Shown: in pieces, positions 1 through 64,000 of the stretch
How the letters are laid out: every line of letters begins with the position of its first letter
Position numbering within the stretch: position 1 is the first letter of the stretch
Source: an uncultured Methylophaga sp.
Lineage (GTDB): Bacteria > Pseudomonadota > Gammaproteobacteria > Nitrosococcales > Methylophagaceae
Reading direction: 5' to 3'
Length of the DNA: 64,000 nucleotides
Assembly: GCA_965215665.1 (NCBI GenBank)
Contig: OZ244110.1
Coordinates: 1,627,062 to 1,691,061, forward strand
Position numbers and translations under genes: made by a program
The notes under the pieces: model-generated
The model's input: only the letters and a program-made list of their open reading frames with translations
Database searches by the model: none
What the model was told of the DNA's origin: nothing

Positions 1-1
1 G

Positions 2-208
2 CACCAGATTGATATCAAAATCCGCATAGGTATGAAAGATCTGCTCGGCATCATCCTGATGACTGTCGGTATTTAAAATCGCCAAAGCGCAATCGCGAAA
101 CAATCGATGCAAATCTTCGCTGGTATTGCTGATGCGTTGGATTTCTTCCTGAGATAGCAGATTTAAGGTTCTTAATGGGCGAATCGTGGTGTATTGGATT
201 TTGTTCAT
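2..208 (-). CDS. ppnN: Nucleotide 5'-monophosphate nucleosidase PpnN/YgdH, N-terminal part (runs off the window edge)
   Basis: Manual translation from ATG 208: MNKIQYTTIRPLRTLNLLSQEEIQRISNTSEDLHRLFRDCALAILNTDS...FDINLV, resembling the E. coli YgdH N-terminus (LSQ.E...DLYQLFRNCSLAVLN...FDINV). Not in the ORF track. Confidence 0.8.
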   Translation of the reverse strand, partial: MNKIQYTTIRPLRTLNLLSQEEIQRISNTSEDLHRLFRDCALAILNTDSHQDDAEQIFHTYADFDINLV

Positions 209-367
209 AGACTTCTAATGATAAAAAAGGCGAGCCAACATACTCCCACTGTTACGGGTGGGAATCAATGGAATAGTCGATGGCCGTTAAAATAGTGGCC
301 AGTTTTTTGTTACAGGAAAGCCAAGCCGGATTGATTCCGGCTCAGTTTGGTTTAAAAATGAAGCTGT

Positions 368-2161
368 TTATTGCTGCTGAACGTAAGCCTGCCAGCCTTT
401 AAGATGACTGATATCGCTAGCGTTGGTGATAGCATACGGCTCACAGATAAAGCCCGTGTACCATTGCTGATCGTCCAGTTGGACCTTACCAATACCTAAT
501 GGGGCAGGGATCCCAGCGACAAACGATCCAAAGCTGGCAGTAGATAATTCCCATAATTCAACTTCAATCGCTTCACCATGTTGTTCATCTCTGACCAGTC
601 CAGGCCGAGCTGGTGGACCGCCGGGAAGTGCATAAAGCCGGTAATCTGAACTGGTTTGTGTGGCGCGTATTAATTTGCCGCCGCGCTCCCGCAATTGCCA
701 GTTAAGCGGTTGTCCTTCTAGATGCGCTCCACAGACAACGACCTGTATCCGGTCCATCACCCCGGCGTTTAACGCATGAGACTCAGCAAGCGGCAACGAG
801 GTTGCTCCCAGCGGTAATTTCAATGTTTGTTGCAATCGATTAGCATAAGATAATAAGCGGGTATCACTGAAGGCTCTGGAAAACAGTGTCACACCAAAAG
901 GTAACCCGTTTGCGTTGAAACCTGCCGGAACGGCAACCGCGCTGCAATCGAGCAGGTTCATAAAGTTGGTGTAGTAACCCAGCTGGCTATTAAGTTTAAT
1001 TGGCTCTGCCTGCACCTCTTTGATTTTGTAAATCTTGCCGGCGGTAGGGGTCAGAATAAAATCAAAGTTTTCCAGTACCGGAGTGACCTGCTGTTTGCAG
1101 TGCTGTAGTTGGTATTCAGCACTAAACAGATCCTCGGCTGAAGCGGTATTATTACTATCGAGAATTTGTTGTAAAACCGGCAGCATATCCTCACGTTTCA
1201 CATTAGCAGTGGCAATTCGCCGTTCTGCCACCCACGGGCCTTCGTATAATAATCTGGCCGCCGTCAGAAACGGCTCAAAATCAATTTCATGACAGGTGCC
1301 GCCAAGTTTTTTCAGTGTTTCAACCGTGTTATAAAAGCCTTGTTCAGTTTCCTGATCGCCAAAAAATGCTAATTGTCCAGCCTGCGGAATGGCAAAGTTA
1401 AAGCTATCAGTTGCAAGTTGGCCATAATTTTTTCGGTTGGTATCTTTATTGTGTCGGGAGTAATCATCCTTGGAATCAAACGCAGCAGCCGCTTCAAATA
1501 CCCGATTTGCATCATCTGTAGTCAAACTGAAAATGGAAACACAATCCAGACTTTTACAGGCAGGCACCACACCGTGATTACTGAGCAAACCTCGCGACGG
1601 TTTCAAACCAATCAGGTTATTGAATGCAGCCGGTACCCGACCTGAACCAGCAGTGTCGGTGCCTAAAGAAAAACTCACCAGCCCCAGTGCGACCGCGACG
1701 GCAGAACCTGAACTGGAACCACCGGAAATATACTCTGGATCAAAACTGTTATGACAGGCTCCCCATTTATCCGGTGAACGCACACCAACGAGCCCGGTGG
1801 CAAATTGATCCATATTGGTTTTGCCAATCGGAATCGCCCCGGCATTAATCAGTAATTCCACCACATGAGCGGATTGCTCTGCTGTGTAGCGATAGGCTTC
1901 ACAACCAGCTGTGACATCCACACCAGCCAATTCAATATTGTCCTTTATCGCAAACGGAATTCCGTACAACGGCAATTTATCAGGTGATTGGCCGATTAAA
2001 TTATCCAGATAAGGCTGAATGGCTTCGCGAGATAACAGGGTTATCCAGATATTTCGATCAGCATAGGTGGTAGCGCGTTTCAGTACCTCATCAATCAGTT
2101 TATGTGGAGACAGCTTGCCATCACGATAAGCCTGATGGATGGCATCAATGGTCATATCCAT
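368..2161 (-). CDS. atzF: Allophanate hydrolase (amidase-signature domain plus C-terminal domain)
   Basis: KDNI, GGSSSGSA and GTDTAGSGRVPA amidase-signature motifs; C-terminal VVVCGAHL domain; start overlaps the carboxylase stop. Confidence 0.95.
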   Translation of the reverse strand: MDMTIDAIHQAYRDGKLSPHKLIDEVLKRATTYADRNIWITLLSREAIQPYLDNLIGQSPDKLPLYGIPFAIKDNIELAGVDVTAGCEAYRYTAEQSAHVVELLINAGAIPIGKTNMDQFATGLVGVRSPDKWGACHNSFDPEYISGGSSSGSAVAVALGLVSFSLGTDTAGSGRVPAAFNNLIGLKPSRGLLSNHGVVPACKSLDCVSIFSLTTDDANRVFEAAAAFDSKDDYSRHNKDTNRKNYGQLATDSFNFAIPQAGQLAFFGDQETEQGFYNTVETLKKLGGTCHEIDFEPFLTAARLLYEGPWVAERRIATANVKREDMLPVLQQILDSNNTASAEDLFSAEYQLQHCKQQVTPVLENFDFILTPTAGKIYKIKEVQAEPIKLNSQLGYYTNFMNLLDCSAVAVPAGFNANGLPFGVTLFSRAFSDTRLLSYANRLQQTLKLPLGATSLPLAESHALNAGVMDRIQVVVCGAHLEGQPLNWQLRERGGKLIRATQTSSDYRLYALPGGPPARPGLVRDEQHGEAIEVELWELSTASFGSFVAGIPAPLGIGKVQLDDQQWYTGFICEPYAITNASDISHLKGWQAYVQQQ

Positions 2162-5100
2162 TATTCTGCCTCCCCGGAAATAACGACCAGTCGATCACCC
2201 ATACCGACCTGCGCGCCGGCCTGTCGTTTAATTTCTGTGACGGTACCGGCTTGAGTCGCTGTTATCTGGATTTCCATTTTCATCGCTTCAAGGATCATCA
2301 ATACATCGCCTTCTTGTACAGACGAGCCGATTTCTACTTCCACTTTCCAGACGCTGCAATTGAGCGGGCTATCAACGGAAATCGCATTTTCTGGCAAAGG
2401 TGCACTTTCCTCATCGATGATCTGCGGTTCATTGCCACTATCAAAATGTAAAAGACCCTCGCGTTTCCAGTGTTCCAGCTCCTGTTCAAAGGCGAGTTCA
2501 CGCTGGCGGGTAAAGCTGTCAATCGACTCTTTATGTTGCTCAATAAACTGGTTATAGCGTTTGAGATTGAAGGTGGTTTCTTCAATCTTCAGCGGGTAAT
2601 TGCCCTGTGGAAAATCACGACGGATCTGTACCAGTTCATCATGAGTAACTTCATAAAACTTGATTTGATCGAAAAAACGTAACAACCAGGGTTTAGTGAA
2701 TTCAGTGGTTTGCAGATAACGATTCCACATCTGCAGGGTCCGGCCGATAAACTGATAGCCACCCGGTCCTTCCATGCCATAAACGCACAGATAGGAACCG
2801 CCGATACCTACAGAGTTTTCAGCCGTCCAGGTCCGGGCAGGGTTATATTTGGTGGTGACCAGACGGTGTCTGGGGTCCAGTGGCGTTGCGACTGGCGCGC
2901 CCAGATAGACATCGCCCAGGCCCATCACCAGATAACTGGCCTCAAACACAATACGCTTCACTTCATCGACCGAGCTAAGTCCGTTTATACGACGAATAAA
3001 CTCAATATTATCCGGACACCAGGGAGCGTTATGACGTACCCCTTGCATATACTTCTGAATAGCTTGCTGACAGGCTTCGTCATTCCAGGAAATGGGTAAA
3101 TGCACGATACGTGCAGGCACGTCCATTTCTTCGATATTGCTGATTTCCTGTTCAGCTTTTTTGAGAATACCAACCAGAGTTTCCAGGGAAATTTGCAGAC
3201 CATTGTAGTGGATCTGCAGCGAACGAATACCGGGTGTAAGCTCCCGTAATCCTTGGATATTTTGATCCTGTAACCACAACATCAACGCATGTACCTTAAA
3301 GCGCAGATTGATATCCAGTTTCAGTTCGCCATATTCGACCAGCAGATAATGATCGCCAGCCAACCGGTAGCAGACATCTATACCAGTCTCTGGCGAATTC
3401 AGCGTGTCATAGATGGGCGAGCCAATTTCTGTGGGGACGACCTCAACAGATTGTTGCGTCAAATTGCTCAGCGATTCCAGCTGAGCCCGTTCCATGGCTC
3501 TGGCGGTTTCTATCGACACTGGAATAAACCGCACGGTATCGCCGGCTTTTAATTGGCCTATTTTCCATAGTTCTGCGGTGATTACCGTGGCCGGACAGAC
3601 AAAGCCACCCAACGACGGACCATCGGGGCCGAGAATAATCGGCATATCACCAGTGAAATCAATGGTGCCCACCGCATAGGCATTATCATGAATATTGGAC
3701 GGGTGTAAGCCTGCTTCGCCGCCGGTATTTCGAGCCCATTCCGGACGTGGTCCAATCAGTCTGATACCGGTGCGGCTGGAGTTATAGTGAATTTTCCAGT
3801 CAGCGGCAAAAAACGTTTCGATATCCTTTTCGGTGAAGAAATCCGGCGCGCCATGCGGGCCGTAAATAACCTTAATCTCCCAGTGAGTGGTTATTTGCGG
3901 AATTAATTCGGCAGGCGTTGTTGTTAAATCAACTTGAGAGGTTTCATCTGATAAATGAAGAACATCACCAGTTTTTAACGTTCGACCGACATGGCCGCCA
4001 AATTGACCCAGGGTAAAGGTGGAGCGGGAGCCTAGATAATTCGGGCATTGAATGCCACCAGCCACCAGCAGATAAGACCGCGTACCGGCGGCTTTGATTT
4101 GACCCAGTGTAAGTTTGTCGCCGCTAGTGACAGAGTATATTTGCCAGCAATCAATCGGCTCGCCATTGAGTTTGGTCTCAATGGTGGCACCAGTAATGAT
4201 AATTTGGCTGCTGCAGTTAAATACCAGTTCCGGGCCGCTCAGCGTGATTTCCAATCCAGCACAGTCTTCCGTGTTACCAAGCAGACGATTACCCAACCGG
4301 AACGACCAGTTGTCATACGGGCCAGAAGGCGGAATGCCGATATCCCAATAGCCTTGCCGACCGGGATAATCCTGCACTGTGGTCATGGTGCCTGGCGATA
4401 TAACACTGAAGGTATTGGGCTGATAAACAAAACTGTCCAGATACCGAGTGGTGATGCTGGCGGATAAAAAGGCGGCATCATTCAAAATATGGCTGAGATA
4501 GTCGGTATTGGTTTCAATACCGTAGATGCTGATTTGTTTCAGTGCTGTGAGCAGTTTCTCATGCGCCGTTTCGCGTGTTTCTGCAAAGCTGATCACTTTA
4601 GCCAGCATCGGATCAAAAAAAGGCGAGATCTCGATACCGGGTTTAATCCAGTGATCGATACGTAAATCCGGCAGTTGAGGAAAAATAACCTCCGTTAACA
4701 AGCCAGCAGACGGCTGGAATTTTTTGAATGGATCTTCGGCATACAACCTTACTTGTATGGCATGACCATGAGGTTTGGGTGCTTTGAGAGGCAATGTGCT
4801 TTCCTGCGCTCCGACCTCAATCATCCAGCGAACCAGATCCACCTGATAAATAGCCTCGGTAACACCGTGCTCAACCTGCAGCCGGGTATTTACCTCCAGA
4901 AAATAAAAGTCATGTGTCTGGGCATCGTAGACAAATTCCACGGTACCGGCGCTGCGATAATTAACAGCTGCCATTAACCGGACGGCAACCTCGTGCATAG
5001 ACTGACGAACGTTGTCGGGAATATTCGGCGCTGGCGCTTCTTCAATCACTTTCTGATTACGCCGTTGACTGGAACAGTCCCGATCGCCCAGTGCCAGAAC

Positions 5101-5757
5101 ATGTCCCTGACCATCGCCGATAATCTGCACTTCGATATGTCGCGCCTGGGTGATAAATTTTTCGATAAACACGCCATCATTGGAAAAATTATTAGCGCCG
5201 AGTCGTTTAACCGAATTAAAGGCGTTTTTCAGCTCAGCTTCGTTATCACAACGGCTCATGCCGATACCGCCACCACCGGCGGTGGATTTAAGCATTACCG
5301 GATAACCTACGATCTGAGCAGTTGTGATCGCCTGTTCAATATCCGCGAGTAATTCTGAGCCGGGCAATAACGGAACATCGTTTTGCTGAGCCAGTGCTCT
5401 GGCACTGTGTTTCAGACCAAAGGCTTCCATCTGCTCCGGTGTGGGGCCCAGAAAAACCAGATTATTGGCTTCACAAAGCCGGGCAAAGTCGGGGTTTTCA
5501 CTTAAAAAACCATAACCGGGATGAATTGCTTCTGCGCCGATTTCTCTGGCAATTTCGAGAATGCGTTGCTGATTCAGATAAGTGTCTGCAGCGCGGCCTT
5601 CTCCAAGCGAAAAGGCTTCATCAGCAGTACTGACATGCAAAGAGTCACGGTCCGCTTCTGCATAGATGGCAACAGCCTGAATACCCATTTGCTGGAGGGT
5701 GCGAATGATTCTGGTGGCAATAGCCCCGCGGTTGGCAATTAAAATCTTCTTGAACAT
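2161..5757 (-). CDS. uca: Urea/guanidine carboxylase (biotin carboxylase, carboxyltransferase and biotin-carrier domains)
   Basis: ILIANRGAIA, HPGYGFLSEN, FLEVNTRLQVEH biotin carboxylase motifs; HPSNIHD and GMEGPGGYQ carboxyltransferase motifs; EAMKM biotinylation site; 1198 aa. Riboswitch context points to guanidine as substrate. Confidence 0.95.
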   Translation of the reverse strand: MFKKILIANRGAIATRIIRTLQQMGIQAVAIYAEADRDSLHVSTADEAFSLGEGRAADTYLNQQRILEIAREIGAEAIHPGYGFLSENPDFARLCEANNLVFLGPTPEQMEAFGLKHSARALAQQNDVPLLPGSELLADIEQAITTAQIVGYPVMLKSTAGGGGIGMSRCDNEAELKNAFNSVKRLGANNFSNDGVFIEKFITQARHIEVQIIGDGQGHVLALGDRDCSSQRRNQKVIEEAPAPNIPDNVRQSMHEVAVRLMAAVNYRSAGTVEFVYDAQTHDFYFLEVNTRLQVEHGVTEAIYQVDLVRWMIEVGAQESTLPLKAPKPHGHAIQVRLYAEDPFKKFQPSAGLLTEVIFPQLPDLRIDHWIKPGIEISPFFDPMLAKVISFAETRETAHEKLLTALKQISIYGIETNTDYLSHILNDAAFLSASITTRYLDSFVYQPNTFSVISPGTMTTVQDYPGRQGYWDIGIPPSGPYDNWSFRLGNRLLGNTEDCAGLEITLSGPELVFNCSSQIIITGATIETKLNGEPIDCWQIYSVTSGDKLTLGQIKAAGTRSYLLVAGGIQCPNYLGSRSTFTLGQFGGHVGRTLKTGDVLHLSDETSQVDLTTTPAELIPQITTHWEIKVIYGPHGAPDFFTEKDIETFFAADWKIHYNSSRTGIRLIGPRPEWARNTGGEAGLHPSNIHDNAYAVGTIDFTGDMPIILGPDGPSLGGFVCPATVITAELWKIGQLKAGDTVRFIPVSIETARAMERAQLESLSNLTQQSVEVVPTEIGSPIYDTLNSPETGIDVCYRLAGDHYLLVEYGELKLDINLRFKVHALMLWLQDQNIQGLRELTPGIRSLQIHYNGLQISLETLVGILKKAEQEISNIEEMDVPARIVHLPISWNDEACQQAIQKYMQGVRHNAPWCPDNIEFIRRINGLSSVDEVKRIVFEASYLVMGLGDVYLGAPVATPLDPRHRLVTTKYNPARTWTAENSVGIGGSYLCVYGMEGPGGYQFIGRTLQMWNRYLQTTEFTKPWLLRFFDQIKFYEVTHDELVQIRRDFPQGNYPLKIEETTFNLKRYNQFIEQHKESIDSFTRQRELAFEQELEHWKREGLLHFDSGNEPQIIDEESAPLPENAISVDSPLNCSVWKVEVEIGSSVQEGDVLMILEAMKMEIQITATQAGTVTEIKRQAGAQVGMGDRLVVISGEAE

Positions 5758-5776
5758 GGTTTCATCATCTCAAGGT

Positions 5777-5826
5777 GTGGGTCGTCCCACTGAAAAACCG
5801 GCGTGTTTCAAGTCGTCTCAAAACAC
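5777..5826 (-). ncRNA. Guanidine-II (mini-ykkC) riboswitch
   Basis: Minus strand GUGUUUUGAG-ACGA-CUUGAAACAC, linker GCCGGUUUUUCA, then GUGGG-ACGA-CCCAC: two hairpins with ACGR tetraloops, about 20 nt before the uca ATG. Confidence 0.9.
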
Positions 5827-5845
5827 GTTATTGCTGTTTGTATTA

Positions 5846-6484
5846 TCAATCCCAGATGTATAGGCCTATCGGTGTCGGGTTGTAGGCATTACAAGGGTTA
5901 TTAAGCTGAGGACAATTAGAAATCAACACAATGACATCCATTTGAGCCTGCATTTCAACGTATTTACCGGCTTCGGAAATACCGTCTGCAAAGGTCAATC
6001 CACCTTGTTCGGTGACCGGTACATTCATAAAAAAATTGATGTTGTGCGTGATATCGCGTTTGCTGATGCCGAACTGTTCGTTTTCCGCAACCGCCAACAT
6101 CCAGCTGTCACGGCAGGCATGCATGGTTTTCTTCTCCAGTGCGTAACGCACGGTGTTGGATTCCGTAGCACAGGCACCGCCTAACGTATCGTGACGACCG
6201 CAGGTGTCGGCGGTAATGGTTAACATGGGATTTCCCATATTGGTCAACAACGTGGTGCCGGCAGTCAGGTAAACGTTTTTCTGTTCACGAATGGTATCAA
6301 TCGCGCTGTAGCGTTCAGCAGGATCAGCAACACTGTAGAACAGCGTATCTGCTGCCTGATTGCCGTGTAAATCCACAATCCGTAAGGTCTGGTTTTTCAG
6401 CAGAGGTTGCATCCAGTAATCACCAGCCAGTACCTCTTCGTAACGGACTGCCTGATTAATATTCAAATGACTTTCTTTAATCAC
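5846..6484 (-). CDS. cgdB: Urea carboxylase-associated DUF1989 protein, carboxyguanidine deiminase subunit B
   Basis: [13 protein letters not shown]-like, INFFMNVP and [13 protein letters not shown] motifs; start re-placed at GTG 6484 after an AAAGGA Shine-Dalgarno (the longer ORF-track start overlaps the upstream gene). Confidence 0.85.
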
Positions 6485-6504
6485 GATCTGTTTGTCCTTT
6501 TTCG

Positions 6505-7245
6505 TTAATGATGTGCACACAGGTGATAGAGACGATTGTTTGCAAAACCACGTTGGTTTTCGGCACAGGCATTCAGGCACAGATCGTCTTCAGTGACGGC
6601 GGCAGCATTACGAATTTGATAGATAACGGGGTTTTTCGGATAGGTCGCTGCCGTGTTCATCGGGTGTGGGCAGGTGTGGAACAGCACCAGGGTATCCATT
6701 TCAAAGCGCAGATCTACATAATCACCGGCTTTACTGTGGTTTTCGACATAGGTCAGATTGCCAAGATCATCTGTTTTGATACTGCTAAACAAATTCAGAT
6801 TGGCTGCCATATCGCGTTTATTCAGACCATATTTGGCCAATTCGACTAAAAAGGCCTGTTCGCCACTGATGGTCCAATCATTACGAAACTGTTGGTAATT
6901 TTTGACGCCCCATTTAGCCTCCAACGTAGCATTGGTCAGATTGCCGCCAACGGTATCGTGCCAGCCCAGTGTATCTTCAGTGATTGAGCAAAAAATGCGG
7001 CCCATATCGGAATAGAGACAGTGGCCCTTGGTAAGTTTGAAGGTGTGCTGACATTTCAAGGTGTCGGGAGCGTTGTAGCGTTCCAGCATATTCTCCGGGT
7101 TGTAAAACAACATGCCGACATTGGCACCACCTTCCTGGTCAATCAGCCGCAGGGTGGTGCCTTTTCGCATCAGCATTGACCAATGAGCTCCACCTGGAAG
7201 TGTGTCTTGATATAAAACATCTTTGTCTTGGGTAATTTCAGTCAT
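6505..7245 (-). CDS. cgdA: Urea carboxylase-associated DUF1989 protein, carboxyguanidine deiminase subunit A
   Basis: [29 protein letters not shown] motifs; paired with a second DUF1989 gene upstream of uca. Confidence 0.85.
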
Positions 7246-8023
7246 TATTTATAGCCTGTTGTGTCATCAACGTCTCTTGAAAATCTTTGTTGATTTGTTT
7301 TTTGGAACGTCCTACCGGTATGTCATAGGTGATCGATGCTCCATAACGGTTTGGCTGATCAGGATCATGGCGCTGTTTATCAAAGACCAGCAGTTGGGTG
7401 CCTAGGGAGAAACCTTCGGAGAGATCATGGGTGATCATAAAAATCGTGATATTGGTCTCGCGCCAGATATCCAGAATCAACTCATGCATATCGGATCGAA
7501 TACCGGGATCCAGTGCACCGAAGGGTTCATCCAGTAACAGAATTTGTGGCTGTTTAATTAAGGCCTGAGCAATTGCCAGGCGTTGTTGCATACCCCCTGA
7601 TAATTCGCTGGGATATTTGGTTAAAGCGTGGTCTAGACCGACCTTTTCCAGCAAAGCAATCGCTCGTTCACGAATAGCCTGACGTTTTTTGCCAAAGCAG
7701 CGACCCAGTAGGGGAGATTCCTTCAGTTCCTCACCCAGCATCACGTTTTCGACGACGTTAAGGTGGGAAAATACCGAGTATTTCTGAAACACAATACCGC
7801 GATCAGCACCCGGTTCATTGGCTATTGGTTTACCGTTTAACAGCAATTCACCTCGAGTGGGTTGCTCAGTGCCCAGCAGCATTTTCAGGAAGGTGGTTTT
7901 GCCACAACCTGATGCACCAACCAGCGTGACAAATTCGCCGGCTTTGACATCAAGATTGATATTTTCCAGCACGATATTGTCGCCGTATTCCTTCCATAGA
8001 TTTTTGATCTTGATATCGTTCAT
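7238..8023 (-). CDS. ABC transporter ATP-binding protein (TauB/NrtD-like; probable guanidine uptake)
   Basis: Walker A GASGCGKT, signature LSGGMQQR, Walker B LLLDEPFGALD. Confidence 0.92.
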   Translation of the reverse strand: MNDIKIKNLWKEYGDNIVLENINLDVKAGEFVTLVGASGCGKTTFLKMLLGTEQPTRGELLLNGKPIANEPGADRGIVFQKYSVFSHLNVVENVMLGEELKESPLLGRCFGKKRQAIRERAIALLEKVGLDHALTKYPSELSGGMQQRLAIAQALIKQPQILLLDEPFGALDPGIRSDMHELILDIWRETNITIFMITHDLSEGFSLGTQLLVFDKQRHDPDQPNRYGASITYDIPVGRSKKQINKDFQETLMTQQAINND

Positions 8024-8847
8024 TTGCTTTCTCCCTGCTCATTCGCATGCCAGGGAAAAACGCCTTTTGACAGGCGTCTCAGCAGGTAATCCATCAAAAA
8101 GGCCAACAAGGTGATCCACACCACATAAGGCAAAATGATGTCCATCGACATATAACGTCGAACCAGAAAAATCCGGTATCCCAGCCCTTCGGTGGCTGAA
8201 ATGGCTTCTGCTGCAATGAGAAATAACCAGGCTGAGCCCAGACTCAAACGAACCGCATCAATCAACTTGGGTAACACCTGAGGTAACACTACCCGCAGAA
8301 TCAATTGCCAGCTGTTGGCGCCCAATGTCTGAGCTTTAATGATGATTTCATGCGGTAATGCCATCACCCTGAGCTGTACATCCCGAATCAGAAAGGGCGT
8401 GATGCCGAGCACAATCAGCATCACTTTGGAGAGTTCACCCAGACCGAAGATAATGAACAATATCGGCAAAATCGCTAAAGGTGGCACCAGTGAAATGATG
8501 GTTATCACCGGTGCTATTCCAGCTCTGATCAATGGAATAATGCCGACCAGAATGCCAATAATCAGACCGGTCAAAGCACTGATGCCGACGCCGAGTGCCA
8601 GCCTTTGCAGACTGGCAGCCGTATCCGCCCACAATACATAATCACCGGTACGCTTGTTGGGCTCGAATGCCAGATAAGACACCGCATCGATAAAAGACTG
8701 CATTGACGGCATCAATTTATCATTCGGGTTAATCGCCAGACGTTCACTGGAAAAGTAAAAATAAACAATCCCAATAACAACGAATGGCAATAGACCCAGC
8801 AGGCATTTTCCTAGAGTACCTGGACGTTGATTGATCAGTCTCTTCAC
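8020..8847 (-). CDS. ABC transporter permease (urea carboxylase system)
   Basis: Several hydrophobic helices, AQTLGAN EAA-like loop, WLFLIAAEAI motif; between binding-protein and ATPase genes. Confidence 0.92.
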   Translation of the reverse strand: MKRLINQRPGTLGKCLLGLLPFVVIGIVYFYFSSERLAINPNDKLMPSMQSFIDAVSYLAFEPNKRTGDYVLWADTAASLQRLALGVGISALTGLIIGILVGIIPLIRAGIAPVITIISLVPPLAILPILFIIFGLGELSKVMLIVLGITPFLIRDVQLRVMALPHEIIIKAQTLGANSWQLILRVVLPQVLPKLIDAVRLSLGSAWLFLIAAEAISATEGLGYRIFLVRRYMSMDIILPYVVWITLLAFLMDYLLRRLSKGVFPWHANEQGESK

Positions 8848-8871
8848 GAGAAACTCCCTGTGTTACTTAAC

Positions 8872-9939
8872 TTAAAGGGCGTTATCCGCGGCCATTTTCA
8901 TGAAGCTGGAATCAAATCTGAGTTTGACATTATTTTTATCGCCTGCCACGTCACCGTTAGGGTAGGCAATTCCAATAAAATCAGCATCCATCGCACCATC
9001 GCCTAACAAACCATGGTCAAATGAGAAGTCAGTAATGTGTTTCATCGTAGCTTGCAGCTGAGCGCTGTTGGCAAAACTGACTGCTTCGGCGGCTGTGTAG
9101 AACATGTTGGTTGCATCCAGCTGTGCTTGATAGCCTGCGAGATCGGTTCCTGATGCTTCAGCCATCATGGTCAAGGCTTCTTCATCACCTGCTTGCATTT
9201 TGGCCATGATTTCATACCAGGCGCCGGTTAACGCTTTACCAAAAGCCGGATTAGCTTCTAGCGTTTCAGTGTTAACTACTAACAGGTCGATGATTTCGCC
9301 CGGGATGTCGGAGGAATCAAATACCTTGGTGGTATCAGGAATAGCGGTGATTTCTGACAGTAATGGATTCCAGGTGACTGTGGAGGTGACATCCGATGCA
9401 TTAAATACTCCTACCAGATCGGCATCAGAAGTGTTGACCACGGTTACATCGCGTTCACTCATCTCTACGCTATCCAAAGCACGCGCTAACAAGTAATGCG
9501 AAACGGATAATTCGACCAGATTGACCCGTTGACCTTTAATATCGGCAAGCTTTTTATCTGCGCCTTTCAGCACGATGCCATCATTGCCGTTGGAAAAGTC
9601 ACCGATGATTAAAGCTGTACTATCCACACCACCCGCAGCAGGAATGGTCAGGGCATCCATATTGGTCATGGTGCACCCATCAAACTGGCCAGCGGTATAT
9701 TGATTAATAGATTCGATGTAATCGTTGATCTGCACGACATCTATTTCGATATCGTATTTATCAGCCCACTTTTTAACGATGCCTGCATTATCAGCGTAAT
9801 CCCATGGCATCCAGCCGGCATAAATTGTCCAGGCAATACTAAATTTATCTTTGGTTTCAGCGTGTGCTGCTAATGGGGAAATAATAAAAGAGAGTGAAAG
9901 CAGCAAAACGCTGCCGATGCGGTAAAAAGTGCGCTTCAT
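8872..9939 (-). CDS. ABC periplasmic substrate-binding protein of the urea carboxylase system (probable guanidine binding)
   Basis: Signal peptide; WTIYAGWMPW, NDYIESINQY, MTNMDAL, GDFSNGND motifs; first gene after the guanidine-I riboswitch. Confidence 0.9.
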   Translation of the reverse strand: MKRTFYRIGSVLLLSLSFIISPLAAHAETKDKFSIAWTIYAGWMPWDYADNAGIVKKWADKYDIEIDVVQINDYIESINQYTAGQFDGCTMTNMDALTIPAAGGVDSTALIIGDFSNGNDGIVLKGADKKLADIKGQRVNLVELSVSHYLLARALDSVEMSERDVTVVNTSDADLVGVFNASDVTSTVTWNPLLSEITAIPDTTKVFDSSDIPGEIIDLLVVNTETLEANPAFGKALTGAWYEIMAKMQAGDEEALTMMAEASGTDLAGYQAQLDATNMFYTAAEAVSFANSAQLQATMKHITDFSFDHGLLGDGAMDADFIGIAYPNGDVAGDKNNVKLRFDSSFMKMAADNAL

Positions 9940-9976
9940 TTTGGTAGTACCTCACAGCTTAGGTTAAGAACACGGT

Positions 9977-10004
9977 GAAAGAGATGTTTTATTCAAACAA
10001 TCTC
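9977..10004 (-). terminator. Putative riboswitch expression-platform hairpin
   Basis: Minus strand GAGAUUGUUU-GAAU-AAAACAUCUC followed by UUUC; the 5' arm overlaps the aptamer's conserved 3' GGGAG. Short U tract lowers confidence. Confidence 0.55.
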
Positions 10005-10095
10005 CCGGGCTTTTATCCCTCCGTGTAACCTTCGCTGTGAAGGTCGGTCACTCTCGGTCCAGACGTTATTTACATAACCGGAACCCTAGAGACCC
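10001..10095 (-). ncRNA. Guanidine-I (ykkC-yxkD) riboswitch
   Basis: Minus strand contains the diagnostic blocks CUAGGGUUCCG, GUCUGGACCGAGAG, a P2 hairpin ACCUUC/GAAGGU and ACACGGAGGGAUAAAAGCCCGGGAG. Confidence 0.97.
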
Positions 10096-10149
10096 TATTG
10101 CTGTTCTTTTGGTGTGATAAAAACACCTCTAACACGCTATCCCTATCAA

Positions 10150-10166
10150 AGCATCATTCAGGCCAG
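10150..10166 (-). promoter_or_regulatory. Sigma54 (-24/-12) promoter of the guanidine operon
   Basis: Minus strand CTGGCCTGAATGATGCT has exact GG-N10-GC spacing, about 55 nt upstream of the aptamer. Confidence 0.7.
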
Positions 10167-10240
10167 TTTTCCGGAGGCCTGAAATATCTATAAAAATCAA
10201 TAGTCTTAAGGTTTTTAAGGTTGTGGTGGCTTTATTTTTA

Positions 10241-10287
10241 CGCACCGAATTTGTGCATTTAAAATGTAATTGCCCGATCATGGCGCA
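10241..10287. promoter_or_regulatory. Tandem NtrC-type enhancer sites
   Basis: CGCACCG-AAT-TTGTGCA (10241-10257) and TGCCCGA-TCA-TGGCGCA (10271-10287) match TGCACCA-N3-TGGTGCA; 30 bp apart, about 75-120 bp upstream of the sigma54 motif. Confidence 0.7.
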
Positions 10288-10316
10288 TCATTTATCGCCA
10301 TTGCAGTCGATAATGA

Positions 10317-10350
10317 AAAAAAAAGCCCCTGATAACAGGGGCTCATTTTC
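10317..10350. terminator. Intrinsic terminator downstream of ssb
   Basis: AAAAAAAGCCCCTG-ATAA-CAGGGGCT hairpin with a U tract on the minus strand. Confidence 0.8.
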
Positions 10351-10381
10351 AATTGTTCACATTTAAGCGCTAAAGGGCTTT

Positions 10382-10882
10382 TTAAAACGGAATATCATCA
10401 TCGTAATAATCCGCTTCGCCGCCTGAACCATAATCCGGACCCGCAGATGCTGAAGCAGGTTGTGGGTTGTTGTAGTTACTTTTCGCTGCCGGTTGAGAAG
10501 GACGATTCTGGTTGTAGTCCTGATTATCGTTACTTCCGCCGCCACCAGCACCTTTGCTGTCCAGCATGGTCATTTCATTGCCAACGATTTCGGTGGTGTA
10601 TTGATCCTGGCCTTGCTGGTTTTGCCATTTACGTGTCTGAATACGGCCTTCAATATAGACTTGTGAGCCTTTACGCAGATATTGCTGAGCGATTTCACCC
10701 AGTTTATTGCGTAACACGACACGATGCCATTCGGTACGTTCCTGGCGCTCACCGGTTTGTTTGTCACGCCAGCTTTCTGAGGTCGCAATCCGCAAATTAC
10801 AGATCGAACCACCATTAGGAAAAGCCCGGCTTTCAGGATCAACCCCGAGTCTGCCAACCAGAATAACTTTGTTTACTGACAT
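10382..10882 (-). CDS. ssb: Single-stranded DNA-binding protein
   Basis: [19 protein letters not shown]-terminal DDDIPF. Confidence 0.98.
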
Positions 10883-10918
10883 GGTGAATTCCTTTACTAA
10901 TTCAAATTTTTGTTCATT

Positions 10919-12304
10919 TTACGCATAAATCAGACACGCTTCGAGCTCGTGCAAATCGATATCATCGGCGAGAAACTTCACGTACGCAATTCTCTCTTCC
11001 AGCACAATTACGATTTCAACCACGCCCTTAATAGCATTCAGCCGTTCTACAAATTCATCAGCAGTCTCGGCGGTGACTTCGTTTAATGGAACAATGCGAC
11101 TACTGTAATGTTTTGGCGCTTGCATCGGCAACATCATAATTAACCAACCTGCACTAATGAGCCCCGCTGACCAGAAGATCCAACTGATATCACCGAAACT
11201 ATATATAACACCACCCAATATACCGCCCAGAAAAGCACCAATAAATTGCGCGCTGGAATAGATGCCCATCGCGGTGCCCTTATTTTTAATCGGACTGAGT
11301 TTGGACATCATCGAAGGCAAGCTGGCTTCAAGAATATTAAATGCGGTGAAAAATAACCATAAGCAAATCATCAGCATGGCCAATGAACCGGGTAATAAAG
11401 CCCAGCCGATCTGAGCGACAGCCAGTACGGCAATTGCGCCAGTAAACACCAGTTTCATTTTGCGCTGTTTTTCGGCTATTAGAATAAACGGCACCATGCA
11501 GATAAATGCCAGTAATAACACTGGTAAATAGGTTAACGCTAAATCCGCTTTGGCGACGCCGGCAAAATCCTGCAAAGCAATCGGCAGTGCAAAAAAACTT
11601 AACGTGAGTAATAAATGGAGAATCAGAATACTGGCAACCAGCCGCATAATCGAAGTATTCGCTAATACCTCACCAATTTGCGCACGGGCAGGTTTCATAT
11701 CCTGATGTTGTTTGTGTTTATAAGGAGTGGGTACCCACCAATGCAACACAAACATGCCAAAAATAGCCATTAATGCGGTAGCCCAGAAGATGCCATCCAG
11801 TCCAATCCAGCTTTCTAAAGCCGCTCCACTGGCTAAAGCCACCGAAAAAGATAAACCAATGCTGATACCAATGGCGGCCATCGCTTTTGTGCGATGCTGA
11901 TCGCGGGTAAGGTCTGCGGTTAGGGCCATCACTACGGCAGCAATCGCGCCACTGCCTTGTAATAATCTACCAATAATGACAGTGTAGATTGAGTCTGCCA
12001 TGGCGGCTAACAGGCTACCGAGGGCAAACAGGATCAAACCCAGATATATGACCTTCTTACGACCAATCCGGTCGGAGAGCATGCCAAACGGAATTTGCAA
12101 CAGCGCCTGCGTTAAACCATAGGCACCAATCGCGAGACCTATTAATAGAGGCGTGCTGTGTGAATATTGTTGAGCGGAGAGCGAAAATACCGGCAAAATC
12201 ATAAACAAACCCAGCATACGCAGGGCGAAGATGACAGATAAACCGGAAATAGTACGTTTCTCCAGCGCACTAAGTGCGTCAGGTGTGGCTTGCTTTTGCG
12301 TCAT
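10919..12304 (-). CDS. yajR: MFS transporter, YajR-like with C-terminal soluble domain
   Basis: LRMLGLFMILPV, GMLSDRIGRKK MFS motif A, TAMGIYSSAQF; usual position between ssb and uvrA. Confidence 0.8.
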   Translation of the reverse strand: MTQKQATPDALSALEKRTISGLSVIFALRMLGLFMILPVFSLSAQQYSHSTPLLIGLAIGAYGLTQALLQIPFGMLSDRIGRKKVIYLGLILFALGSLLAAMADSIYTVIIGRLLQGSGAIAAVVMALTADLTRDQHRTKAMAAIGISIGLSFSVALASGAALESWIGLDGIFWATALMAIFGMFVLHWWVPTPYKHKQHQDMKPARAQIGEVLANTSIMRLVASILILHLLLTLSFFALPIALQDFAGVAKADLALTYLPVLLLAFICMVPFILIAEKQRKMKLVFTGAIAVLAVAQIGWALLPGSLAMLMICLWLFFTAFNILEASLPSMMSKLSPIKNKGTAMGIYSSAQFIGAFLGGILGGVIYSFGDISWIFWSAGLISAGWLIMMLPMQAPKHYSSRIVPLNEVTAETADEFVERLNAIKGVVEIVIVLEERIAYVKFLADDIDLHELEACLIYA

Positions 12305-12354
12305 GATAGGGTGACAGAGTATATTGATCCGTTGGATTTTACTACGGAACAGGC

Positions 12355-15174
12355 ATGAAAAAAATCAGTATTCGCGGCGCCCGTACGCACAACCTCAAAA
12401 ACATCGATCTGGACCTGCCCAGAGATGCGCTGATTGTGATTACCGGCTTGTCTGGATCAGGCAAATCGTCACTGGCTTTTGATACCTTATATGCGGAAGG
12501 TCAGCGGCGTTATGTGGAATCGCTGTCAGCCTATGCCAGACAGTTTTTATCGATGATGGAAAAACCCGATGTGGATCATATCGAAGGGCTTTCACCGGCG
12601 ATTTCGATTGAACAAAAGTCGACATCACATAATCCGCGTTCTACCGTCGGCACCATCACCGAAATCTACGATTATTTAAGATTATTATTGGCTAGAGCCG
12701 GTGAGCCGCGCTGCCCAACGCATCATCTGCCGCTGGAAGCACAAACCGTCAGTCAGATGGTGGACACTGTATTAGCCATGCCCGAAGGCAAACGTTTAAT
12801 GCTATTGGCTCCGGTGATTCAGGATCGCAAGGGTGAACATCTGTCAGTGTTTGAAGGATTGCGGGCCCAAGGGTTTGTTCGTGCCAGAGTCAATGGTGAA
12901 GTCGTTGAACTGGATGATCCACCGGAACTCGAATTACGCAAAAAACACACGATAGAAGCCGTGGTTGACCGTTTTAAAGTACGCGAAGACCTGCAACAAC
13001 GTCTGGCCGAATCGTTTGAAACGGCACTGAAATTAGCCGATGGTGTGGCCAAAGTCGTCTCGATGGATGATGACTCGGATCAAACATTATTTTCGGCCCG
13101 TTTTGCCTGCTCTGAGTGTGGCTATTCAATAGCCGAACTTGAACCACGGATGTTTTCATTCAACAACCCGGCTGGGGCTTGCCCGACCTGCGATGGTCTG
13201 GGCATCAAGCAGTTTGTTGATCCTTCCCGAGTCGTTGCACATCCTGAACTGAGTTTGGCGGCTGGTGCCATTCGCGGATGGGATCGTCGTAATGCCTATT
13301 ATTATCAAATGATTCTATCGCTGGCCGATCACTTTGAATTTAATATTGATGCGGCATTTGACTCATTACCGGAAAATGTCCGGCAAGTGATTTTGTATGG
13401 CAGTGGTCGTACTGAAATTGATTTCAGTTATATCAGTGATCGTGGCAAACGAGTAAGCCGAAAACATGCTTTTGAAGGCATTATTCCCAACCTGCAACGC
13501 CGTTATCATGAGACTGAATCGGGTAGTGTGCGTGATGAATTGGCGAAATTCCATTCAATCAGAGCCTGTCCGGATTGTCATGGCACCCGCTTACGGGAAG
13601 CTTCGCGTAATGTATTTATCAATGAAACCAATTTGCCAGAGATAACGGCGATGCCGATTGGTGAGGCCACCCAGTTTTTCCAGCAACTAGAGCTACCTGG
13701 TAAACGTGGAGAGATCGCCAGCAAGATAGTCAGCGAGATTAGTGCCCGTTTGAGTTTTCTGGTTAATGTCGGATTGGATTACCTGTCACTGGCGCGCAGT
13801 GCCGATACCTTATCCGGTGGTGAAGCGCAGCGTATCCGTCTTGCCAGCCAGATCGGTGCCGGTCTGGTCGGTGTGATGTATATTCTTGATGAACCCTCCA
13901 TCGGTCTGCATCAACGTGACAATGATCGTCTGTTGGGAACACTGACCCGGCTGCGTGATTTGGGAAATACGGTGATTGTGGTTGAACATGATGAGGATGC
14001 GATCCGCAGTGCCGATTATGTTCTGGATATCGGGCCGGGTGCCGGGGTCCATGGGGGTGAAATTGTGGCGCAGGGCACGCCAGAAGATATTATGAAAAGT
14101 GAGCATTCGCTTACCGGACAGTACCTTTCTGGCCGTCGGAAAATTGAAATACCAGCTAAACGTGAAACCGCCCATGCTGGTAAGTCCATTGGCCTGCGTG
14201 GCGCCTGCGGTAATAACCTGAAACATGTCGATGTCGATATTCCGATAGGTCTGATGACTTGTGTGACCGGCGTGTCTGGTTCAGGAAAGTCCACCTTAAT
14301 TAACGAAACGTTGCTAAAGCTGACTTCCAAGACATTAAATGGTGCTTCGGAAGAACCCGCCCCGCATACCGATATTCTTGGCCTGGAACAGTTGGATAAA
14401 GTCGTGGCGATTAATCAAAGCCCGATTGGTCGGACGCCGCGCTCCAATCCTGCCACCTACACTGGATTATTTACACCGATAAGGGAATTGTTTGCTGGCA
14501 CACAGGAAGCACGGGCCAGAGGTTATGGACCTGGAAGATTTAGCTTTAATGTTAAAGGTGGACGTTGTGAAGCCTGTCAGGGTGACGGTCTGATTAAGGT
14601 CGAAATGCACTTTTTACCCGATATTTATGTGCCTTGTGACGTCTGTAAAGGTAAGCGCTACAATCGTGAAACCCTGGATATTCGCTATAAAGGTAAAACC
14701 ATCACTGAAGTGCTGGATATGACTATCGAAGATGCCAATGTGTTTTTTGAAAATATTCCGGTGGTGGCGAAAAAACTGCAAACCCTGATTGATGTCGGTC
14801 TGACCTATATCAAGCTGGGGCAGAACGCTACAACGCTTTCCGGTGGTGAAGCCCAGCGGGTCAAACTGGCCAAAGAGTTATCAAAGCGTGATACCGGTAA
14901 AACACTGTATATCCTTGATGAGCCGACCACAGGGCTGCATTTTTACGATATTGAGCAACTGCTAAAAGTCTTGCATCACTTACGCGACCGGGGTAACACT
15001 ATTGTGGTGATTGAGCATAATCTGGATGTGGTAAAAACCGCCGACTGGGTAATTGATATGGGCCCTGAGGGTGGCGCTGGCGGTGGAGAAGTGATTGCTG
15101 TCGGAACGCCGGAGCAAATCACCGAATATCCACGTTCGCATACCGGACATTATCTGAAGTCATTATTGAAATGA
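12355..15174 (+). CDS. uvrA: Excinuclease ABC subunit A
   Basis: [10 protein letters not shown], two Walker A motifs ([16 protein letters not shown]), LSGGEAQR twice, zinc fingers. Confidence 0.99.
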
Positions 15175-15794
15175 GTCTTGAACAAGAAATGAAACTCGCC
15201 GTGAATGGCGAGACCAAACTGAACCTTGCTGATCTGGAATGGCTGCAAGCTATGGTCAGTGAGCAAAAACAGTTGCATCTGCGGACGGAGTATTTTGATA
15301 CTCCGCAACTGAAACTGAAACAGCAGGGCATCGCTTTACGTATGCGACAGATCGACGATCAATGGCTGCAAACCGTTAAAACCAGTGGCAACGTTCAGGA
15401 TGGTCTGCATCAGCGTGAAGAGTGGGAACATCCGATCATTAATGGTGAGTTTGATCTGCCATTGCTACGGCAGACTCCCTTAGCGCCGATTGTCGATGAC
15501 AGTGGCAGCTGGAAGCAGTTGCAGCGTCTGTTCTATACCGAATTTGACCGGGATATTCTTATGCTGGAAGCCGATCAGGACACCCTGATTGAGCTGGCGT
15601 ACGACTTTGGCGAAGCCGTTTCGGGTAACAACAAGGCGGTCATTCATGAAGTTGAACTGGAGTTACGTCACGGTTCACTTGAGGTGTTACAGCAAATTGC
15701 AGAAAAGCTTAAGTCAGAATTGCCGCTGAGTTATAACAACCGCAGTAAAGCCGAGACGGGTTATCAGTTATATCAACAACAAAATACTGACTGA
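15171..15794 (+). CDS. CYTH-domain protein (YgiF-like triphosphatase)
   Basis: N-terminal EQEMK (ExExK-like), YFDTP, LRMR, QTVK, EVELEL, SKAETGY. Confidence 0.85.
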
Positions 15795-15798
15795 ATAG

Positions 15799-16845
15799 CT
15801 ATCGGGCCGACAGACCTCGGGCACTTTCAAACTTCCAGGTGCGGATAATGGTGAGCATGTCATTATTTTGCAGGACATCTTCGGGGATTGCGGCATACGG
15901 AGCACCTAAACGCACAATTCTCACAGCGGCATCATCCAGTACCTTATGCCCGGATGATCGCGATACCACAATGCCATCGGGGGGCACACTGCCATCCGGT
16001 TTGATATCTACTGATAGCATCAAGCTGCCATTAACGCCTTTATCCTTGGCTTCCTGCGGATAATTCATATTGCCAATCCGCTCAACTTTCATTGCCCAGG
16101 CCCGCATATAAGCGGCAGCTGCATATTCTTTAGTGGCTGCTGATATACGACGTTTTTTTGGAGTTTCACTTAACGCCCGGCTGTTATATTCCAGCGTGCT
16201 CTGTAGTGATCCGATTTCGCTTCTTGCACGGGCAATCAGCTCTGCACCAGAAACTTTTGGCGTAATCTCTGCTGTTTCTTCAACGGTATCGACGGTCTCT
16301 TCAGTGACAATTTCAGAAGTCTCTACCTTACGAACAGCCTTTTCAGCCGTGACTTTTTTGCTGGCGGTTTCGGGCTCGGGTTTTGCTTCGTCCACTGGTT
16401 TTGCAGCTGGTGGCTCTGGAACCACCTTTTCAGCTGGCGCTTCTGCTGGAGGGGATGGCTCAACAGGCGAAGCCAGTTCTACATCGGGTTCGGGGATAAC
16501 CGGTTCAACAGGAACGGGATCCAGTTCCGTAATCGCGGGAGATACGGGATCTGTTGATGCGGGAGTCTCTTCGGCAATCGGTACCGGTAATTCTGGCGTT
16601 GGCTCAGGTGATTTTTCATCAGTTTCGCCACCACCCTCATTATTCACCTGGGCAAGATAACTGGCTTCTTCCGGCTCCTGCTCGGTTTGTTGTTTGACCA
16701 ACGTGATATCAAGCTGATTGACTGGCGCGTTGGTCGGTGGAGAAAAAACATTAAAACTGATGGCAAACACCACGATTACATGCAAAATAACCGACCCGAT
16801 AAGGGTCAGTATCATCCGATCAGTGGCACTGCTGGTCGAAATCAT
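15799..16845 (-). CDS. TonB-family energy transducer (TonB3-like)
   Basis: N-terminal TM helix with His, long Pro/Glu-rich linker, C-terminal KVERIGNMNYP...SSGHKVLDDAA...IIRTWKF; downstream of gshB as for Pseudomonas tonB3. Confidence 0.82.
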   Translation of the reverse strand: MISTSSATDRMILTLIGSVILHVIVVFAISFNVFSPPTNAPVNQLDITLVKQQTEQEPEEASYLAQVNNEGGGETDEKSPEPTPELPVPIAEETPASTDPVSPAITELDPVPVEPVIPEPDVELASPVEPSPPAEAPAEKVVPEPPAAKPVDEAKPEPETASKKVTAEKAVRKVETSEIVTEETVDTVEETAEITPKVSGAELIARARSEIGSLQSTLEYNSRALSETPKKRRISAATKEYAAAAYMRAWAMKVERIGNMNYPQEAKDKGVNGSLMLSVDIKPDGSVPPDGIVVSRSSGHKVLDDAAVRIVRLGAPYAAIPEDVLQNNDMLTIIRTWKFESARGLSAR

Positions 16846-16849
16846 TCGC

Positions 16850-17896
16850 TCACTCGTGGGGGATTTCGCGAATCACCGGTTCGCCATCATGCCCGGTTAA
16901 TCTGACGCGTTTTTGCATAGCAGGACTCATTTCAACCTGACCATCTTCTGTTACCAGCATCACCATATCAATTCCCATTTCTGCTGCAATGGTTGGCCAG
17001 TCACTTCCGGCCACAAATATTGCTGTTGCTGCGGCATCAGCCATTGAGGCGTTATCATGAATTACTGTAGACGACATGGCCTGATCGGCTGGATAACCTG
17101 TACGCGGATCCAGTATATGTGGATAGCGTTTACCTTCGTAGGTAAAAAATCGTTCGTAATCACCGGAACTGAACACACTTTCATCATCGCTGACAGCGAC
17201 CGAGGCTAGCACTCTGTCATGTCTGGGATGACGAATACCAATAATCCAGGGACGCTCGCCATGAGTCCCTATGGCACGTAAATCACCACCAATATTGACC
17301 ACGGCATTTTCAATACCCTGTTGCTGCAGAATGGCGATAGCGTTATCAACTGCATAACCTTTAGCAAAACCGCCAAAGCCAAGTCTTACTGCAGTGTTGT
17401 TACTGGTTAATTGACCATTTTCGATAACGATATCATCCATCGTCGGGCTGACAGCCAGCCATGCATCGATATCAGCCTGTGGGGGAGGTGGACGGGATTC
17501 AAACCAGTCATCCTGCTCATATCCCCATAATGCAAACAAATTACCGGCTGCAGGATTAAACAAATGGCCACTCTCTTTCGCCAGTTTCTGAGCCAGTAAA
17601 ATCACACTGGCAACATTATCATCCACCGCTATAGGTTCTTCTGCAGCAATTGCATCATTTATTTTGGTTAATACACTGGGCTGCCAGGCATGCCACAGGT
17701 CATTTACTTCTGAAAAGGATTGCTCCAGCGTATCAATGGTTTTGGCTGCCGTTTCTTCATCAACACCGTACAGGCTGACATCGATTTCGGTGCCAAAAGC
17801 ATAAAACTTGGCTTGTAACGCCCGGTCCTGGTCACCACACGCAGTTAATAAACTTAGACCAATAACTAATAAAAGGCTGTATAAAACAGTCTTCAT
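16850..17896 (-). CDS. apbE: FAD:protein FMN transferase (ApbE lipoprotein)
   Basis: Lipobox LTAC, GGFAKGYAVD, NIGGDL, SGDYERF, HILDPRTGYP. Confidence 0.93.
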   Translation of the reverse strand: MKTVLYSLLLVIGLSLLTACGDQDRALQAKFYAFGTEIDVSLYGVDEETAAKTIDTLEQSFSEVNDLWHAWQPSVLTKINDAIAAEEPIAVDDNVASVILLAQKLAKESGHLFNPAAGNLFALWGYEQDDWFESRPPPPQADIDAWLAVSPTMDDIVIENGQLTSNNTAVRLGFGGFAKGYAVDNAIAILQQQGIENAVVNIGGDLRAIGTHGERPWIIGIRHPRHDRVLASVAVSDDESVFSSGDYERFFTYEGKRYPHILDPRTGYPADQAMSSTVIHDNASMADAAATAIFVAGSDWPTIAAEMGIDMVMLVTEDGQVEMSPAMQKRVRLTGHDGEPVIREIPHE

Positions 17897-18837
17897 AAAT
17901 GTGCCTCAATACAATTCATCAAATCACCGGCAATATTCAGGTTGAATTGCCGATCCAGCTCACGGATACAGGTTGGGCTGGTGACATTAATTTCGGTAAG
18001 GTAATCACCAATCACATCCAGACCAACAAATAACAAACCTTTTTCACGTAATTTCGGTCCGACTTGCTGGCAGATCCAGCGGTCTCTTTCGGTAAGAGGG
18101 CGACCTTCACCCCGACCACCCGCTGCCAAATTGCCACGTGTTTCGCCATCCGCAGGGATTCGGGCCAAGGCGAAGGGAACTGGTTCGCCGTTAATCAGCA
18201 AAATACGTTTATCGCCGTCTTTAATTGCAGGTAAATACTGCTGCACCATCACCGATTTTTTGCCTTGCTCGGTAAGCGTTTCGACAATCACCGAAAAATT
18301 CGGATCGCCTTGACTGACTTTGAAAATTGAAGCGCCGCCCATGCCATCCAATGGTTTGATAATAATATCGCCATGTTGTTGCTGAAATTCACGCATCAGT
18401 TGTTTTTTTCGGGTGACTAAGGTGGGCGGACAACATTGTGGAAACCATGCGGTAAACAGTTTTTCGTTGGCATCACGCAGGCTTTGTGGATGGTTTACCA
18501 CTAATACACCCTCGGACTGAGCCTGTTCCAGCAAGTAAGTGCTGTAGATATATTCCATATCAAATGGGGGATCTATGCGCATCAGGATCGCATCAAGTTC
18601 GTTAAGCCTGCGGGTTGTTGGTTCGCCTAATTGATACCAGTTATTGGCATCTTCCGTGACATGTAAATCCCGCATGCTGGCCATGACTTTGCCCTGGCTC
18701 AGATACAGATCCTGTTGTTCCATATATTGAATGGTCCAGCCCTTGGCCTGAGCAGCCAATAGCATCGCAAAACTGCTGTCTTTTTTGATATTGATGGCCG
18801 AAATGGGATCCATCACGATGCCGATAAGTCGCGACAT
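17893..18837 (-). CDS. gshB: Glutathione synthetase
   Basis: MDPISAINIKKDSSFAM, MRIDPPFD, KPLDGMGG, RGNLAAGG, EINVTSPT; start placed at ATG 18837. Confidence 0.97.
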   Translation of the reverse strand: MSRLIGIVMDPISAINIKKDSSFAMLLAAQAKGWTIQYMEQQDLYLSQGKVMASMRDLHVTEDANNWYQLGEPTTRRLNELDAILMRIDPPFDMEYIYSTYLLEQAQSEGVLVVNHPQSLRDANEKLFTAWFPQCCPPTLVTRKKQLMREFQQQHGDIIIKPLDGMGGASIFKVSQGDPNFSVIVETLTEQGKKSVMVQQYLPAIKDGDKRILLINGEPVPFALARIPADGETRGNLAAGGRGEGRPLTERDRWICQQVGPKLREKGLLFVGLDVIGDYLTEINVTSPTCIRELDRQFNLNIAGDLMNCIEAHL

Positions 18838-19016
18838 AATTCTGCTCTTTAACAAAAATTAAGGTGGCTGCATTGTACCGTATCTGTTTCTTTGCAGTGA
18901 CAGTCGCATCAGTCAAACCGTCAAGCGCATAAATTCATTACTGAGTTGTCTCTACAAGCCACTGCTTTATTCGCTATAATCAGTGCATTTTTAGTCATGC
19001 GAAGACAATTTTCTCA

Positions 19017-19952
19017 ATGAGTGATTCTGCGGCAACTGTGGCGGCCACGCCAAAAACTTTTCAGGAACTGATTCTACGTCTGCAACAATACTGGGCGGAA
19101 CAAGGCTGTGTGTTATTGCAACCTTATGATATGGAGGTTGGAGCGGGTACGTTCCACCCGGCAACCTTCCTGCGAGCTATTGGCCCGGAGCCCTGGAGTG
19201 CGGCGTATGTGCAACCCTCCCGTCGTCCGACAGATGGTCGTTATGGCGATAATCCGAACCGACTGCAGCATTATTACCAGTTTCAGGTGCTGATCAAACC
19301 ATCGCCTTTGAATATTCAGGAACTGTATCTGGGCTCATTAAGAATGCTGGGGATTGATACCACCATTCACGATATTCGCTTTGTAGAAGATAACTGGGAA
19401 TCACCTACATTAGGTGCCTGGGGACTGGGTTGGGAAGTCTGGCTCAATGGCATGGAGGTGACACAGTTCACCTACTTCCAGCAGGTTGGCGGCCTCGAAT
19501 GTAAACCCGTCAGCGGTGAAATCACTTATGGCCTGGAACGTATCGCCATGTATCTGCAAGGCGTAGCCAGTGTTTATGATTTAGTCTGGGCAGATGGTCC
19601 ACTCGGCAAAGTGACTTATGGCGATGTGTTTCACCAGAATGAAGTCGAAATGTCGACCTACAACTTTGAACATGCCAATACCGAACATCTGTTTCAGCAG
19701 TTCGATACCTGTGAAAAAGAGAGTGAAAGAATGATTGCAGCGGGCTTGCCATTACCTGCTTATGAAATGGTTTTAAAAGCATCACATACCTTTAATCTGC
19801 TCGACGCACGTAAAGCGATCTCAGTCACTGAAAGACAGCGCTTTATTCTGCGTGTCAGAACATTGGCCAGAGCAGTAGCTCAGGCTTACTACGACAGACG
19901 TGAATCCCTGGGCTTTCCGATGTTAAGTAAACAGGATGAGGTGCAGTCATGA
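19017..19952 (+). CDS. glyQ: Glycine-tRNA ligase alpha subunit
   Basis: [45 protein letters not shown]. Confidence 0.99.
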
Positions 19953-22027
19953 GTGATGTACGTGATTTCCTGCTAGAGCTTGGCACTGAGGAGTTACCGC
20001 CCAAAGCCCTTTCGACTTTAAGTGAAGCTTTACTGAAAGGTGTTGAAAAAGGGTTAACTGAGGCAGAACTCACTTTCTCAACGTCAAAAGCCTATGCCAG
20101 TCCACGTCGGTTGGCGGTAGTGATTACTGGCCTCCAGACTCACCAAGCGGATCGTAATATCGAAAAGCGTGGTCCCGCCGTTACCGCTGCTTTTGATGAA
20201 GAAGGCAACCCGACCAAAGCGTTGCAGGGGTTTGCCCGTTCCTGTGGTGTGGATGTCGATGCACTGGAAACGCTGGAAACGGATAAAGGTGCCTGGTTAA
20301 TCTACCGCGAAAAACAGACGGGTCAGGCCGCCACTGAGTTACTGCCGGAAATTGTGAAGCAGTCCTTAGCAGCATTGCCAATTCCCAAGCGTATGCGTTG
20401 GGGCAGTTTATCTGAAGAATTTGTCAGACCCGTGCACTGGCTGATTTTGATGTTGGGAGATGAGATTATTCCAGCCAGCTTGCTGGGCGTGCAATCGAAT
20501 CAACTAAGTTATGGACATCGTTTCCATCATCCCCAGGCGATTCGCATCAGCAGCCCACAAACCTATGCGCCGCAATTGCTTAGCGAAGGGCATGTGATGG
20601 TTGATTTTGCTGAGCGTCGCGAAGCCATTCGCGGACAGGTCAATGAATTGGCCAGCCAACTGGGTGGTCAGGCCATTATTGATGATGAATTGCTCAATGA
20701 AGTCACCGGTCTGGTGGAATGGCCGGTTGCCTTATCGGGTGAGTTTGAAAAGCGTTTTCTGGAATTACCGTCGCAGGCATTGATCTCCTCAATGCAGGGC
20801 CATCAAAAATATTTCCCGGTAGAAGATGCGACTGGCAAGTTACTGCCGTTTTTTATTACGGTTTGTAATATCGAAAGTCGTGATCCGGCGCAGGTTATTG
20901 CCGGTAATGAACGGGTGATTCTGCCGCGGTTAAGCGATGCTGCGTTTTTCTGGGATACTGATAGAAAACGTCCATTAGCGGATCGTCAGGAACAACTGAA
21001 AACCATCGTGTTCCAGAATCAACTGGGCACGGTCTTTGATAAATCCCAACGTGTTGCGAAACTGGCTGGTTTTATTGCAGGTAAAATTGATGGCGACAAG
21101 GATTTGGCCGAACGTTCTGCCATGTTGGCCAAATGTGATCTGGTCACTGAAATGGTCGGTGAATTCCCCGAACTGCAAGGCATTATGGGTAGCTTCTATG
21201 CACGTCTTGATGGCGAGCAGGAAGAACTTGCTTTGGCGATGGATGAACAATATTTACCGCGCTTTGCCGGTGATGCATTGCCACAGGGTAAGACTGGGCA
21301 GGCACTGAGCCTGGCTGAGAAAATCGATACTCTATGTGGTCTGTTTGGTATTGGCCAACCGCCCTCAGGCGCCAAAGATCCCTTCGCCTTACGCCGGGCA
21401 GCCTTAGGCGTACTGAGGATTATCATCGAAAACAATCTGGATTTGGATCTGGCCGAGCTATTACAACAATCGGTTCAAAGTTACTATAAACAGCTTACTG
21501 AAACGGATATCGTGGCTCCGGTTATGCAATACCTATTTGATCGCTTGCGCGGCTACGCCGCTGATGCCGGCCATCATGGTGATGTGTTTGAAGCCGTTTT
21601 AGCCATACAACCTACACGCCCACTGGATTTCATGCAGCGTATGCAGGCTGTGTCTGCTTTCCGCGAGATGGAGCAAGCCGAAGCGCTGGCTGCAGGCAAT
21701 AAACGGATTGATAATATTTTGCGGAAAAATGGTGCCTATGAAGCCAGTCATCACTTAAATCCTGATTTACTGGAAGAAGCGGCCGAACATAAACTGGCTG
21801 AGACCTTACAGCAAGTCTCTGCAGATGTTGCTCCGATGATGAAAAAGGCGGACTACGCAGGAGTATTACGTCGACTGGCCGATATGCGCGACAGTATTGA
21901 TGCATTTTTTGACGAAGTAATGGTTATGGCAGAAGATGAAGCAATTCGTCATAATCGTTTGGCGTTACTGAATCAGACTCGGGCATTGTTTCTGGGTGTG
22001 GCGGATATTTCCCGATTACAAAATTAG
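19949..22027 (+). CDS. glyS: Glycine-tRNA ligase beta subunit
   Basis: [40 protein letters not shown]. Confidence 0.98.
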
Positions 22028-22036
22028 GATGCGTAT

Positions 22037-22576
22037 ATGTCGCTGATAATTCTCGATCGTGATGGTGTGATAAACCATGATTCGGATGATTTTATTAAAT
22101 CTCCTTCAGAATGGGAGCCTATTGAAGGCAGTCTGGAAGCTATTGCGAGACTGAATTATGCTGGCTATCGGGTGGTGATCATTACCAATCAATCCGGCAT
22201 TGCCAGGGGCTTTCTGGATGTCGAAACCCTCAATCGCATTCACAGTAAAATGCGGCGAATGCTGGCGCAGGTTGGTGGACGCATTGAAGCCATTTTTTTC
22301 TGCCCACATGGGCCTGATGATAATTGTGACTGCCGAAAACCTAAAGACGCAGCGTTTAAAGAGCTTGCTCATCGATTGCGGGTGAATCTGGATCATGTGC
22401 CTGCGGTAGGCGATTCGCTGAGAGATATCCAGGCAGCACAGTCTGCTGGAGCCAAACCTATCCTGGTACGCACCGGAAAAGGTGAAAAGACTCTGAAGAA
22501 AGGCATTCCCAAGGATGTGCCGGTATATGACAATCTGGCTGCAGTGGCCGATGCATTGTTGGAAATCGTAATTTGA
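22037..22576 (+). CDS. gmhB: D-glycero-D-manno-heptose-1,7-bisphosphate 7-phosphatase
   Basis: HAD motif LDRDGVIN, TNQSGIARG, CPHGPDDNCDCRKP, GDSLRD. Confidence 0.93.
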   Translation: MSLIILDRDGVINHDSDDFIKSPSEWEPIEGSLEAIARLNYAGYRVVIITNQSGIARGFLDVETLNRIHSKMRRMLAQVGGRIEAIFFCPHGPDDNCDCRKPKDAAFKELAHRLRVNLDHVPAVGDSLRDIQAAQSAGAKPILVRTGKGEKTLKKGIPKDVPVYDNLAAVADALLEIVI

Positions 22577-23328
22577 TGCAAATTTTCCGTTCATTTATCT
22601 TTCTTATCATTTACGCAATAACAGCCATTCTATTCTCGGTAATAGGCGTGCTAATCTGGCCATTACCGTTTAAACAGCGCTACTGGGTGGTCAGTCGGTG
22701 GGCAGTGATGAATATCTGGCTGTTAAAAATTATTTGTGGATTAAGGCTGGAAGTCGAAGGGCGAGACAATATTCCTACGGAACCTTGTGTGATTTTATGC
22801 AAACATCAATCAGCTTGGGAAACACTGGCTTTACAGGCTGTGTTTCCTCCTCAGGTCTGGGTGTTGAAACGTGAATTATTATGGATTCCTTTTTTTGGTT
22901 GGGGACTCGCTTCGTTGCGGCCAATTGCCATTGATCGTAATGCCGGTCGTCAGGCTTTGCATCAGGTAATTGAGCAGGGCAAGGAACGGTTACAATCAGG
23001 CGCAATGGTAGTGGTGTTTCCTGAAGGAACGCGTTTACCACCAGGTACGATGGGGCGATTTGGGGTTGGTGGCGCCCGTTTGGCGGTGGAAGCAGGTGTT
23101 CCAGTCGTGCCGGTGGCGCATAACGCCGGCAGCTTTTGGGCAAAAAAAGGCTTTCTTAAACGTCCAGGCGTGATCAAAATGGTGATTGGGGCTAAGATAG
23201 AAATTCAGGATTTGTCAGCTAATGCCGTTAACCAAAAAGCGTATGATTGGATGACATTAACCATGACCCAATTGGAAGGGGAAACACCGGTGCAATTTAC
23301 TAAAGGTGAGCAGCGTGGCGAGAGCTGA
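22576..23328 (+). CDS. plsC: 1-acyl-sn-glycerol-3-phosphate acyltransferase
   Basis: KHQSAWET (HxxxxD/E), VLKREL, FPEGTR; ATG overlaps the gmhB stop. Confidence 0.9.
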   Translation: MQIFRSFIFLIIYAITAILFSVIGVLIWPLPFKQRYWVVSRWAVMNIWLLKIICGLRLEVEGRDNIPTEPCVILCKHQSAWETLALQAVFPPQVWVLKRELLWIPFFGWGLASLRPIAIDRNAGRQALHQVIEQGKERLQSGAMVVVFPEGTRLPPGTMGRFGVGGARLAVEAGVPVVPVAHNAGSFWAKKGFLKRPGVIKMVIGAKIEIQDLSANAVNQKAYDWMTLTMTQLEGETPVQFTKGEQRGES

Positions 23329-25396
23329 AGGTATTTTACGGTTATTAATTATTGATGATTCGCTTACCGAAGCTGACGCTATTATTAATATTTTACGCAG
23401 TGCCGGCCATGCGGTCAGAGCGGGACGAGAAGATGACTTTGATGCATTGGAGCTGTCTTTAAGCAAGCAAAGCTGGGACTTACTAATTTGTCGTGATAAT
23501 TTGCCAGCGTTGGCACCTGTTGAAATTGTCAATGTAATCAAACGGCTGGGTAAGGATTTACCGTGTGTTGTGATTACTGAAAATAAAGCCGCTGAAAAAG
23601 AATTGTTTCGCACGGGCGTTCAGGATGTTGTCTTCAAAGATGATACTGAGCGGCTGAAGTTTGCTGTTGAGCGTGAATTGGACAATCTGTTTATGCGGCG
23701 CCTGGGACGACGCAATGAGCGCGCACTGCGTGAGAGTGAAAAACGCTCACGTGCTTTACTGGAAAGCTCGAGAGATGCTGTGGCCTATATGCATGAAGGT
23801 ATGCATTTATATGTTAACAGTGCCTATCTCAATCTGTTTGGATATAAAGATCAGGAAGACATTGATGGCTTGCCGATTCTGGATTTAATTGATAGTGAAG
23901 ATCATGCCAAGTTCAAAATGGTCTTTCGGCAATTTACTGAAAAAGCTGATGCGAGCCCGGCAATACTGACTGCCCAATGTTTGAAAAACGATGGCTATGT
24001 ATTTGATGCGGACATCGAGTTCAGTCATGCACAGGTAGAAGGAGAAGATTGCACTCAGGTGGTTGTTCGTGACCGCAGTGAAGCTGATACCGAAGAAGAT
24101 GAACAATTAAAACGATTGCGTGACTTTGATCTGTTAACCGGATTATTTAATCGCACTCGCTTTGTAGATGAATTACAGCATGCTGTTAATCAGGCCGCTG
24201 AAAATCAGAGTGATTCTGCGCTACTCTATATGGTGTTGGATGATTTCCAGCAAATTAAAGAGCTTGTTGGGTTGGCAACCAGCGATATGGTGATTAAAAG
24301 TGTTGCCGATCTACTGCTAGAAACAGCTGAAGATGGTGAAAAAGTCGGTCGTTATGGTGATCAGATATTTACCGTTATCATCCCCAGTACTGACGAAAGT
24401 TTTGTGGATAAACGAGCTGAAGCCTTTTTGAACAGTGTTGCTGAATTTGTCTCTCATACCAACGGAAAAATGATAGATTTGCACTGTAGTATTGGGATAG
24501 CGCGCATCAGTGAAAATGTCGCTTCAGCCCAAACTGCTCTGGAGAATGCAGATAAAGCCTGTACTGATGCCCAACATGCTGGAGGCAATCAAACAGCCCG
24601 ATTCCAGGAGAAAATGCCTCAAAGCGACTCAGGTGAACTTTCTGCTTGGAAAACAGTTTTACAAAATGCCCTGAACAATGATTTATTCAATATTTATTTT
24701 CAACCCATTGTCCCTTTGCATGGTCCTCAACAAGAGTTCTATGACGTTCTGCTAAGGTTGCAGGATGGAGACAAAACCTTGCGAGCTGAAGAGTTTATTC
24801 AGCATGCTGTCAAATTGCAGATGATGGCTGAGGTGGATAAATGGGTCATTCGTACTGCACTTAAAAAGCTGGCGGAACATCAGCAAACTCATCCCAAAAC
24901 CCGGTTTTTTATTAAACTTTCTGAACAGACCCTGCATGAAAAAGATTATGTAGACTGGTTATCAGCAACGCTCTCAGCACATAATTTGACCGGAAAGGCG
25001 CTGATATTTGAAATCAGTGAAACAGCCGCCGTGGATAATATTGAAGATACCAAAAAAACTATTGCCAAACTTAAGGCAATTGGATGTGAATTTGGATTAG
25101 AGCATTTTGGTTCCGGTATAGGATTCTCGCATAGTCTGAATGTTCTGGATGTTGATTATCTAAAAATCAACGGCAATTTTGTCGAAAATATGGCGAACGA
25201 CACTGAAAATCAGGCAGCCATTAAATCAATAATTGATATGGCAAAGCAGGCTGAAAAACCCAGTATTGCCGAGTTTGTCTCAGACGCTGTAAGTCTTGCT
25301 CTTTTGTGGCGATTGGGTGTTGATTATGCCCAAGGTTATTATATTCATCAGCCTTCAGAGAAGCTCGATTACAATTTTGAAGACGAAGATCTCTGA
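23306..25396 (+). CDS. fimX: FimX-like REC-PAS-GGDEF-EAL protein with degenerate catalytic motifs
   Basis: LRLLIIDDS...SAGHAVR receiver-like start, PAS, GDQIF instead of GGDEF, DVL instead of EAL, EHFGSG instead of DDFGTG; start codon uncertain. Confidence 0.75.
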   Translation: MSSVARAEGILRLLIIDDSLTEADAIINILRSAGHAVRAGREDDFDALELSLSKQSWDLLICRDNLPALAPVEIVNVIKRLGKDLPCVVITENKAAEKELFRTGVQDVVFKDDTERLKFAVERELDNLFMRRLGRRNERALRESEKRSRALLESSRDAVAYMHEGMHLYVNSAYLNLFGYKDQEDIDGLPILDLIDSEDHAKFKMVFRQFTEKADASPAILTAQCLKNDGYVFDADIEFSHAQVEGEDCTQVVVRDRSEADTEEDEQLKRLRDFDLLTGLFNRTRFVDELQHAVNQAAENQSDSALLYMVLDDFQQIKELVGLATSDMVIKSVADLLLETAEDGEKVGRYGDQIFTVIIPSTDESFVDKRAEAFLNSVAEFVSHTNGKMIDLHCSIGIARISENVASAQTALENADKACTDAQHAGGNQTARFQEKMPQSDSGELSAWKTVLQNALNNDLFNIYFQPIVPLHGPQQEFYDVLLRLQDGDKTLRAEEFIQHAVKLQMMAEVDKWVIRTALKKLAEHQQTHPKTRFFIKLSEQTLHEKDYVDWLSATLSAHNLTGKALIFEISETAAVDNIEDTKKTIAKLKAIGCEFGLEHFGSGIGFSHSLNVLDVDYLKINGNFVENMANDTENQAAIKSIIDMAKQAEKPSIAEFVSDAVSLALLWRLGVDYAQGYYIHQPSEKLDYNFEDEDL

Positions 25397-25403
25397 TGAA
25401 AAT

Positions 25404-25440
25404 AAAAGGCTTACTTTAATTGCAAAGTAAGCCTTTTAAG
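25404..25440. terminator. Bidirectional terminator between fimX-like and htpX
   Basis: AAAAGGCTTACTTT-AATTGC-AAAGTAAGCCTTTT inverted repeat between convergent genes. Confidence 0.85.
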
Positions 25441-25442
25441 TA

Positions 25443-26324
25443 TTAAACACGTCCGGAACGCAATGCCTCAATCCGTTTCTCAAGCGGAGGATGCGTCATA
25501 AATAATGCAGAAATTCCAGCACGTCCACCTGAAATACCAAATGCATGTAATTGATCTGGTAAAGCCTCTTCGGCAGTGCCTGCCAGGCGTTGTAATGCAG
25601 CAATCATTTTTCCAGAGCCAACCAGCCTTGCTGCGCCGGCATCGGCACGAAATTCACGCTGACGACTGAACCACATCACGATAATACTGGCGAGAATACC
25701 AAGCACTAATTCTGCAATGATTGAAGTAATCCAGAAAGCTGGACCATGTCCTCGTTCAGTTTTGAAAACCGTCCGGTCCACTAGATGGCCTATCACCCTG
25801 GATAAGACGATAACAAATGTATTCACCACCCCTTGAATCAACGCCATGGTCACCATATCGCCATTCGCAACGTGACTGACTTCATGTGCTAAAACAGCCT
25901 CTACTTCATCCTGTGTCATGGATTGCATAAGTCCACTACTGACCGCGACCAATGCATTGTTACGATTCATACCGGTGGCAAAAGCATTAGGTTGGGGTGA
26001 ATGATAGATAGCCACCTCAGGCATACCGATGCCCGCCTGTTGTGCCTGACGTGACACGGTATCAACCAGCCATTTTTCAGTTGAGTTTTTAGGAGAGGTA
26101 ATCACCTCGGCGCCAGTCAATCGTTTGGCAGTCCATTTGGAAATAGCCAGAGAAATGAAGGAACCGCTAAAGCCAATAATTCCCGCAAAAATAAGCAAGG
26201 AAGTCATATTTAAACCAGCACCTTGCTCATCCAGCAGGCTATCTATACCGAGCAGTCGCATTGTCACGCTTAATACCGCTAACACCGCAATATTGGTGGC
26301 AAGGTACAACATGATTCGTTTCAT
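25443..26324 (-). CDS. htpX: Zinc metalloprotease HtpX
   Basis: [43 protein letters not shown]. Confidence 0.97.
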
Positions 26325-26378
26325 TCGAGATTCCTTGAGATTAAGTTGTCAGTAATATGGGTGAGCAACGGGCTGTTT

Positions 26379-27482
26379 TCAAGCGGTAACCGATAAATTT
26401 TTAACCAATATATTTGCCAGATGATGACCATTATTTTGTTCGGTTTCGTCCAGCATTAAACTGCAAATGATGCCATGCTTATCGATAACACTTCCGCCGG
26501 CAGGCAGGTCATGACAATACTCTGGCCAGTCAAAATCAGCTGGAATGATGATTTTTTCCGGGGCAAAACAAAACCATAAGATTCGTTTTTTTGCAGGAAG
26601 TTCAACCGCTATTTCAGGCATAACACCAGTGGAGCTCATCAACTGCCAATAGATAATGGGAGCATCATTCGATAACAACTGACAGGAAGCGGTAGGGCGA
26701 GGATTCAGCTCCAGCAGAAAAATTTCGCCGGCTGGCTTGATTATAAAATCCAATGACATCAAACCGGTTAAAGATAGATTTTCGGTAAGTTTGTGTAATG
26801 CCTGATGGAGAATGTTTTGTTGTTTTAGCTCAAGTTGAAGGCCACTTGAGATAGCGTTTAGACTGAAGTTGTACAGACTGGGATTAACGGGAAATTGCTG
26901 ATTGAAAAGTAACAATTGAATGTCATTCGCTGCAGCTAGAAACAGCACGGATCCGCTGATACCTTCAATATATTGTTGATAATAATGTTCAGGTCTTTCA
27001 ACTACCGAATTTGCTTCAACAATGTGCGTTCCCCCCCAACTGGCAACCGATTTGGCTAACCACTTACTATTTGCCATCTGGGTTTTATGGAATGTTGTTG
27101 GCGGATGCGGTAAAGATAAACTTTCCAGTATCGCAATCCATTTTTCAGGGAGGCAAATCTGCTCAAAGCACTCATATGAGGGACCTGCAAATTTGATATG
27201 GGGGGGTAACTGTGACAGAGCAGAATAAAAACGCTCGATACCAGTGCCGCAGATTAACCAGCATGGCTCATCATCACTTAAGGTAATAATGGTTTGTAGC
27301 CATTGATTTGCTTCAAGATCATCGAGTGCAGATAGCTTCAGAAATCTATCTGCCACTTCCAGGGTATCAATATCAGCAAAGCAATCAGCTACACGTACGG
27401 AATAACCTTCACGTGTAGCCGATTGCGCCAGCATTCTTGCGCTTTGTGCAACAATCAACAGGAGCCTGGGATGTTCAGCCAT
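26379..27482 (-). CDS. ATP-grasp protein, probably OrfY-like (H4MPT/methanofuran C1 cluster)
   Basis: SARMLAQSA...VADCFADIDT N-terminus, SWGGTHI, QQYIEG, LLELNPRPTAS ATP-grasp motifs; immediately downstream of mtdB. Confidence 0.65.
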   Translation of the reverse strand: MAEHPRLLLIVAQSARMLAQSATREGYSVRVADCFADIDTLEVADRFLKLSALDDLEANQWLQTIITLSDDEPCWLICGTGIERFYSALSQLPPHIKFAGPSYECFEQICLPEKWIAILESLSLPHPPTTFHKTQMANSKWLAKSVASWGGTHIVEANSVVERPEHYYQQYIEGISGSVLFLAAANDIQLLLFNQQFPVNPSLYNFSLNAISSGLQLELKQQNILHQALHKLTENLSLTGLMSLDFIIKPAGEIFLLELNPRPTASCQLLSNDAPIIYWQLMSSTGVMPEIAVELPAKKRILWFCFAPEKIIIPADFDWPEYCHDLPAGGSVIDKHGIICSLMLDETEQNNGHHLANILVKNLSVTA

Positions 27483-27506
27483 TACTGGCTCCTGTGCACT
27501 CTATGC

Positions 27507-28412
27507 TTAAACCAGTTTACGAGCACCTTCAAAGGCATTACGGAAATCCAGATAAACTGGTTTATCACTTTCCAGTGTTTCTCTGAGTAGGGCTTGTTGC
27601 AGTTTATATTTCACATTACCAACCGCAAGTGCGCCGATACCGACAGCTTTTGGACATTGTGGTGTAAATTTCAGCGGTTCACCGTTATCCATTAACTCGA
27701 CACCTTCAATCCCCAGAGGGGAAACGGCATTCACATCGCCGGCCACTTTAAGCTTTTTAGCATCGCTCAGTACTGAAGCATTCAATACCTGAACACCTGC
27801 TTTAGCTGCACAGAAAACCACATCAGCATCACTTAACAGACGGGCTTTATCTGCGTCAGATGCTGCAGTGGTGGCTCGTAAGTTTACACCGTAACGTTTA
27901 CGGGCCTCATCAGAAAACTGCAGGGCTGTATCCAGTGAAAAGTGATCAACAATTGTTGTTTCAGCACCTTGAAGTGCAGCAATGACTGCGGTAGCAAGTC
28001 CCACCGGACCTGTACCGCCGAACACAACTGCTTTACAACCTTTGTAATCCTGCTTGAAATGTTTCTTTAATTCACGTTCGACACAGGCAACCAGTGCTGC
28101 TGCAGTAGTGAATGCACCACTTGGATCGGCAAATACCGGGATTTCAAACGGTGGTACCATTGCCGACTTGGCTGCATCCAGCATATCCATCGCCATACCA
28201 ATATCTCTGCCACCAATGAACATACCTGTCTTTTTTACACCGGCAGGACCACGGGAAAAAATGGCATCTTGAGTTAAGCCAGCCACCTCATTCAACTCAA
28301 CATTGTTGTAAGGCATGATGATGTCATAACCAGCATCCAATGCCATATTAATATCAAACGGACTGTTTTGTTTCATAGGGTTGAGCATATGAATGATGGA
28401 GCGCTTGGACAT
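27507..28412 (-). CDS. mtdB: NAD(P)-dependent methylene-H4MPT dehydrogenase
   Basis: SPFDINMALDAGY, QDAIFSRGP, FADPSGAFTTAAA, GGTGPVG, GDVNAV. Confidence 0.93.
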   Translation of the reverse strand: MSKRSIIHMLNPMKQNSPFDINMALDAGYDIIMPYNNVELNEVAGLTQDAIFSRGPAGVKKTGMFIGGRDIGMAMDMLDAAKSAMVPPFEIPVFADPSGAFTTAAALVACVERELKKHFKQDYKGCKAVVFGGTGPVGLATAVIAALQGAETTIVDHFSLDTALQFSDEARKRYGVNLRATTAASDADKARLLSDADVVFCAAKAGVQVLNASVLSDAKKLKVAGDVNAVSPLGIEGVELMDNGEPLKFTPQCPKAVGIGALAVGNVKYKLQQALLRETLESDKPVYLDFRNAFEGARKLV

Positions 28413-28421
28413 GTTAATCCC

Positions 28422-29474
28422 TCACTGTTTATTAAAATGTAAAGTCTTGTCGTCGATTGTAATGCCAGCACCCTTATTAACGCCAGCAGTAGTAATTAAT
28501 TCAATATCCTGCAATTGAGGATTTGAGTCAATCACGCCACGAAGCCTATCGATAAGGAAATCCGCCTGAGACTGACTCTCGGTAAAAACGCAGGATGTGG
28601 GCCCCCAGGAGCTTTGTGCCATACCAGTAAACCCCAGGGACTTGCAGTGTTCCATTAGGATGGATATGGCTTTGCTGGTGTACTGGCCACCTTGTGCTGG
28701 GGCAAAATGCTGACCAATCAAGGCCTGAATTTCGCTTACGGCCGAACCAAATAATTGAATATCCTGCTCAATTAATGCGGGTAATAGCTGCATCAGCGTC
28801 AGGTGACAAATACGTTGGCTGTGTTGTAACGGGAATGTTGGCAATTGCTGAAACGCCTGGATTTCAGTTTGACCATGAATGCCCTGATGACTTTTATCCA
28901 TCAACATCACCAGTCGCCACTGAGAGGGGAAGTCTTGCTGAAATAATCTGACTGGGGTCTGTGAGTTAGGTCCTAAGCCCGCATCAACTACAAAACCACC
29001 AGTATCAAAGGTGCTGATCCCAATTCCTGATCGCTTTCCACGATCCATTGCCAGAGCTATTTTTTCGGTAGGAATGTCCAGCTGATGATATTTCGCCAGT
29101 ATCTGACCAATGACCAGAGCTAGCTGAGTGCCTGAGCCGAGCCCCGCATGTTCTGGGATCAACGAGTGAATAGTGAGGCTGACCCGGCGTAAATCAGTCG
29201 GGATATTCGCCCCCAAGGTGAGATAAAACTGTTTTATCAGTTTAGTGATTTTTTGACTACTGGAATCTGTAACAGAAATATCTGATGTTAGCTGATCATC
29301 AGAATCAGAAAGGCTGAGCTTAGTATGGTGACTATCTACTGCTAAACCGATACTGCCAAAATGACGGCCTAAGCCGCCATTTAAATCCAGAAAACCCAGA
29401 TGGAGTCTTGCCGGAGCCTGTACACAGATCGTTTGACGTTCAACAGGTGAAACCGGTTTTTGCATTGCTGTCAC
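28422..29474 (-). CDS. mptG: Beta-ribofuranosylaminobenzene 5'-phosphate synthase (GHMP-kinase fold)
   Basis: APARLHLGFLDLNGGLGRHFGSIG, HAGLGSGTQLAL, RSGIG, GGFVVDAG, QSSWGPT. Confidence 0.93.
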   Translation of the reverse strand: MTAMQKPVSPVERQTICVQAPARLHLGFLDLNGGLGRHFGSIGLAVDSHHTKLSLSDSDDQLTSDISVTDSSSQKITKLIKQFYLTLGANIPTDLRRVSLTIHSLIPEHAGLGSGTQLALVIGQILAKYHQLDIPTEKIALAMDRGKRSGIGISTFDTGGFVVDAGLGPNSQTPVRLFQQDFPSQWRLVMLMDKSHQGIHGQTEIQAFQQLPTFPLQHSQRICHLTLMQLLPALIEQDIQLFGSAVSEIQALIGQHFAPAQGGQYTSKAISILMEHCKSLGFTGMAQSSWGPTSCVFTESQSQADFLIDRLRGVIDSNPQLQDIELITTAGVNKGAGITIDDKTLHFNKQ

Positions 29475-30337
29475 TAGGCGTTATCAATTTTACAGGCGAT
29501 ATCGTAGATAGTGGTTTCGTCCAAAAACAAATCATTGCTGTCAAACAGCGATGCAACTGCTCCTCGATGTACCTTCATTTTGAAGTTACCAATTGCAATA
29601 GCCCCGTAAAAACGCACTCCCTGTTTTTCTGTACCATTATCCATGACTTCCATACCTTCAACTCCCAACGGTGGAACCGCATTAACATCGGCAATCACTT
29701 CGAGCGTTTTGCTGGCAGTCCAGGTAGCTTCGGGAACAATACAAACACCAGCCGGACCAGCCGCAATAGCAACATGGGCGTCTTTAAGTAATGCCGCAAC
29801 GGCTTCATCACTTCGGGTTTCTCCGGGAATTACATCAACCCCATAGGCTTTTTTCATATGTTCGACAGTGGCTTTGCTTCGCGCCATGCTACGGCAGGTT
29901 AAGGTGACTTTACTCGCACCTTCTTTTAACAGGTACAAGGCAGTTCGTTGCCCCACAGGACCTGCCCCAAGAATCGCCACATTTTTGTCGGTAATGTCGT
30001 AGTCAGTCATTACTTTTCGGGCAATTGCTGCTGCTGTGGTATTAGATCCATTTGGATCCAGCATTACTGAAACTCTAACCGGACCAAAGAATGCTTTTTT
30101 GACGGCTTCACCGACAAGCTCACTGGAAGCGACATTTGAACCGCCGATAAAAATTGCGCTGTTTTTCAGGTTCTTTCCACCGCGGGTAAAAATCATGCCA
30201 TGAACATGAGAGGTGACATTGTCACGCGTTGCTCCGCCATGCGCGATAATGTTATCCACGCCGGAGTCATAGGCAACAGCTTGATCAAAAGTGCTCGCGA
30301 CGGTATCAGTATCGAGATGAAGCAATAATTTTTTCAT
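29474..30337 (-). CDS. mtdA: NADP-dependent methylene-H4F/H4MPT dehydrogenase (MtdA-type)
   Basis: MKKLLLHLDTD..STFD..VAYDSG, FTRGGK, FFGPVRVSVMLDPNGSNTTAAA; AGGAG Shine-Dalgarno 6 nt before ATG 30337. Confidence 0.85.
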   Translation of the reverse strand: MKKLLLHLDTDTVASTFDQAVAYDSGVDNIIAHGGATRDNVTSHVHGMIFTRGGKNLKNSAIFIGGSNVASSELVGEAVKKAFFGPVRVSVMLDPNGSNTTAAAIARKVMTDYDITDKNVAILGAGPVGQRTALYLLKEGASKVTLTCRSMARSKATVEHMKKAYGVDVIPGETRSDEAVAALLKDAHVAIAAGPAGVCIVPEATWTASKTLEVIADVNAVPPLGVEGMEVMDNGTEKQGVRFYGAIAIGNFKMKVHRGAVASLFDSNDLFLDETTIYDIACKIDNA

Positions 30338-30553
30338 CATGTTCTCCTGCATTCAGCATGGCTTGAGGTGAGATAAATAAACGCTGGATTTTACCCTATG
30401 TTGTTTCTGTGAGGAAATTAAACTGCCATTATGCTGTATCAAAAAGTTTGATTGGCAATACGTTAAAGTGGCAATATCCTGTTTCTGTGTAGGAACTTGT
30501 CTTGCAAATTACCAGTCACAGCAGCACTACATAATAAAATTTAGGAGTAGAGA

Positions 30554-30913
30554 ATGAAGAAAACCAGTCTGACCGTCCTGTTCGCCAGTATGACCATGTT
30601 AAGTGCCTCCGCTATTGCCGATGACCATATGGATTTTTCTACGGTTACCAAGGTGCAATACGTAAATGATTGTATGCAGGCAAATACAAATCTAAACGTA
30701 TATGAAGGCGTGCACAAATGTTCATGCGTGGTGGATAAGCTTGATGAAGCATTTACCCAGACTGATTTCGAAGACATCAGCACTGCCTACATGTATCGTA
30801 ATCTGCCAGCCGATCGCGGTGCACAATTCCGTGACGACGAAGGTTTGAGTGGTGGTATAGATAAATATGAAGAAGTATCAGCTTCAGCTTACAAAGAATG
30901 CAGAATTCAATAG
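30554..30913 (+). CDS. Small exported four-cysteine protein of unknown function (quinoprotein-cluster associated)
   Basis: Signal peptide, QYVNDCM...KCSCVVD...FRDD...KECR; AGGAG Shine-Dalgarno; followed by a terminator. Confidence 0.8.
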   Translation: MKKTSLTVLFASMTMLSASAIADDHMDFSTVTKVQYVNDCMQANTNLNVYEGVHKCSCVVDKLDEAFTQTDFEDISTAYMYRNLPADRGAQFRDDEGLSGGIDKYEEVSASAYKECRIQ

Positions 30914-30932
30914 TTTCTGATTGATGCGAATG

Positions 30933-30963
30933 AAAAAAAGGCCGTTTCAAACGGCCTTTTTTT
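30933..30963. terminator. Bidirectional terminator
   Basis: AAAAAAAGGCCGTTT-C-AAACGGCCTTTTTTT between convergent genes. Confidence 0.85.
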
Positions 30964-30989
30964 ATGCATTAAAGTAGTAAAAATATCCG

Positions 30990-31787
30990 CTAGATTTGTT
31001 TATCCATGCTGTAAGTCATTTCTTTACTGTCATTCACCATCGCTTTTAACACACCATGCTTTTGCGGGGTGAAGTTAAACCGGATACTGGGGTCTTCACT
31101 TATTGAAATGCCTGCCTCAAGCGTAATCAGGTTTTCATCTTCAAAATCAATGACAATTTCTTTCACATAATGCGGTGGAATATAGCCACGGGTTTTTTGG
31201 TCAAACTGTAGGCCACTGTTATTCGGGTGACTTACAACTACCTGTGCTTTTGTGGTTTCGCCAATGCTGGCTTCTCGCATACGAATCTGCATTTTGCCCA
31301 ACCGGGCCATTGCAGCTTCCATGTCTTTACCTGCCGGAGCACTACATCCTCCTGATGCTTTGACGAATTTTGACACCATATGCAAAGAACCATCATTCAT
31401 TTCTGCAATAGCGCGCATATCGGTGTATTGATCGACCCTGACCCGTGTAGCGATATCAATATCACCAAGTGTCGGTGATAAATGGAAATTCGCAGAATAT
31501 GGCATCGGGTTTTTATCGATGATGATATGTATGTTTTTGATGTATTTCTCAGCGGTCTGTGGCTGAACGGATTTCACACTGATTGGAACAATGGCCGCAT
31601 CTTCAGCCCGGGTAGGCGCTTCAAGAATCAAAACATCATCGGCATTTTCATGAATTTTACGATCACCAAAATAAGTTTGTTTAAGCGCTGACCATAAATC
31701 CTCTTCAGCTGTTGCAGCATTTGCAATGAGGCCATGACTCATAAAAACTGCAAATACAGCCCAAAAAATTGTATTTCGCCCCATCAT
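30990..31787 (-). CDS. Quinoprotein dehydrogenase-associated SoxYZ-like carrier protein (fused SoxY-SoxZ)
   Basis: Signal peptide, RAEDAAIVP, IDKNPMP, VKASGGCSAP SoxY-type Cys motif, then SHPNNSGLQFDQ and ISISEDPS SoxZ-like motifs; start re-placed at ATG 31787 after AGGAG. Confidence 0.88.
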   Translation of the reverse strand: MMGRNTIFWAVFAVFMSHGLIANAATAEEDLWSALKQTYFGDRKIHENADDVLILEAPTRAEDAAIVPISVKSVQPQTAEKYIKNIHIIIDKNPMPYSANFHLSPTLGDIDIATRVRVDQYTDMRAIAEMNDGSLHMVSKFVKASGGCSAPAGKDMEAAMARLGKMQIRMREASIGETTKAQVVVSHPNNSGLQFDQKTRGYIPPHYVKEIVIDFEDENLITLEAGISISEDPSIRFNFTPQKHGVLKAMVNDSKEMTYSMDKQI

Positions 31788-31807
31788 TTTCGCTCTCCTA
31801 ATAATTA

Positions 31808-32740
31808 TTATTCCCACTCCAGTTCTACAAACGCAGCGGTAACATTTCGACGATGATATTCTTCAAAAAGTTTCCAATTTTCAGCTTCTTGCCTGCCTAC
31901 CGATTCAATGGCTTGTTCAATGGTTCCAAGATCGTTAATGATGACTCTGATTTCTTCACGTACAGTTATCAGATAGCGCAGTAAATCCTGCCAGCCCTTT
32001 GATTGTTCGCCACTAAAAGCCGATCCGTGCCCTGGAATAATCATTGCTGCATCGCGATCAACCAAGGTTTCAAGCGCATCAATCCAGCCATTAATACTGC
32101 CGTCCAATGCCGGTACACGTTCAACAAATAATAAATCACCGGTCCATAATGTACTGGTTTTCTCATCATAAACGGTTAAATCATGATCGGTATGGGCTGT
32201 GGTAAAAGCGGTTAACGTCAGCAGCCGGTTACCAAGATCCAATTGTAATGGCGAGTCAACCGCAACCAATGTCTCCGCTTCGATAAACTCAGTGCCTTCA
32301 TATGCGTCGCCCAAAATCTCAGAAAACTGTCTGGCAAAATGTTGTTTACGACTGGCCATGGCCGCCGGTAATTTTTCATGGCCAATAAATTCCGGCTCAT
32401 CCATTTTAAATGCGGCGTTTCCCAACACATGATCGGGGTGAACATGGGTATTGATGACATAACAGATAGGCAAATCACTATGCTGACGGATGGCTTTACG
32501 TAATAACTTACCTTCTTGAAAACTGCCGCCGCTATCAATGACAGCAATGCATTGCTCACCAATGATAAAACCAACATTGGCAATGGCTCCCAGATTCTCA
32601 GCATCAGCTTCTTCGTGGCTGCCCTGGTGGTAAAAAATACCTTCAGCAACCTGCTGCACCGAATAGCTGTCTGGCTGACTACTGCTCGCAAAGGCCAAAG
32701 ATGAAACCACAATAGATAGAAAGGAAATCAATATACGCAT
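31808..32740 (-). CDS. Quinoprotein relay system zinc metallohydrolase (MBL fold, exported)
   Basis: Signal peptide, ANVGFIIG, VIDSGGS, THVHPDHVLGN (HxHxDH), AHTDHD, GDLLF, PGHG, HRRNVTAAFVELEWE. Confidence 0.88.
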   Translation of the reverse strand: MRILISFLSIVVSSLAFASSSQPDSYSVQQVAEGIFYHQGSHEEADAENLGAIANVGFIIGEQCIAVIDSGGSFQEGKLLRKAIRQHSDLPICYVINTHVHPDHVLGNAAFKMDEPEFIGHEKLPAAMASRKQHFARQFSEILGDAYEGTEFIEAETLVAVDSPLQLDLGNRLLTLTAFTTAHTDHDLTVYDEKTSTLWTGDLLFVERVPALDGSINGWIDALETLVDRDAAMIIPGHGSAFSGEQSKGWQDLLRYLITVREEIRVIINDLGTIEQAIESVGRQEAENWKLFEEYHRRNVTAAFVELEWE

Positions 32741-32831
32741 GTTGATGACTCACTAATTGTCAGCGTCTGAACTGTTACAATAACGCACTTTATTGCAATA
32801 CATCCACATAGCTAGCAGAGAAATTTTGATT

Positions 32832-34235
32832 ATGACAATTCGCACGCGTTTTGCACCCAGCCCAACAGGATATCTACATGTAGGCGGTGCCCGTACCGCT
32901 CTTTTTTCATGGCTGTATGCCAGAAAACATGGCGGTCGCTTCATATTAAGGATAGAAGACACAGATATCGAACGCTCATCAGCTGAATCAGTGAATGCCA
33001 TTCTCGAAGGCATGACATGGATGGGGTTGGATTATGACGAAGGCCCGTTTTATCAAACACAACGTTTCGATCGTTACAAGGAAATCATCCAGCAGCTAAT
33101 GGATCAGGGCGATGCGTATTACTGTTATTGCAGTAAAGACGAGCTGGAAGCAATGCGTGAAGAGCAACGTGCCAATAAGCAAAAACCACGATATGACGGA
33201 CGCTGCCGTCACCTTTCAACTCCCCGCGAAGGTGTTGAACCGGTCATCCGCTTTAAAAACCCTACCGTGGGCCAGGTGGTGGTTGAAGATGCAATCCGTG
33301 GCAATGTGGTTTTTGAGAATAGTGAACTGGATGACTTGGTTATCGCTCGTCCAGACGGCACACCTACCTATAACTTAACGGTAGTAGTGGATGATCTGGA
33401 TATGCAAATGACCCACGTTATCCGTGGTGATGATCATTTGAATAACTCTCCGCGACAGATAAATATCTTTAAAGCACTAGGCGCTAAACCACCCGTTTTT
33501 GGCCATGTCCCGATGATTTTAGGTGATGATGGCGCTCGTCTTTCGAAAAGACATGGAGCGGTCAGTGTGATGAGTTATCGTGATGCGGGATATCTTCCCG
33601 AGGCATTGCTGAATTATCTGGTCAGGCTAGGTTGGTCACACGGTGATCAGGAAATTTTTTCCCTTGCCGAGATGACACAGTTATTCGATATCCAGGATGT
33701 GAACAAGGCTGCATCCAGCTTTAATACCGATAAATTAATCTGGCTTAATCAGCATTACATTAAAACCAGTTCCCCGGAACACGTTGCTCAGCATTTGAGC
33801 TGGCATATGGGGGAGCTGGGAATCGACCCTGCTGATGGTCCTGCATTGGTAGATATTGTTGTGTTGTTACAGGAGCGGGCCAAAACACTTAAAGAGATGG
33901 CTGAATCGAGTGTGTACTTCTACCGGGACGTCGAAACGTATGATGAAAAGGCTGCACAGAAAAATCTGACTGAAACCAGCTTGCCACTTTTAGAAGCCGT
34001 ATTGGCAGAGTTGACTGAGCTCAATGATTGGCTGGCTGAACCTATTCATTCAGTCATCAAGAGTTGTGCAGAAAAACATGAGGTTGGCATGGGTAAAGTG
34101 GCACAGCCAATACGTGTTGCGATAACAGGAAATACGGTTTCTCCTTCTTTAGATGCTACCTTAGAGCTTTACGGTCGAGAGCGCGCACTCACTGCTATTC
34201 AACGTGCAATTAACTGGATCAAAGATCATGCCTGA
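32832..34235 (+). CDS. gltX: Glutamate-tRNA ligase
   Basis: [39 protein letters not shown]; start placed at ATG 32832. Confidence 0.98.
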
Positions 34236-34340
34236 TTTTTAGCTGAAAAATAAAGTTGTTAATTTTCAATAGCTTATTATATCGGGAAATTATTCCCGAA
34301 AATAAGCTGGAAAAACTCACAAAAAAGTTATGTAAAGTTC

Positions 34341-34375
34341 TTGACGAACCCGGGAAGTCGGATTATGGTTCGTCA
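34341..34375 (+). promoter_or_regulatory. Sigma70-like xoxF promoter overlapped by a 9-bp inverted repeat
   Basis: TTGACG-N17-TATGGT; TGACGAACC (34342-34350) and GGTTCGTCA (34367-34375) are a perfect inverted repeat. Confidence 0.6.
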
Positions 34376-34440
34376 TACGCATGAGGTTCATCCGAACAAA
34401 TCGTGACGTACAAAACTAAAAAGCAATAGAGGACAACTTT

Positions 34441-36219
34441 ATGAAGCTGAAAACATTATCAATTGCAATGATGGGGTTAGCCGCGCCAGGTCTGGTGGCT
34501 GCAGATGAACTCCTTGAAATGCAAAAAAATGACAATAACTGGGTTATGCCTGCTGGTGACTACGCTAATACGCGTTACAGCGAACTGACTCAAATCACTA
34601 AAGACAACGTCAAAGATTTGAACATGGCTTGGTCTTTCTCAACCGGTGTTTTACGTGGCCACGAAGGTAATGCTTTGGTCATGGACGGCACCATGTACGT
34701 TCATACAGCGTTTCCAAACATCGTTTTCGCACTGGATTTGAACAACGATGGCGCCATCAAATGGAAATATGAGCCAAAACAAAACTACGATGAAACTGTA
34801 CCAGTCATGTGCTGTGATACCGTTAATCGTGGTCTGTCTTATGGCGATGGCAAAATCTTCCTGAACCAAGCTGACACAACTCTGGTTGCGTTGGATATGG
34901 AAACAGGTGAAGTTGTTTGGTCTGACAAACGTGACGATCCAAAAGTAGGTGCAACCAGCACCGCTGCTGCCCACGTTTTTGACGACAAAATCATCGTCGG
35001 TATTTCAGGTGGTGAATTTGGTGTTCGTGGTTATGTTCAAGCATATGACTTAGACGGTAACGTGCAGTACAAAGCGTACAGCACCGGTCCTGACGATGAA
35101 ATGCTGATTGATCCAGAAAAAACCATGTCTATGCTGAAACCAGTTGGCAAGGATTCTTCACTGAAATCTTGGCAGGGCGACCAGTGGAAAATCGGTGGTG
35201 GTACTACCTGGGGTTGGTATTCTTACGATCCTGACTTGAACCAGTTCTATTATGGTTCAGGTAATCCATCTACCTGGAACCCAGTACAACGTCCTGGTGA
35301 CAACAAATGGTCAATGTCTTTGTTTGGTCGTGATTTAGACACGGGTATGGCGAAATGGGTTTACCAAATGACGCCTTACGATGAGTGGGATTATGACGGC
35401 GTTAACGAAAACATCCTGGTCGATCAGAAAATCAAAGGCAAAATGCGTAAAATGTTAGTGCATTTTGACCGTAACGGTTTTGGTTACACCATGGATCGTG
35501 AAACAGGTGAATTGCTGGTTGCTGAAAAATTTGACCCAGCAGTTAACTGGTCAAACGGCGTTAACCTGAAAACCGGTCTGCATGATCGTGTAGCGAAATA
35601 TTCAACTGCACGTAACGGTGAAGACGTAAACACCACTGGTATCTGCCCAGCAGCATTGGGTACAAAAGATCAACAGCCAGCGGCGTTCTCACCACGTACC
35701 GGTCTGTTCTATGTACCAACCAACCATGTTTGCATGGACTACGAACCATTCGAAGTTGAATACGTAGCCGGTCAACCATACGTTGGTGCGACATTGAGCA
35801 TGTACCCACCAGAAGGTGATACACACTTGGGTAACTTCATTGCCTGGGATGCTCGTGAAGGTAAAATCGTCTGGTCGAACCCAGAGCGCTTCTCAGTCTG
35901 GTCAGGTGCTTTGGCAACTGCCTCTGATGTAGTGTTCTACGGAACGCTGGAAGGTTACCTGAAAGCAGTTGATGCCCAATCAGGTCGTGAACTGTGGAGA
36001 TTTAAAACTCCATCAGGCATTATCGGTAACGTTAATACCTACAAACACAACAACAAACAGTATATTTCTATCCTGTCTGGTGTAGGTGGTTGGGCTGGTA
36101 TCGGTATGGCTATTCCAAGTTTGGAAAATGACACAGATGGTCTGGGCGCAGTTGGTGCATATCGTGCACTGTCTAGCTGGACTAACCTGGGTGGTGTTCT
36201 GAGCGTATTTAGCCTGTAA
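34441..36219 (+). CDS. xoxF: Lanthanide-dependent PQQ methanol dehydrogenase
   Basis: Signal peptide, [10 protein letters not shown] vicinal cysteines, [18 protein letters not shown] with the extra lanthanide-ligating Asp (MxaF has DYAG); no mxaI nearby. Confidence 0.96.
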
Positions 36220-36257
36220 GACCATTAAGTATTGTAAAATATACTTAAGTTAAAATT

Positions 36258-36296
36258 AAAAACCCGGTATCTTTTATAGATGCCGGGTTTTTTTTT
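36258..36296 (+). terminator. Intrinsic terminator after xoxF
   Basis: AAAACCCGGTATCT-TTTAT-AGATGCCGGGTTTTTTTTT. Confidence 0.85.
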
Positions 36297-36354
36297 GAAC
36301 AAAAACGGCATAGGAAATGTCATATATATTCCCAAAAGAAATAAGGAAGAGAGA

Positions 36355-37230
36355 ATGATCAAACTACAAAAATGGGCAATCCTGGCGTCTGCTCTACTGG
36401 GTGCCTCGTTTGCAGTTAATGCGGAAGAACTGAAGCCAATTCCGGGACAAGAAGTATTAAGGGTCTGTGCGGATCCTAATAATATGCCGTATTCCAATAA
36501 AAACAAGGAAGGTTTTGATAATAAAATTGCTGAATTATTAGGTGAAAAATTAGGCATTCCGGTTGAATACTACTGGTTCCCTCAACGTATTGGGTTTTCG
36601 CGTAATACTATAAAAAAAGAACATCCTGAACGCGGTGGCTATATGTGTGATTTGGCAATGAGCGTTCCTGAGCACACCGATTTTCTGCTGCCGACCAAAC
36701 CCTATTTCAGTTCTATTGAATCGATTGCCTATCGAAGTGGGGAAGGTTATGAAATCAAAAAGCTTTCAGATTTAAAAGAAGTCAATGAAAAACATGGACC
36801 ATTAAAAATTGGTTTGTTTGATCGCGCCATTTCCACCAAAGCTCTCCTTGATATGGGGCTTGGAGATAATATTGTTTATTATCAATTGATGAGTGGCGAT
36901 GTAAATGCGAGCCCAGGTAGAGCGATTGAAGATTTAGCTGCTGGAAAAATTGACGTGATCCCAATGTGGGGACCGGTAGCCGGTTACCACGCCAAAGTTG
37001 CTGATGTACCAATAACCGTTAATCCATTAAATGAATTGGGTCAGCTTCATGTATTCAGTTTTAGTATGGCAACTCGCTATTCAAATAGAGATTGGAATAA
37101 ATTACTGAACAAATTTATAGATCAGAATAAAGCTGAGATAGATGCCATTATTGCTGAATACAATTTACCCTCATTGGAAAATGTCAGTCCTACACCTGCG
37201 AAAAAACCGCGTAAAGATGATGACGATTAA
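36355..37230 (+). CDS. xoxJ: XoxJ/MxaJ-like periplasmic binding protein
   Basis: Signal peptide, LRVCADPNNMPYSN, GFDNKIAEL, MWGPVAGY, acidic DDDD tail; start placed at ATG 36355. Confidence 0.88.
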   Translation: MIKLQKWAILASALLGASFAVNAEELKPIPGQEVLRVCADPNNMPYSNKNKEGFDNKIAELLGEKLGIPVEYYWFPQRIGFSRNTIKKEHPERGGYMCDLAMSVPEHTDFLLPTKPYFSSIESIAYRSGEGYEIKKLSDLKEVNEKHGPLKIGLFDRAISTKALLDMGLGDNIVYYQLMSGDVNASPGRAIEDLAAGKIDVIPMWGPVAGYHAKVADVPITVNPLNELGQLHVFSFSMATRYSNRDWNKLLNKFIDQNKAEIDAIIAEYNLPSLENVSPTPAKKPRKDDDD

Positions 37231-37260
37231 TACAATGTTTGGCTAAACCAACATCTGAAA

Positions 37261-37298
37261 AATGGAGGCTACAAAATAGTAGCCTCCATTATTTTTTT
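37261..37298 (+). terminator. Terminator after xoxJ, overlapping the 3' end of the convergent gene
   Basis: AATGGAGGCTAC-AAAATA-GTAGCCTCCATT followed by T run. Confidence 0.75.
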
Positions 37299-37730
37299 CA
37301 GATCATCATTAATTCGGGCAGCAAAACGTGCCTGATCTTTATCCGATACGTTTTCATCCATTAATCTGGTGCCAATAACCACACCATTGTTGCTTTCCCT
37401 GACAGTAATGATGCAGGGCATATCATTGATAAGTTGTTCATTAATCAACATCATTTCTTTTGCATGGGTGATATTGCAAAAGCTGATGACAGTTGATAAA
37501 GGGAAGCTTTTATCTCCACGTTCACGGATCGCCGAACCGATTTCGCTTTTATGAATTATCCTGTAGTTATGCTCGGAGATGGCTATATCCAGATTTACCA
37601 GTGTGTCTTGGTAATTATACGGGCTGTTTTTTTCAAGTATTCGATTAGTGTTTGCCGACTGACATGCGATAATAATCAATACGCTTGAAATCACAATTGC
37701 AGGAATCTTTAGGCGTTCAAGTAGAGTCAT
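37269..37730 (-). CDS. DUF302-family probable lipoprotein
   Basis: Hydrophobic leader ending IIIAC (lipobox-like); SPYNYQDTL..LDIAISEHNYRI, FCNITHA, MPCIITV typical of DUF302; start placed at ATG 37730. Confidence 0.72.
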   Translation of the reverse strand: MTLLERLKIPAIVISSVLIIIACQSANTNRILEKNSPYNYQDTLVNLDIAISEHNYRIIHKSEIGSAIRERGDKSFPLSTVISFCNITHAKEMMLINEQLINDMPCIITVRESNNGVVIGTRLMDENVSDKDQARFAARINDDLKKIMEATIL

Positions 37731-37805
37731 AAGCAAATAAAAATAATAAATTGAAATATAAGAATTTAAGCATAACACCTATAAAAATTCATGAGGTAAC
37801 AAACA

Positions 37806-38489
37806 GTGAAGACAAACCAATACATCGTTTTTTTGTTCGGATTAATATTGCTGTTAAGTGGCAAAGCGTTTGCAGCTCCGGGCATGTCAGAAATTAATAA
37901 TGAGTTATTTGATAAAGCGCATTTAAAAAATATTGACCAGCCGGGCGTGCTGAAATATAAATTTTCCAAAACCAGTTTTGTTGATGGCGATCGTCAGGAC
38001 ACGATTGATGTGATGGTCAAAAATATTCGTAATACCGGGCGTGCAGATACTTATTTTGAGTTTTTTTCCGGTGAAAACAAACGACCATATCAGGAACGTC
38101 TGGATCAGCGTGGCAATAGTGTATTCGTTTTATTTCTGGAGTATGACGTACATGAAATGAAACGTTTGACCGGAGGTGAATGGCGTTATTTTCAACGCTT
38201 ACTGCGTTGGTCATTTGCTGAGGGAGCCGACAAAAAACAAGTCGAAGTGGATTACAACGGTGAGAAGGTAAAGGCATGGCAATATACTGTACAGCCTTAC
38301 GTCAACGATCCGAAAAATGATCGTTATAAATTGTATTCTTCCAAATACTATATTTTCACAATGTCTGAAGAAATTCCTGGTGAAATTTATCAGGTTAAAA
38401 CAGTGGTTCCAGACGGCAAAAACTGGAAAGAAGGTGATCCGGTGCTGGTTGAGGAAAAAGTCACATTTAGCGGTTTCGAGCCACAATAA
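37806..38489 (+). CDS. Exported protein of unknown function
   Basis: GAGGT Shine-Dalgarno, GTG start, signal peptide ending AFA; GNSVFVLFLEYDVHEMKRLTGG.WRYF core; own terminator. Confidence 0.8.
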   Translation: MKTNQYIVFLFGLILLLSGKAFAAPGMSEINNELFDKAHLKNIDQPGVLKYKFSKTSFVDGDRQDTIDVMVKNIRNTGRADTYFEFFSGENKRPYQERLDQRGNSVFVLFLEYDVHEMKRLTGGEWRYFQRLLRWSFAEGADKKQVEVDYNGEKVKAWQYTVQPYVNDPKNDRYKLYSSKYYIFTMSEEIPGEIYQVKTVVPDGKNWKEGDPVLVEEKVTFSGFEPQ

Positions 38490-38511
38490 CTTATATTTGA
38501 AAATTTTATGA

Positions 38512-38534
38512 AACGGGCCTTCGCGCCCGTTTTT
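38512..38534 (+). terminator. Terminator before the sensor kinase
   Basis: AAACGGGC-CTTCGC-GCCCGTTTTT. Confidence 0.7.
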
Positions 38535-38536
38535 AA

Positions 38537-39997
38537 ATGAAAAGACTTTTAAAAAAACTCCAGTCCATTCAAGGTGCCTTAAGGTTCCACGAGCTCAGCT
38601 TTGTGGTGTTAATTATCATGACAGCCTTGATGAGTTTCAACTGGGCACTTGCCTGGCAGAAAAGTTCAGAAGAGTCTCTGCGTTTAAGTTCAATCAATAC
38701 GCATGTACAGCACTTACGTGGTGATCTTTATCGCCAGCTAAAAGAAGTCTTTGATGTTGTTTTTCTGAATGACGAGCTTGCAGCAGAACAATATTATCAA
38801 TTTGTTGATCAGATTAATTCTTATCTGGCTCGGTTAAAAGTGCTTTCGAGTTCACCAGATGAAGAGCTTTTGATCGTCAGAATTGAATATGCCTACAACA
38901 AGTTTTACCAGGAAACCCGACGTTTTCTGGATAAAGATAAACTTAGCAATGATGACAAACTCTGGCTAGATGACCAGGTTGAACAGCAAACCTTTCGTCA
39001 ACTTGAAATGGTTTTCAGCGAAATGGAGCAATATCTTCAGCAGCAACAGCAGCAGTTAACTGATTCTGATGAACGTATGTTTGGCAAAATGCTCCTCAGC
39101 GAAGCATTGCCAATTCTGTTGGCATTAATCCTACTCACTATCTCCAAATGGTTTGTCCGTCGAAATATGCTGGCGCCGCTACGTAATGTTACCCAGGGTG
39201 CCAAGGTAATCAGTACCGGAGATTTTAATCATCATATTCCCTTAACAGGAGTCGACGAGCTGCAACGGCTTTCGCAGGCTATCAATAGCATGGCTGACGA
39301 ATTGTCCAGTAATCGTGACAAATTGATTGAAACCAAAAAACAAGCCGCTTTAGGCGAACTGGTGCCTTTGGTAGCTCATAATATCCGTAATCCTCTTGCG
39401 GGAATTCGCGCGGCTGCACAAGTTTCTATCGAAGAGGCGAATGAAGAAAGTCGTATCGTGCTGAAAGACATTATAATTGCTGTAGATCGACTGGAAAACT
39501 GGGTTACCTCGCTACTGATGTACTTGCATCCGTTAAAACCACACCTTGTTGAGGCAACACTAACTGAACTCACTGATAATGCTTTATCCCTGATAGCGCT
39601 GCAACTCAATGATAAAGGCATCGATGTAAACCGCCATGGCTGGCAGCAAGAGGCCAGACTGATTAATATGGATAATAATCTGATGGAGCAGGCTATTTTC
39701 AATTTGATTCAAAATGCAATTGAAGTGGCACCCATGAATTCAACAATTCATATTCACTACTGGGAAACCCCTCAAAAAATTGGATTGCACATTGAAGATC
39801 AAGGGCCTGGTTTTAGCGAAACGCCTCAACAAGAAACCAGTCAAATGCATAAAAAGCTGAATTGCGGACTGGGTATTCCTTTTGCTCAGAAAGTGATTAA
39901 ACAGCATCAGGGCGATTTGATTTTTGAAAATATTCCGGATGGTGGAGCAAGAGTCTCACTGACCTTGCAACTGGATAAAATGCTGAGTCGTCAATAG
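38537..39997 (+). CDS. HAMP-domain membrane sensor histidine kinase
   Basis: Two TM segments around a periplasmic domain, HAMP (DELQRLSQAINSMA), H-box VAHNIRNPLAGI, N-box NLIQNAIE, DQGPG, GLGIP. Confidence 0.92.
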   Translation: MKRLLKKLQSIQGALRFHELSFVVLIIMTALMSFNWALAWQKSSEESLRLSSINTHVQHLRGDLYRQLKEVFDVVFLNDELAAEQYYQFVDQINSYLARLKVLSSSPDEELLIVRIEYAYNKFYQETRRFLDKDKLSNDDKLWLDDQVEQQTFRQLEMVFSEMEQYLQQQQQQLTDSDERMFGKMLLSEALPILLALILLTISKWFVRRNMLAPLRNVTQGAKVISTGDFNHHIPLTGVDELQRLSQAINSMADELSSNRDKLIETKKQAALGELVPLVAHNIRNPLAGIRAAAQVSIEEANEESRIVLKDIIIAVDRLENWVTSLLMYLHPLKPHLVEATLTELTDNALSLIALQLNDKGIDVNRHGWQQEARLINMDNNLMEQAIFNLIQNAIEVAPMNSTIHIHYWETPQKIGLHIEDQGPGFSETPQQETSQMHKKLNCGLGIPFAQKVIKQHQGDLIFENIPDGGARVSLTLQLDKMLSRQ

Positions 39998-40005
39998 GAT
40001 GTTAC

Positions 40006-41388
40006 ATGCTTAATTTTGTATTAATTGAGGACGAAAACCTGTTCGCCAAATCGGTTAAACGACGACTGGAGCGGGAAGGTCATCAAGCCATAATTGCCGA
40101 TAACATCAGCGATGGAAAAAAACTGTTACGCCAGGAATCAATTGATGTTCTGCTATTGGATGTCAGGCTACCGGATGGCAATGGCCTGGATTTATTAGCT
40201 GAAATTCGTGCGCCAGGACATCCACTGCAGAACTTGCCTGTTGTGATGATGACAGCTTATGGAGAGCTGGAAGACGCCGTTAATGCAATGAAATTTGGTG
40301 CATCAGATTATCTCAAAAAACCGGTGGATTTGGATGAACTGATACTGACGATTGAGAAGGTGGTTCATAATCACGCTATCAGTCGTCAGTTACATTATTC
40401 TGAACAGCGTGAACAAAAGACTAATAAGCCAATTAATCTGATTGGTAGTAGTCAGGAAATCCTGTCAATTAGGCAGCAGGCAAAACAGCTCTCTGAGCTG
40501 ATGGATAAAAATAAGGATACAACCCCTGTCGTATTAATTACGGGTGAGACAGGCAGTGGCAAGGGTGTTCTAGCACGATATTTTCATCAAATAAGCCAGC
40601 GGCATAATCGACCTTTTGTTCTTGTAGATTGTGCTGCATTACCGGAAGCTTCAATCGAAGCTGAATTATTCGGTCAGTCGCCCAGCACCCTCGAAACCAA
40701 TTCTCCTGCTCGTCCCGGTTTGATTGAAGTCGCTGAGGATGGAACATTATTACTGGATGAAATTGCAGAATTATCATTATCAACGCAAACCAAATTGCTT
40801 AATGTTATAGAGCGTAGACAGCTTCGCAGGTTGGGAGCGACCAAAGAAATTCCGGTGAATTCTCATATTATTGCAACGACCAATCGGGATCTTCACCAAT
40901 TAGTTATGTCGGGTGAATTTCGTGCCGATTTGTATTTTCGGTTGAATGTTGTAGAGATTAAACTTCCACCTCTACGAATACGACAACAGGATATAGCTGA
41001 ACTGGCACAGTTTTTTATCGAACAATTTGCCAAGCGTTACGGTGTTGAACAACCAAGACTCGCTTATGATGCCATGCGTGAAATGCAACAATATGACTGG
41101 CCTGGTAACATCCGCGAACTGGAGAATGTTCTGGAGCGAGCAGTAATGCTCTGTAAACAAAGTGTCATCGAGTTTGATGACTTGTCATTGAGAGCTTTTG
41201 GCAGTGACAAACAAGACGAACATGGTGATGGTGGTTCCATGTTCGAAAAAATGACACTTGATCAGGTTGAAAAATATTTATTGGAAACGGCTTTGAACCG
41301 AAGTTCCGGTAATGTTTCCAGAGCGGCAAGACAACTTGGATTAACCCGTATGGCAATGCGTTATCGTATGGAGAAATACAAGCTGTAA
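40006..41388 (+). CDS. NtrC-family response regulator (REC-AAA+-Fis HTH) lacking GAFTGA
   Basis: LLLDVRLPDGNG receiver, GETGSGKG Walker A, LLLDEI Walker B, FRADLYFRLNV, WPGNIRELEN, C-terminal GNVSRAARQLG HTH. Confidence 0.92.
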   Translation: MLNFVLIEDENLFAKSVKRRLEREGHQAIIADNISDGKKLLRQESIDVLLLDVRLPDGNGLDLLAEIRAPGHPLQNLPVVMMTAYGELEDAVNAMKFGASDYLKKPVDLDELILTIEKVVHNHAISRQLHYSEQREQKTNKPINLIGSSQEILSIRQQAKQLSELMDKNKDTTPVVLITGETGSGKGVLARYFHQISQRHNRPFVLVDCAALPEASIEAELFGQSPSTLETNSPARPGLIEVAEDGTLLLDEIAELSLSTQTKLLNVIERRQLRRLGATKEIPVNSHIIATTNRDLHQLVMSGEFRADLYFRLNVVEIKLPPLRIRQQDIAELAQFFIEQFAKRYGVEQPRLAYDAMREMQQYDWPGNIRELENVLERAVMLCKQSVIEFDDLSLRAFGSDKQDEHGDGGSMFEKMTLDQVEKYLLETALNRSSGNVSRAARQLGLTRMAMRYRMEKYKL

Positions 41389-41389
41389 A

Positions 41390-41797
41390 TTATTTGACCA
41401 GTTTCAAGCTTGGCTTGCCGTTAGTTGTTTTATTGGTTGGTTTACCAGGTTCTTTAGCTGTCGGCGGCGGGGGGGTAGGATGCTCTTCTTCAGGAAAGAA
41501 CATGCCTTCGTTATTTTCTTTCCCATAAATCGCCTGAATAGCAATGACCGGAATAAATAAATTCATCGCCTTGCCGGAAAATCTTGCTGAAAAGCTCACC
41601 CAGTCATTGTCCATATTCAGTCCGTCGATAGCATCCGGTGCCAGATTCAGGACGATACGGGAGTCGCGAATATACTGGTCAGGAACCACAACCCCTTCAT
41701 AATCAGTATTCACCAGTAAATAGGGGGTGCAATCGTTATCCAGCAACCATTGATAAATAGCTCTGATTAGATAAGGCTTTTGTGAAGACATGCTCAT
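41390..41797 (-). CDS. sspB: ClpXP adaptor stringent starvation protein B
   Basis: KPYLIRAIYQWLLDNDCTPYL, IVLNL, SARFSG, C-terminal PSLKLVK. Confidence 0.96.
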   Translation of the reverse strand: MSMSSQKPYLIRAIYQWLLDNDCTPYLLVNTDYEGVVVPDQYIRDSRIVLNLAPDAIDGLNMDNDWVSFSARFSGKAMNLFIPVIAIQAIYGKENNEGMFFPEEEHPTPPPPTAKEPGKPTNKTTNGKPSLKLVK

Positions 41798-42417
41798 TAG
41801 CGCATTCCTCTCTCCGCTGTGCTCAGACTGGCCTGGAAAGTATCTCTATTAAATATTTTTTGTGCATAACGTTCAACCGCTTTGGCGGAATCCGGTAATT
41901 TTATACCCAAATGCGGTAATCGCCACAATAACGGTGCAACATAACAATCGATTAATGAAAATTCGTCGCTCATGAGAAAGTCGTATTGTTCGAACAGTGG
42001 GGCCAGAACAGTCAAATCTTCACGTAGCGTTTTTTTGGCTTTGGTTGCTGGTGATTTGTCACGTCCAGATAATTGAGGCCACATTGAGAACCAGTCCGTT
42101 TCCAGACGATGCAACATCAGTCGCATTTGAGCTCTGGCACCTGGATCGTTAGGCATCAGGGATGGATGAGGAAAACGCTCATCAAGATATTCCATAATGA
42201 TTCTGGAATGGAATATTACAATATCCCGATCAAACAGTGTCGGGCCCTGAGCGTATGGATTTGCTGAGGCAACCTCTTCCGGCCAGTGGCCATCAACAAG
42301 ATTTACAATCTGACAATCAATTTGCTTTTCTTGAACAACGATACGGGTTTGATGGCTGAAGGGACATTGTACATCTGAGTACAATGTCATCAGCGGTTTA
42401 CGATTACGTGTTGTCAT
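41797..42417 (-). CDS. sspA: Stringent starvation protein A (GST fold)
   Basis: MTLYSD..CPFSHQTRIV, PTLFDRD, IMEYLDERFPHPSLMP, APLLWRL. Confidence 0.95.
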   Translation of the reverse strand: MTTRNRKPLMTLYSDVQCPFSHQTRIVVQEKQIDCQIVNLVDGHWPEEVASANPYAQGPTLFDRDIVIFHSRIIMEYLDERFPHPSLMPNDPGARAQMRLMLHRLETDWFSMWPQLSGRDKSPATKAKKTLREDLTVLAPLFEQYDFLMSDEFSLIDCYVAPLLWRLPHLGIKLPDSAKAVERYAQKIFNRDTFQASLSTAERGMR

Positions 42418-42449
42418 TAGCTGTACTGCTTATGTTTTGGAATGTAGCG

Positions 42450-43160
42450 TTAGTGAACGTCTTTCCAGTAAGCTTTTTTCAGTGCCAGTGCGATTACAAA
42501 GAATATCGCAAGATAGAGCAAGACCCACTTACCCAGCGCTAAACGCTGTAATTTAGATGGTTCACTGATATAAGCAAGAAAGTTGACTAGATCTCGGCTC
42601 ATCATATCGTATTGTCGAGGAGTCAGCGCACCTTCTTGTTCAACACTTAAATGACCATACTCGTCGATAGCCTGATATCCCTGTTGTTCCCATAGGACAT
42701 GTGGCATACCAACATCTTTGAAAGCCAGGTTATTAGTGCCCATTGGCCGACTTTCATCCAGATAGAATGTACGCAGATAGGTATATAACCAGTCTGTACC
42801 TCTTGCACGGGCAATAACCGATAAATCAGGCGGAACAACACCAAACCAGCGTTTGGCATCTTCGGCTCGCATTGCTATTTGCATGGTGTCACCAATTTTA
42901 TCGGTGGCAAACATCAAATTTGCAGCAACCTGATCGTCTGTAAGCCCTAAATCTTTTGCCATACGGTTATAACGCATCAATGATGCACCATGACAGCTTA
43001 AGCAATAATTAACGAACGTGTGAGCACCACGTTGCAAAGAGGCTTTATCGGTCAAATCAATATCGACAGTATCCAGCTTTGATGACGGACCCGCCGCAAT
43101 GGCGAGCGTCGAGAACACACTGAATACCGAAATAAGAGCAGCAAAAGTCAGATTTCTCAT
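42450..43160 (-). CDS. petC: Cytochrome c1
   Basis: LQRGA, YCLSCHG heme motif, PPDLSVIARAR, MPHVL, C-terminal TM anchor. Confidence 0.97.
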   Translation of the reverse strand: MRNLTFAALISVFSVFSTLAIAAGPSSKLDTVDIDLTDKASLQRGAHTFVNYCLSCHGASLMRYNRMAKDLGLTDDQVAANLMFATDKIGDTMQIAMRAEDAKRWFGVVPPDLSVIARARGTDWLYTYLRTFYLDESRPMGTNNLAFKDVGMPHVLWEQQGYQAIDEYGHLSVEQEGALTPRQYDMMSRDLVNFLAYISEPSKLQRLALGKWVLLYLAIFFVIALALKKAYWKDVH

Positions 43161-44371
43161 TTGGTCGTCACCCTTTCTGGCACAGGTTTATCTTTATCAA
43201 ATTTCGTGTAAATCGGCATCAGGAGAAAGAAAGCAAAATACAGAACGGTAAAAATCTGAGCCATCAAAGTATAAAGAAACGTTGCAGGCTGAGTGCCTAA
43301 GTAACCCAATGCTAAAAAGCTAATAACAAACACTACCAGAGCGATACGGAAATATGGACCTCTATAGCGAATGGAGCGGGTTCTGCTGCGATCCAGCCAA
43401 GGTAGCAGGAATAACACGACAATTGCCAGCCCCATGGCAATAACTCCAAAGAGCTTATCTGGCACCGCACGCAAAATGGCATAGAACGGTGTAAAGTACC
43501 AAAGTGGGACGATATGTTCCGGTGTTTTCAATGGATCCGCAGGAATAAAATTATCTTTTTCCAGAAACCAGCCGCCAAATTCTGGCATATAGAACAACAC
43601 TAATGAGAAGATAAACAGGAAGACAACAACGCCCACCAAATCTTTGACAGTGTAATAAGGATGGAAAGGGATGCCATCAACAGGTTTACCGTTGGCATCC
43701 TTGTTTTTCTTGATGTCCACGCCATCCGGGTTGTTGGATCCTACTTCATGCAGTGCAAGGATATGCGCTGCTACCAAACCAAGTAACACGATTGGCAATG
43801 CAATAACGTGCATGGCAAAAAACCGGTTTAAGGTGGCATCAGCGACCACATAATCGCCACGAATCCACAGAGCCAGATCTTCACCAATAACCGGTAAAGC
43901 GCCAAATAAAGAAATAATTACCTGAGCGCCCCAGTAAGACATTTGACCCCAGGGTAACAAATACCCCATAAAGGCTTCAGCCATCAGCACAACATATAAC
44001 AGCATGCCGAAAATCCAAATCAACTCTCGTGGTTGTTTATAGGACCCATACATCAGGCCGCGGAACATATGCAGGTAGATAACAACAAAGAAGGCGGAAG
44101 CGCCAGTGGAGTGCAGGTAACGAATCAACCAGCCCCATTCTACGTCCCGCATAATGTATTCAACCGAAGCGAAAGCCAGTTCAGCATCCGGTTTGTAATT
44201 CATCGTTAAAAAGATGCCGGTAATAATCTGCAGCACCAGAATCAATAAGGCAAGTGAACCGAAGTAATACCAAAAGTTAAAGTTTTTCGGTGCGTAATAT
44301 TCCGAAATATGTTCCTTCCACATTTTTGTTGCCGGGAAGCGGGCATCAATCCAATCCATCATCGACATCAT
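43157..44371 (-). CDS. petB: Cytochrome b
   Basis: NFWYYFGSL, WLIRYLHSTGAS, GYLLPWGQMSYWGA, TPEHIVPLWYF. Confidence 0.98.
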   Translation of the reverse strand: MMSMMDWIDARFPATKMWKEHISEYYAPKNFNFWYYFGSLALLILVLQIITGIFLTMNYKPDAELAFASVEYIMRDVEWGWLIRYLHSTGASAFFVVIYLHMFRGLMYGSYKQPRELIWIFGMLLYVVLMAEAFMGYLLPWGQMSYWGAQVIISLFGALPVIGEDLALWIRGDYVVADATLNRFFAMHVIALPIVLLGLVAAHILALHEVGSNNPDGVDIKKNKDANGKPVDGIPFHPYYTVKDLVGVVVFLFIFSLVLFYMPEFGGWFLEKDNFIPADPLKTPEHIVPLWYFTPFYAILRAVPDKLFGVIAMGLAIVVLFLLPWLDRSRTRSIRYRGPYFRIALVVFVISFLALGYLGTQPATFLYTLMAQIFTVLYFAFFLLMPIYTKFDKDKPVPERVTTK

Positions 44372-44961
44372 GCAGCTCCTTGGGCATCTTCACCAACAAT
44401 AACAACATTGTCACCTTGGTAATGGTAGGGGGGAACTACAAGGTTGGTTGGTGCTGGAACACCTTGGAAAACCCGTCCGGCTAAGTCAAAGCGTGAACCA
44501 TGACAGGGGCAAAAGAATCCGCCTTTCCAATTTTCGCCAAGATCCTCAGGAGCTATTTCTGGTCGATAAGTGGGGGAGCAACCCAAATGGGTACAGATAC
44601 CGACCATTACCATGACATCCTTACGTATAGAACGTGTTTCGTTCTGCGCATATTCAGGTTGCTGGGTCTGTTCGCTTTGTGGATCACGCAGCTCATCGTT
44701 TAATGTTGGAAGCGTGTTCAAAATTTCTTCTGAACGGCGGAAAATCCACACCGGTTTGCCACGCCATTCAACCGTCAGTAATTGGCCGGGTTCCAGCTGG
44801 CTGATATCAATTTGCACCGGAGCACCAGCAGCTTCAGCCTTGGCACTTGGTGCAATCGATGATACAAAAGGAATGGCTACAGCCACTGCGCCAGCACCGC
44901 CTACTACACTAGCTGCGGCTGTTAAAAACCGTCTTTTGCCAGTATCTATAGTGTCACTCAT
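44368..44961 (-). CDS. petA: Rieske iron-sulfur protein
   Basis: Tat-like RRFL leader, CTHLGC and CPCHGS. Confidence 0.98.
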   Translation of the reverse strand: MSDTIDTGKRRFLTAAASVVGGAGAVAVAIPFVSSIAPSAKAEAAGAPVQIDISQLEPGQLLTVEWRGKPVWIFRRSEEILNTLPTLNDELRDPQSEQTQQPEYAQNETRSIRKDVMVMVGICTHLGCSPTYRPEIAPEDLGENWKGGFFCPCHGSRFDLAGRVFQGVPAPTNLVVPPYHYQGDNVVIVGEDAQGAA

Positions 44962-45073
44962 CAGATGAATATCCCCTGATATGTTATTTAATGTGAATCC
45001 AGCAGAGCATTAATGTCTCGGGATTGCTGAGATAAAACCAGTAAATTTTAGCATAGCAAGGAATGTTTTGGAT

Positions 45074-45105
45074 CAAAAAAGCCCGCATTTTCATGCGGGC
45101 TTTTG
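45074..45105. terminator. Terminator downstream of the pseudoazurin gene
   Basis: AAAAAAGCCCGCAT-TTTC-ATGCGGGCTTTT. Confidence 0.85.
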
Positions 45106-45128
45106 AAGAGAGCTAAAGAGAGTAAGAT

Positions 45129-45575
45129 TTACTCTGCTGCAGCTTTTTGAGTTTTTTTCACCAGACGCTTCAAAGCACCTTTTGGTTTTGTGTCAACGAT
45201 AGCTTGCAGGTTGGTTGGTTCGCCTACGATAATCGCACCACCCATACCGGCACCCCAGTGAGGGTCACACTTATACATGTAAACACCTTCAACTGTTAAA
45301 GGTTTAGTTTGAAAGTTTTCGCCCATTTGTGACATAAAACCTTCAGCACCTTCTGGAATGTATTCGTGTTCACCATCAGAATCGGTAAACGTTGTGTTAA
45401 CAAGATGACCGTTCATTCTATCCCAGGAAACGGTATCACCTGGTTGAACTTTGATAACCATTGGGTCAAAAGAAGTTAACGATGCTGTTACAACATGATT
45501 TTCAGCCATTGCAGCCGCAGAAAACAAAGATGCAGCACCTAATGCAGCCGCGATCAGTGATTTACTATATTTCAT
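45129..45575 (-). CDS. Pseudoazurin-like type-1 copper protein
   Basis: Signal peptide, FDP..IKVQPGDTV, GH, YKCDPHWGAGMGGAIIVG (Cys-His-Met ligands), pseudoazurin-type helical C-terminus. Confidence 0.88.
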   Translation of the reverse strand: MKYSKSLIAAALGAASLFSAAAMAENHVVTASLTSFDPMVIKVQPGDTVSWDRMNGHLVNTTFTDSDGEHEYIPEGAEGFMSQMGENFQTKPLTVEGVYMYKCDPHWGAGMGGAIIVGEPTNLQAIVDTKPKGALKRLVKKTQKAAAE

Positions 45576-45845
45576 GAATATTTCCTCTCTTTATTGAGTT
45601 ATTTGCCTCAGTGCGGTGCCAGTCTCCCATAATGAAGCTGAACACACACTGAACACATTTAGCTACGTGTTTTACCACGCTATTTTCTTGGCAGGACAAG
45701 CACAAAAACGCCAAACTATACTGACTATTTGTGGGATATGTCCATGAAAAAATGAAAAATTGTGTCATTTAACACAATGCTTTTTCCCCGAGTAAATAAC
45801 TGGCAATTGCCTAAATTCTATAAAGCTAAGGTCTCGAAAAAAGGG

Positions 45846-47606
45846 CTAGAAATTTTGTGGGCCATGGTTTTGTAGTTTCCACATATCGGCATAATGACCT
45901 TTTCTATCAAGCAAGTTTTGATGACTACCCTGTTCAATAATCTGTCCATCTTTCATTACTAATATATTGTCAGCATCTACCACTGTTGAGAGTCTGTGAG
46001 CGATAACCAATGTGGTTTTATGCTGACTTATTTGTATTAGTTGTTGAGCGATGGCATTTTCGGAATGACTATCAAGTGCAGATGTTGCCTCGTCAAACAC
46101 CAAAATCGATGGGTTCTTTAACAATGTTCGAGCTATGGCAATACGTTGTTTTTCCCCGCCTGATAATTTCAATCCCCGTTCACCAACCAAAGTGTTGTAC
46201 CCGTGGGGTAAGGAACTGATAAATTCATGAATATGGGCCTGGCGGGCCGCTTTGATGACGGCCTCTGGAGAAGCTTCCGGACAGCCGTATTGTATGTTGT
46301 AAAACAGGCTGTCATTAAATAGCACAGTATCCTGAGGCACCACACCAATCACTTGGCGCAGGCTTTGCTGAGTGACATGCCGGATATTCTGACCATCAAT
46401 TTCGATGCTGCCTGAAGTCGGATCATAAAATCTGAATAATAAACGCACCAGAGTTGATTTACCGGAACCACTGGCGCCAACGATTGCAATTTTTTGCCCA
46501 CCTGGCACTTCAAAATCTATCTGTTTCAAAATTGAACGATCTGGCTCGTAATCAAAGTCGACATGGTTAAACCTGATATGACCCTCAGTAATGGCAAGCG
46601 TGGTTGCATCATTTTGATCGTTGATTTCTTCTCCCTGATTTAACAGATCAAACATCCGCTCCATATCAGCAAGCGCGTGACGGATTTCCCGATAGATATA
46701 TCCCAGAAATCCCAGTGGCAGATATAGTTGCAATAGATAAGCATTGACCAGAACCAAATCACCTATGGTCATCTCTCCATCCACGACGCCTTTGCCAGCA
46801 AGTAACATTAAAGCTGTCAGGCCGGCAGCAATAATAAAACCTTGCCCCATGTTCATTACGGCGAGTGATGTTTGGTTGCGAATGGCAGACTTTTCCCAAA
46901 TCGCTAATTTGCTGTCATAGCGACTGGCTTCGAAAGCTTCGTTGCTAAAATATTTAACCGTTTCATAATTTATCAAACTATCAATGGCCTGATTGTTCGC
47001 TGCAGAATCCATTTCATTCATTGCCCGGCGAAATCGCATGCGCCATTCAGTGATAATTAATGTGAAAATAATAAATACCAGCGTAGTGCCAGTAGTGATA
47101 ATCGCAAAAATATTGTCGTACTGGCTCAACAAAATAATCGTGACCAATGCAATTTCCACCAGCGTCGGCAAAATATTAAAGATCATGAAATTCAGTAAAA
47201 AAGTGATACCCCGACTGCCACGTTCAATATCTCGCGAAATGCCGCCGGTTTGGCGCTGCAGATGAAAACGTAAGGAAAGACGATGTAAATGTGAAAAAAT
47301 ATTTCCAGCGATATGCCTAACTGAGCTATAAATAACTTTGGCAAACAATGCATCGCGTAATTCATTAAATACAGTGCTGGCAAGCCGCAGCAAGCCATAG
47401 GCAATTAACAGTATCACCGGTAGATAAATAACATCCTGCAACTGTGGATCCAGTGCATCCACCGCACCTTTTAGTACCAAAGGCACGCTAACATTCGCCA
47501 CTTTCGCGAGGCACAGCAGCACTAAGGCGAGTATCACCCGGGTTTTGTATTGCCACACATAAGGCAACAGACTGCGAATGGCCTGCCAGTCTTGAGAAGA
47601 TTTCAT
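45846..47606 (-). CDS. ABCB/Atm1-type ABC exporter (fused permease and ATPase)
   Basis: LSLRFHL.RQTGG, DSLINYETVKYF, GASGSGKS, LSGGEKQR, DEATSALD. Confidence 0.92.
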   Translation of the reverse strand: MKSSQDWQAIRSLLPYVWQYKTRVILALVLLCLAKVANVSVPLVLKGAVDALDPQLQDVIYLPVILLIAYGLLRLASTVFNELRDALFAKVIYSSVRHIAGNIFSHLHRLSLRFHLQRQTGGISRDIERGSRGITFLLNFMIFNILPTLVEIALVTIILLSQYDNIFAIITTGTTLVFIIFTLIITEWRMRFRRAMNEMDSAANNQAIDSLINYETVKYFSNEAFEASRYDSKLAIWEKSAIRNQTSLAVMNMGQGFIIAAGLTALMLLAGKGVVDGEMTIGDLVLVNAYLLQLYLPLGFLGYIYREIRHALADMERMFDLLNQGEEINDQNDATTLAITEGHIRFNHVDFDYEPDRSILKQIDFEVPGGQKIAIVGASGSGKSTLVRLLFRFYDPTSGSIEIDGQNIRHVTQQSLRQVIGVVPQDTVLFNDSLFYNIQYGCPEASPEAVIKAARQAHIHEFISSLPHGYNTLVGERGLKLSGGEKQRIAIARTLLKNPSILVFDEATSALDSHSENAIAQQLIQISQHKTTLVIAHRLSTVVDADNILVMKDGQIIEQGSHQNLLDRKGHYADMWKLQNHGPQNF

Positions 47607-47765
47607 AATGTCAGTTTAGCCGATTTACGAATTTGTCAGTTAAAATGCCAAAGACTGAATTTGCAAATTTTCGGTATAATCAACAGCTTTTAAGCTTGAA
47701 ACAAATATTTCTTGCCGCATTTATAAGCAGCGCTGTTTGTTGATTCATTTTTAGGGAGTAACCTC

Positions 47766-48032
47766 ATGCCGTTTTATGAATATCGCTGTGATGCCTGTAA
47801 TCATAACTTTGAAGCGTTGCAAAAGATCAGTGACGATGCTTTGGTGGATTGCCCAGCATGCCATCAACCCAATCTGAAAAAACTGATTTCAGCGGCGGGT
47901 TTTCGTCTTAAAGGTCAGGGCTGGTATGAAACAGATTTTAAATCGGGTTCAAAACGTAACCTCGCCGACAGCGGAACCGCAGACAGTTCACCTGCGGCCG
48001 CGCATACCTGTGGAACAGGATGCAGTCATTAA
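47766..48032 (+). CDS. FmdB-family zinc-ribbon protein
   Basis: MPFYEYRCDAC...CPAC, GFRLKGQGWYETDF. Confidence 0.92.
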   Translation: MPFYEYRCDACNHNFEALQKISDDALVDCPACHQPNLKKLISAAGFRLKGQGWYETDFKSGSKRNLADSGTADSSPAAAHTCGTGCSH

Positions 48033-48040
48033 AAATTTAA

Positions 48041-48673
48041 ATGCGTAAATATTTAATAGCAGGCCTGCTGGTCTGGATGCCGCTTGGGGTCACTTTTTTA
48101 GTGGTTCGGGCGATAGTAGGTTTTTTAGATAAAAGTCTGTTGCTGTTGCCGGATGCCTTTCAGCCCGATAGGCTGCTCGGCTTTCATATTCCCGGTTTGG
48201 GAGTATTACTGGCAGTGGCGCTGGTTTTGATCACCGGCATGATAATGGCCAATTTACTGGGGCGTCGATTAGTGGCGTTCTGGGAATCATTACTGGCAAG
48301 AATCCCGCTGGTCAGAACGCTTTATTCAGCGGTTAAGCAAATCATGGAAGCGGTGCTGGCAACAGATGCCAAATCGTTTCGAAAAGTATTATTGGTGGAA
48401 TATCCACGCAAAGGTGTCTGGAGCTTAGCGTTTATGACATCGGATGATCTGGGTGAGGTGCAGGATAAAACCATTGCCAATGTCATCAGCGTGTTTATTC
48501 CGACCACACCAAATCCTACCTCGGGGTTTGTGTTGATGGTGCCGGAATCTGATGTTATTGAATTGGATATGGCGGTAGAAGAGGGGCTGAAAATGATCAT
48601 TTCGATGGGCGTAGTGGTACCAAACTCACTGGCCTATCAAAAGAAACGTCAGGATCAGCAGCTCACTGAATAG
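48041..48673 (+). CDS. DUF502 membrane protein
   Basis: YLIAGLLVWMPL, RIPLVRTLY, VEYPRKG, VFIPTTPNPTSGF. Confidence 0.92.
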   Translation: MRKYLIAGLLVWMPLGVTFLVVRAIVGFLDKSLLLLPDAFQPDRLLGFHIPGLGVLLAVALVLITGMIMANLLGRRLVAFWESLLARIPLVRTLYSAVKQIMEAVLATDAKSFRKVLLVEYPRKGVWSLAFMTSDDLGEVQDKTIANVISVFIPTTPNPTSGFVLMVPESDVIELDMAVEEGLKMIISMGVVVPNSLAYQKKRQDQQLTE

Positions 48674-48745
48674 AAAATTTCGGACACTTTTTATCTAATA
48701 TAAAAGGTGTAGTGTTAAACAGTATTTTTGGATGTTGGAATAATT

Positions 48746-50530
48746 ATGCGTAGCCATTACTGCGGCGATGTAAACGAATCTTTGATTGAACAAACGGTAA
48801 AAGTTGCAGGCTGGATGCATCGTCGCCGGGATCATGGTGGGGTTATTTTTATTGATTTGCGTGATCGTGAAGGTCTGGTGCAAATCGTTTGTAATCCGGA
48901 AGATGCCGAAAGTTTTGCCGTGGCTGAAAAAGTACGCAGTGAATATGTGTTACAAATTGAAGGTGTGGTTAACCCCCGTCCTGCGGGCAGCGAAAATACC
49001 GATTTAAAAAGCGGTAAAATCGAAATCATCGCCAAGCGCGTGACTATTCTGAACAGTTCTGAAACTCCGCCATTCCCTTTGACGGAACAGGCTGAAGTTA
49101 ATGAAGATATCCGGCTGCGTCATCGTTATATCGATTTACGTCGCCCGGAAATGCTGCAAAAGCTGCGCTTTCGTTCACAGATTATCCGTCAATTACGCCA
49201 GTACCTCGATAATCATGGCTTTATGGATATTGAAACGCCTATCCTGACCAAAGCGACACCGGAGGGCGCGCGTGACTATCTGGTGCCAAGTCGTACTCAT
49301 CCCGGTGATTTCTTTGCATTACCCCAGTCTCCGCAGTTATTTAAACAATTGTTGATGGTGGCCGGTATGGATCGCTATTATCAGGTTGTTCGTTGTTTCC
49401 GCGATGAAGATTTGCGTGCTGATCGCCAGCCGGAATTCACCCAATTGGATATTGAAACCTCTTTTGTTGAAGAAGAGGATTTAATGCAATTGATGGAAGA
49501 AATGATCCGTGACTTGTTTGCCAATGTATTAGAACAACCGTTACCGAATCCTTTCCCAAGAATGACCTATGCGGACGCCATGGATCGTTATGGTAGTGAT
49601 AAACCGGATCTGCGAATTCCATTAGAACTCGTTGATGTAAGTGATTTGATGCAGGGTGTTGATTTTAAGGTGTTCTCTGCACCAGCTAATGATGAAAATG
49701 GACGTGTGGCTGCTTTGCGCGTACCGGGTGGCAACTCTTTAAGCCGTAAAGAAATTGATGATTACACCAAGTTTGTCAGTATCTACGGTGCAAAAGGTCT
49801 GGCTTACATTAAAGTCAATGATCTTGCTGCTGGCCGGGAAGGTTTGCAATCACCTATTCTGAAATTCCTGCCCGATGATGTGGTTGATGCGATTTTGCAA
49901 AGAACGGCAGCTGAAACCGGTGACTTGGTGTTCTTTGGTGCCGATAAAGCTTCAATTGTGAATGAATCTTTGGGTGCTTTACGTGTCAAAATTGGCCATG
50001 ATTTAGATATGGTTGAACATGGCTGGCGCCCGTTATGGGTGGTTGAATTCCCGATGTTTGAATGGGATGACAAAACGCAGCGTTGGTATGCTTTGCATCA
50101 TCCTTTCACTGCACCACGAGAGTCAGACATTGATTTATTAAGCAACGATCCAGGTAAGTGTCTGTCTCGTGCATATGACATGGTATTAAACGGTACTGAG
50201 TTGGGCGGCGGTTCGATTCGTATCCATAAAACCAATGTGCAGCAGAAAGTCTTTGAAATGCTGGGCATTCCTGCTGAAGAAGCGGAAGAGAAATTTGGCT
50301 TCCTGTTACAGGCATTGAAATATGGTTGCCCACCACATGGTGGTTTGGCATTTGGTTTGGACAGACTGGCTATGTTAATGACGGGCTCAGCATCGATTCG
50401 TGATGTAATGGCCTTCCCGAAAACACAGTCAGCGGCTTGTCTGTTAACCAATGCACCAAGCCCGGTCAGTGATGAACAGTTGAAAGAATTGAATATTCGT
50501 CTGCGTAAAGTACCAATAGCAGAAGTCTGA
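48746..50530 (+). CDS. aspS: Aspartate-tRNA ligase
   Basis: [42 protein letters not shown]; start placed at ATG 48746. Confidence 0.99.
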
Positions 50531-50564
50531 GTAAAACAGCAATAGCGGTTAAGAGGAAAGCGAA

Positions 50565-51677
50565 GTGGCTACAAAACTAGCAACAACGGCAATCCCGTTT
50601 GAACAGTACTTCTCAATTGATGATGAGGCATGCGATAAACGTATTGATGCCGCTAAACAGAAATTGGGCGATGATTTGGTTATTCTGGGGCATCACTACC
50701 AGCGTAATGAAGTTTTCAAACATGCGGATTTTTCAGGTGATTCGCTCAAACTGTCACGCAATGCTGCCGAATCAGACGCTCAGTACATCGTGTTCTGTGG
50801 CGTGCATTTTATGGCGGAAGTAGCAGATATCCTTTCACGTCCCGATCAAATTGCGATTTTGCCCGATCTGGCCGCCGGTTGTTCAATGGCTGATATGGCG
50901 AACCGGGTAAATGTGGATCGTGCCTGGCAGGAAATGAGCGAAGTGCTGGATCCGGATGAGACGATTACGCCAATCACCTATATAAATTCGGCTGCAGACC
51001 TCAAATCCTTCTGTGGTAAACATGGCGGTATTGTGTGTACTTCTACCAATGCGCCACATGTGCTGGATTGGGCGTTTGCTCAACGCGAAAAAGTACTGTT
51101 CTTCCCTGATCAACATCTAGGCCGCAATACCGGTTACAAGATGGGTATTCCACTGGAAGAAATGGTGGTGTGGGATTTTGATAAACCACTGGGTGGATTA
51201 ACGCCGGAAGCATTGAAGAAAGCCAAAATTATTTTGTGGAAGGGCTTTTGTTCTGTTCATCAGATGTTCCAGCCACAACAGATTGATAACTTCCTGGAAA
51301 AATACCCGGAAACCAAAGTTATTTCTCACCCGGAATGCAGCTTTGAAGTCTGCCAGAAATCCGATTATGTCGGTTCCACTGAATATATAGTCAACACGAT
51401 CGCCAACAGTGAACCTAATACTCGCTGGCTGGTGGGGACCGAATTGAATCTGGTAAACCGTTTACATGAACGGTTCCAGGATCAGGGTAAATCGGTTCAC
51501 TTTATGTCACCGACGGTATGTATGTGCTCCACCATGTTCCGTGTTGATCCGCAGCATTTGTTGTGGGTACTGGAAAACCTGGTGGAAGGCCATGTGGTTA
51601 ATCAGGTGTCTGTGGATCCGGTGACTGCCCAAGAAGCCAAACTGGCGCTGGATCGGATGCTCGCCTTACCAATTTAA
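50565..51677 (+). CDS. nadA: Quinolinate synthase
   Basis: LGHHYQR, GDSLKL, FCGVHFMAE, AGCSMADM, YINS, FPDQHLG, CSVH, HPEC. Confidence 0.95.
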   Translation: MATKLATTAIPFEQYFSIDDEACDKRIDAAKQKLGDDLVILGHHYQRNEVFKHADFSGDSLKLSRNAAESDAQYIVFCGVHFMAEVADILSRPDQIAILPDLAAGCSMADMANRVNVDRAWQEMSEVLDPDETITPITYINSAADLKSFCGKHGGIVCTSTNAPHVLDWAFAQREKVLFFPDQHLGRNTGYKMGIPLEEMVVWDFDKPLGGLTPEALKKAKIILWKGFCSVHQMFQPQQIDNFLEKYPETKVISHPECSFEVCQKSDYVGSTEYIVNTIANSEPNTRWLVGTELNLVNRLHERFQDQGKSVHFMSPTVCMCSTMFRVDPQHLLWVLENLVEGHVVNQVSVDPVTAQEAKLALDRMLALPI

Positions 51678-51694
51678 TTGAGGAGTAGCGCGTT

Positions 51695-51880
51695 ATGTCA
51701 GAGACCAGAGAAGCCTGTACACAGCGACGCTATGAAGTGAGCAAAAAAGATTTGCCTATCAGCTGTCCCATGCCGGATATGCCGGCATGGAATGCTCATC
51801 CACGGGTATATCTTGAAATCAAAAGCCATGGTGAAGTACTTTGTCCGTACTGCGGTACGCTATTCGTGCTGAAAAATTGA
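51695..51880 (+). CDS. Zinc-finger (zf-CHCC) small protein
   Basis: SCP...HPRVYL...CPYCGT. Confidence 0.88.
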   Translation: MSETREACTQRRYEVSKKDLPISCPMPDMPAWNAHPRVYLEIKSHGEVLCPYCGTLFVLKN

Positions 51881-51883
51881 TTG

Positions 51884-52285
51884 ATGAAAAAACGTCTACA
51901 AGTCGCTGTCGCGATTATTGTTAATAATGATGAACAGGTTTTAATTGCACGCCGTCATGCGCATCAGCATCAAGGTGATCTGTGGGAATTTCCGGGAGGT
52001 AAGCGTGAAGCCGATGAAACCCGGTTAGAGGCTCTGCAACGAGAAATTTACGAAGAGGTCGGGTTACAGGTTGAGCAGGCTGACCCCTTAATGCAGATCG
52101 TTCATGATTATCCAGATTTGCAGGTCGAGCTTGACGTCTGGTTAGTGACTGAATTTTCCGGTGAAGCAACGGGAAAGGAAGGGCAGCCATTGGTGTGGTG
52201 TCCATTAGCTGAATTATCTGCCAGAGAATTTCCTGCTGCGAATATGCAGATTATTGAGCGGTTAACTAATCTCTACTTTGTTTAG
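51884..52285 (+). CDS. mutT: 8-oxo-dGTP diphosphatase (Nudix)
   Basis: WEFPGGK.E..E....ALQREIYEEVG Nudix box, GKEGQ, FPAAN. Confidence 0.9.
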   Translation: MKKRLQVAVAIIVNNDEQVLIARRHAHQHQGDLWEFPGGKREADETRLEALQREIYEEVGLQVEQADPLMQIVHDYPDLQVELDVWLVTEFSGEATGKEGQPLVWCPLAELSAREFPAANMQIIERLTNLYFV

Positions 52286-52325
52286 CAACCAGTCAGTGGT
52301 AGTAAAGAAAGCGCATTAGCAATAA

Positions 52326-52511
52326 TTAATGAAACGAGTTGGGATCGTCTTCCGGATCAATGACAGGCTCTCCAGGTATGCGATGATTTCCTGCCGCCCA
52401 TTCACCCAAGTCAATTAATTTACAGCGCTCACAGCAGAACGGCTTCCATTTGTTGTCATCAGTCCATTCAACTTTACGTCCGCATTGTGGACAATTTACT
52501 TTCAATACCAT
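52326..52511 (-). CDS. yacG: DNA gyrase inhibitor YacG
   Basis: VNCPQCG...PFCCERCKLIDLGEWA. Confidence 0.95.
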   Translation of the reverse strand: MVLKVNCPQCGRKVEWTDDNKWKPFCCERCKLIDLGEWAAGNHRIPGEPVIDPEDDPNSFH

Positions 52512-52513
52512 AA

Positions 52514-53284
52514 TTACATTGTGCAACAGCTAAGCTGAAAATCCGCATCATCATTAATTTGTTGAGGACGCTGATTAATATCAAACGTCATAAAACGCAC
52601 CGTGAAACGGTGTTTGCCACCACTTATTTCCGGGTAATAAGGCGTGCTTGAAGGAATACGAACCCGAATTAACTGGGTTGGCAGATTACTGTCCAGGCTG
52701 CGTTGATAAAATCCCTTCTCTGCCTGAGCACCACTGAAACCGGCACTGCCGCGAATCAGTTGCAGCGAAATATTTATCGCCCCACGTACTGCTACAAACT
52801 GTTCCAGCCAGTAATTTAATTGTTGCTGGCGTTGTTCAACAGAGGAATGTTGTAACCAGTAATGGTAGGCAGGTAAATCAAAATCACAGGTGCCGCCGGC
52901 AATGCTGGAACGTTGACGGATGCTGTAAAGAAACTCATTTTCTTTTAAAACCTGACCAATGGACGTTTTACGAATCTGAAGAGCATCGAGCGTCTGGTCC
53001 AGTTCAGCAAGTAATGCATCCAAGGTTTCTTTGTCGACACCGGGCGAGTTTTCCAATGCGGATAGATTGGTAATGAGCCGTTCAACTTCCTTGGTCACTT
53101 CGGACTTCATATCGCCCCGTTCAAATACCTGCAACATACTCAACATGGCATCAATGGCTTCACGATGACTCATTTCATCATCATGCTGCATGGCAAAATC
53201 CACACGTGCCAACAGAAATTCCAGTCTCAGGAATGTTCTTATGCGTTCATTCAGTGGTTGTTCGTATGTGATAACGTCGGACAT
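52514..53284 (-). CDS. zapD: Cell division protein ZapD
   Basis: YEQPLNERIRTFLRLE, GGTCDFDLP, YPEISGGKHRF. Confidence 0.96.
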   Translation of the reverse strand: MSDVITYEQPLNERIRTFLRLEFLLARVDFAMQHDDEMSHREAIDAMLSMLQVFERGDMKSEVTKEVERLITNLSALENSPGVDKETLDALLAELDQTLDALQIRKTSIGQVLKENEFLYSIRQRSSIAGGTCDFDLPAYHYWLQHSSVEQRQQQLNYWLEQFVAVRGAINISLQLIRGSAGFSGAQAEKGFYQRSLDSNLPTQLIRVRIPSSTPYYPEISGGKHRFTVRFMTFDINQRPQQINDDADFQLSCCTM

Positions 53285-53329
53285 AGTGTGTTTTTTATCA
53301 TTTACATAAGGTCAGCTTGATGACCGGGA

Positions 53330-53938
53330 TTAATTTTGCGTCGTTTCTGCCAGCTGACAATATAACGCATGCAGTTGAGTAACCTGAAATTTCAATTTTT
53401 CAATTCCATCACTATTGTCGATGATATCGTGAGCACATTGCAATCGCTGTTCGCGGTTTGATTGAGCCGCAAGATGTTGAGCAGCCTCTTCAATAGTTAG
53501 ATTGTCTCGGTTTTGCAGACGCTCAAATTGGGTTTGGTGATCCACATCAACGACCAGAATACGATCGACGCACGTCTGCATCTTGGCTTCAACTAACAAC
53601 GGTACGCTCAAAATACAGTAACGGCTTTTGGCATTTGCTGACTGTTGTAGCAGTTGTTGGCGAATTGCTGGGTGCAGGATTTGTTCGAGCATTTTTTTGG
53701 CTGCAGCATCGGAGAACAGCAGCTTGCGTAATGCAGGTCGGTTTAACTGTTCATCTGCAAGCACATAATGACTGCCAAATTGCTCAACGATTTGCTGGTA
53801 TTGGGGGGTACCAGGCTGGCTCAGTTCACGGGCAATAATATCGGCATCAATAACGGTAACGCCCAGCTCTGCAAATAATGTTGAGACAGTTGATTTGCCT
53901 GATGCAATGCCGCCGGTTAGGCCAACCCGAAACACCAT
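53330..53938 (-). CDS. coaE: Dephospho-CoA kinase
   Basis: GLTGGIASGKS, DADIIAR, VPLLVE, ADIIDN-like C-terminus. Confidence 0.96.
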   Translation of the reverse strand: MVFRVGLTGGIASGKSTVSTLFAELGVTVIDADIIARELSQPGTPQYQQIVEQFGSHYVLADEQLNRPALRKLLFSDAAAKKMLEQILHPAIRQQLLQQSANAKSRYCILSVPLLVEAKMQTCVDRILVVDVDHQTQFERLQNRDNLTIEEAAQHLAAQSNREQRLQCAHDIIDNSDGIEKLKFQVTQLHALYCQLAETTQN

Positions 53939-53939
53939 T

Positions 53940-54809
53940 TCAGCTTAATCCGCTCCAATTCAGATATCCGGTGGTCAGAGCGTCGCCCCATATCAGCGCC
54001 AGCCAGCCGGCTGCTGCCAGATAAGGACCAAATGGAATTGGAATATCCCGATGCTGTTGTTTTAACAAAATCAGGCTGATACCAACTAATGCACCAACTA
54101 AAGAGGATAATAAAACGATCATTGGCAACGCCTGCCAACCCATCCAGGCCCCCAAGGCTGCCAGCAGCTTAAAATCGCCATAGCCCATGCCTTCCTTACC
54201 TGTGACCAAACGAAAAGCGTGATACACCAGCCAAAGCGCCAGATAACCGGCAATGGCACCAATAACGGCAGAGCTAATGTCGGTATAGATAGCAAACAGG
54301 TTAAAACTGAGTCCTAACCACAATAAGGGTAAAGTAATGCTGTCGGGCAACAGTTGATGATCAACATCGATAAACGTCAACGCGAGCAGAGACCAACTTA
54401 ACAATAAGGCTCCCACTACGGCAATGCCGAAACCAAAGTGCCATGCCACTATCGCTGAGATCCCTGCAGTGAATAATTCAATCAGCGGATAGCGTTTGGA
54501 AATTGGCGCTTTGCATTCCTTGCAACGGCCTTTCAGAGCGAGATAACTGAGTACCGGAATATTTTCCAATGCAGTAATAGCATGACTGCAATGCGGACAG
54601 CGAGAGCGCGGTTTGCTTAACGTAAGTTCATCTGTCCCAGGTTCAGTTGTTCCAATCAATTCATGGCACTGTTGGGCCCACTCACGCTGCATCATCAGCG
54701 GCAGTCGGTGAATCACCACATTGAGAAAGCTGCCTACCAGTAATCCCAGAATGAAAATACTGGCAATAAAAAAAATGCTGGAGGTTTCCAGCAGATAAAT
54801 TAGCGACAT
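53940..54809 (-). CDS. pilD: Prepilin peptidase/N-methyltransferase
   Basis: GSFLNVVIHRLP, RSRCPHC, GRCKEC, IDVDHQLLPD, GMGYGDFKL, PFGPYLA; start placed at ATG 54809. Confidence 0.97.
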   Translation of the reverse strand: MSLIYLLETSSIFFIASIFILGLLVGSFLNVVIHRLPLMMQREWAQQCHELIGTTEPGTDELTLSKPRSRCPHCSHAITALENIPVLSYLALKGRCKECKAPISKRYPLIELFTAGISAIVAWHFGFGIAVVGALLLSWSLLALTFIDVDHQLLPDSITLPLLWLGLSFNLFAIYTDISSAVIGAIAGYLALWLVYHAFRLVTGKEGMGYGDFKLLAALGAWMGWQALPMIVLLSSLVGALVGISLILLKQQHRDIPIPFGPYLAAAGWLALIWGDALTTGYLNWSGLS

Positions 54810-54813
54810 AGGA

Positions 54814-56061
54814 TTAAACGACAGCGCCGAGTTTGAAAATCGGCAAGTACATGGCAATAACCAGTGTACCGATCAAAACACCCAGGAAAGCCATGATAAA
54901 TGGCTCCATCAACGCGGTCATATTATCAACAGCATCATCCACTTCACGTTCAAAAAAGTCAGCGACTTTCGCCAGCATTGCATCGAGTGAACCGGATTCT
55001 TCACCGATGGAAACCATCTGAATCACCATATTTGGAAATAATTCCGTATCGGTCATGGCTTTATTTAATTGGGTACCGGTAGAGACATCATCACGCATTT
55101 CCAGCGTGGCTTCGTTATAAACTATATTACCGGTGGCGCCGGCTACCGAGGTCATCGCCTCAACCATTGGCACACCGGCTTTGAACATAACCGAAAACGT
55201 TCTGGCAAAACGGGCAATTGCACCTTTGGTTAATACATCGCCGATGACCGGTAATTTTAATAGCATGCGATCCATAAAATGCTGAACCTTGCGAGAGCGG
55301 CGTCGTGCTGCCATAAAGCCCATTACCGAGCCAATAATGCTGCCAAAAATTAACCACCAGTAATCCTGAAATACCTGGGAAATGCTGATGACCATTTTTG
55401 TAAGGCCCGGTAGGTCCGCACCAAACCCGGTAAACAAAGCCTGAAATTGTGGAATAACAAAAATCATCAAAATCGCCGTGACGATAAACGCCACCACCAT
55501 GATAGCTGTTGGATAAACCAGCGCTTTTTTAATCTTGGACTTAAGTGCCTCAGTCTTTTCCTGATAGGTAGCGATCTCATGCAACAGGGCTTCTAAAGTA
55601 CCGGATTGTTCACCAGCGTTGATAAGACTGATATAGAGATCATCAAAATGTAGTGGGAATTTGGCTAATGACTCCGCCAGACTGGTACCTGATTCAACAT
55701 CGGCTTTAATCGCCAGAATCATTTCCTGCATACTGGCATTTTCATGCCCTTCGCCAATGATTTGCAGTGATTGCATCATCGGCACACCGGAAGACATCAT
55801 GGTGGCCAGCATTCTGCTGAAGATAGCAATGTGAACCGGTTTGATTTTGGGTTTGCGGGGAGCAAATAAATCCTTGGGTTTACGACGTACTTTTCCCGGC
55901 GTAATACCTTGGCGGCGTAAATCTGCACGAACAGCCTGAACACTATCACCCGCCTGTTCACCTTTAACCTTACGGCCGGCTTTATTTGTACCTTGCCAGA
56001 TAAACAGGTTCGGTAATTCGGCTTTTTTTGGTTTAAGTTTAGCTTTAGCTGCTGTGGCCAC
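54814..56061 (-). CDS. pilC: Type IV pilus inner-membrane platform protein
   Basis: GEQSGTLE, KKALVYP, GEESGSLDAML, MYLPIFKLG. Confidence 0.96.
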   Translation of the reverse strand: MATAAKAKLKPKKAELPNLFIWQGTNKAGRKVKGEQAGDSVQAVRADLRRQGITPGKVRRKPKDLFAPRKPKIKPVHIAIFSRMLATMMSSGVPMMQSLQIIGEGHENASMQEMILAIKADVESGTSLAESLAKFPLHFDDLYISLINAGEQSGTLEALLHEIATYQEKTEALKSKIKKALVYPTAIMVVAFIVTAILMIFVIPQFQALFTGFGADLPGLTKMVISISQVFQDYWWLIFGSIIGSVMGFMAARRRSRKVQHFMDRMLLKLPVIGDVLTKGAIARFARTFSVMFKAGVPMVEAMTSVAGATGNIVYNEATLEMRDDVSTGTQLNKAMTDTELFPNMVIQMVSIGEESGSLDAMLAKVADFFEREVDDAVDNMTALMEPFIMAFLGVLIGTLVIAMYLPIFKLGAVV

Positions 56062-56064
56062 GGT

Positions 56065-57783
56065 TTATTCCTTAATGACGCGGTTAATTTCTTCCAAACT
56101 GGTCGCTCCGGCCATGACCTTTTTCAGACCGGATGCACGCAAATCATCAATCCCTTCAGCTTTTGCCTGATCCGCAAGTTGAATCGAATTTCCGCCTTCC
56201 ATAATCATGCGACCCATTGCTTCGGATACGGGCATGACTTGATAAATACCAACACGACCTTTATACCCTTCGGTGCAATGTTCGCAACCTACAGCGTGGT
56301 AAACTTTGAAATCTGTCGCAATTTGTTCAGCACTGAAACCTTCTTCAATCAAGGTTTCTTTTGGTAATGTTTCTCCCTTTTTACAATGCTGACAAAGTCG
56401 ACGTGCCAGACGCTGCGCAATAATCAACGTTACAGCGGAAGCAATATTAAACGCAGGAACACCCATATTGGCGAGGCGGGTCAGTGTTTGTGGGGCATCG
56501 TTTGTATGCAGTGTGGAAAACACCATATGACCAGTCTGCGCAGCCTTAATCGCTATTTCAGCGGTTTCCAGATCGCGGATCTCACCGACCATGATGACAT
56601 CAGGATCCTGACGTAAAAACGCTCTCAGGCATTCGGTAAACCCCAGCCCGATCTGCGGATGTACATTGACCTGATTGATGCCTGGTAGATTAATCTCAGC
56701 CGGATCTTCAGCAGTGGAAATATTGCGATCATCAGTATTGAGAATATTTAAAGCGGTATACAGAGAAACGGTTTTACCACTGCCTGTCGGACCAGTGACC
56801 AGCACCATACCGTATGGTTTGTGCATGGTTTCCATAAAGATTTCTTTCTGATCTTCCTCATAACCCAATGCATCAATACCTAATTGGGCGCTGGTGGGAT
56901 CAAGAATACGCAACACGATTTTTTCGCCGAACAGGGTCGGGCAGGTGCTGACACGAAAATCGATGGCTTTGGATTTGGATATTTTCAACCGCATCCGCCC
57001 ATCCTGAGGTACCCGACGTTCAGCAATATTCATTCTAGACAGGACTTTCAGCCGTGCGGCAATACGTCCGCCAAGCACCACCGGTGCTGTTTTGGTTTCA
57101 TGCAGGATGCCATCAATACGCACTCGAACACGGTATTTTTTCTCGTAGGGTTCAAAGTGAATATCCGAGGCACCAGCTTTGATCGCCTGAGTCAGAATAC
57201 CATTGATAAATCTGACGACCGGAGTGTCATCGATATTTTTTTCAGTGAGTTCTGCACCACGATCAGCATCATCATCGGGACCCAGATCAATATCATCCAG
57301 CTCAGCATCATCAAAATCATCCAGAACCTGGTTTTTGTTATCCAGTGCTTTTTCGATTGTGACGGATAATTTCTGTTCATCGACCAGTACAGGGTAAGTA
57401 TTCAGAGCAGTGTTGAACTGGAATTCGTCCAGAGCCTGAAGATTAGTAGGATCAGAAACGGCCACATAAAGGCGCTTACCACGTTGGAACAACGGCAGAG
57501 CGTTATGCTGACGGATGAGTTTTTCCTGGAACAGGCTCGTTGGAGCAAGTTCCATATTCATACTGTCGAGGTCAAATAGAGGAACGCCAAATTCCTGAGA
57601 GGCAATCGCACCGATGACATCGCTATCAAGCAGTTTGTTATTGACCAGATAGGTTACAAAGGATTGTGAAGCCTGTTTAGCCGTAACCTGAGCAGTCTGT
57701 GCCTGCTCATCACTCAGCAACCCTTCACTTACAAGTCGTCTTGCAAGACCGCTTAGTCTGATTGGTGCTGTCATATTTGCCAT
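56065..57783 (-). CDS. pilB: Type IV pilus assembly ATPase
   Basis: ASDIHFEP, ERRVPQDGR, GPTGSGKT, TAEDPAE, LRQDPDVIMVGEIRD, STLHTN. Confidence 0.97.
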   Translation of the reverse strand: MANMTAPIRLSGLARRLVSEGLLSDEQAQTAQVTAKQASQSFVTYLVNNKLLDSDVIGAIASQEFGVPLFDLDSMNMELAPTSLFQEKLIRQHNALPLFQRGKRLYVAVSDPTNLQALDEFQFNTALNTYPVLVDEQKLSVTIEKALDNKNQVLDDFDDAELDDIDLGPDDDADRGAELTEKNIDDTPVVRFINGILTQAIKAGASDIHFEPYEKKYRVRVRIDGILHETKTAPVVLGGRIAARLKVLSRMNIAERRVPQDGRMRLKISKSKAIDFRVSTCPTLFGEKIVLRILDPTSAQLGIDALGYEEDQKEIFMETMHKPYGMVLVTGPTGSGKTVSLYTALNILNTDDRNISTAEDPAEINLPGINQVNVHPQIGLGFTECLRAFLRQDPDVIMVGEIRDLETAEIAIKAAQTGHMVFSTLHTNDAPQTLTRLANMGVPAFNIASAVTLIIAQRLARRLCQHCKKGETLPKETLIEEGFSAEQIATDFKVYHAVGCEHCTEGYKGRVGIYQVMPVSEAMGRMIMEGGNSIQLADQAKAEGIDDLRASGLKKVMAGATSLEEINRVIKE

Positions 57784-57929
57784 TACAGGACGCTATTCCT
57801 TAATATAAAGCTAATTTTTTAATGCACTTATAATATGTAAGTTGAATAATAAATTCTAGTTTCCAATGTGGGCCAGTTGCCGGTTTTCCTGTGTATACTG
57901 CCTGCCTTTACAGCATCGGGGAAGACATC

Positions 57930-58058
57930 ATGCGAAAAATTTCTGGCTGGAAAACTCTGGCGATCCTCCTGTGTACTATAGGATTACTGACCTCATGCGG
58001 CCTGAAGGGTGATTTATACCTGCCTGAAGGAAACGCCAACACTATGAAGGTTGCCTAA
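57930..58058 (+). CDS. lptM: Small lipoprotein LptM/YifL (42 aa)
   Basis: Manual translation MRKISGWKTLAILLCTIGLLTSCGLKGDLYLPEGNANTMKVA; lipobox LTSC followed by the G(L/Q)KG.LYLP signature; upstream of lysA. Below the ORF-track cutoff. Confidence 0.88.
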   Translation: MRKISGWKTLAILLCTIGLLTSCGLKGDLYLPEGNANTMKVA

Positions 58059-58062
58059 AAAA

Positions 58063-59316
58063 ATGCAGGATTATTTCACTCAAAAACACGGTGAGTTGCA
58101 TGCCGAGCAGCAATCGTTAATTGATTTGGCGGCGCAATTTGGCACTCCTACTTATGTGTATTCCAGAGCTGCACTTGAACAGCATTGGAAAGCCTTTGAT
58201 GATGCATTCAGTGCTTATCGGCATTTGGTCTGTTACGCAGTCAAAGCTAACTCAAATCTGGCGGTGCTGAATGTGCTGGCCAGACTGGGCTCGGGTTTTG
58301 ATATTGTGTCTGCCGGTGAATTAGCTCGCGTCATTGCAGCAGGTGGCCAAGCGGAGAAAACTGTGTTTTCTGGGGTTGGTAAAACCGCTGAAGAAATTAG
58401 TTATGCGTTGAAAACCGGTATTCGCTGTTTTAATGTGGAGTCGATCCCTGAGCTGCAACGTATCAGTAACGTGGCAGTCAGTCTTGAAAAAACGGCTCCG
58501 ATTTCCATACGGGTCAATCCAGATGTTGATGCGCAAACCCATCCGTATATTTCCACTGGCCTAAAAGAAAACAAATTTGGCATTGCGATTGATGATGCGC
58601 TGGCGGTGTATCAGCAGGCAGCTTCTTTGCCAAATCTGCAGGTGATTGGCGTGGATTGCCATATTGGTTCCCAACTGACTTCCGTTTCACCATTTGTTGA
58701 TGCTCTGGAACGAGTGTTGGCGTTGATCGATGCGTTGGCTGAGCAGGGTATTCATATTAAACATCTCGATATCGGTGGTGGACTGGGGATTTGTTATCGC
58801 GATGAAAAACCGCCGACTCCTGCTGAATACGCCAAAGCAATGCAGGCATTATTAAAAGAACGTGATTTGGAAATCATGCTTGAACCAGGCCGGGCAATTG
58901 CAGGTAATGCTGGTGTGTTGCTGACAAAAGTGGAATATATTAAAGCCTCAGAAGCTAAAAACTTCGCCATCGTTGACGCCGCGATGAATGATTTATTACG
59001 TCCGGCATTGTATCAATCATGGATGGCGATTGAAGCGGTCAAACCCCGGCAGGATGAAGCTGAACAGGACTTTGATATTGTCGGTCCGGTCTGTGAAACC
59101 GGTGACTTTTTAGGCAAGGATCGCAGTCTGGCTATTCAAAGCGGAGATTTACTGGCGATTCGCTCCGCTGGGGCGTATGGTTTTACCATGAGTTCCAATT
59201 ACAACTCGCGTCCGCGTGCCGCTGAAATTATGGTCGATGGAACAAATATGCATGTGGCGCGACAACGCGAGTCAGTTGAAAGCCTATATGCAGGTGAGCA
59301 GGTATTGCAGGATTAA
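58063..59316 (+). CDS. lysA: Diaminopimelate decarboxylase
   Basis: [21 protein letters not shown]-like [27 protein letters not shown]. Confidence 0.98.
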
Positions 59317-59320
59317 TCCT

Positions 59321-60169
59321 ATGTTGAAGTTCAGCAAAATGCATGGTCTGGGTAATGATTTTGTGGTGATTGATGCCATCAATCAGTCTGTGCAGCTGAC
59401 CACTGAGCAAATTCGTTTTATGGCGGACCGACATATCGGTATCGGCTGTGATCAATTATTGCTGGTGGAAAACAGTGATCTGAAAAATGTCGATTTTCGT
59501 TATCGGATTTTTAACGCTGATGGCGGTGAAGTATCTCAATGCGGTAATGGCGCACGTTGTTTTGCCAGATATGTACATGACAATGGCCTTACCACCAAGG
59601 ATTCAATTGCAGTTGAAACGGCTTCCGGGGTGATTTATCCCACCTTGCAGGCGGATGGTCAGGTCTGTGTTGATATGGGAAAACCTCGCTTCTCGCCAGA
59701 ACAAGTCCCATTTAACGTGGCTGAGCAGAGTAATACCTATATGCTGGCGGTGGAACCAGGACGTCAGGTGGAAATTGCTGCATTATCAATGGGCAATCCC
59801 CATGCGGTTTTATTGGTCGATGATGTGACCACCGCGCCTGTCAGCGAGTTGGGACCTAAAATTGAAAACCATCAGCAGTTTCCGGAACGGGTCAATGTCG
59901 GTTTTATGCAGCTGATAGATCACGAGCATATTAAATTGCGGGTGTATGAACGTGGCTCTGCTGAGACAACGGCTTGTGGTACCGGAGCCTGTGCGGCAGT
60001 GGTCAGTGGAATTCGTCGCGGAATACTTGGACGTCAGGTCAGTGTTTTACTGCCGGGCGGCACATTAGAAATCAGCTGGCCGGATGAAAATTCTTCCGTA
60101 TGGATGACCGGACCAGCACAACATGTATTTGATGGAGAAATTGCGTGGGCAACACTCAACAATCTGTAA
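59321..60169 (+). CDS. dapF: Diaminopimelate epimerase
   Basis: [38 protein letters not shown]; start placed at ATG 59321. Confidence 0.98.
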
Positions 60170-60855
60170 GCGCTGAGCAGGTCAGTGAATTTTTACGCCA
60201 GCACACAGATTTTTTAATCGATCAGCCGGATTTATTGTCCGAACTGGAATTCGAAAACACACCTGAAGGCACCATTTCGCTGGCACAGCGTCAACGTCAG
60301 CAATTACGCCAGAAAAATCAGCATCTGCATGAACAACTGCATGCTTTAATCGATAATGCGCATAGCAATGCTGCATTGCAGCAGAGAGTCCATCAACTCT
60401 GTCTGCGACTAATGGACTGTCAGGATATGCACAGCCTGCTGGCAACGCTGATGCAACAATTACAGCAAGAATTCTCGGCTGACGAAGTGTCGCTAAGACT
60501 GTTTTACAGTGGCGATCAAAAACCGAAATTACCGCCAGTCGAAGGCAACATCGTCGAAATGCATGCTGATGACAGCCAACTGAAAGCATTTGATCATATT
60601 CTGGGCAAGCAGCTACCGGTTTGTGGCCGACTGACCAAAGCGCAGAAACAATTACTGTTCGGTGAAAAAGCCGATGAAGTGCATTCGGTGGCCTGTTTAC
60701 CATTAGGACACGAGCCCTGTGCCGGTTTACTGGCAATTGCCAGCAGTGATGCCAACCGCTTTCATGCCGATATGGGCACTGAATATCTGAGCTTTCTCGG
60801 CGAAGTGTTTATGCGTCTGCTGCGCCGTTTCTGCCACGGCCAGAATGACAGCTGA
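60145..60855 (+). CDS. DUF484 (YigA) family protein
   Basis: [32 protein letters not shown]; canonical dapF-yigA-xerC order. Confidence 0.9.
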
Positions 60856-61753
60856 TCTGCAAACACCTCTGCAGGATTTTCTGCAGTATCTGGAGCAACA
60901 GCGCCGGGTTTCGCCGCATACCGTACTCAATTATCAGCGTGATTGTCAGCAATTAATTGAATACTGCCAGCAACAATCCTTTACCGATTGGCAACAACTT
61001 AAACCGGCAGATATTCGTCTGTTTATTGCCCGGCTGCATCGTAAAGGTCTGGGCGCTCGCAGTATTCACCGTTTACTGTCCGCCGTTCGCAGTTTTTATC
61101 GTTATTTGCTCAAAGAAGGCCTGGTCGATCATAATCCAGCGCAATCAGTGCAGGCACCCAAAGCCGAAAAGCGTTTACCGAAAACCCTTGACGTCGACCA
61201 AATGAATTCATTACTTGATAGCACACCGGCTGACACTTTTGTCGCCTGTCGCGATCGAGCGATTATGGAATTATTTTATTCCTCCGGCCTGCGGCTGGCA
61301 GAGCTGGCAGCATTGGATTTACGTGATGTCGATTTTGGCCAGCAGCTGGTGCATGTCATTGCCGGTAAAGGTAATAAAGGAAGAATTTTGCCGATTGGCC
61401 GTACCGCGATTGAGGCACTGAAAGTCTGGCTCGATAAACGTGATCAGAACGGTCTGTATCAACAACCAGCATTGTTTACTACGCAGCAAGGCAAGCGCCT
61501 TGGTGTACGTTCCATCCAGCAACGACTGGCTTTCTGGGGCAAAAAACACGGTATCTCCGAACATGTGCATCCGCATCGGCTACGGCATGCATTTGCCTCG
61601 CATATGCTGGAATCCAGCAGTGACTTGAGAGCCGTGCAGGAGTTGTTGGGACACTCGGATATCAGCACAACGCAAGTCTATACCCATCTGGATTTTCTGC
61701 ACCTGGCGAAGGTTTATGATGCCGCACATCCTCGGGCTAAGAAGCGTTCTTGA
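60845..61753 (+). CDS. xerC: Chromosomal tyrosine recombinase XerC
   Basis: SPHT..NY.RD, RLPKTL, RDRAIMELFYSSGLR..EL, GKGNK.R, HPHRLRHAFASHMLE, VQELLGH, TQVYTH. Confidence 0.96.
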   Translation: MTADLQTPLQDFLQYLEQQRRVSPHTVLNYQRDCQQLIEYCQQQSFTDWQQLKPADIRLFIARLHRKGLGARSIHRLLSAVRSFYRYLLKEGLVDHNPAQSVQAPKAEKRLPKTLDVDQMNSLLDSTPADTFVACRDRAIMELFYSSGLRLAELAALDLRDVDFGQQLVHVIAGKGNKGRILPIGRTAIEALKVWLDKRDQNGLYQQPALFTTQQGKRLGVRSIQQRLAFWGKKHGISEHVHPHRLRHAFASHMLESSSDLRAVQELLGHSDISTTQVYTHLDFLHLAKVYDAAHPRAKKRS

Positions 61754-61894
61754 GATATTAACCACAGAGGCACAGAGGGCACTGAGAGTTAAAAGCGATT
61801 TATCCGCAGATTTTTGATAAATAGCTTTTAGCAAAAGATCATTAACTAAATACCAAAGTTCGCTAAATCAAATCAGATTGAAATGTGATTTTCC

Positions 61895-61926
61895 GTAGGT
61901 TGGCGCTGAGCCTGCGAAGCCCAACA
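61895..61926 (+). repeat. GTAG-tagged REP-like hairpin
   Basis: GTAG followed by GTTGG...CTGAGCCTGCGAAG...CCAAC imperfect palindrome. Confidence 0.65.
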
Positions 61927-61942
61927 TCCCCATGACATACCT

Positions 61943-62212
61943 CAGAGGCTTCCCCCGCTTTTTTTGTGCTGACGAGTAGCGCAGGTTTATCTGGATAAGG
62001 ATTGGACAGTGTCTGATTTGTGGCATCCATGCCTTTCACCCTTCGGGCGCCTTCGGCGTCCAAATTTGTTCCAGACAAATTTGTGAGCACAGCGAGTTTT
62101 GACCAATCCCCAGATAAATCGAGCAACGCAGTGGAGCCGCAGGCCAGCACAAGGGGTGCCCTTGGGTTGTTAGGGGCTTGGGCACGCAAGCCCCTGACTC
62201 GCGAGAGCGAAA
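61943..62212 (+). repeat. Structured repeat motif, copy A
   Basis: CAGAGGCTTCCC...TGTGCTG...long hairpin...GCGAGTTTT...GGAGCCGCAGGCCAGCACAAGGGGTGCC...AGGGGCTT-GGGCACGC-AAGCCCCT...TCGC-GAGA-GCGAAA. Confidence 0.7.
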
Positions 62213-62249
62213 GATCAGCTTAAATAGGCAAAATGAACTTAAAGCATAA

Positions 62250-62458
62250 TTTCGCCTGAGGGCGAGTTCATTTTCTTTGCTTGCCCAAAGAAAACGAACC
62301 AAAAGAAAAGGCACCCCTTGTGTTGGCCTGCGGCTCCCCGAAAAAAATGGCCATCGCAGGGAAATCGAAAAAACTCGCTTCGCTCAAACATTCCGATTTC
62401 TAATCCTGCGATGGCCATTTTTTCCGGCAACACAAAAGGGATTCAAGGGAAGCCTCTG
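62250..62458 (-). repeat. Structured repeat motif, copy B (inverted, diverged)
   Basis: Minus strand CAGAGGCTTCCC...TGTGTTG...long hairpin...GCGAGTTTT...GGAGCCGCAGGCCAACACAAGGGGTGCC...TTTTCTTT-GGGCAAGC-AAAGAAAA...TCGCC-CTCA-GGCGAAA. Confidence 0.7.
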
Positions 62459-62582
62459 GGATCTGTGCCCTTTTCTAAATCCTTTCTTAACTTCTATCTA
62501 AAAATCTGCGCCCATCTGCGTAATCTGCGGATAAATTTTAAGAACCTCCGTGCCCTCTGTGCCTCTGTGGTTAATAATCCAA

Positions 62583-64000
62583 CTAATGCGCCTGTTCCCA
62601 ATTATCCCCAACTCCAATCCCAACTTCTAACGGCACTTCGAGATCAGCAGCTTGAATCATAAATTGCTCAATTTCGGTTTTAGCCAAATCAAGCTGATCT
62701 TCTGGCACTTCAAATACCAATTCATCATGCACCTGCATGATCATGCGAATACCGGTATCGGCTTCGAGCAGCCAGTCATGAATCGAAATCATTGCGCGTT
62801 TGATAATATCCGCAGCGCTGCCCTGCATTGGCGCGTTAATCGCGGTGCGTTCGGCATATTGGCGGCGCAGGCCGTTGCTGGAGTTGATTTCCGGCAAATA
62901 TAACCGTCGGCCGAAAATGGTTTCGACGTACCCGTCTTTCTTGGCCTGTTCGCGGGTATTGTCCATGTATTTTCTGACGCCGGGATAGCGTTCGAAATAG
63001 GTTTCCATATATTTGGCGGCCTGATGACGTTCGATGCCAAGTTGTTTGGAAAGTCCGTGGGCTGACATGCCGTAAATCAAACCGAAGTTGATGGCTTTGG
63101 CACTGCGTCGTTGATCGCCGGTGACATTTTCGGGTTCCACACCAAAGATTTCAGAAGCGGTATGGCGATGAATATCTTCACCTTCGGCGAATGCGGTCAG
63201 CAGGCTTTTATCGCCGGATAAATGCGCCATGATGCGTAATTCAATTTGTGAGTAATCGGCTGCCAGGATCTTGGCGCCTTTACCGGCAACAAACGCTTCA
63301 CGAATCTTGCGGCCGGTTTCAGTACGGATCGGGATATTCTGTAAATTCGGATCGGAAGATGATAACCGGCCGGTAGCAGTGACAGCCTGATGATAGGAGG
63401 TGTGCACACGGCCAGTCTGTTGATTGACCTGCTGTGGCAGTTTGTCGGTGTAGGTGGATTTGAGCTTACTTAAGCTGCGATATTGCATAATGATTTGTGG
63501 CAGCTCATAGCCATCATCCGCCAGTTCCTGCAACACATTTTCAGCGGTCGAGGGTTGGCCTTTGGGTGTTTTTTTACGTACCGGCAACTGTTGCTGGTCG
63601 TAAAGAATTTCCTGTAGCTGCTTTGGTGAACCCAAATTGAATTTGGTACCGGCAGAGGCATGGGCTTCTTTTTCTAGCCGATCAATATCCAACGCCAGTT
63701 GATCGCTCTGCTGCTGCAACATAAAGATATCAATATGCACGCCATTACGTTCCAGCGTGTTGAGCACCGGCAGCAACGGCATTTCCAGTTCACGATAAAC
63801 TATTTCCAATGATGGAATCGCCTGCACTTTTGGCCACAAAATATGGTGCAGCTGCAAGGTGATATCGGCATCTTCGCAGGCATAAGGTGAAGCTTCTTCC
63901 AGACCAATTTCATTGAAGGTCAGTTGTTTTTTGCCTTTACCGGCAATGTCTTCAAAATGAATGGTGCTGCGATTCAGATATTTTTCGGCCAGCGAATCCA
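62583..64000 (-). CDS. polA: DNA polymerase I, C-terminal part (5' part outside the window)
   Basis: [48 protein letters not shown]; frame stays open to the window edge (DSLAEKYL...[10 protein letters not shown]). Confidence 0.99.

What the first reader, a model, noticed from the sequence alone, without database searches (positions are those of the whole stretch)
61943..62458. Two diverged, inverted copies of a structured non-coding motif with compensatory base changes
Copy A (61943-62212, +) and copy B (62250-62458, -) share block order: CAGAGGCTTCCC; a TGTGYTG/CARCACA stem; a long variable hairpin whose loop holds GAGCnnAGCGAGTTTT; GGAGCCGCAGGC; GGGGTGCC; a hairpin with a GGGCA(C/A)GC loop; and a terminal TCGC-N4-GCGAAA hairpin. 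Stems covary: a C-G pair in A (TGTGCTG/CAGCACA) is U-A in B (TGTGTTG/CAACACA); the GGGCAnGC loop is closed by AGGGGCTT/AAGCCCCT in A but TTTTCTTT/AAAGAAAA in B; the long hairpin arms are unrelated in sequence but pair in both. Conserved loops with swapped stems indicate selection on RNA or ssDNA structure. Each copy is co-oriented with its flanking gene (xerC, polA). I cannot match it to a named family; candidates are a substrate for an HUH/RAYT-type nuclease, a non-autonomous mobile RNA/DNA, or a 3'-UTR structured ncRNA.
Basis: partly seen in the sequence, partly recalled or inferred. Interest (0 to 1): 0.78.

Follow-up and report, generated by a model that had tools for sequence, protein, structure and literature searches.

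The report
Widespread folded repeat with triple-helix pseudoknot
The two inverted copies are real members of a large, uncatalogued family of about 205-base non-coding repeats found in many bacterial phyla, whose single strand folds into a conserved shape ending in a pseudoknot with a three-stranded helix; what the fold does is still unknown.

Summary
Observation confirmed and extended. Copies A (61949-62218, +) and B (62242-62452, -) are two of ten copies in this 2.97-Mb genome, which is probably a Methylophaga-like gammaproteobacterium. A covariance model built from seven copies finds 1-16 copies in each of the 24 other genus genomes searched. It also finds full-length copies in Burkholderiales, Xanthomonadales, Desulfobacterota, Nitrospirota, Bacteroidota and Clostridia, and in 42 of 251 sampled Pseudomonadota genomes. 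No Rfam 15 family matches.

The fold has two enclosing helices and a long variable hairpin capped by the invariant UGUYUGA-GC-GNA-GC-GAGUU. It ends in an H-type pseudoknot. On 61 distinct copies, 95.5% of cells are paired and 45 of 57 pairs change on both sides. The U-rich linker of the pseudoknot mirrors the stem strand (U opposite A-U, C opposite G-C, G opposite U-A), which indicates an 8-9-layer triple helix.

Copies usually sit as diverged head-to-head doublets between convergent genes. The tail-to-tail A/B pair is an exception and lies in a segment that is inverted in two relatives. The genome has no reverse transcriptase or TnpB, and no recurrent neighbouring gene was found.

The element acts as a folded single strand, RNA or ssDNA; which one is unresolved. 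Closest published relatives are BoxC/PIT intrastrand-triplex repeats and the extended TwoAYGGAY elements.

The parts
61949..62218 (+). Module A (whole unit as matched by covariance model R1; carries the G-rich version of the 3' hairpin)
   Evidence: L001:1515-1784 +, 93 bits, E 6e-21, model 1-210, not in the training set
62242..62452 (-). Module B (whole unit; U/A-rich version of the 3' hairpin)
   Evidence: L001:1808-2018 -, 203.5 bits; fold z = -6.95
61952..61955 (+). A: 5' strand of outer enclosing helix P0 (CCCC), pairs with GGGG 62153-62156
   Evidence: MFE fold; helix 1 covaries CG/GC in A3
61965..61971 (+). A: 5' strand of P1 (TGTGCTG), pairs with CAGCACA 62145-62151
   Evidence: replaced by TATTGCC/GGCAATA in copy E and ATGC/GCAT in type-2 copies
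62012..62079 (+). A: nested 68-70-nt mini-insert with two C(UUCG)G hairpins, at the foot of the apical motif
   Evidence: second copy inside module C; absent in another strain (joint 62013->62084, skips 70); same site occupied in 7 of 61 copies
62084..62100 (+). A: apical motif TGAGCACAGCGAGTTTT (family consensus TGTYTGA-GC-GNA-GC-GAGTT)
   Evidence: motif occurs only in the modules in this genome; the exact pattern is in more than 120 species records
62133..62144 (+). A: junction GGAGCCGCAGGC holding a CC-GCA-GG mini-hairpin
   Evidence: helix 7 (GC/CG swap in 22 copies)
62157..62161 (+). A: pseudoknot strand S1a (TGCCC), pairs with loop GGGCA 62180-62184
   Evidence: helix 8, 97.8% paired, UA->CG and CG->UA/GC swaps; more than 8 sequence versions across phyla
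62161..62198 (+). A: linker L1 (CTTGGGTT), stem S2a GTTAGGGGCTTG, loop, stem S2b CAAGCCCCTGAC
   Evidence: compatible with a purine-motif triplex, but not discriminating
62199..62212 (+). A: terminal hairpin P4 TCGC-GAGA-GCGA followed by AA
   Evidence: stem and loop vary, base TCG/CGA kept
62250..62265 (-). B: terminal hairpin P4; read on the + strand it is followed by a T-rich tract (terminator-like)
   Evidence: terminator-like site 62251-62266 +
62266..62309 (-). B: triple-helix domain: L1 TTTTCTTTTG (62300-62309), S2a GTTCGTTTTCTTTG (62286-62299), loop GGCAAG (62280-62285), S2b CAAAGAAAATGAAC (62266-62279)
   Evidence: L1 mirrors S2a: UUUCUUUU beside AAAGAAAA, 9 of 10 in the parallel register; family statistics
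62310..62313 (-). B: pseudoknot strand S1a (TGCC), pairs with GGCA of the loop at 62282-62285
62338..62427 (-). B: long hairpin P2 (23-bp arms, bulge GGATTAG 62400-62406, apical motif 62370-62390)
   Evidence: inverted repeat I5, 96% complementary
61756..61812 (.). Left arm of the outer inverted repeat that brackets the A/B pair (another repeat family)
   Evidence: I1/I8; about 15 hits in the genome
62492..62576 (.). Right arm of the outer inverted repeat; the DNA between the arms is inverted in G001 and G003
   Evidence: flanks collinear, 61962-62561 matches in reverse
61895..61924 (-). REP-type hairpin TTGGGCTTCGCAGGCTCAGCGCCAACCTAC just upstream of A (separate element)
   Evidence: genome 1688956-1688985; the same REP family flanks a Y1 transposase gene at genome 2733254-2733583

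Best explanation
A and B are two copies of a non-autonomous, dispersed repeat module of about 205 nt. The family is present throughout the genus and, in recognisably the same architecture, in several bacterial phyla.

What is selected is the fold of one strand. Two enclosing helices (P0, P1) close a long hairpin whose arms are free to vary. The tip of that hairpin (UGUYUGA-GC-GNA-GC-GAGUU) and a bulge (GGAUNAG) are conserved. Directly behind the closure lies an H-type pseudoknot. Its U-rich first loop runs in the major groove of an A.U-rich 13-bp stem and forms 8-9 base triples. A small terminal hairpin follows.

Shown here: the family and its spread, the helices, the pseudoknot, the three-strand covariation, the strand specificity, and the doublet habit.

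Inferred: the modules spread, singly or as diverged head-to-head doublets, into gaps between convergent genes, using host or trans-acting functions. There the outer edges stop incoming transcription. The triplex pseudoknot acts as a very stable mechanical block to 3'-5' exonucleases, helicases or polymerases. It would work like the 3' triple helices of MALAT1/PAN when the module is made as RNA by read-through. I rate RNA slightly above ssDNA as the active form.

The tail-to-tail A/B arrangement is a local rearrangement inside a segment bracketed by 57-85-bp inverted repeats.
For: Family:
- There are ten copies in the genome, all in inverted pairs.
- Each of the 24 other genus genomes searched has 1-16 copies, against 0 of 16 genomes of the neighbouring genera sampled.
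- Full-length matches of 50-118 bits occur in Variovorax, Polaromonas, Ralstonia, Stenotrophomonas, Salinisphaera, Desulfo- and Nitrospirales MAGs, Parabacteroides, Flavobacterium and Clostridia.
- 42 of 251 Pseudomonadota genomes have a match.

Fold:
- 95.5% of cells are paired against 27-46% when partners are slid. 45 of 57 pairs change on both sides, and no shuffle of 500 reaches the observed values.
- The pseudoknot is kept through TGCCC/GGGCA, TGTC/GACA, TGGCC/GGCCA, CGGCC/GGCCG, TCGCC/GGCGA, TTGAC/GTCAA, GGGAC/GTCCC and others.

Triplex:
- Among 54 distinct linker/stem combinations the mirror register beats the antiparallel one 30 to 10.
- U in the purine strand faces G in 25 of 25 cases, and G faces C in 37 of 59.
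- There are 470 rule matches, against 405.5 +/- 5.9 when the linker letters are shuffled.

Strand: G.U 217 against A.C 27.

Setting:
- 4 of 5 loci lie between convergent genes.
- Doublets are 24 divergent against 3 convergent.
- A terminator-like site sits at the outer edge.
- In stranded S. maltophilia RNA-seq, the depth of the incoming strand falls about 4- to 9-fold at a module's outer edge (bin means 61-96 down to 10-23).
- Contigs from RNA runs cover A and B.

Non-autonomous:
- No ORF and no promoter-like site above chance.
- No recurrent neighbouring protein in 120 loci.
- No TnpB and no reverse transcriptase in the complete genome.
Against: - No function was measured. Depth over the modules in RNA-seq is about that of the flanks, and multi-copy mapping blurs it.
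- In the usual head-to-head doublet, a transcript entering from outside meets the antisense of a module first and may stop there. The sense RNA may therefore rarely be made.
- No promoter was found.
- Several features fit DNA at least as well: GC-GNA-GC mini-hairpins, the G opposite T-A rule, and a G-rich variant of the stem (copy A) that as a triplex would be of the purine type, reported not to form in RNA (cited in PMC4666352).
- Ends, target duplication and the mobilising enzyme were not found.
- The alignments used for counting were fitted to the model's structure.
Confidence: 0.5

Rival explanations
1. The active form is single-stranded DNA. The module would be an intrastrand-triplex DNA repeat of the BoxC/PIT kind that folds when the strand is exposed during replication, repair or transfer. 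It would then be recognised or moved by a single-strand-specific enzyme such as a REP-associated tyrosine (HUH) transposase, or it would stall polymerases. The doublet guarantees that one module always lies on the exposed strand.
For: - The three-tract order (Hoogsteen tract, pyrimidine tract, purine tract) and the rule T.A-T, C.G-C, G.T-A are those of DNA pyrimidine-motif triplexes (PMC4666352).
- The G-rich variant in copy A fits a purine-motif triplex, which is DNA only.
- GC-GNA-GC is, to my knowledge, the classic hyperstable DNA mini-hairpin.
- There is no promoter.
- Heterotypic inverted pairs are also reported for E. coli TM_ECO (PMC4666352).
- 12 of about 30 REP hairpins of the genome lie beside modules, and a Y1 transposase gene is flanked by the same REPs.
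- Segments holding the modules are inverted or reshuffled between close relatives.
Against: - The REP hairpins are separable from the modules: G009 has the same doublet with only 16 nt between the modules and no REP there.
- None of the three Y1 genes has modules nearby; only the flanks of the two at 797-800 kb were compared with the genome.
- The nested insert carries two C(UUCG)G loops, a motif that is special in RNA.
- The region is transcribed.
- For E. coli PIT elements no in vivo effect was found in the functional tests that PMC4666352 summarises from Hoyne and Maher 2002.
- The test on the G-rich variant does not discriminate orientation.
Confidence: 0.3
2. A trans-acting small RNA family, for example a sponge or scaffold for a conserved RNA-binding protein. 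The invariant hairpin tip and the GGA-containing bulge would be the binding sites, and the triplex pseudoknot a protective 3' cap.
For: - Loop and bulge sequences are conserved across phyla while the stems vary.
- The architecture resembles the extended TwoAYGGAY elements: basal stem, apical hairpin(s), 3' pseudoknot and divergent doublets (bioRxiv 10.64898/2026.09.22.753630).
Against: - No promoter or discrete abundant transcript was seen.
- Copy number ranges from 1 to 16 within one genus, and locations change. That pattern fits a selfish repeat better than a regulator.
- No recurrent partner gene was found.
Confidence: 0.1
3. A self-cleaving or otherwise catalytic RNA carried by a mobile element (one of the first reader's suggestions).
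For: A compact pseudoknotted fold with invariant unpaired nucleotides, spread widely without a fixed gene partner, as is seen for several ribozyme classes.
Against: - No match to any ribozyme family in Rfam at E up to 1.
- RNA-run contigs run through the modules without a common break.
- Nothing suggests an active site.
Confidence: 0.05
4. No selected structure: ordinary palindromic junk kept complementary by DNA-level processes (templated repair in hairpins, gene conversion between copies).
For: The copies are related by descent, so counts over copies overstate independent events. The alignments were fitted to the structure.
Against: - The same architecture persists with unrelated stem sequences in different phyla.
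- The pseudoknot and the third-strand rule cannot be kept by hairpin-templated repair.
- The G.U excess shows that one strand matters.
Confidence: 0.03

Closest known systems
Extended TwoAYGGAY elements of Pseudomonadota (Rfam RF01731 core; extension described in bioRxiv 10.64898/2026.09.22.753630, Sept 2026)
   Same: [quoted passage not shown] Copy number varies strongly between strains. Units are frequently in doublets that are mostly divergent (68% there; 24 of 27 here). Both are associated with REP arrays.
   Different: The defining two hairpins with AYGGAY terminal loops are absent. Here there is one long hairpin with a different invariant tip. RF01731 matches neither the window (E up to 1) nor the genome and 20 relatives. 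The preprint does not mention a triple helix.
BoxC / PIT / TM_ECO intrastrand-triplex DNA repeats (Hoyne et al. 2000; Holder et al. 2015, PMC4666352)
   Same: Three consecutive tracts on one strand that can fold back twice into a triplex. The repeats are intergenic and multi-copy, and numbers differ between strains. Inverted pairs always join two different subtypes. Flanks are unstable, and the function is unknown.
   Different: TM_ECO is a 34-37-nt G/C-rich purine-motif unit (CCCTCNCCC..GGGNGAGGG..GGGNGAGGG). Here the triplex is mostly U.A-U, sits inside a pseudoknot, and is only the 3' quarter of a 205-nt conserved fold. There is no sequence match in 5,426 E. coli genomes.
Triple-helix pseudoknots and 3' triple helices in RNA (telomerase RNA, SAM-II/preQ1-II riboswitches; MALAT1, PAN ENE)
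   Same: H-type topology with a U-rich loop in the major groove of an A.U-rich stem, as in telomerase RNA and SAM-II. There is a run of U.A-U triples interrupted by C.G-C, and the A-rich strand lies near the 3' end, as in MALAT1/ENE (from my knowledge of these structures).
   Different: There is no template, ligand pocket or ENE-type double U-rich internal loop, and no poly(A) tail. The helix would have 8-9 triples, longer than in riboswitches, and the element is a dispersed repeat. Resemblance of fold only; nothing here tests function.
REP / BIME / REPIN elements with RAYT transposases
   Same: Intergenic, often between convergent genes. Units alternate in orientation and doublets are a preferred unit. 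A RAYT-type gene flanked by REPs exists in this genome.
   Different: REPs are 20-40-nt simple palindromes with a GTAG head. The module is about 205 nt with long-range helices, a pseudoknot and conserved loops. The REP hairpins beside it are separate insertions.

Membership tests
Any Rfam 15 family | Covariance-model match | tested here: not met
   There is no match at E up to 1 over 61000-63500 except a chance RydC-like hit inside polA. Nothing in this region reaches gathering score in a scan of the whole window. Nothing matches the modules in 17 loci from other phyla.
TwoAYGGAY (RF01731) | [quoted passage not shown] | tested here: not met
   No RF01731 match in the window or in the own genome plus 20 relatives (the control genomes were silent too). 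By eye there is one long hairpin with a single YGGAU in an internal bulge.
TwoAYGGAY, extended form (2026 preprint) | Elongated basal stem, 3' pseudoknot, divergent doublets, REP association | tested here: met
   P0/P1 and the pseudoknot covary. Doublets are 24 divergent against 3 convergent. REP hairpins lie beside modules. These are shared habits, not the defining loops.
Intrastrand triplex motif (PIT/ITM class, Holder 2015) | Hoogsteen tract, pyrimidine tract and purine tract in order on one strand, obeying triplet rules | tested here: met
   Mirror register beats antiparallel 30 to 10. U faces G in 25 of 25 cases and G faces C in 37 of 59. Shuffle control. Folding itself is not testable with these tools.
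BoxC / TM_ECO | Consensus CCCTCNCCC-N3-6-GGGNGAGGG-N3-GGGNGAGGG | tested here: not met
   The sequences differ, and there is no blastn match in E. coli genomes.
REP/REPIN | 20-40-nt palindrome with conserved GTAG head; the family flanks a RAYT gene | tested here: not met
   The module is about 205 nt and none lies near the three Y1 genes; only the flanks of the two at 797-800 kb were compared with the genome. A true REP family (..CCCAACCTAC) does exist and flanks the Y1 gene at 2733254.
MITE | Terminal inverted repeats, target-site duplication, cognate transposase | tested here: inconclusive
   A doublet resembles a 0.5-kb element with 200-bp imperfect inverted ends. No clean empty site, duplication or transposase was found.
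IS200/IS605 guide RNA (omega/reRNA of TnpB or IscB) | Adjacent or genomic TnpB/IscB gene; scaffold at the element end | tested here: not met
   PF07282 is absent from the complete genome while the control genomes ring. No such ORF lies near 120 loci.
Retron / other RT-dependent ncRNA or retroelement | Reverse transcriptase in the genome | tested here: not met
   PF00078 is absent from G000, G003, G007 and G009, which hold 10-16 modules each.
ENE/MALAT1-type 3' triple helix | U-rich internal loop clamping a 3' A-rich tract; protects the RNA 3' end | not testable with these tools
   Only the triplet pattern can be read from sequence. The topology here is an H-type pseudoknot, not an ENE clamp.

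The most novel reading that the evidence does not exclude
The module defines a cross-phylum class of bacterial structured nucleic acid. Its hallmark would be a self-contained pseudoknot with the longest natural U.A-U/C.G-C/G.U-A triple helix known in bacteria. The same position can hold a pyrimidine-type or a purine-type version. The fold would act as a portable block that protects transcript 3' ends, or stalls helicases and polymerases, wherever the repeat lands. That would make it a bacterial counterpart of the MALAT1/PAN triple helix carried by a mobile element.
Probability: 0.3. Interest if true: 0.85.

Novelty: new variant of a known kind. Interest (0 to 1): 0.66.

Why it matters
A 205-nt fold conserved from Gammaproteobacteria to Bacteroidota and Clostridia is present in roughly one in six sampled Pseudomonadota genomes. 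It is nevertheless absent from Rfam and unannotated in the public records checked here. That is a sizeable gap in bacterial genome annotation.

The three-strand covariation gives a concrete, testable structure: a long triple helix inside a pseudoknot. In bacteria such helices are, to my knowledge, known only in short form inside riboswitches and group II introns. At the DNA level they are known as the unexplained BoxC/PIT repeats.

The finding links two separate literatures, intrastrand-triplex DNA repeats and TwoAYGGAY-like RNA repeats. It also offers natural sequence pairs with which to test whether RNA or DNA is the active form.

Practically, these repeats mark rearrangement-prone gaps. Their shadow ORFs are likely to be mis-called as small hypothetical proteins, and the domain could serve as a compact stability or insulation module.

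Tried and rejected
- **Cyanobacterial origin.** This was my first guess from the flanking repeats. The lysA-dapF-yigA-xerC synteny rejects it.
- **TnpB/IscB guide RNA.** No TnpB in the genome.
- **Retroelement or retron.** No reverse transcriptase.
- **Rfam.** Three scans, no family; RF01731 searched separately.
- **Conserved neighbouring gene.** All-against-all BLAST of 1,385 ORFs around 120 loci gave only shadow ORFs and generic two-component systems.
- **Autonomous element between widely spaced inverted copies.** No transposase was found.
- **Literature search by the literal loop sequence and by MITE keywords.** Nothing relevant.
- **Annotated collections.** No features under the matches in plasmid and megaplasmid records. 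No match in phages or E. coli.
- **Empty sites from public DNA runs.** Assembly contigs break at the repeats, so no clean ends were obtained.
- **Comparison of the xthA-recQ gap across the genus.** It shows presence/absence and opposite orientation of the doublet, but no exact empty site in a close relative.
- **Alternative pairing of the loop with sequence after the stem (GCCC).** Not consistent across copies.
- **Pairing of the upstream UUCCC with GGGAA in the junction.** Inconsistent across copies, so not claimed.
- **Link between the Y1 transposase genes at 797-800 kb and the modules.** None.
- **Purine-motif triplex in copy A's stem.** Compatible, but too short and symmetric to test.
Full report
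**1. The observation**

The region 61700-62700 lies between the stop of xerC (60845-61753, +) and the stop of polA (62583-..., -).

Both copies fold much better than dinucleotide shuffles, with z = -3.75 for A and -6.95 for B. No Rfam 15 family matches at E up to 1.

**2. It is a family**

BLAST and pattern searches of the whole 2.97-Mb genome found ten copies, all in inverted pairs:
- A/B, tail to tail;
- C/I, G/H, D/E and J/F, head to head.

Once a nested insert is removed from A and C, all copies are 203-216 nt long.

I built covariance model R1 from seven copies. It recovered the three copies left out of training (A, C, D) at 93-144 bits. It found 1-16 copies in each of the 24 other genus genomes searched, and none in 16 genomes of other genera in the order and class.

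The organism is a marine gammaproteobacterium. The evidence is the lysA-dapF-yigA-xerC synteny and its holders among seawater and algae metagenomes. The best outside match is a record titled Methylophaga, so I take the genus to be Methylophaga. That is an inference.

**3. The family is not confined to the genus**

I estimated about 35 chance hits.

R1 matches the full length (positions 1-210) in the following groups:
- Variovorax, Polaromonas, Ralstonia, Undibacterium and Extensimonas;
- Stenotrophomonas, Luteimonas, Salinisphaera and Arenicellales;
- Desulfurivibrio and Desulfuromonadales MAGs and a Nitrospirales MAG;
- Parabacteroides, Flavobacterium and other Bacteroidota;
- Gastranaerophilales, Sporomusaceae and Clostridia MAGs.

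In an even sample of the phylum, 42 of 251 genomes and 25 of 151 genera have a match at E <= 1e-6. This used a model trained on one genus and strict filters, so it is a lower bound.

None of 17 such loci has an Rfam match on the modules. The matches in plasmid and megaplasmid records, including R. pseudosolanacearum GMI1000, carry no annotation. There is no match in phages or in 5,426 E. coli genomes.

**4. The fold**

I counted pairs on 61 distinct genus copies aligned to the model. This is a caveat, because the alignment leans towards the structure.
- 95.5% of cells form standard pairs, against 27-46% when the partners are slid by 1-3 columns.
- 45 of 57 pairs change on both sides.
- None of 500 shuffles reaches the observed values.

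The helices are:
- P0 (CCCC/GGGG, also CCCG/CGGG and GCCC/GGGC);
- P1 (TGTGYTG/CARCACA, TATTGCC/GGCAATA, ATGC/GCAT);
- a long hairpin whose arms are unrelated between subtypes;
- a mini-hairpin GC-GNA-GC at the tip, which becomes CC-GAA-GG in two copies;
- a CC-GCA-GG mini-hairpin in the junction;
- a 12-14-bp 3' hairpin.

The loop of the 3' hairpin pairs with the four or five letters that follow P0. In the genus this pseudoknot is kept through TGCCC/GGGCA, TGTC/GACA, TGGCC/GGCCA, CGGCC/GGCCG and CGCCC/GGGCG (helix 8). Across phyla it is also kept through TCGCC/GGCGA, CGACC/GGTCG, GGGAC/GTCCC, TTGAC/GTCAA, CTTGAT/ATCAAG, TGTG/CACA and GCGCG/CGCGC.

G.U pairs outnumber A.C 217 to 27, so the fold is selected on the sense strand only.

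**5. The triple helix**

The 3' domain has the order S1a, linker L1, S2a, S1b, S2b, which is a classical H-type pseudoknot. L1 is not a direct repeat of S2a but its mirror image. It therefore runs parallel to the purine strand S2b, with U beside A-U, C beside G-C and G beside U-A.

| Copy | L1 | S2b |
|---|---|---|
| B | UUUCUUUU | AAAGAAAA |
| F | UUUUCUUU | AAAAGAAA |
| H | UUUUGUUU | AAAAUAAA |
| Salinisphaera | UUUGUGUU | AAAUAUAA |
| a betaproteobacterial MAG | UUCUCUUU | AAGAGAAA |

The statistics are:
- Over 54 distinct U-rich combinations, the mirror register beats the antiparallel one 30 to 10, with 14 ties.
- Every U that interrupts the purine strand faces a G (25 of 25).
- G faces C in 37 of 59 cases.
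- Shuffling the letters of L1 lowers the rule matches from 470 to 405.5 +/- 5.9.

A Watson-Crick alternative would need the opposite polarity, so it is excluded for the asymmetric cases. This is the signature of an 8-9-layer major-groove triple helix.

Copy A and 18 other genus copies (12 distinct versions in all) carry a G-rich stem instead (GTTAGGGG../..CCCCTGAC, linker CTTGGGTT). That version is compatible with a purine-type triplex but too short and symmetric to test.

I reached this reading before consulting earlier notes of the scan. Several other agents had described the same core in other genomes.

**6. Setting and dynamics**

- **Position.** Four of the five loci lie between convergent genes.
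- **Neighbours.** They include polA/xerC, xthA/recQ and dinB. I treat this as unexplained rather than meaningful.
- **Orientation.** In the genus loci in hand, doublets are 24 divergent and 3 convergent. The three convergent ones are the xerC-polA locus of this genome and its two nearest relatives. Across phyla the count is 10 divergent, 1 convergent and one tandem triple.
- **Heterotypic pairs.** The partners of a doublet always belong to different subtypes.
- **Locus conservation.** At least one module lies next to polA in 19 of the 25 genus loci that were found, 14 of them with a pair. Orientation and subtypes differ, and one 92%-identical relative lacks any module there.
- **Inversion at xerC-polA.** The DNA between the outer inverted repeats (61756-61812 and 62492-62576) is inverted in G001 and G003.
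- **The xthA-recQ gap.** It is about 20 nt in G006 and filled with modules and REP hairpins here. In G009 it holds the same kind of doublet in the opposite order, with only 16 nt between the modules and no REP there.
- **Nested insert.** A 68-70-nt mini-insert with two C(UUCG)G hairpins occupies the same site in 7 of 61 copies. A relative of this insert also occurs in the 3' loop. It is absent from copy A in another strain.

**7. What it is not**

- It has no ORF, and no promoter-like site above chance.
- No neighbouring protein recurs around 120 loci.
- The complete genome lacks TnpB and reverse transcriptase. It has three Y1 transposase genes. One of them is flanked by a REP family (..CCCAACCTAC, about 30-45 copies), and 12 of those REP copies lie beside modules.
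- The REPs are separable from the modules, and the other two Y1 genes show no link to them.

**8. RNA or DNA?**

Contigs from RNA runs cover A and B and run on into xerC and polA. In stranded raw reads of S. maltophilia, the incoming strand falls about 4- to 9-fold at a module's outer edge (bin means 61-96 down to 10-23). Both strands are seen inside at about flank level, but multi-copy mapping blurs this.

Read on the opposite strand, the terminal hairpin followed by the T-rich stem arm looks like an intrinsic terminator.

Evidence that favours RNA:
- the UUCG loops of the nested insert;
- the transcription seen in the RNA runs;
- the RNA reading of the related TwoAYGGAY family.

Evidence that favours ssDNA:
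- the doublet geometry, in which a transcript from outside meets the antisense of a module first;
- the absence of a promoter;
- the GC-GNA-GC mini-hairpins;
- the G opposite T-A rule;
- the G-rich stem variant;
- the precedent of the BoxC/PIT repeats.

The strand specificity fits either form. I cannot decide, and rate RNA slightly higher.

**9. Comparison with what is known**

Holder et al. 2015 (PMC4666352), building on Hoyne and Maher, described abundant intrastrand-triplex motifs in bacteria. The E. coli BoxC/PIT/TM_ECO unit is intergenic and varies between strains. Its inverted pairs always join type A with type B. It folds as DNA in vitro, its function is unknown, and it is linked to local instability. 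The habits are the same as here, but that unit is a 34-37-nt G-rich motif without the rest of the fold.

A September 2026 preprint (bioRxiv 10.64898/2026.09.22.753630) extends the Rfam TwoAYGGAY motif in Pseudomonadota. It adds a basal stem, extra hairpins and a 3' pseudoknot. It reports 11-23 copies per genome (median), 68% divergent doublets and REP arrays at a fixed position downstream. It says nothing of a triplex.

The module here shares those habits but lacks the defining AYGGAY loops, and RF01731 does not find it. I therefore file it as a new variant of this kind of element, not as a member of either named family.

**10. Verdict**

The inference of structural selection is strongly supported, but the mechanism is not established.

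The fold and the family are shown with high confidence. The proposed role is inference. That role is a dispersed, non-autonomous module whose triplex pseudoknot acts as a stable block at gene ends, as RNA or as ssDNA.

Noticed in passing
61756-61812 and 62492-62576 (window): The A/B pair sits inside an ~820-bp segment bracketed by inverted repeats of another repeat family (TTAACCACAGAGGCACAGAGGGCAC.., about 15 hits in the genome, some also in inverted pairs ~200-500 bp apart). The DNA between the arms is inverted in two related genomes while the xerC and polA flanks stay collinear.
   Followed up: partly
62012-62079 (window); also genome 1616925-1617003 inside module C: A 68-70-nt mini-insert with two C(UUCG)G hairpins. 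It is found only inside modules, always at the foot of the apical motif (7 of 61 genus copies), and a relative of it sits in the 3' loop of a G009 copy. It is absent from copy A in another strain. It looks like a parasite of the repeat, or an optional expansion segment.
   Followed up: partly
window 61895-61924; genome 1617126-1617155, 1617389-1617416, 1621222-1621307, 2733680-2733768 and others: A REP family (TTGGGYTTCG..CAACCCAACCTAC, GTAG head on the other strand) of about 30-45 copies flanks a Y1 (RAYT-type) transposase gene at genome 2733254-2733583. 12 of the 30 listed copies lie directly beside modules, often REP-module-REP in the same orientation.
   Followed up: partly
genome 1615658-1623142 and window 60845-63998: Three of the five module loci adjoin genome-maintenance genes (xerC/polA, xthA/recQ, dinB), and modules are next to polA in most species of the genus. 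This may be a coincidence of convergent gene ends.
   Followed up: no
L077:475-3777 (Bacteroidales MAG): Three nearly identical modules in tandem, about 1.55 kb apart. Each is followed by a different gene: an ORF with a KilA-N-like look, an ORF with a uracil-DNA-glycosylase-like look on the other strand, and an ORF with a DUF1016/YhcG-like look. These names come from reading the translations and were not scanned. The layout is cassette-like, unlike the doublets of Proteobacteria.
   Followed up: no
10000-10100 (window, - strand): Guanidine-I riboswitch, 91 bits against a gathering score of 63.
   Followed up: no
62920-62976 (window, + strand): Weak RydC-like match (26 bits, gathering score 48) inside the polA coding region. 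I take it as chance.
   Followed up: no
all doublets (genome 913164-913589, 1273162-1273663, 1616790-1617367, 1621007-1621521): The two partners of a doublet are always of different subtypes (about 65% alike), as reported for type A/type B pairs of E. coli TM_ECO. This may reflect selection against long perfect palindromes.
   Followed up: no
L141:7031-7777 (Flavobacteriaceae MAG): One module lies about 160 nt downstream of the tmRNA gene, a classic island integration site.
   Followed up: no
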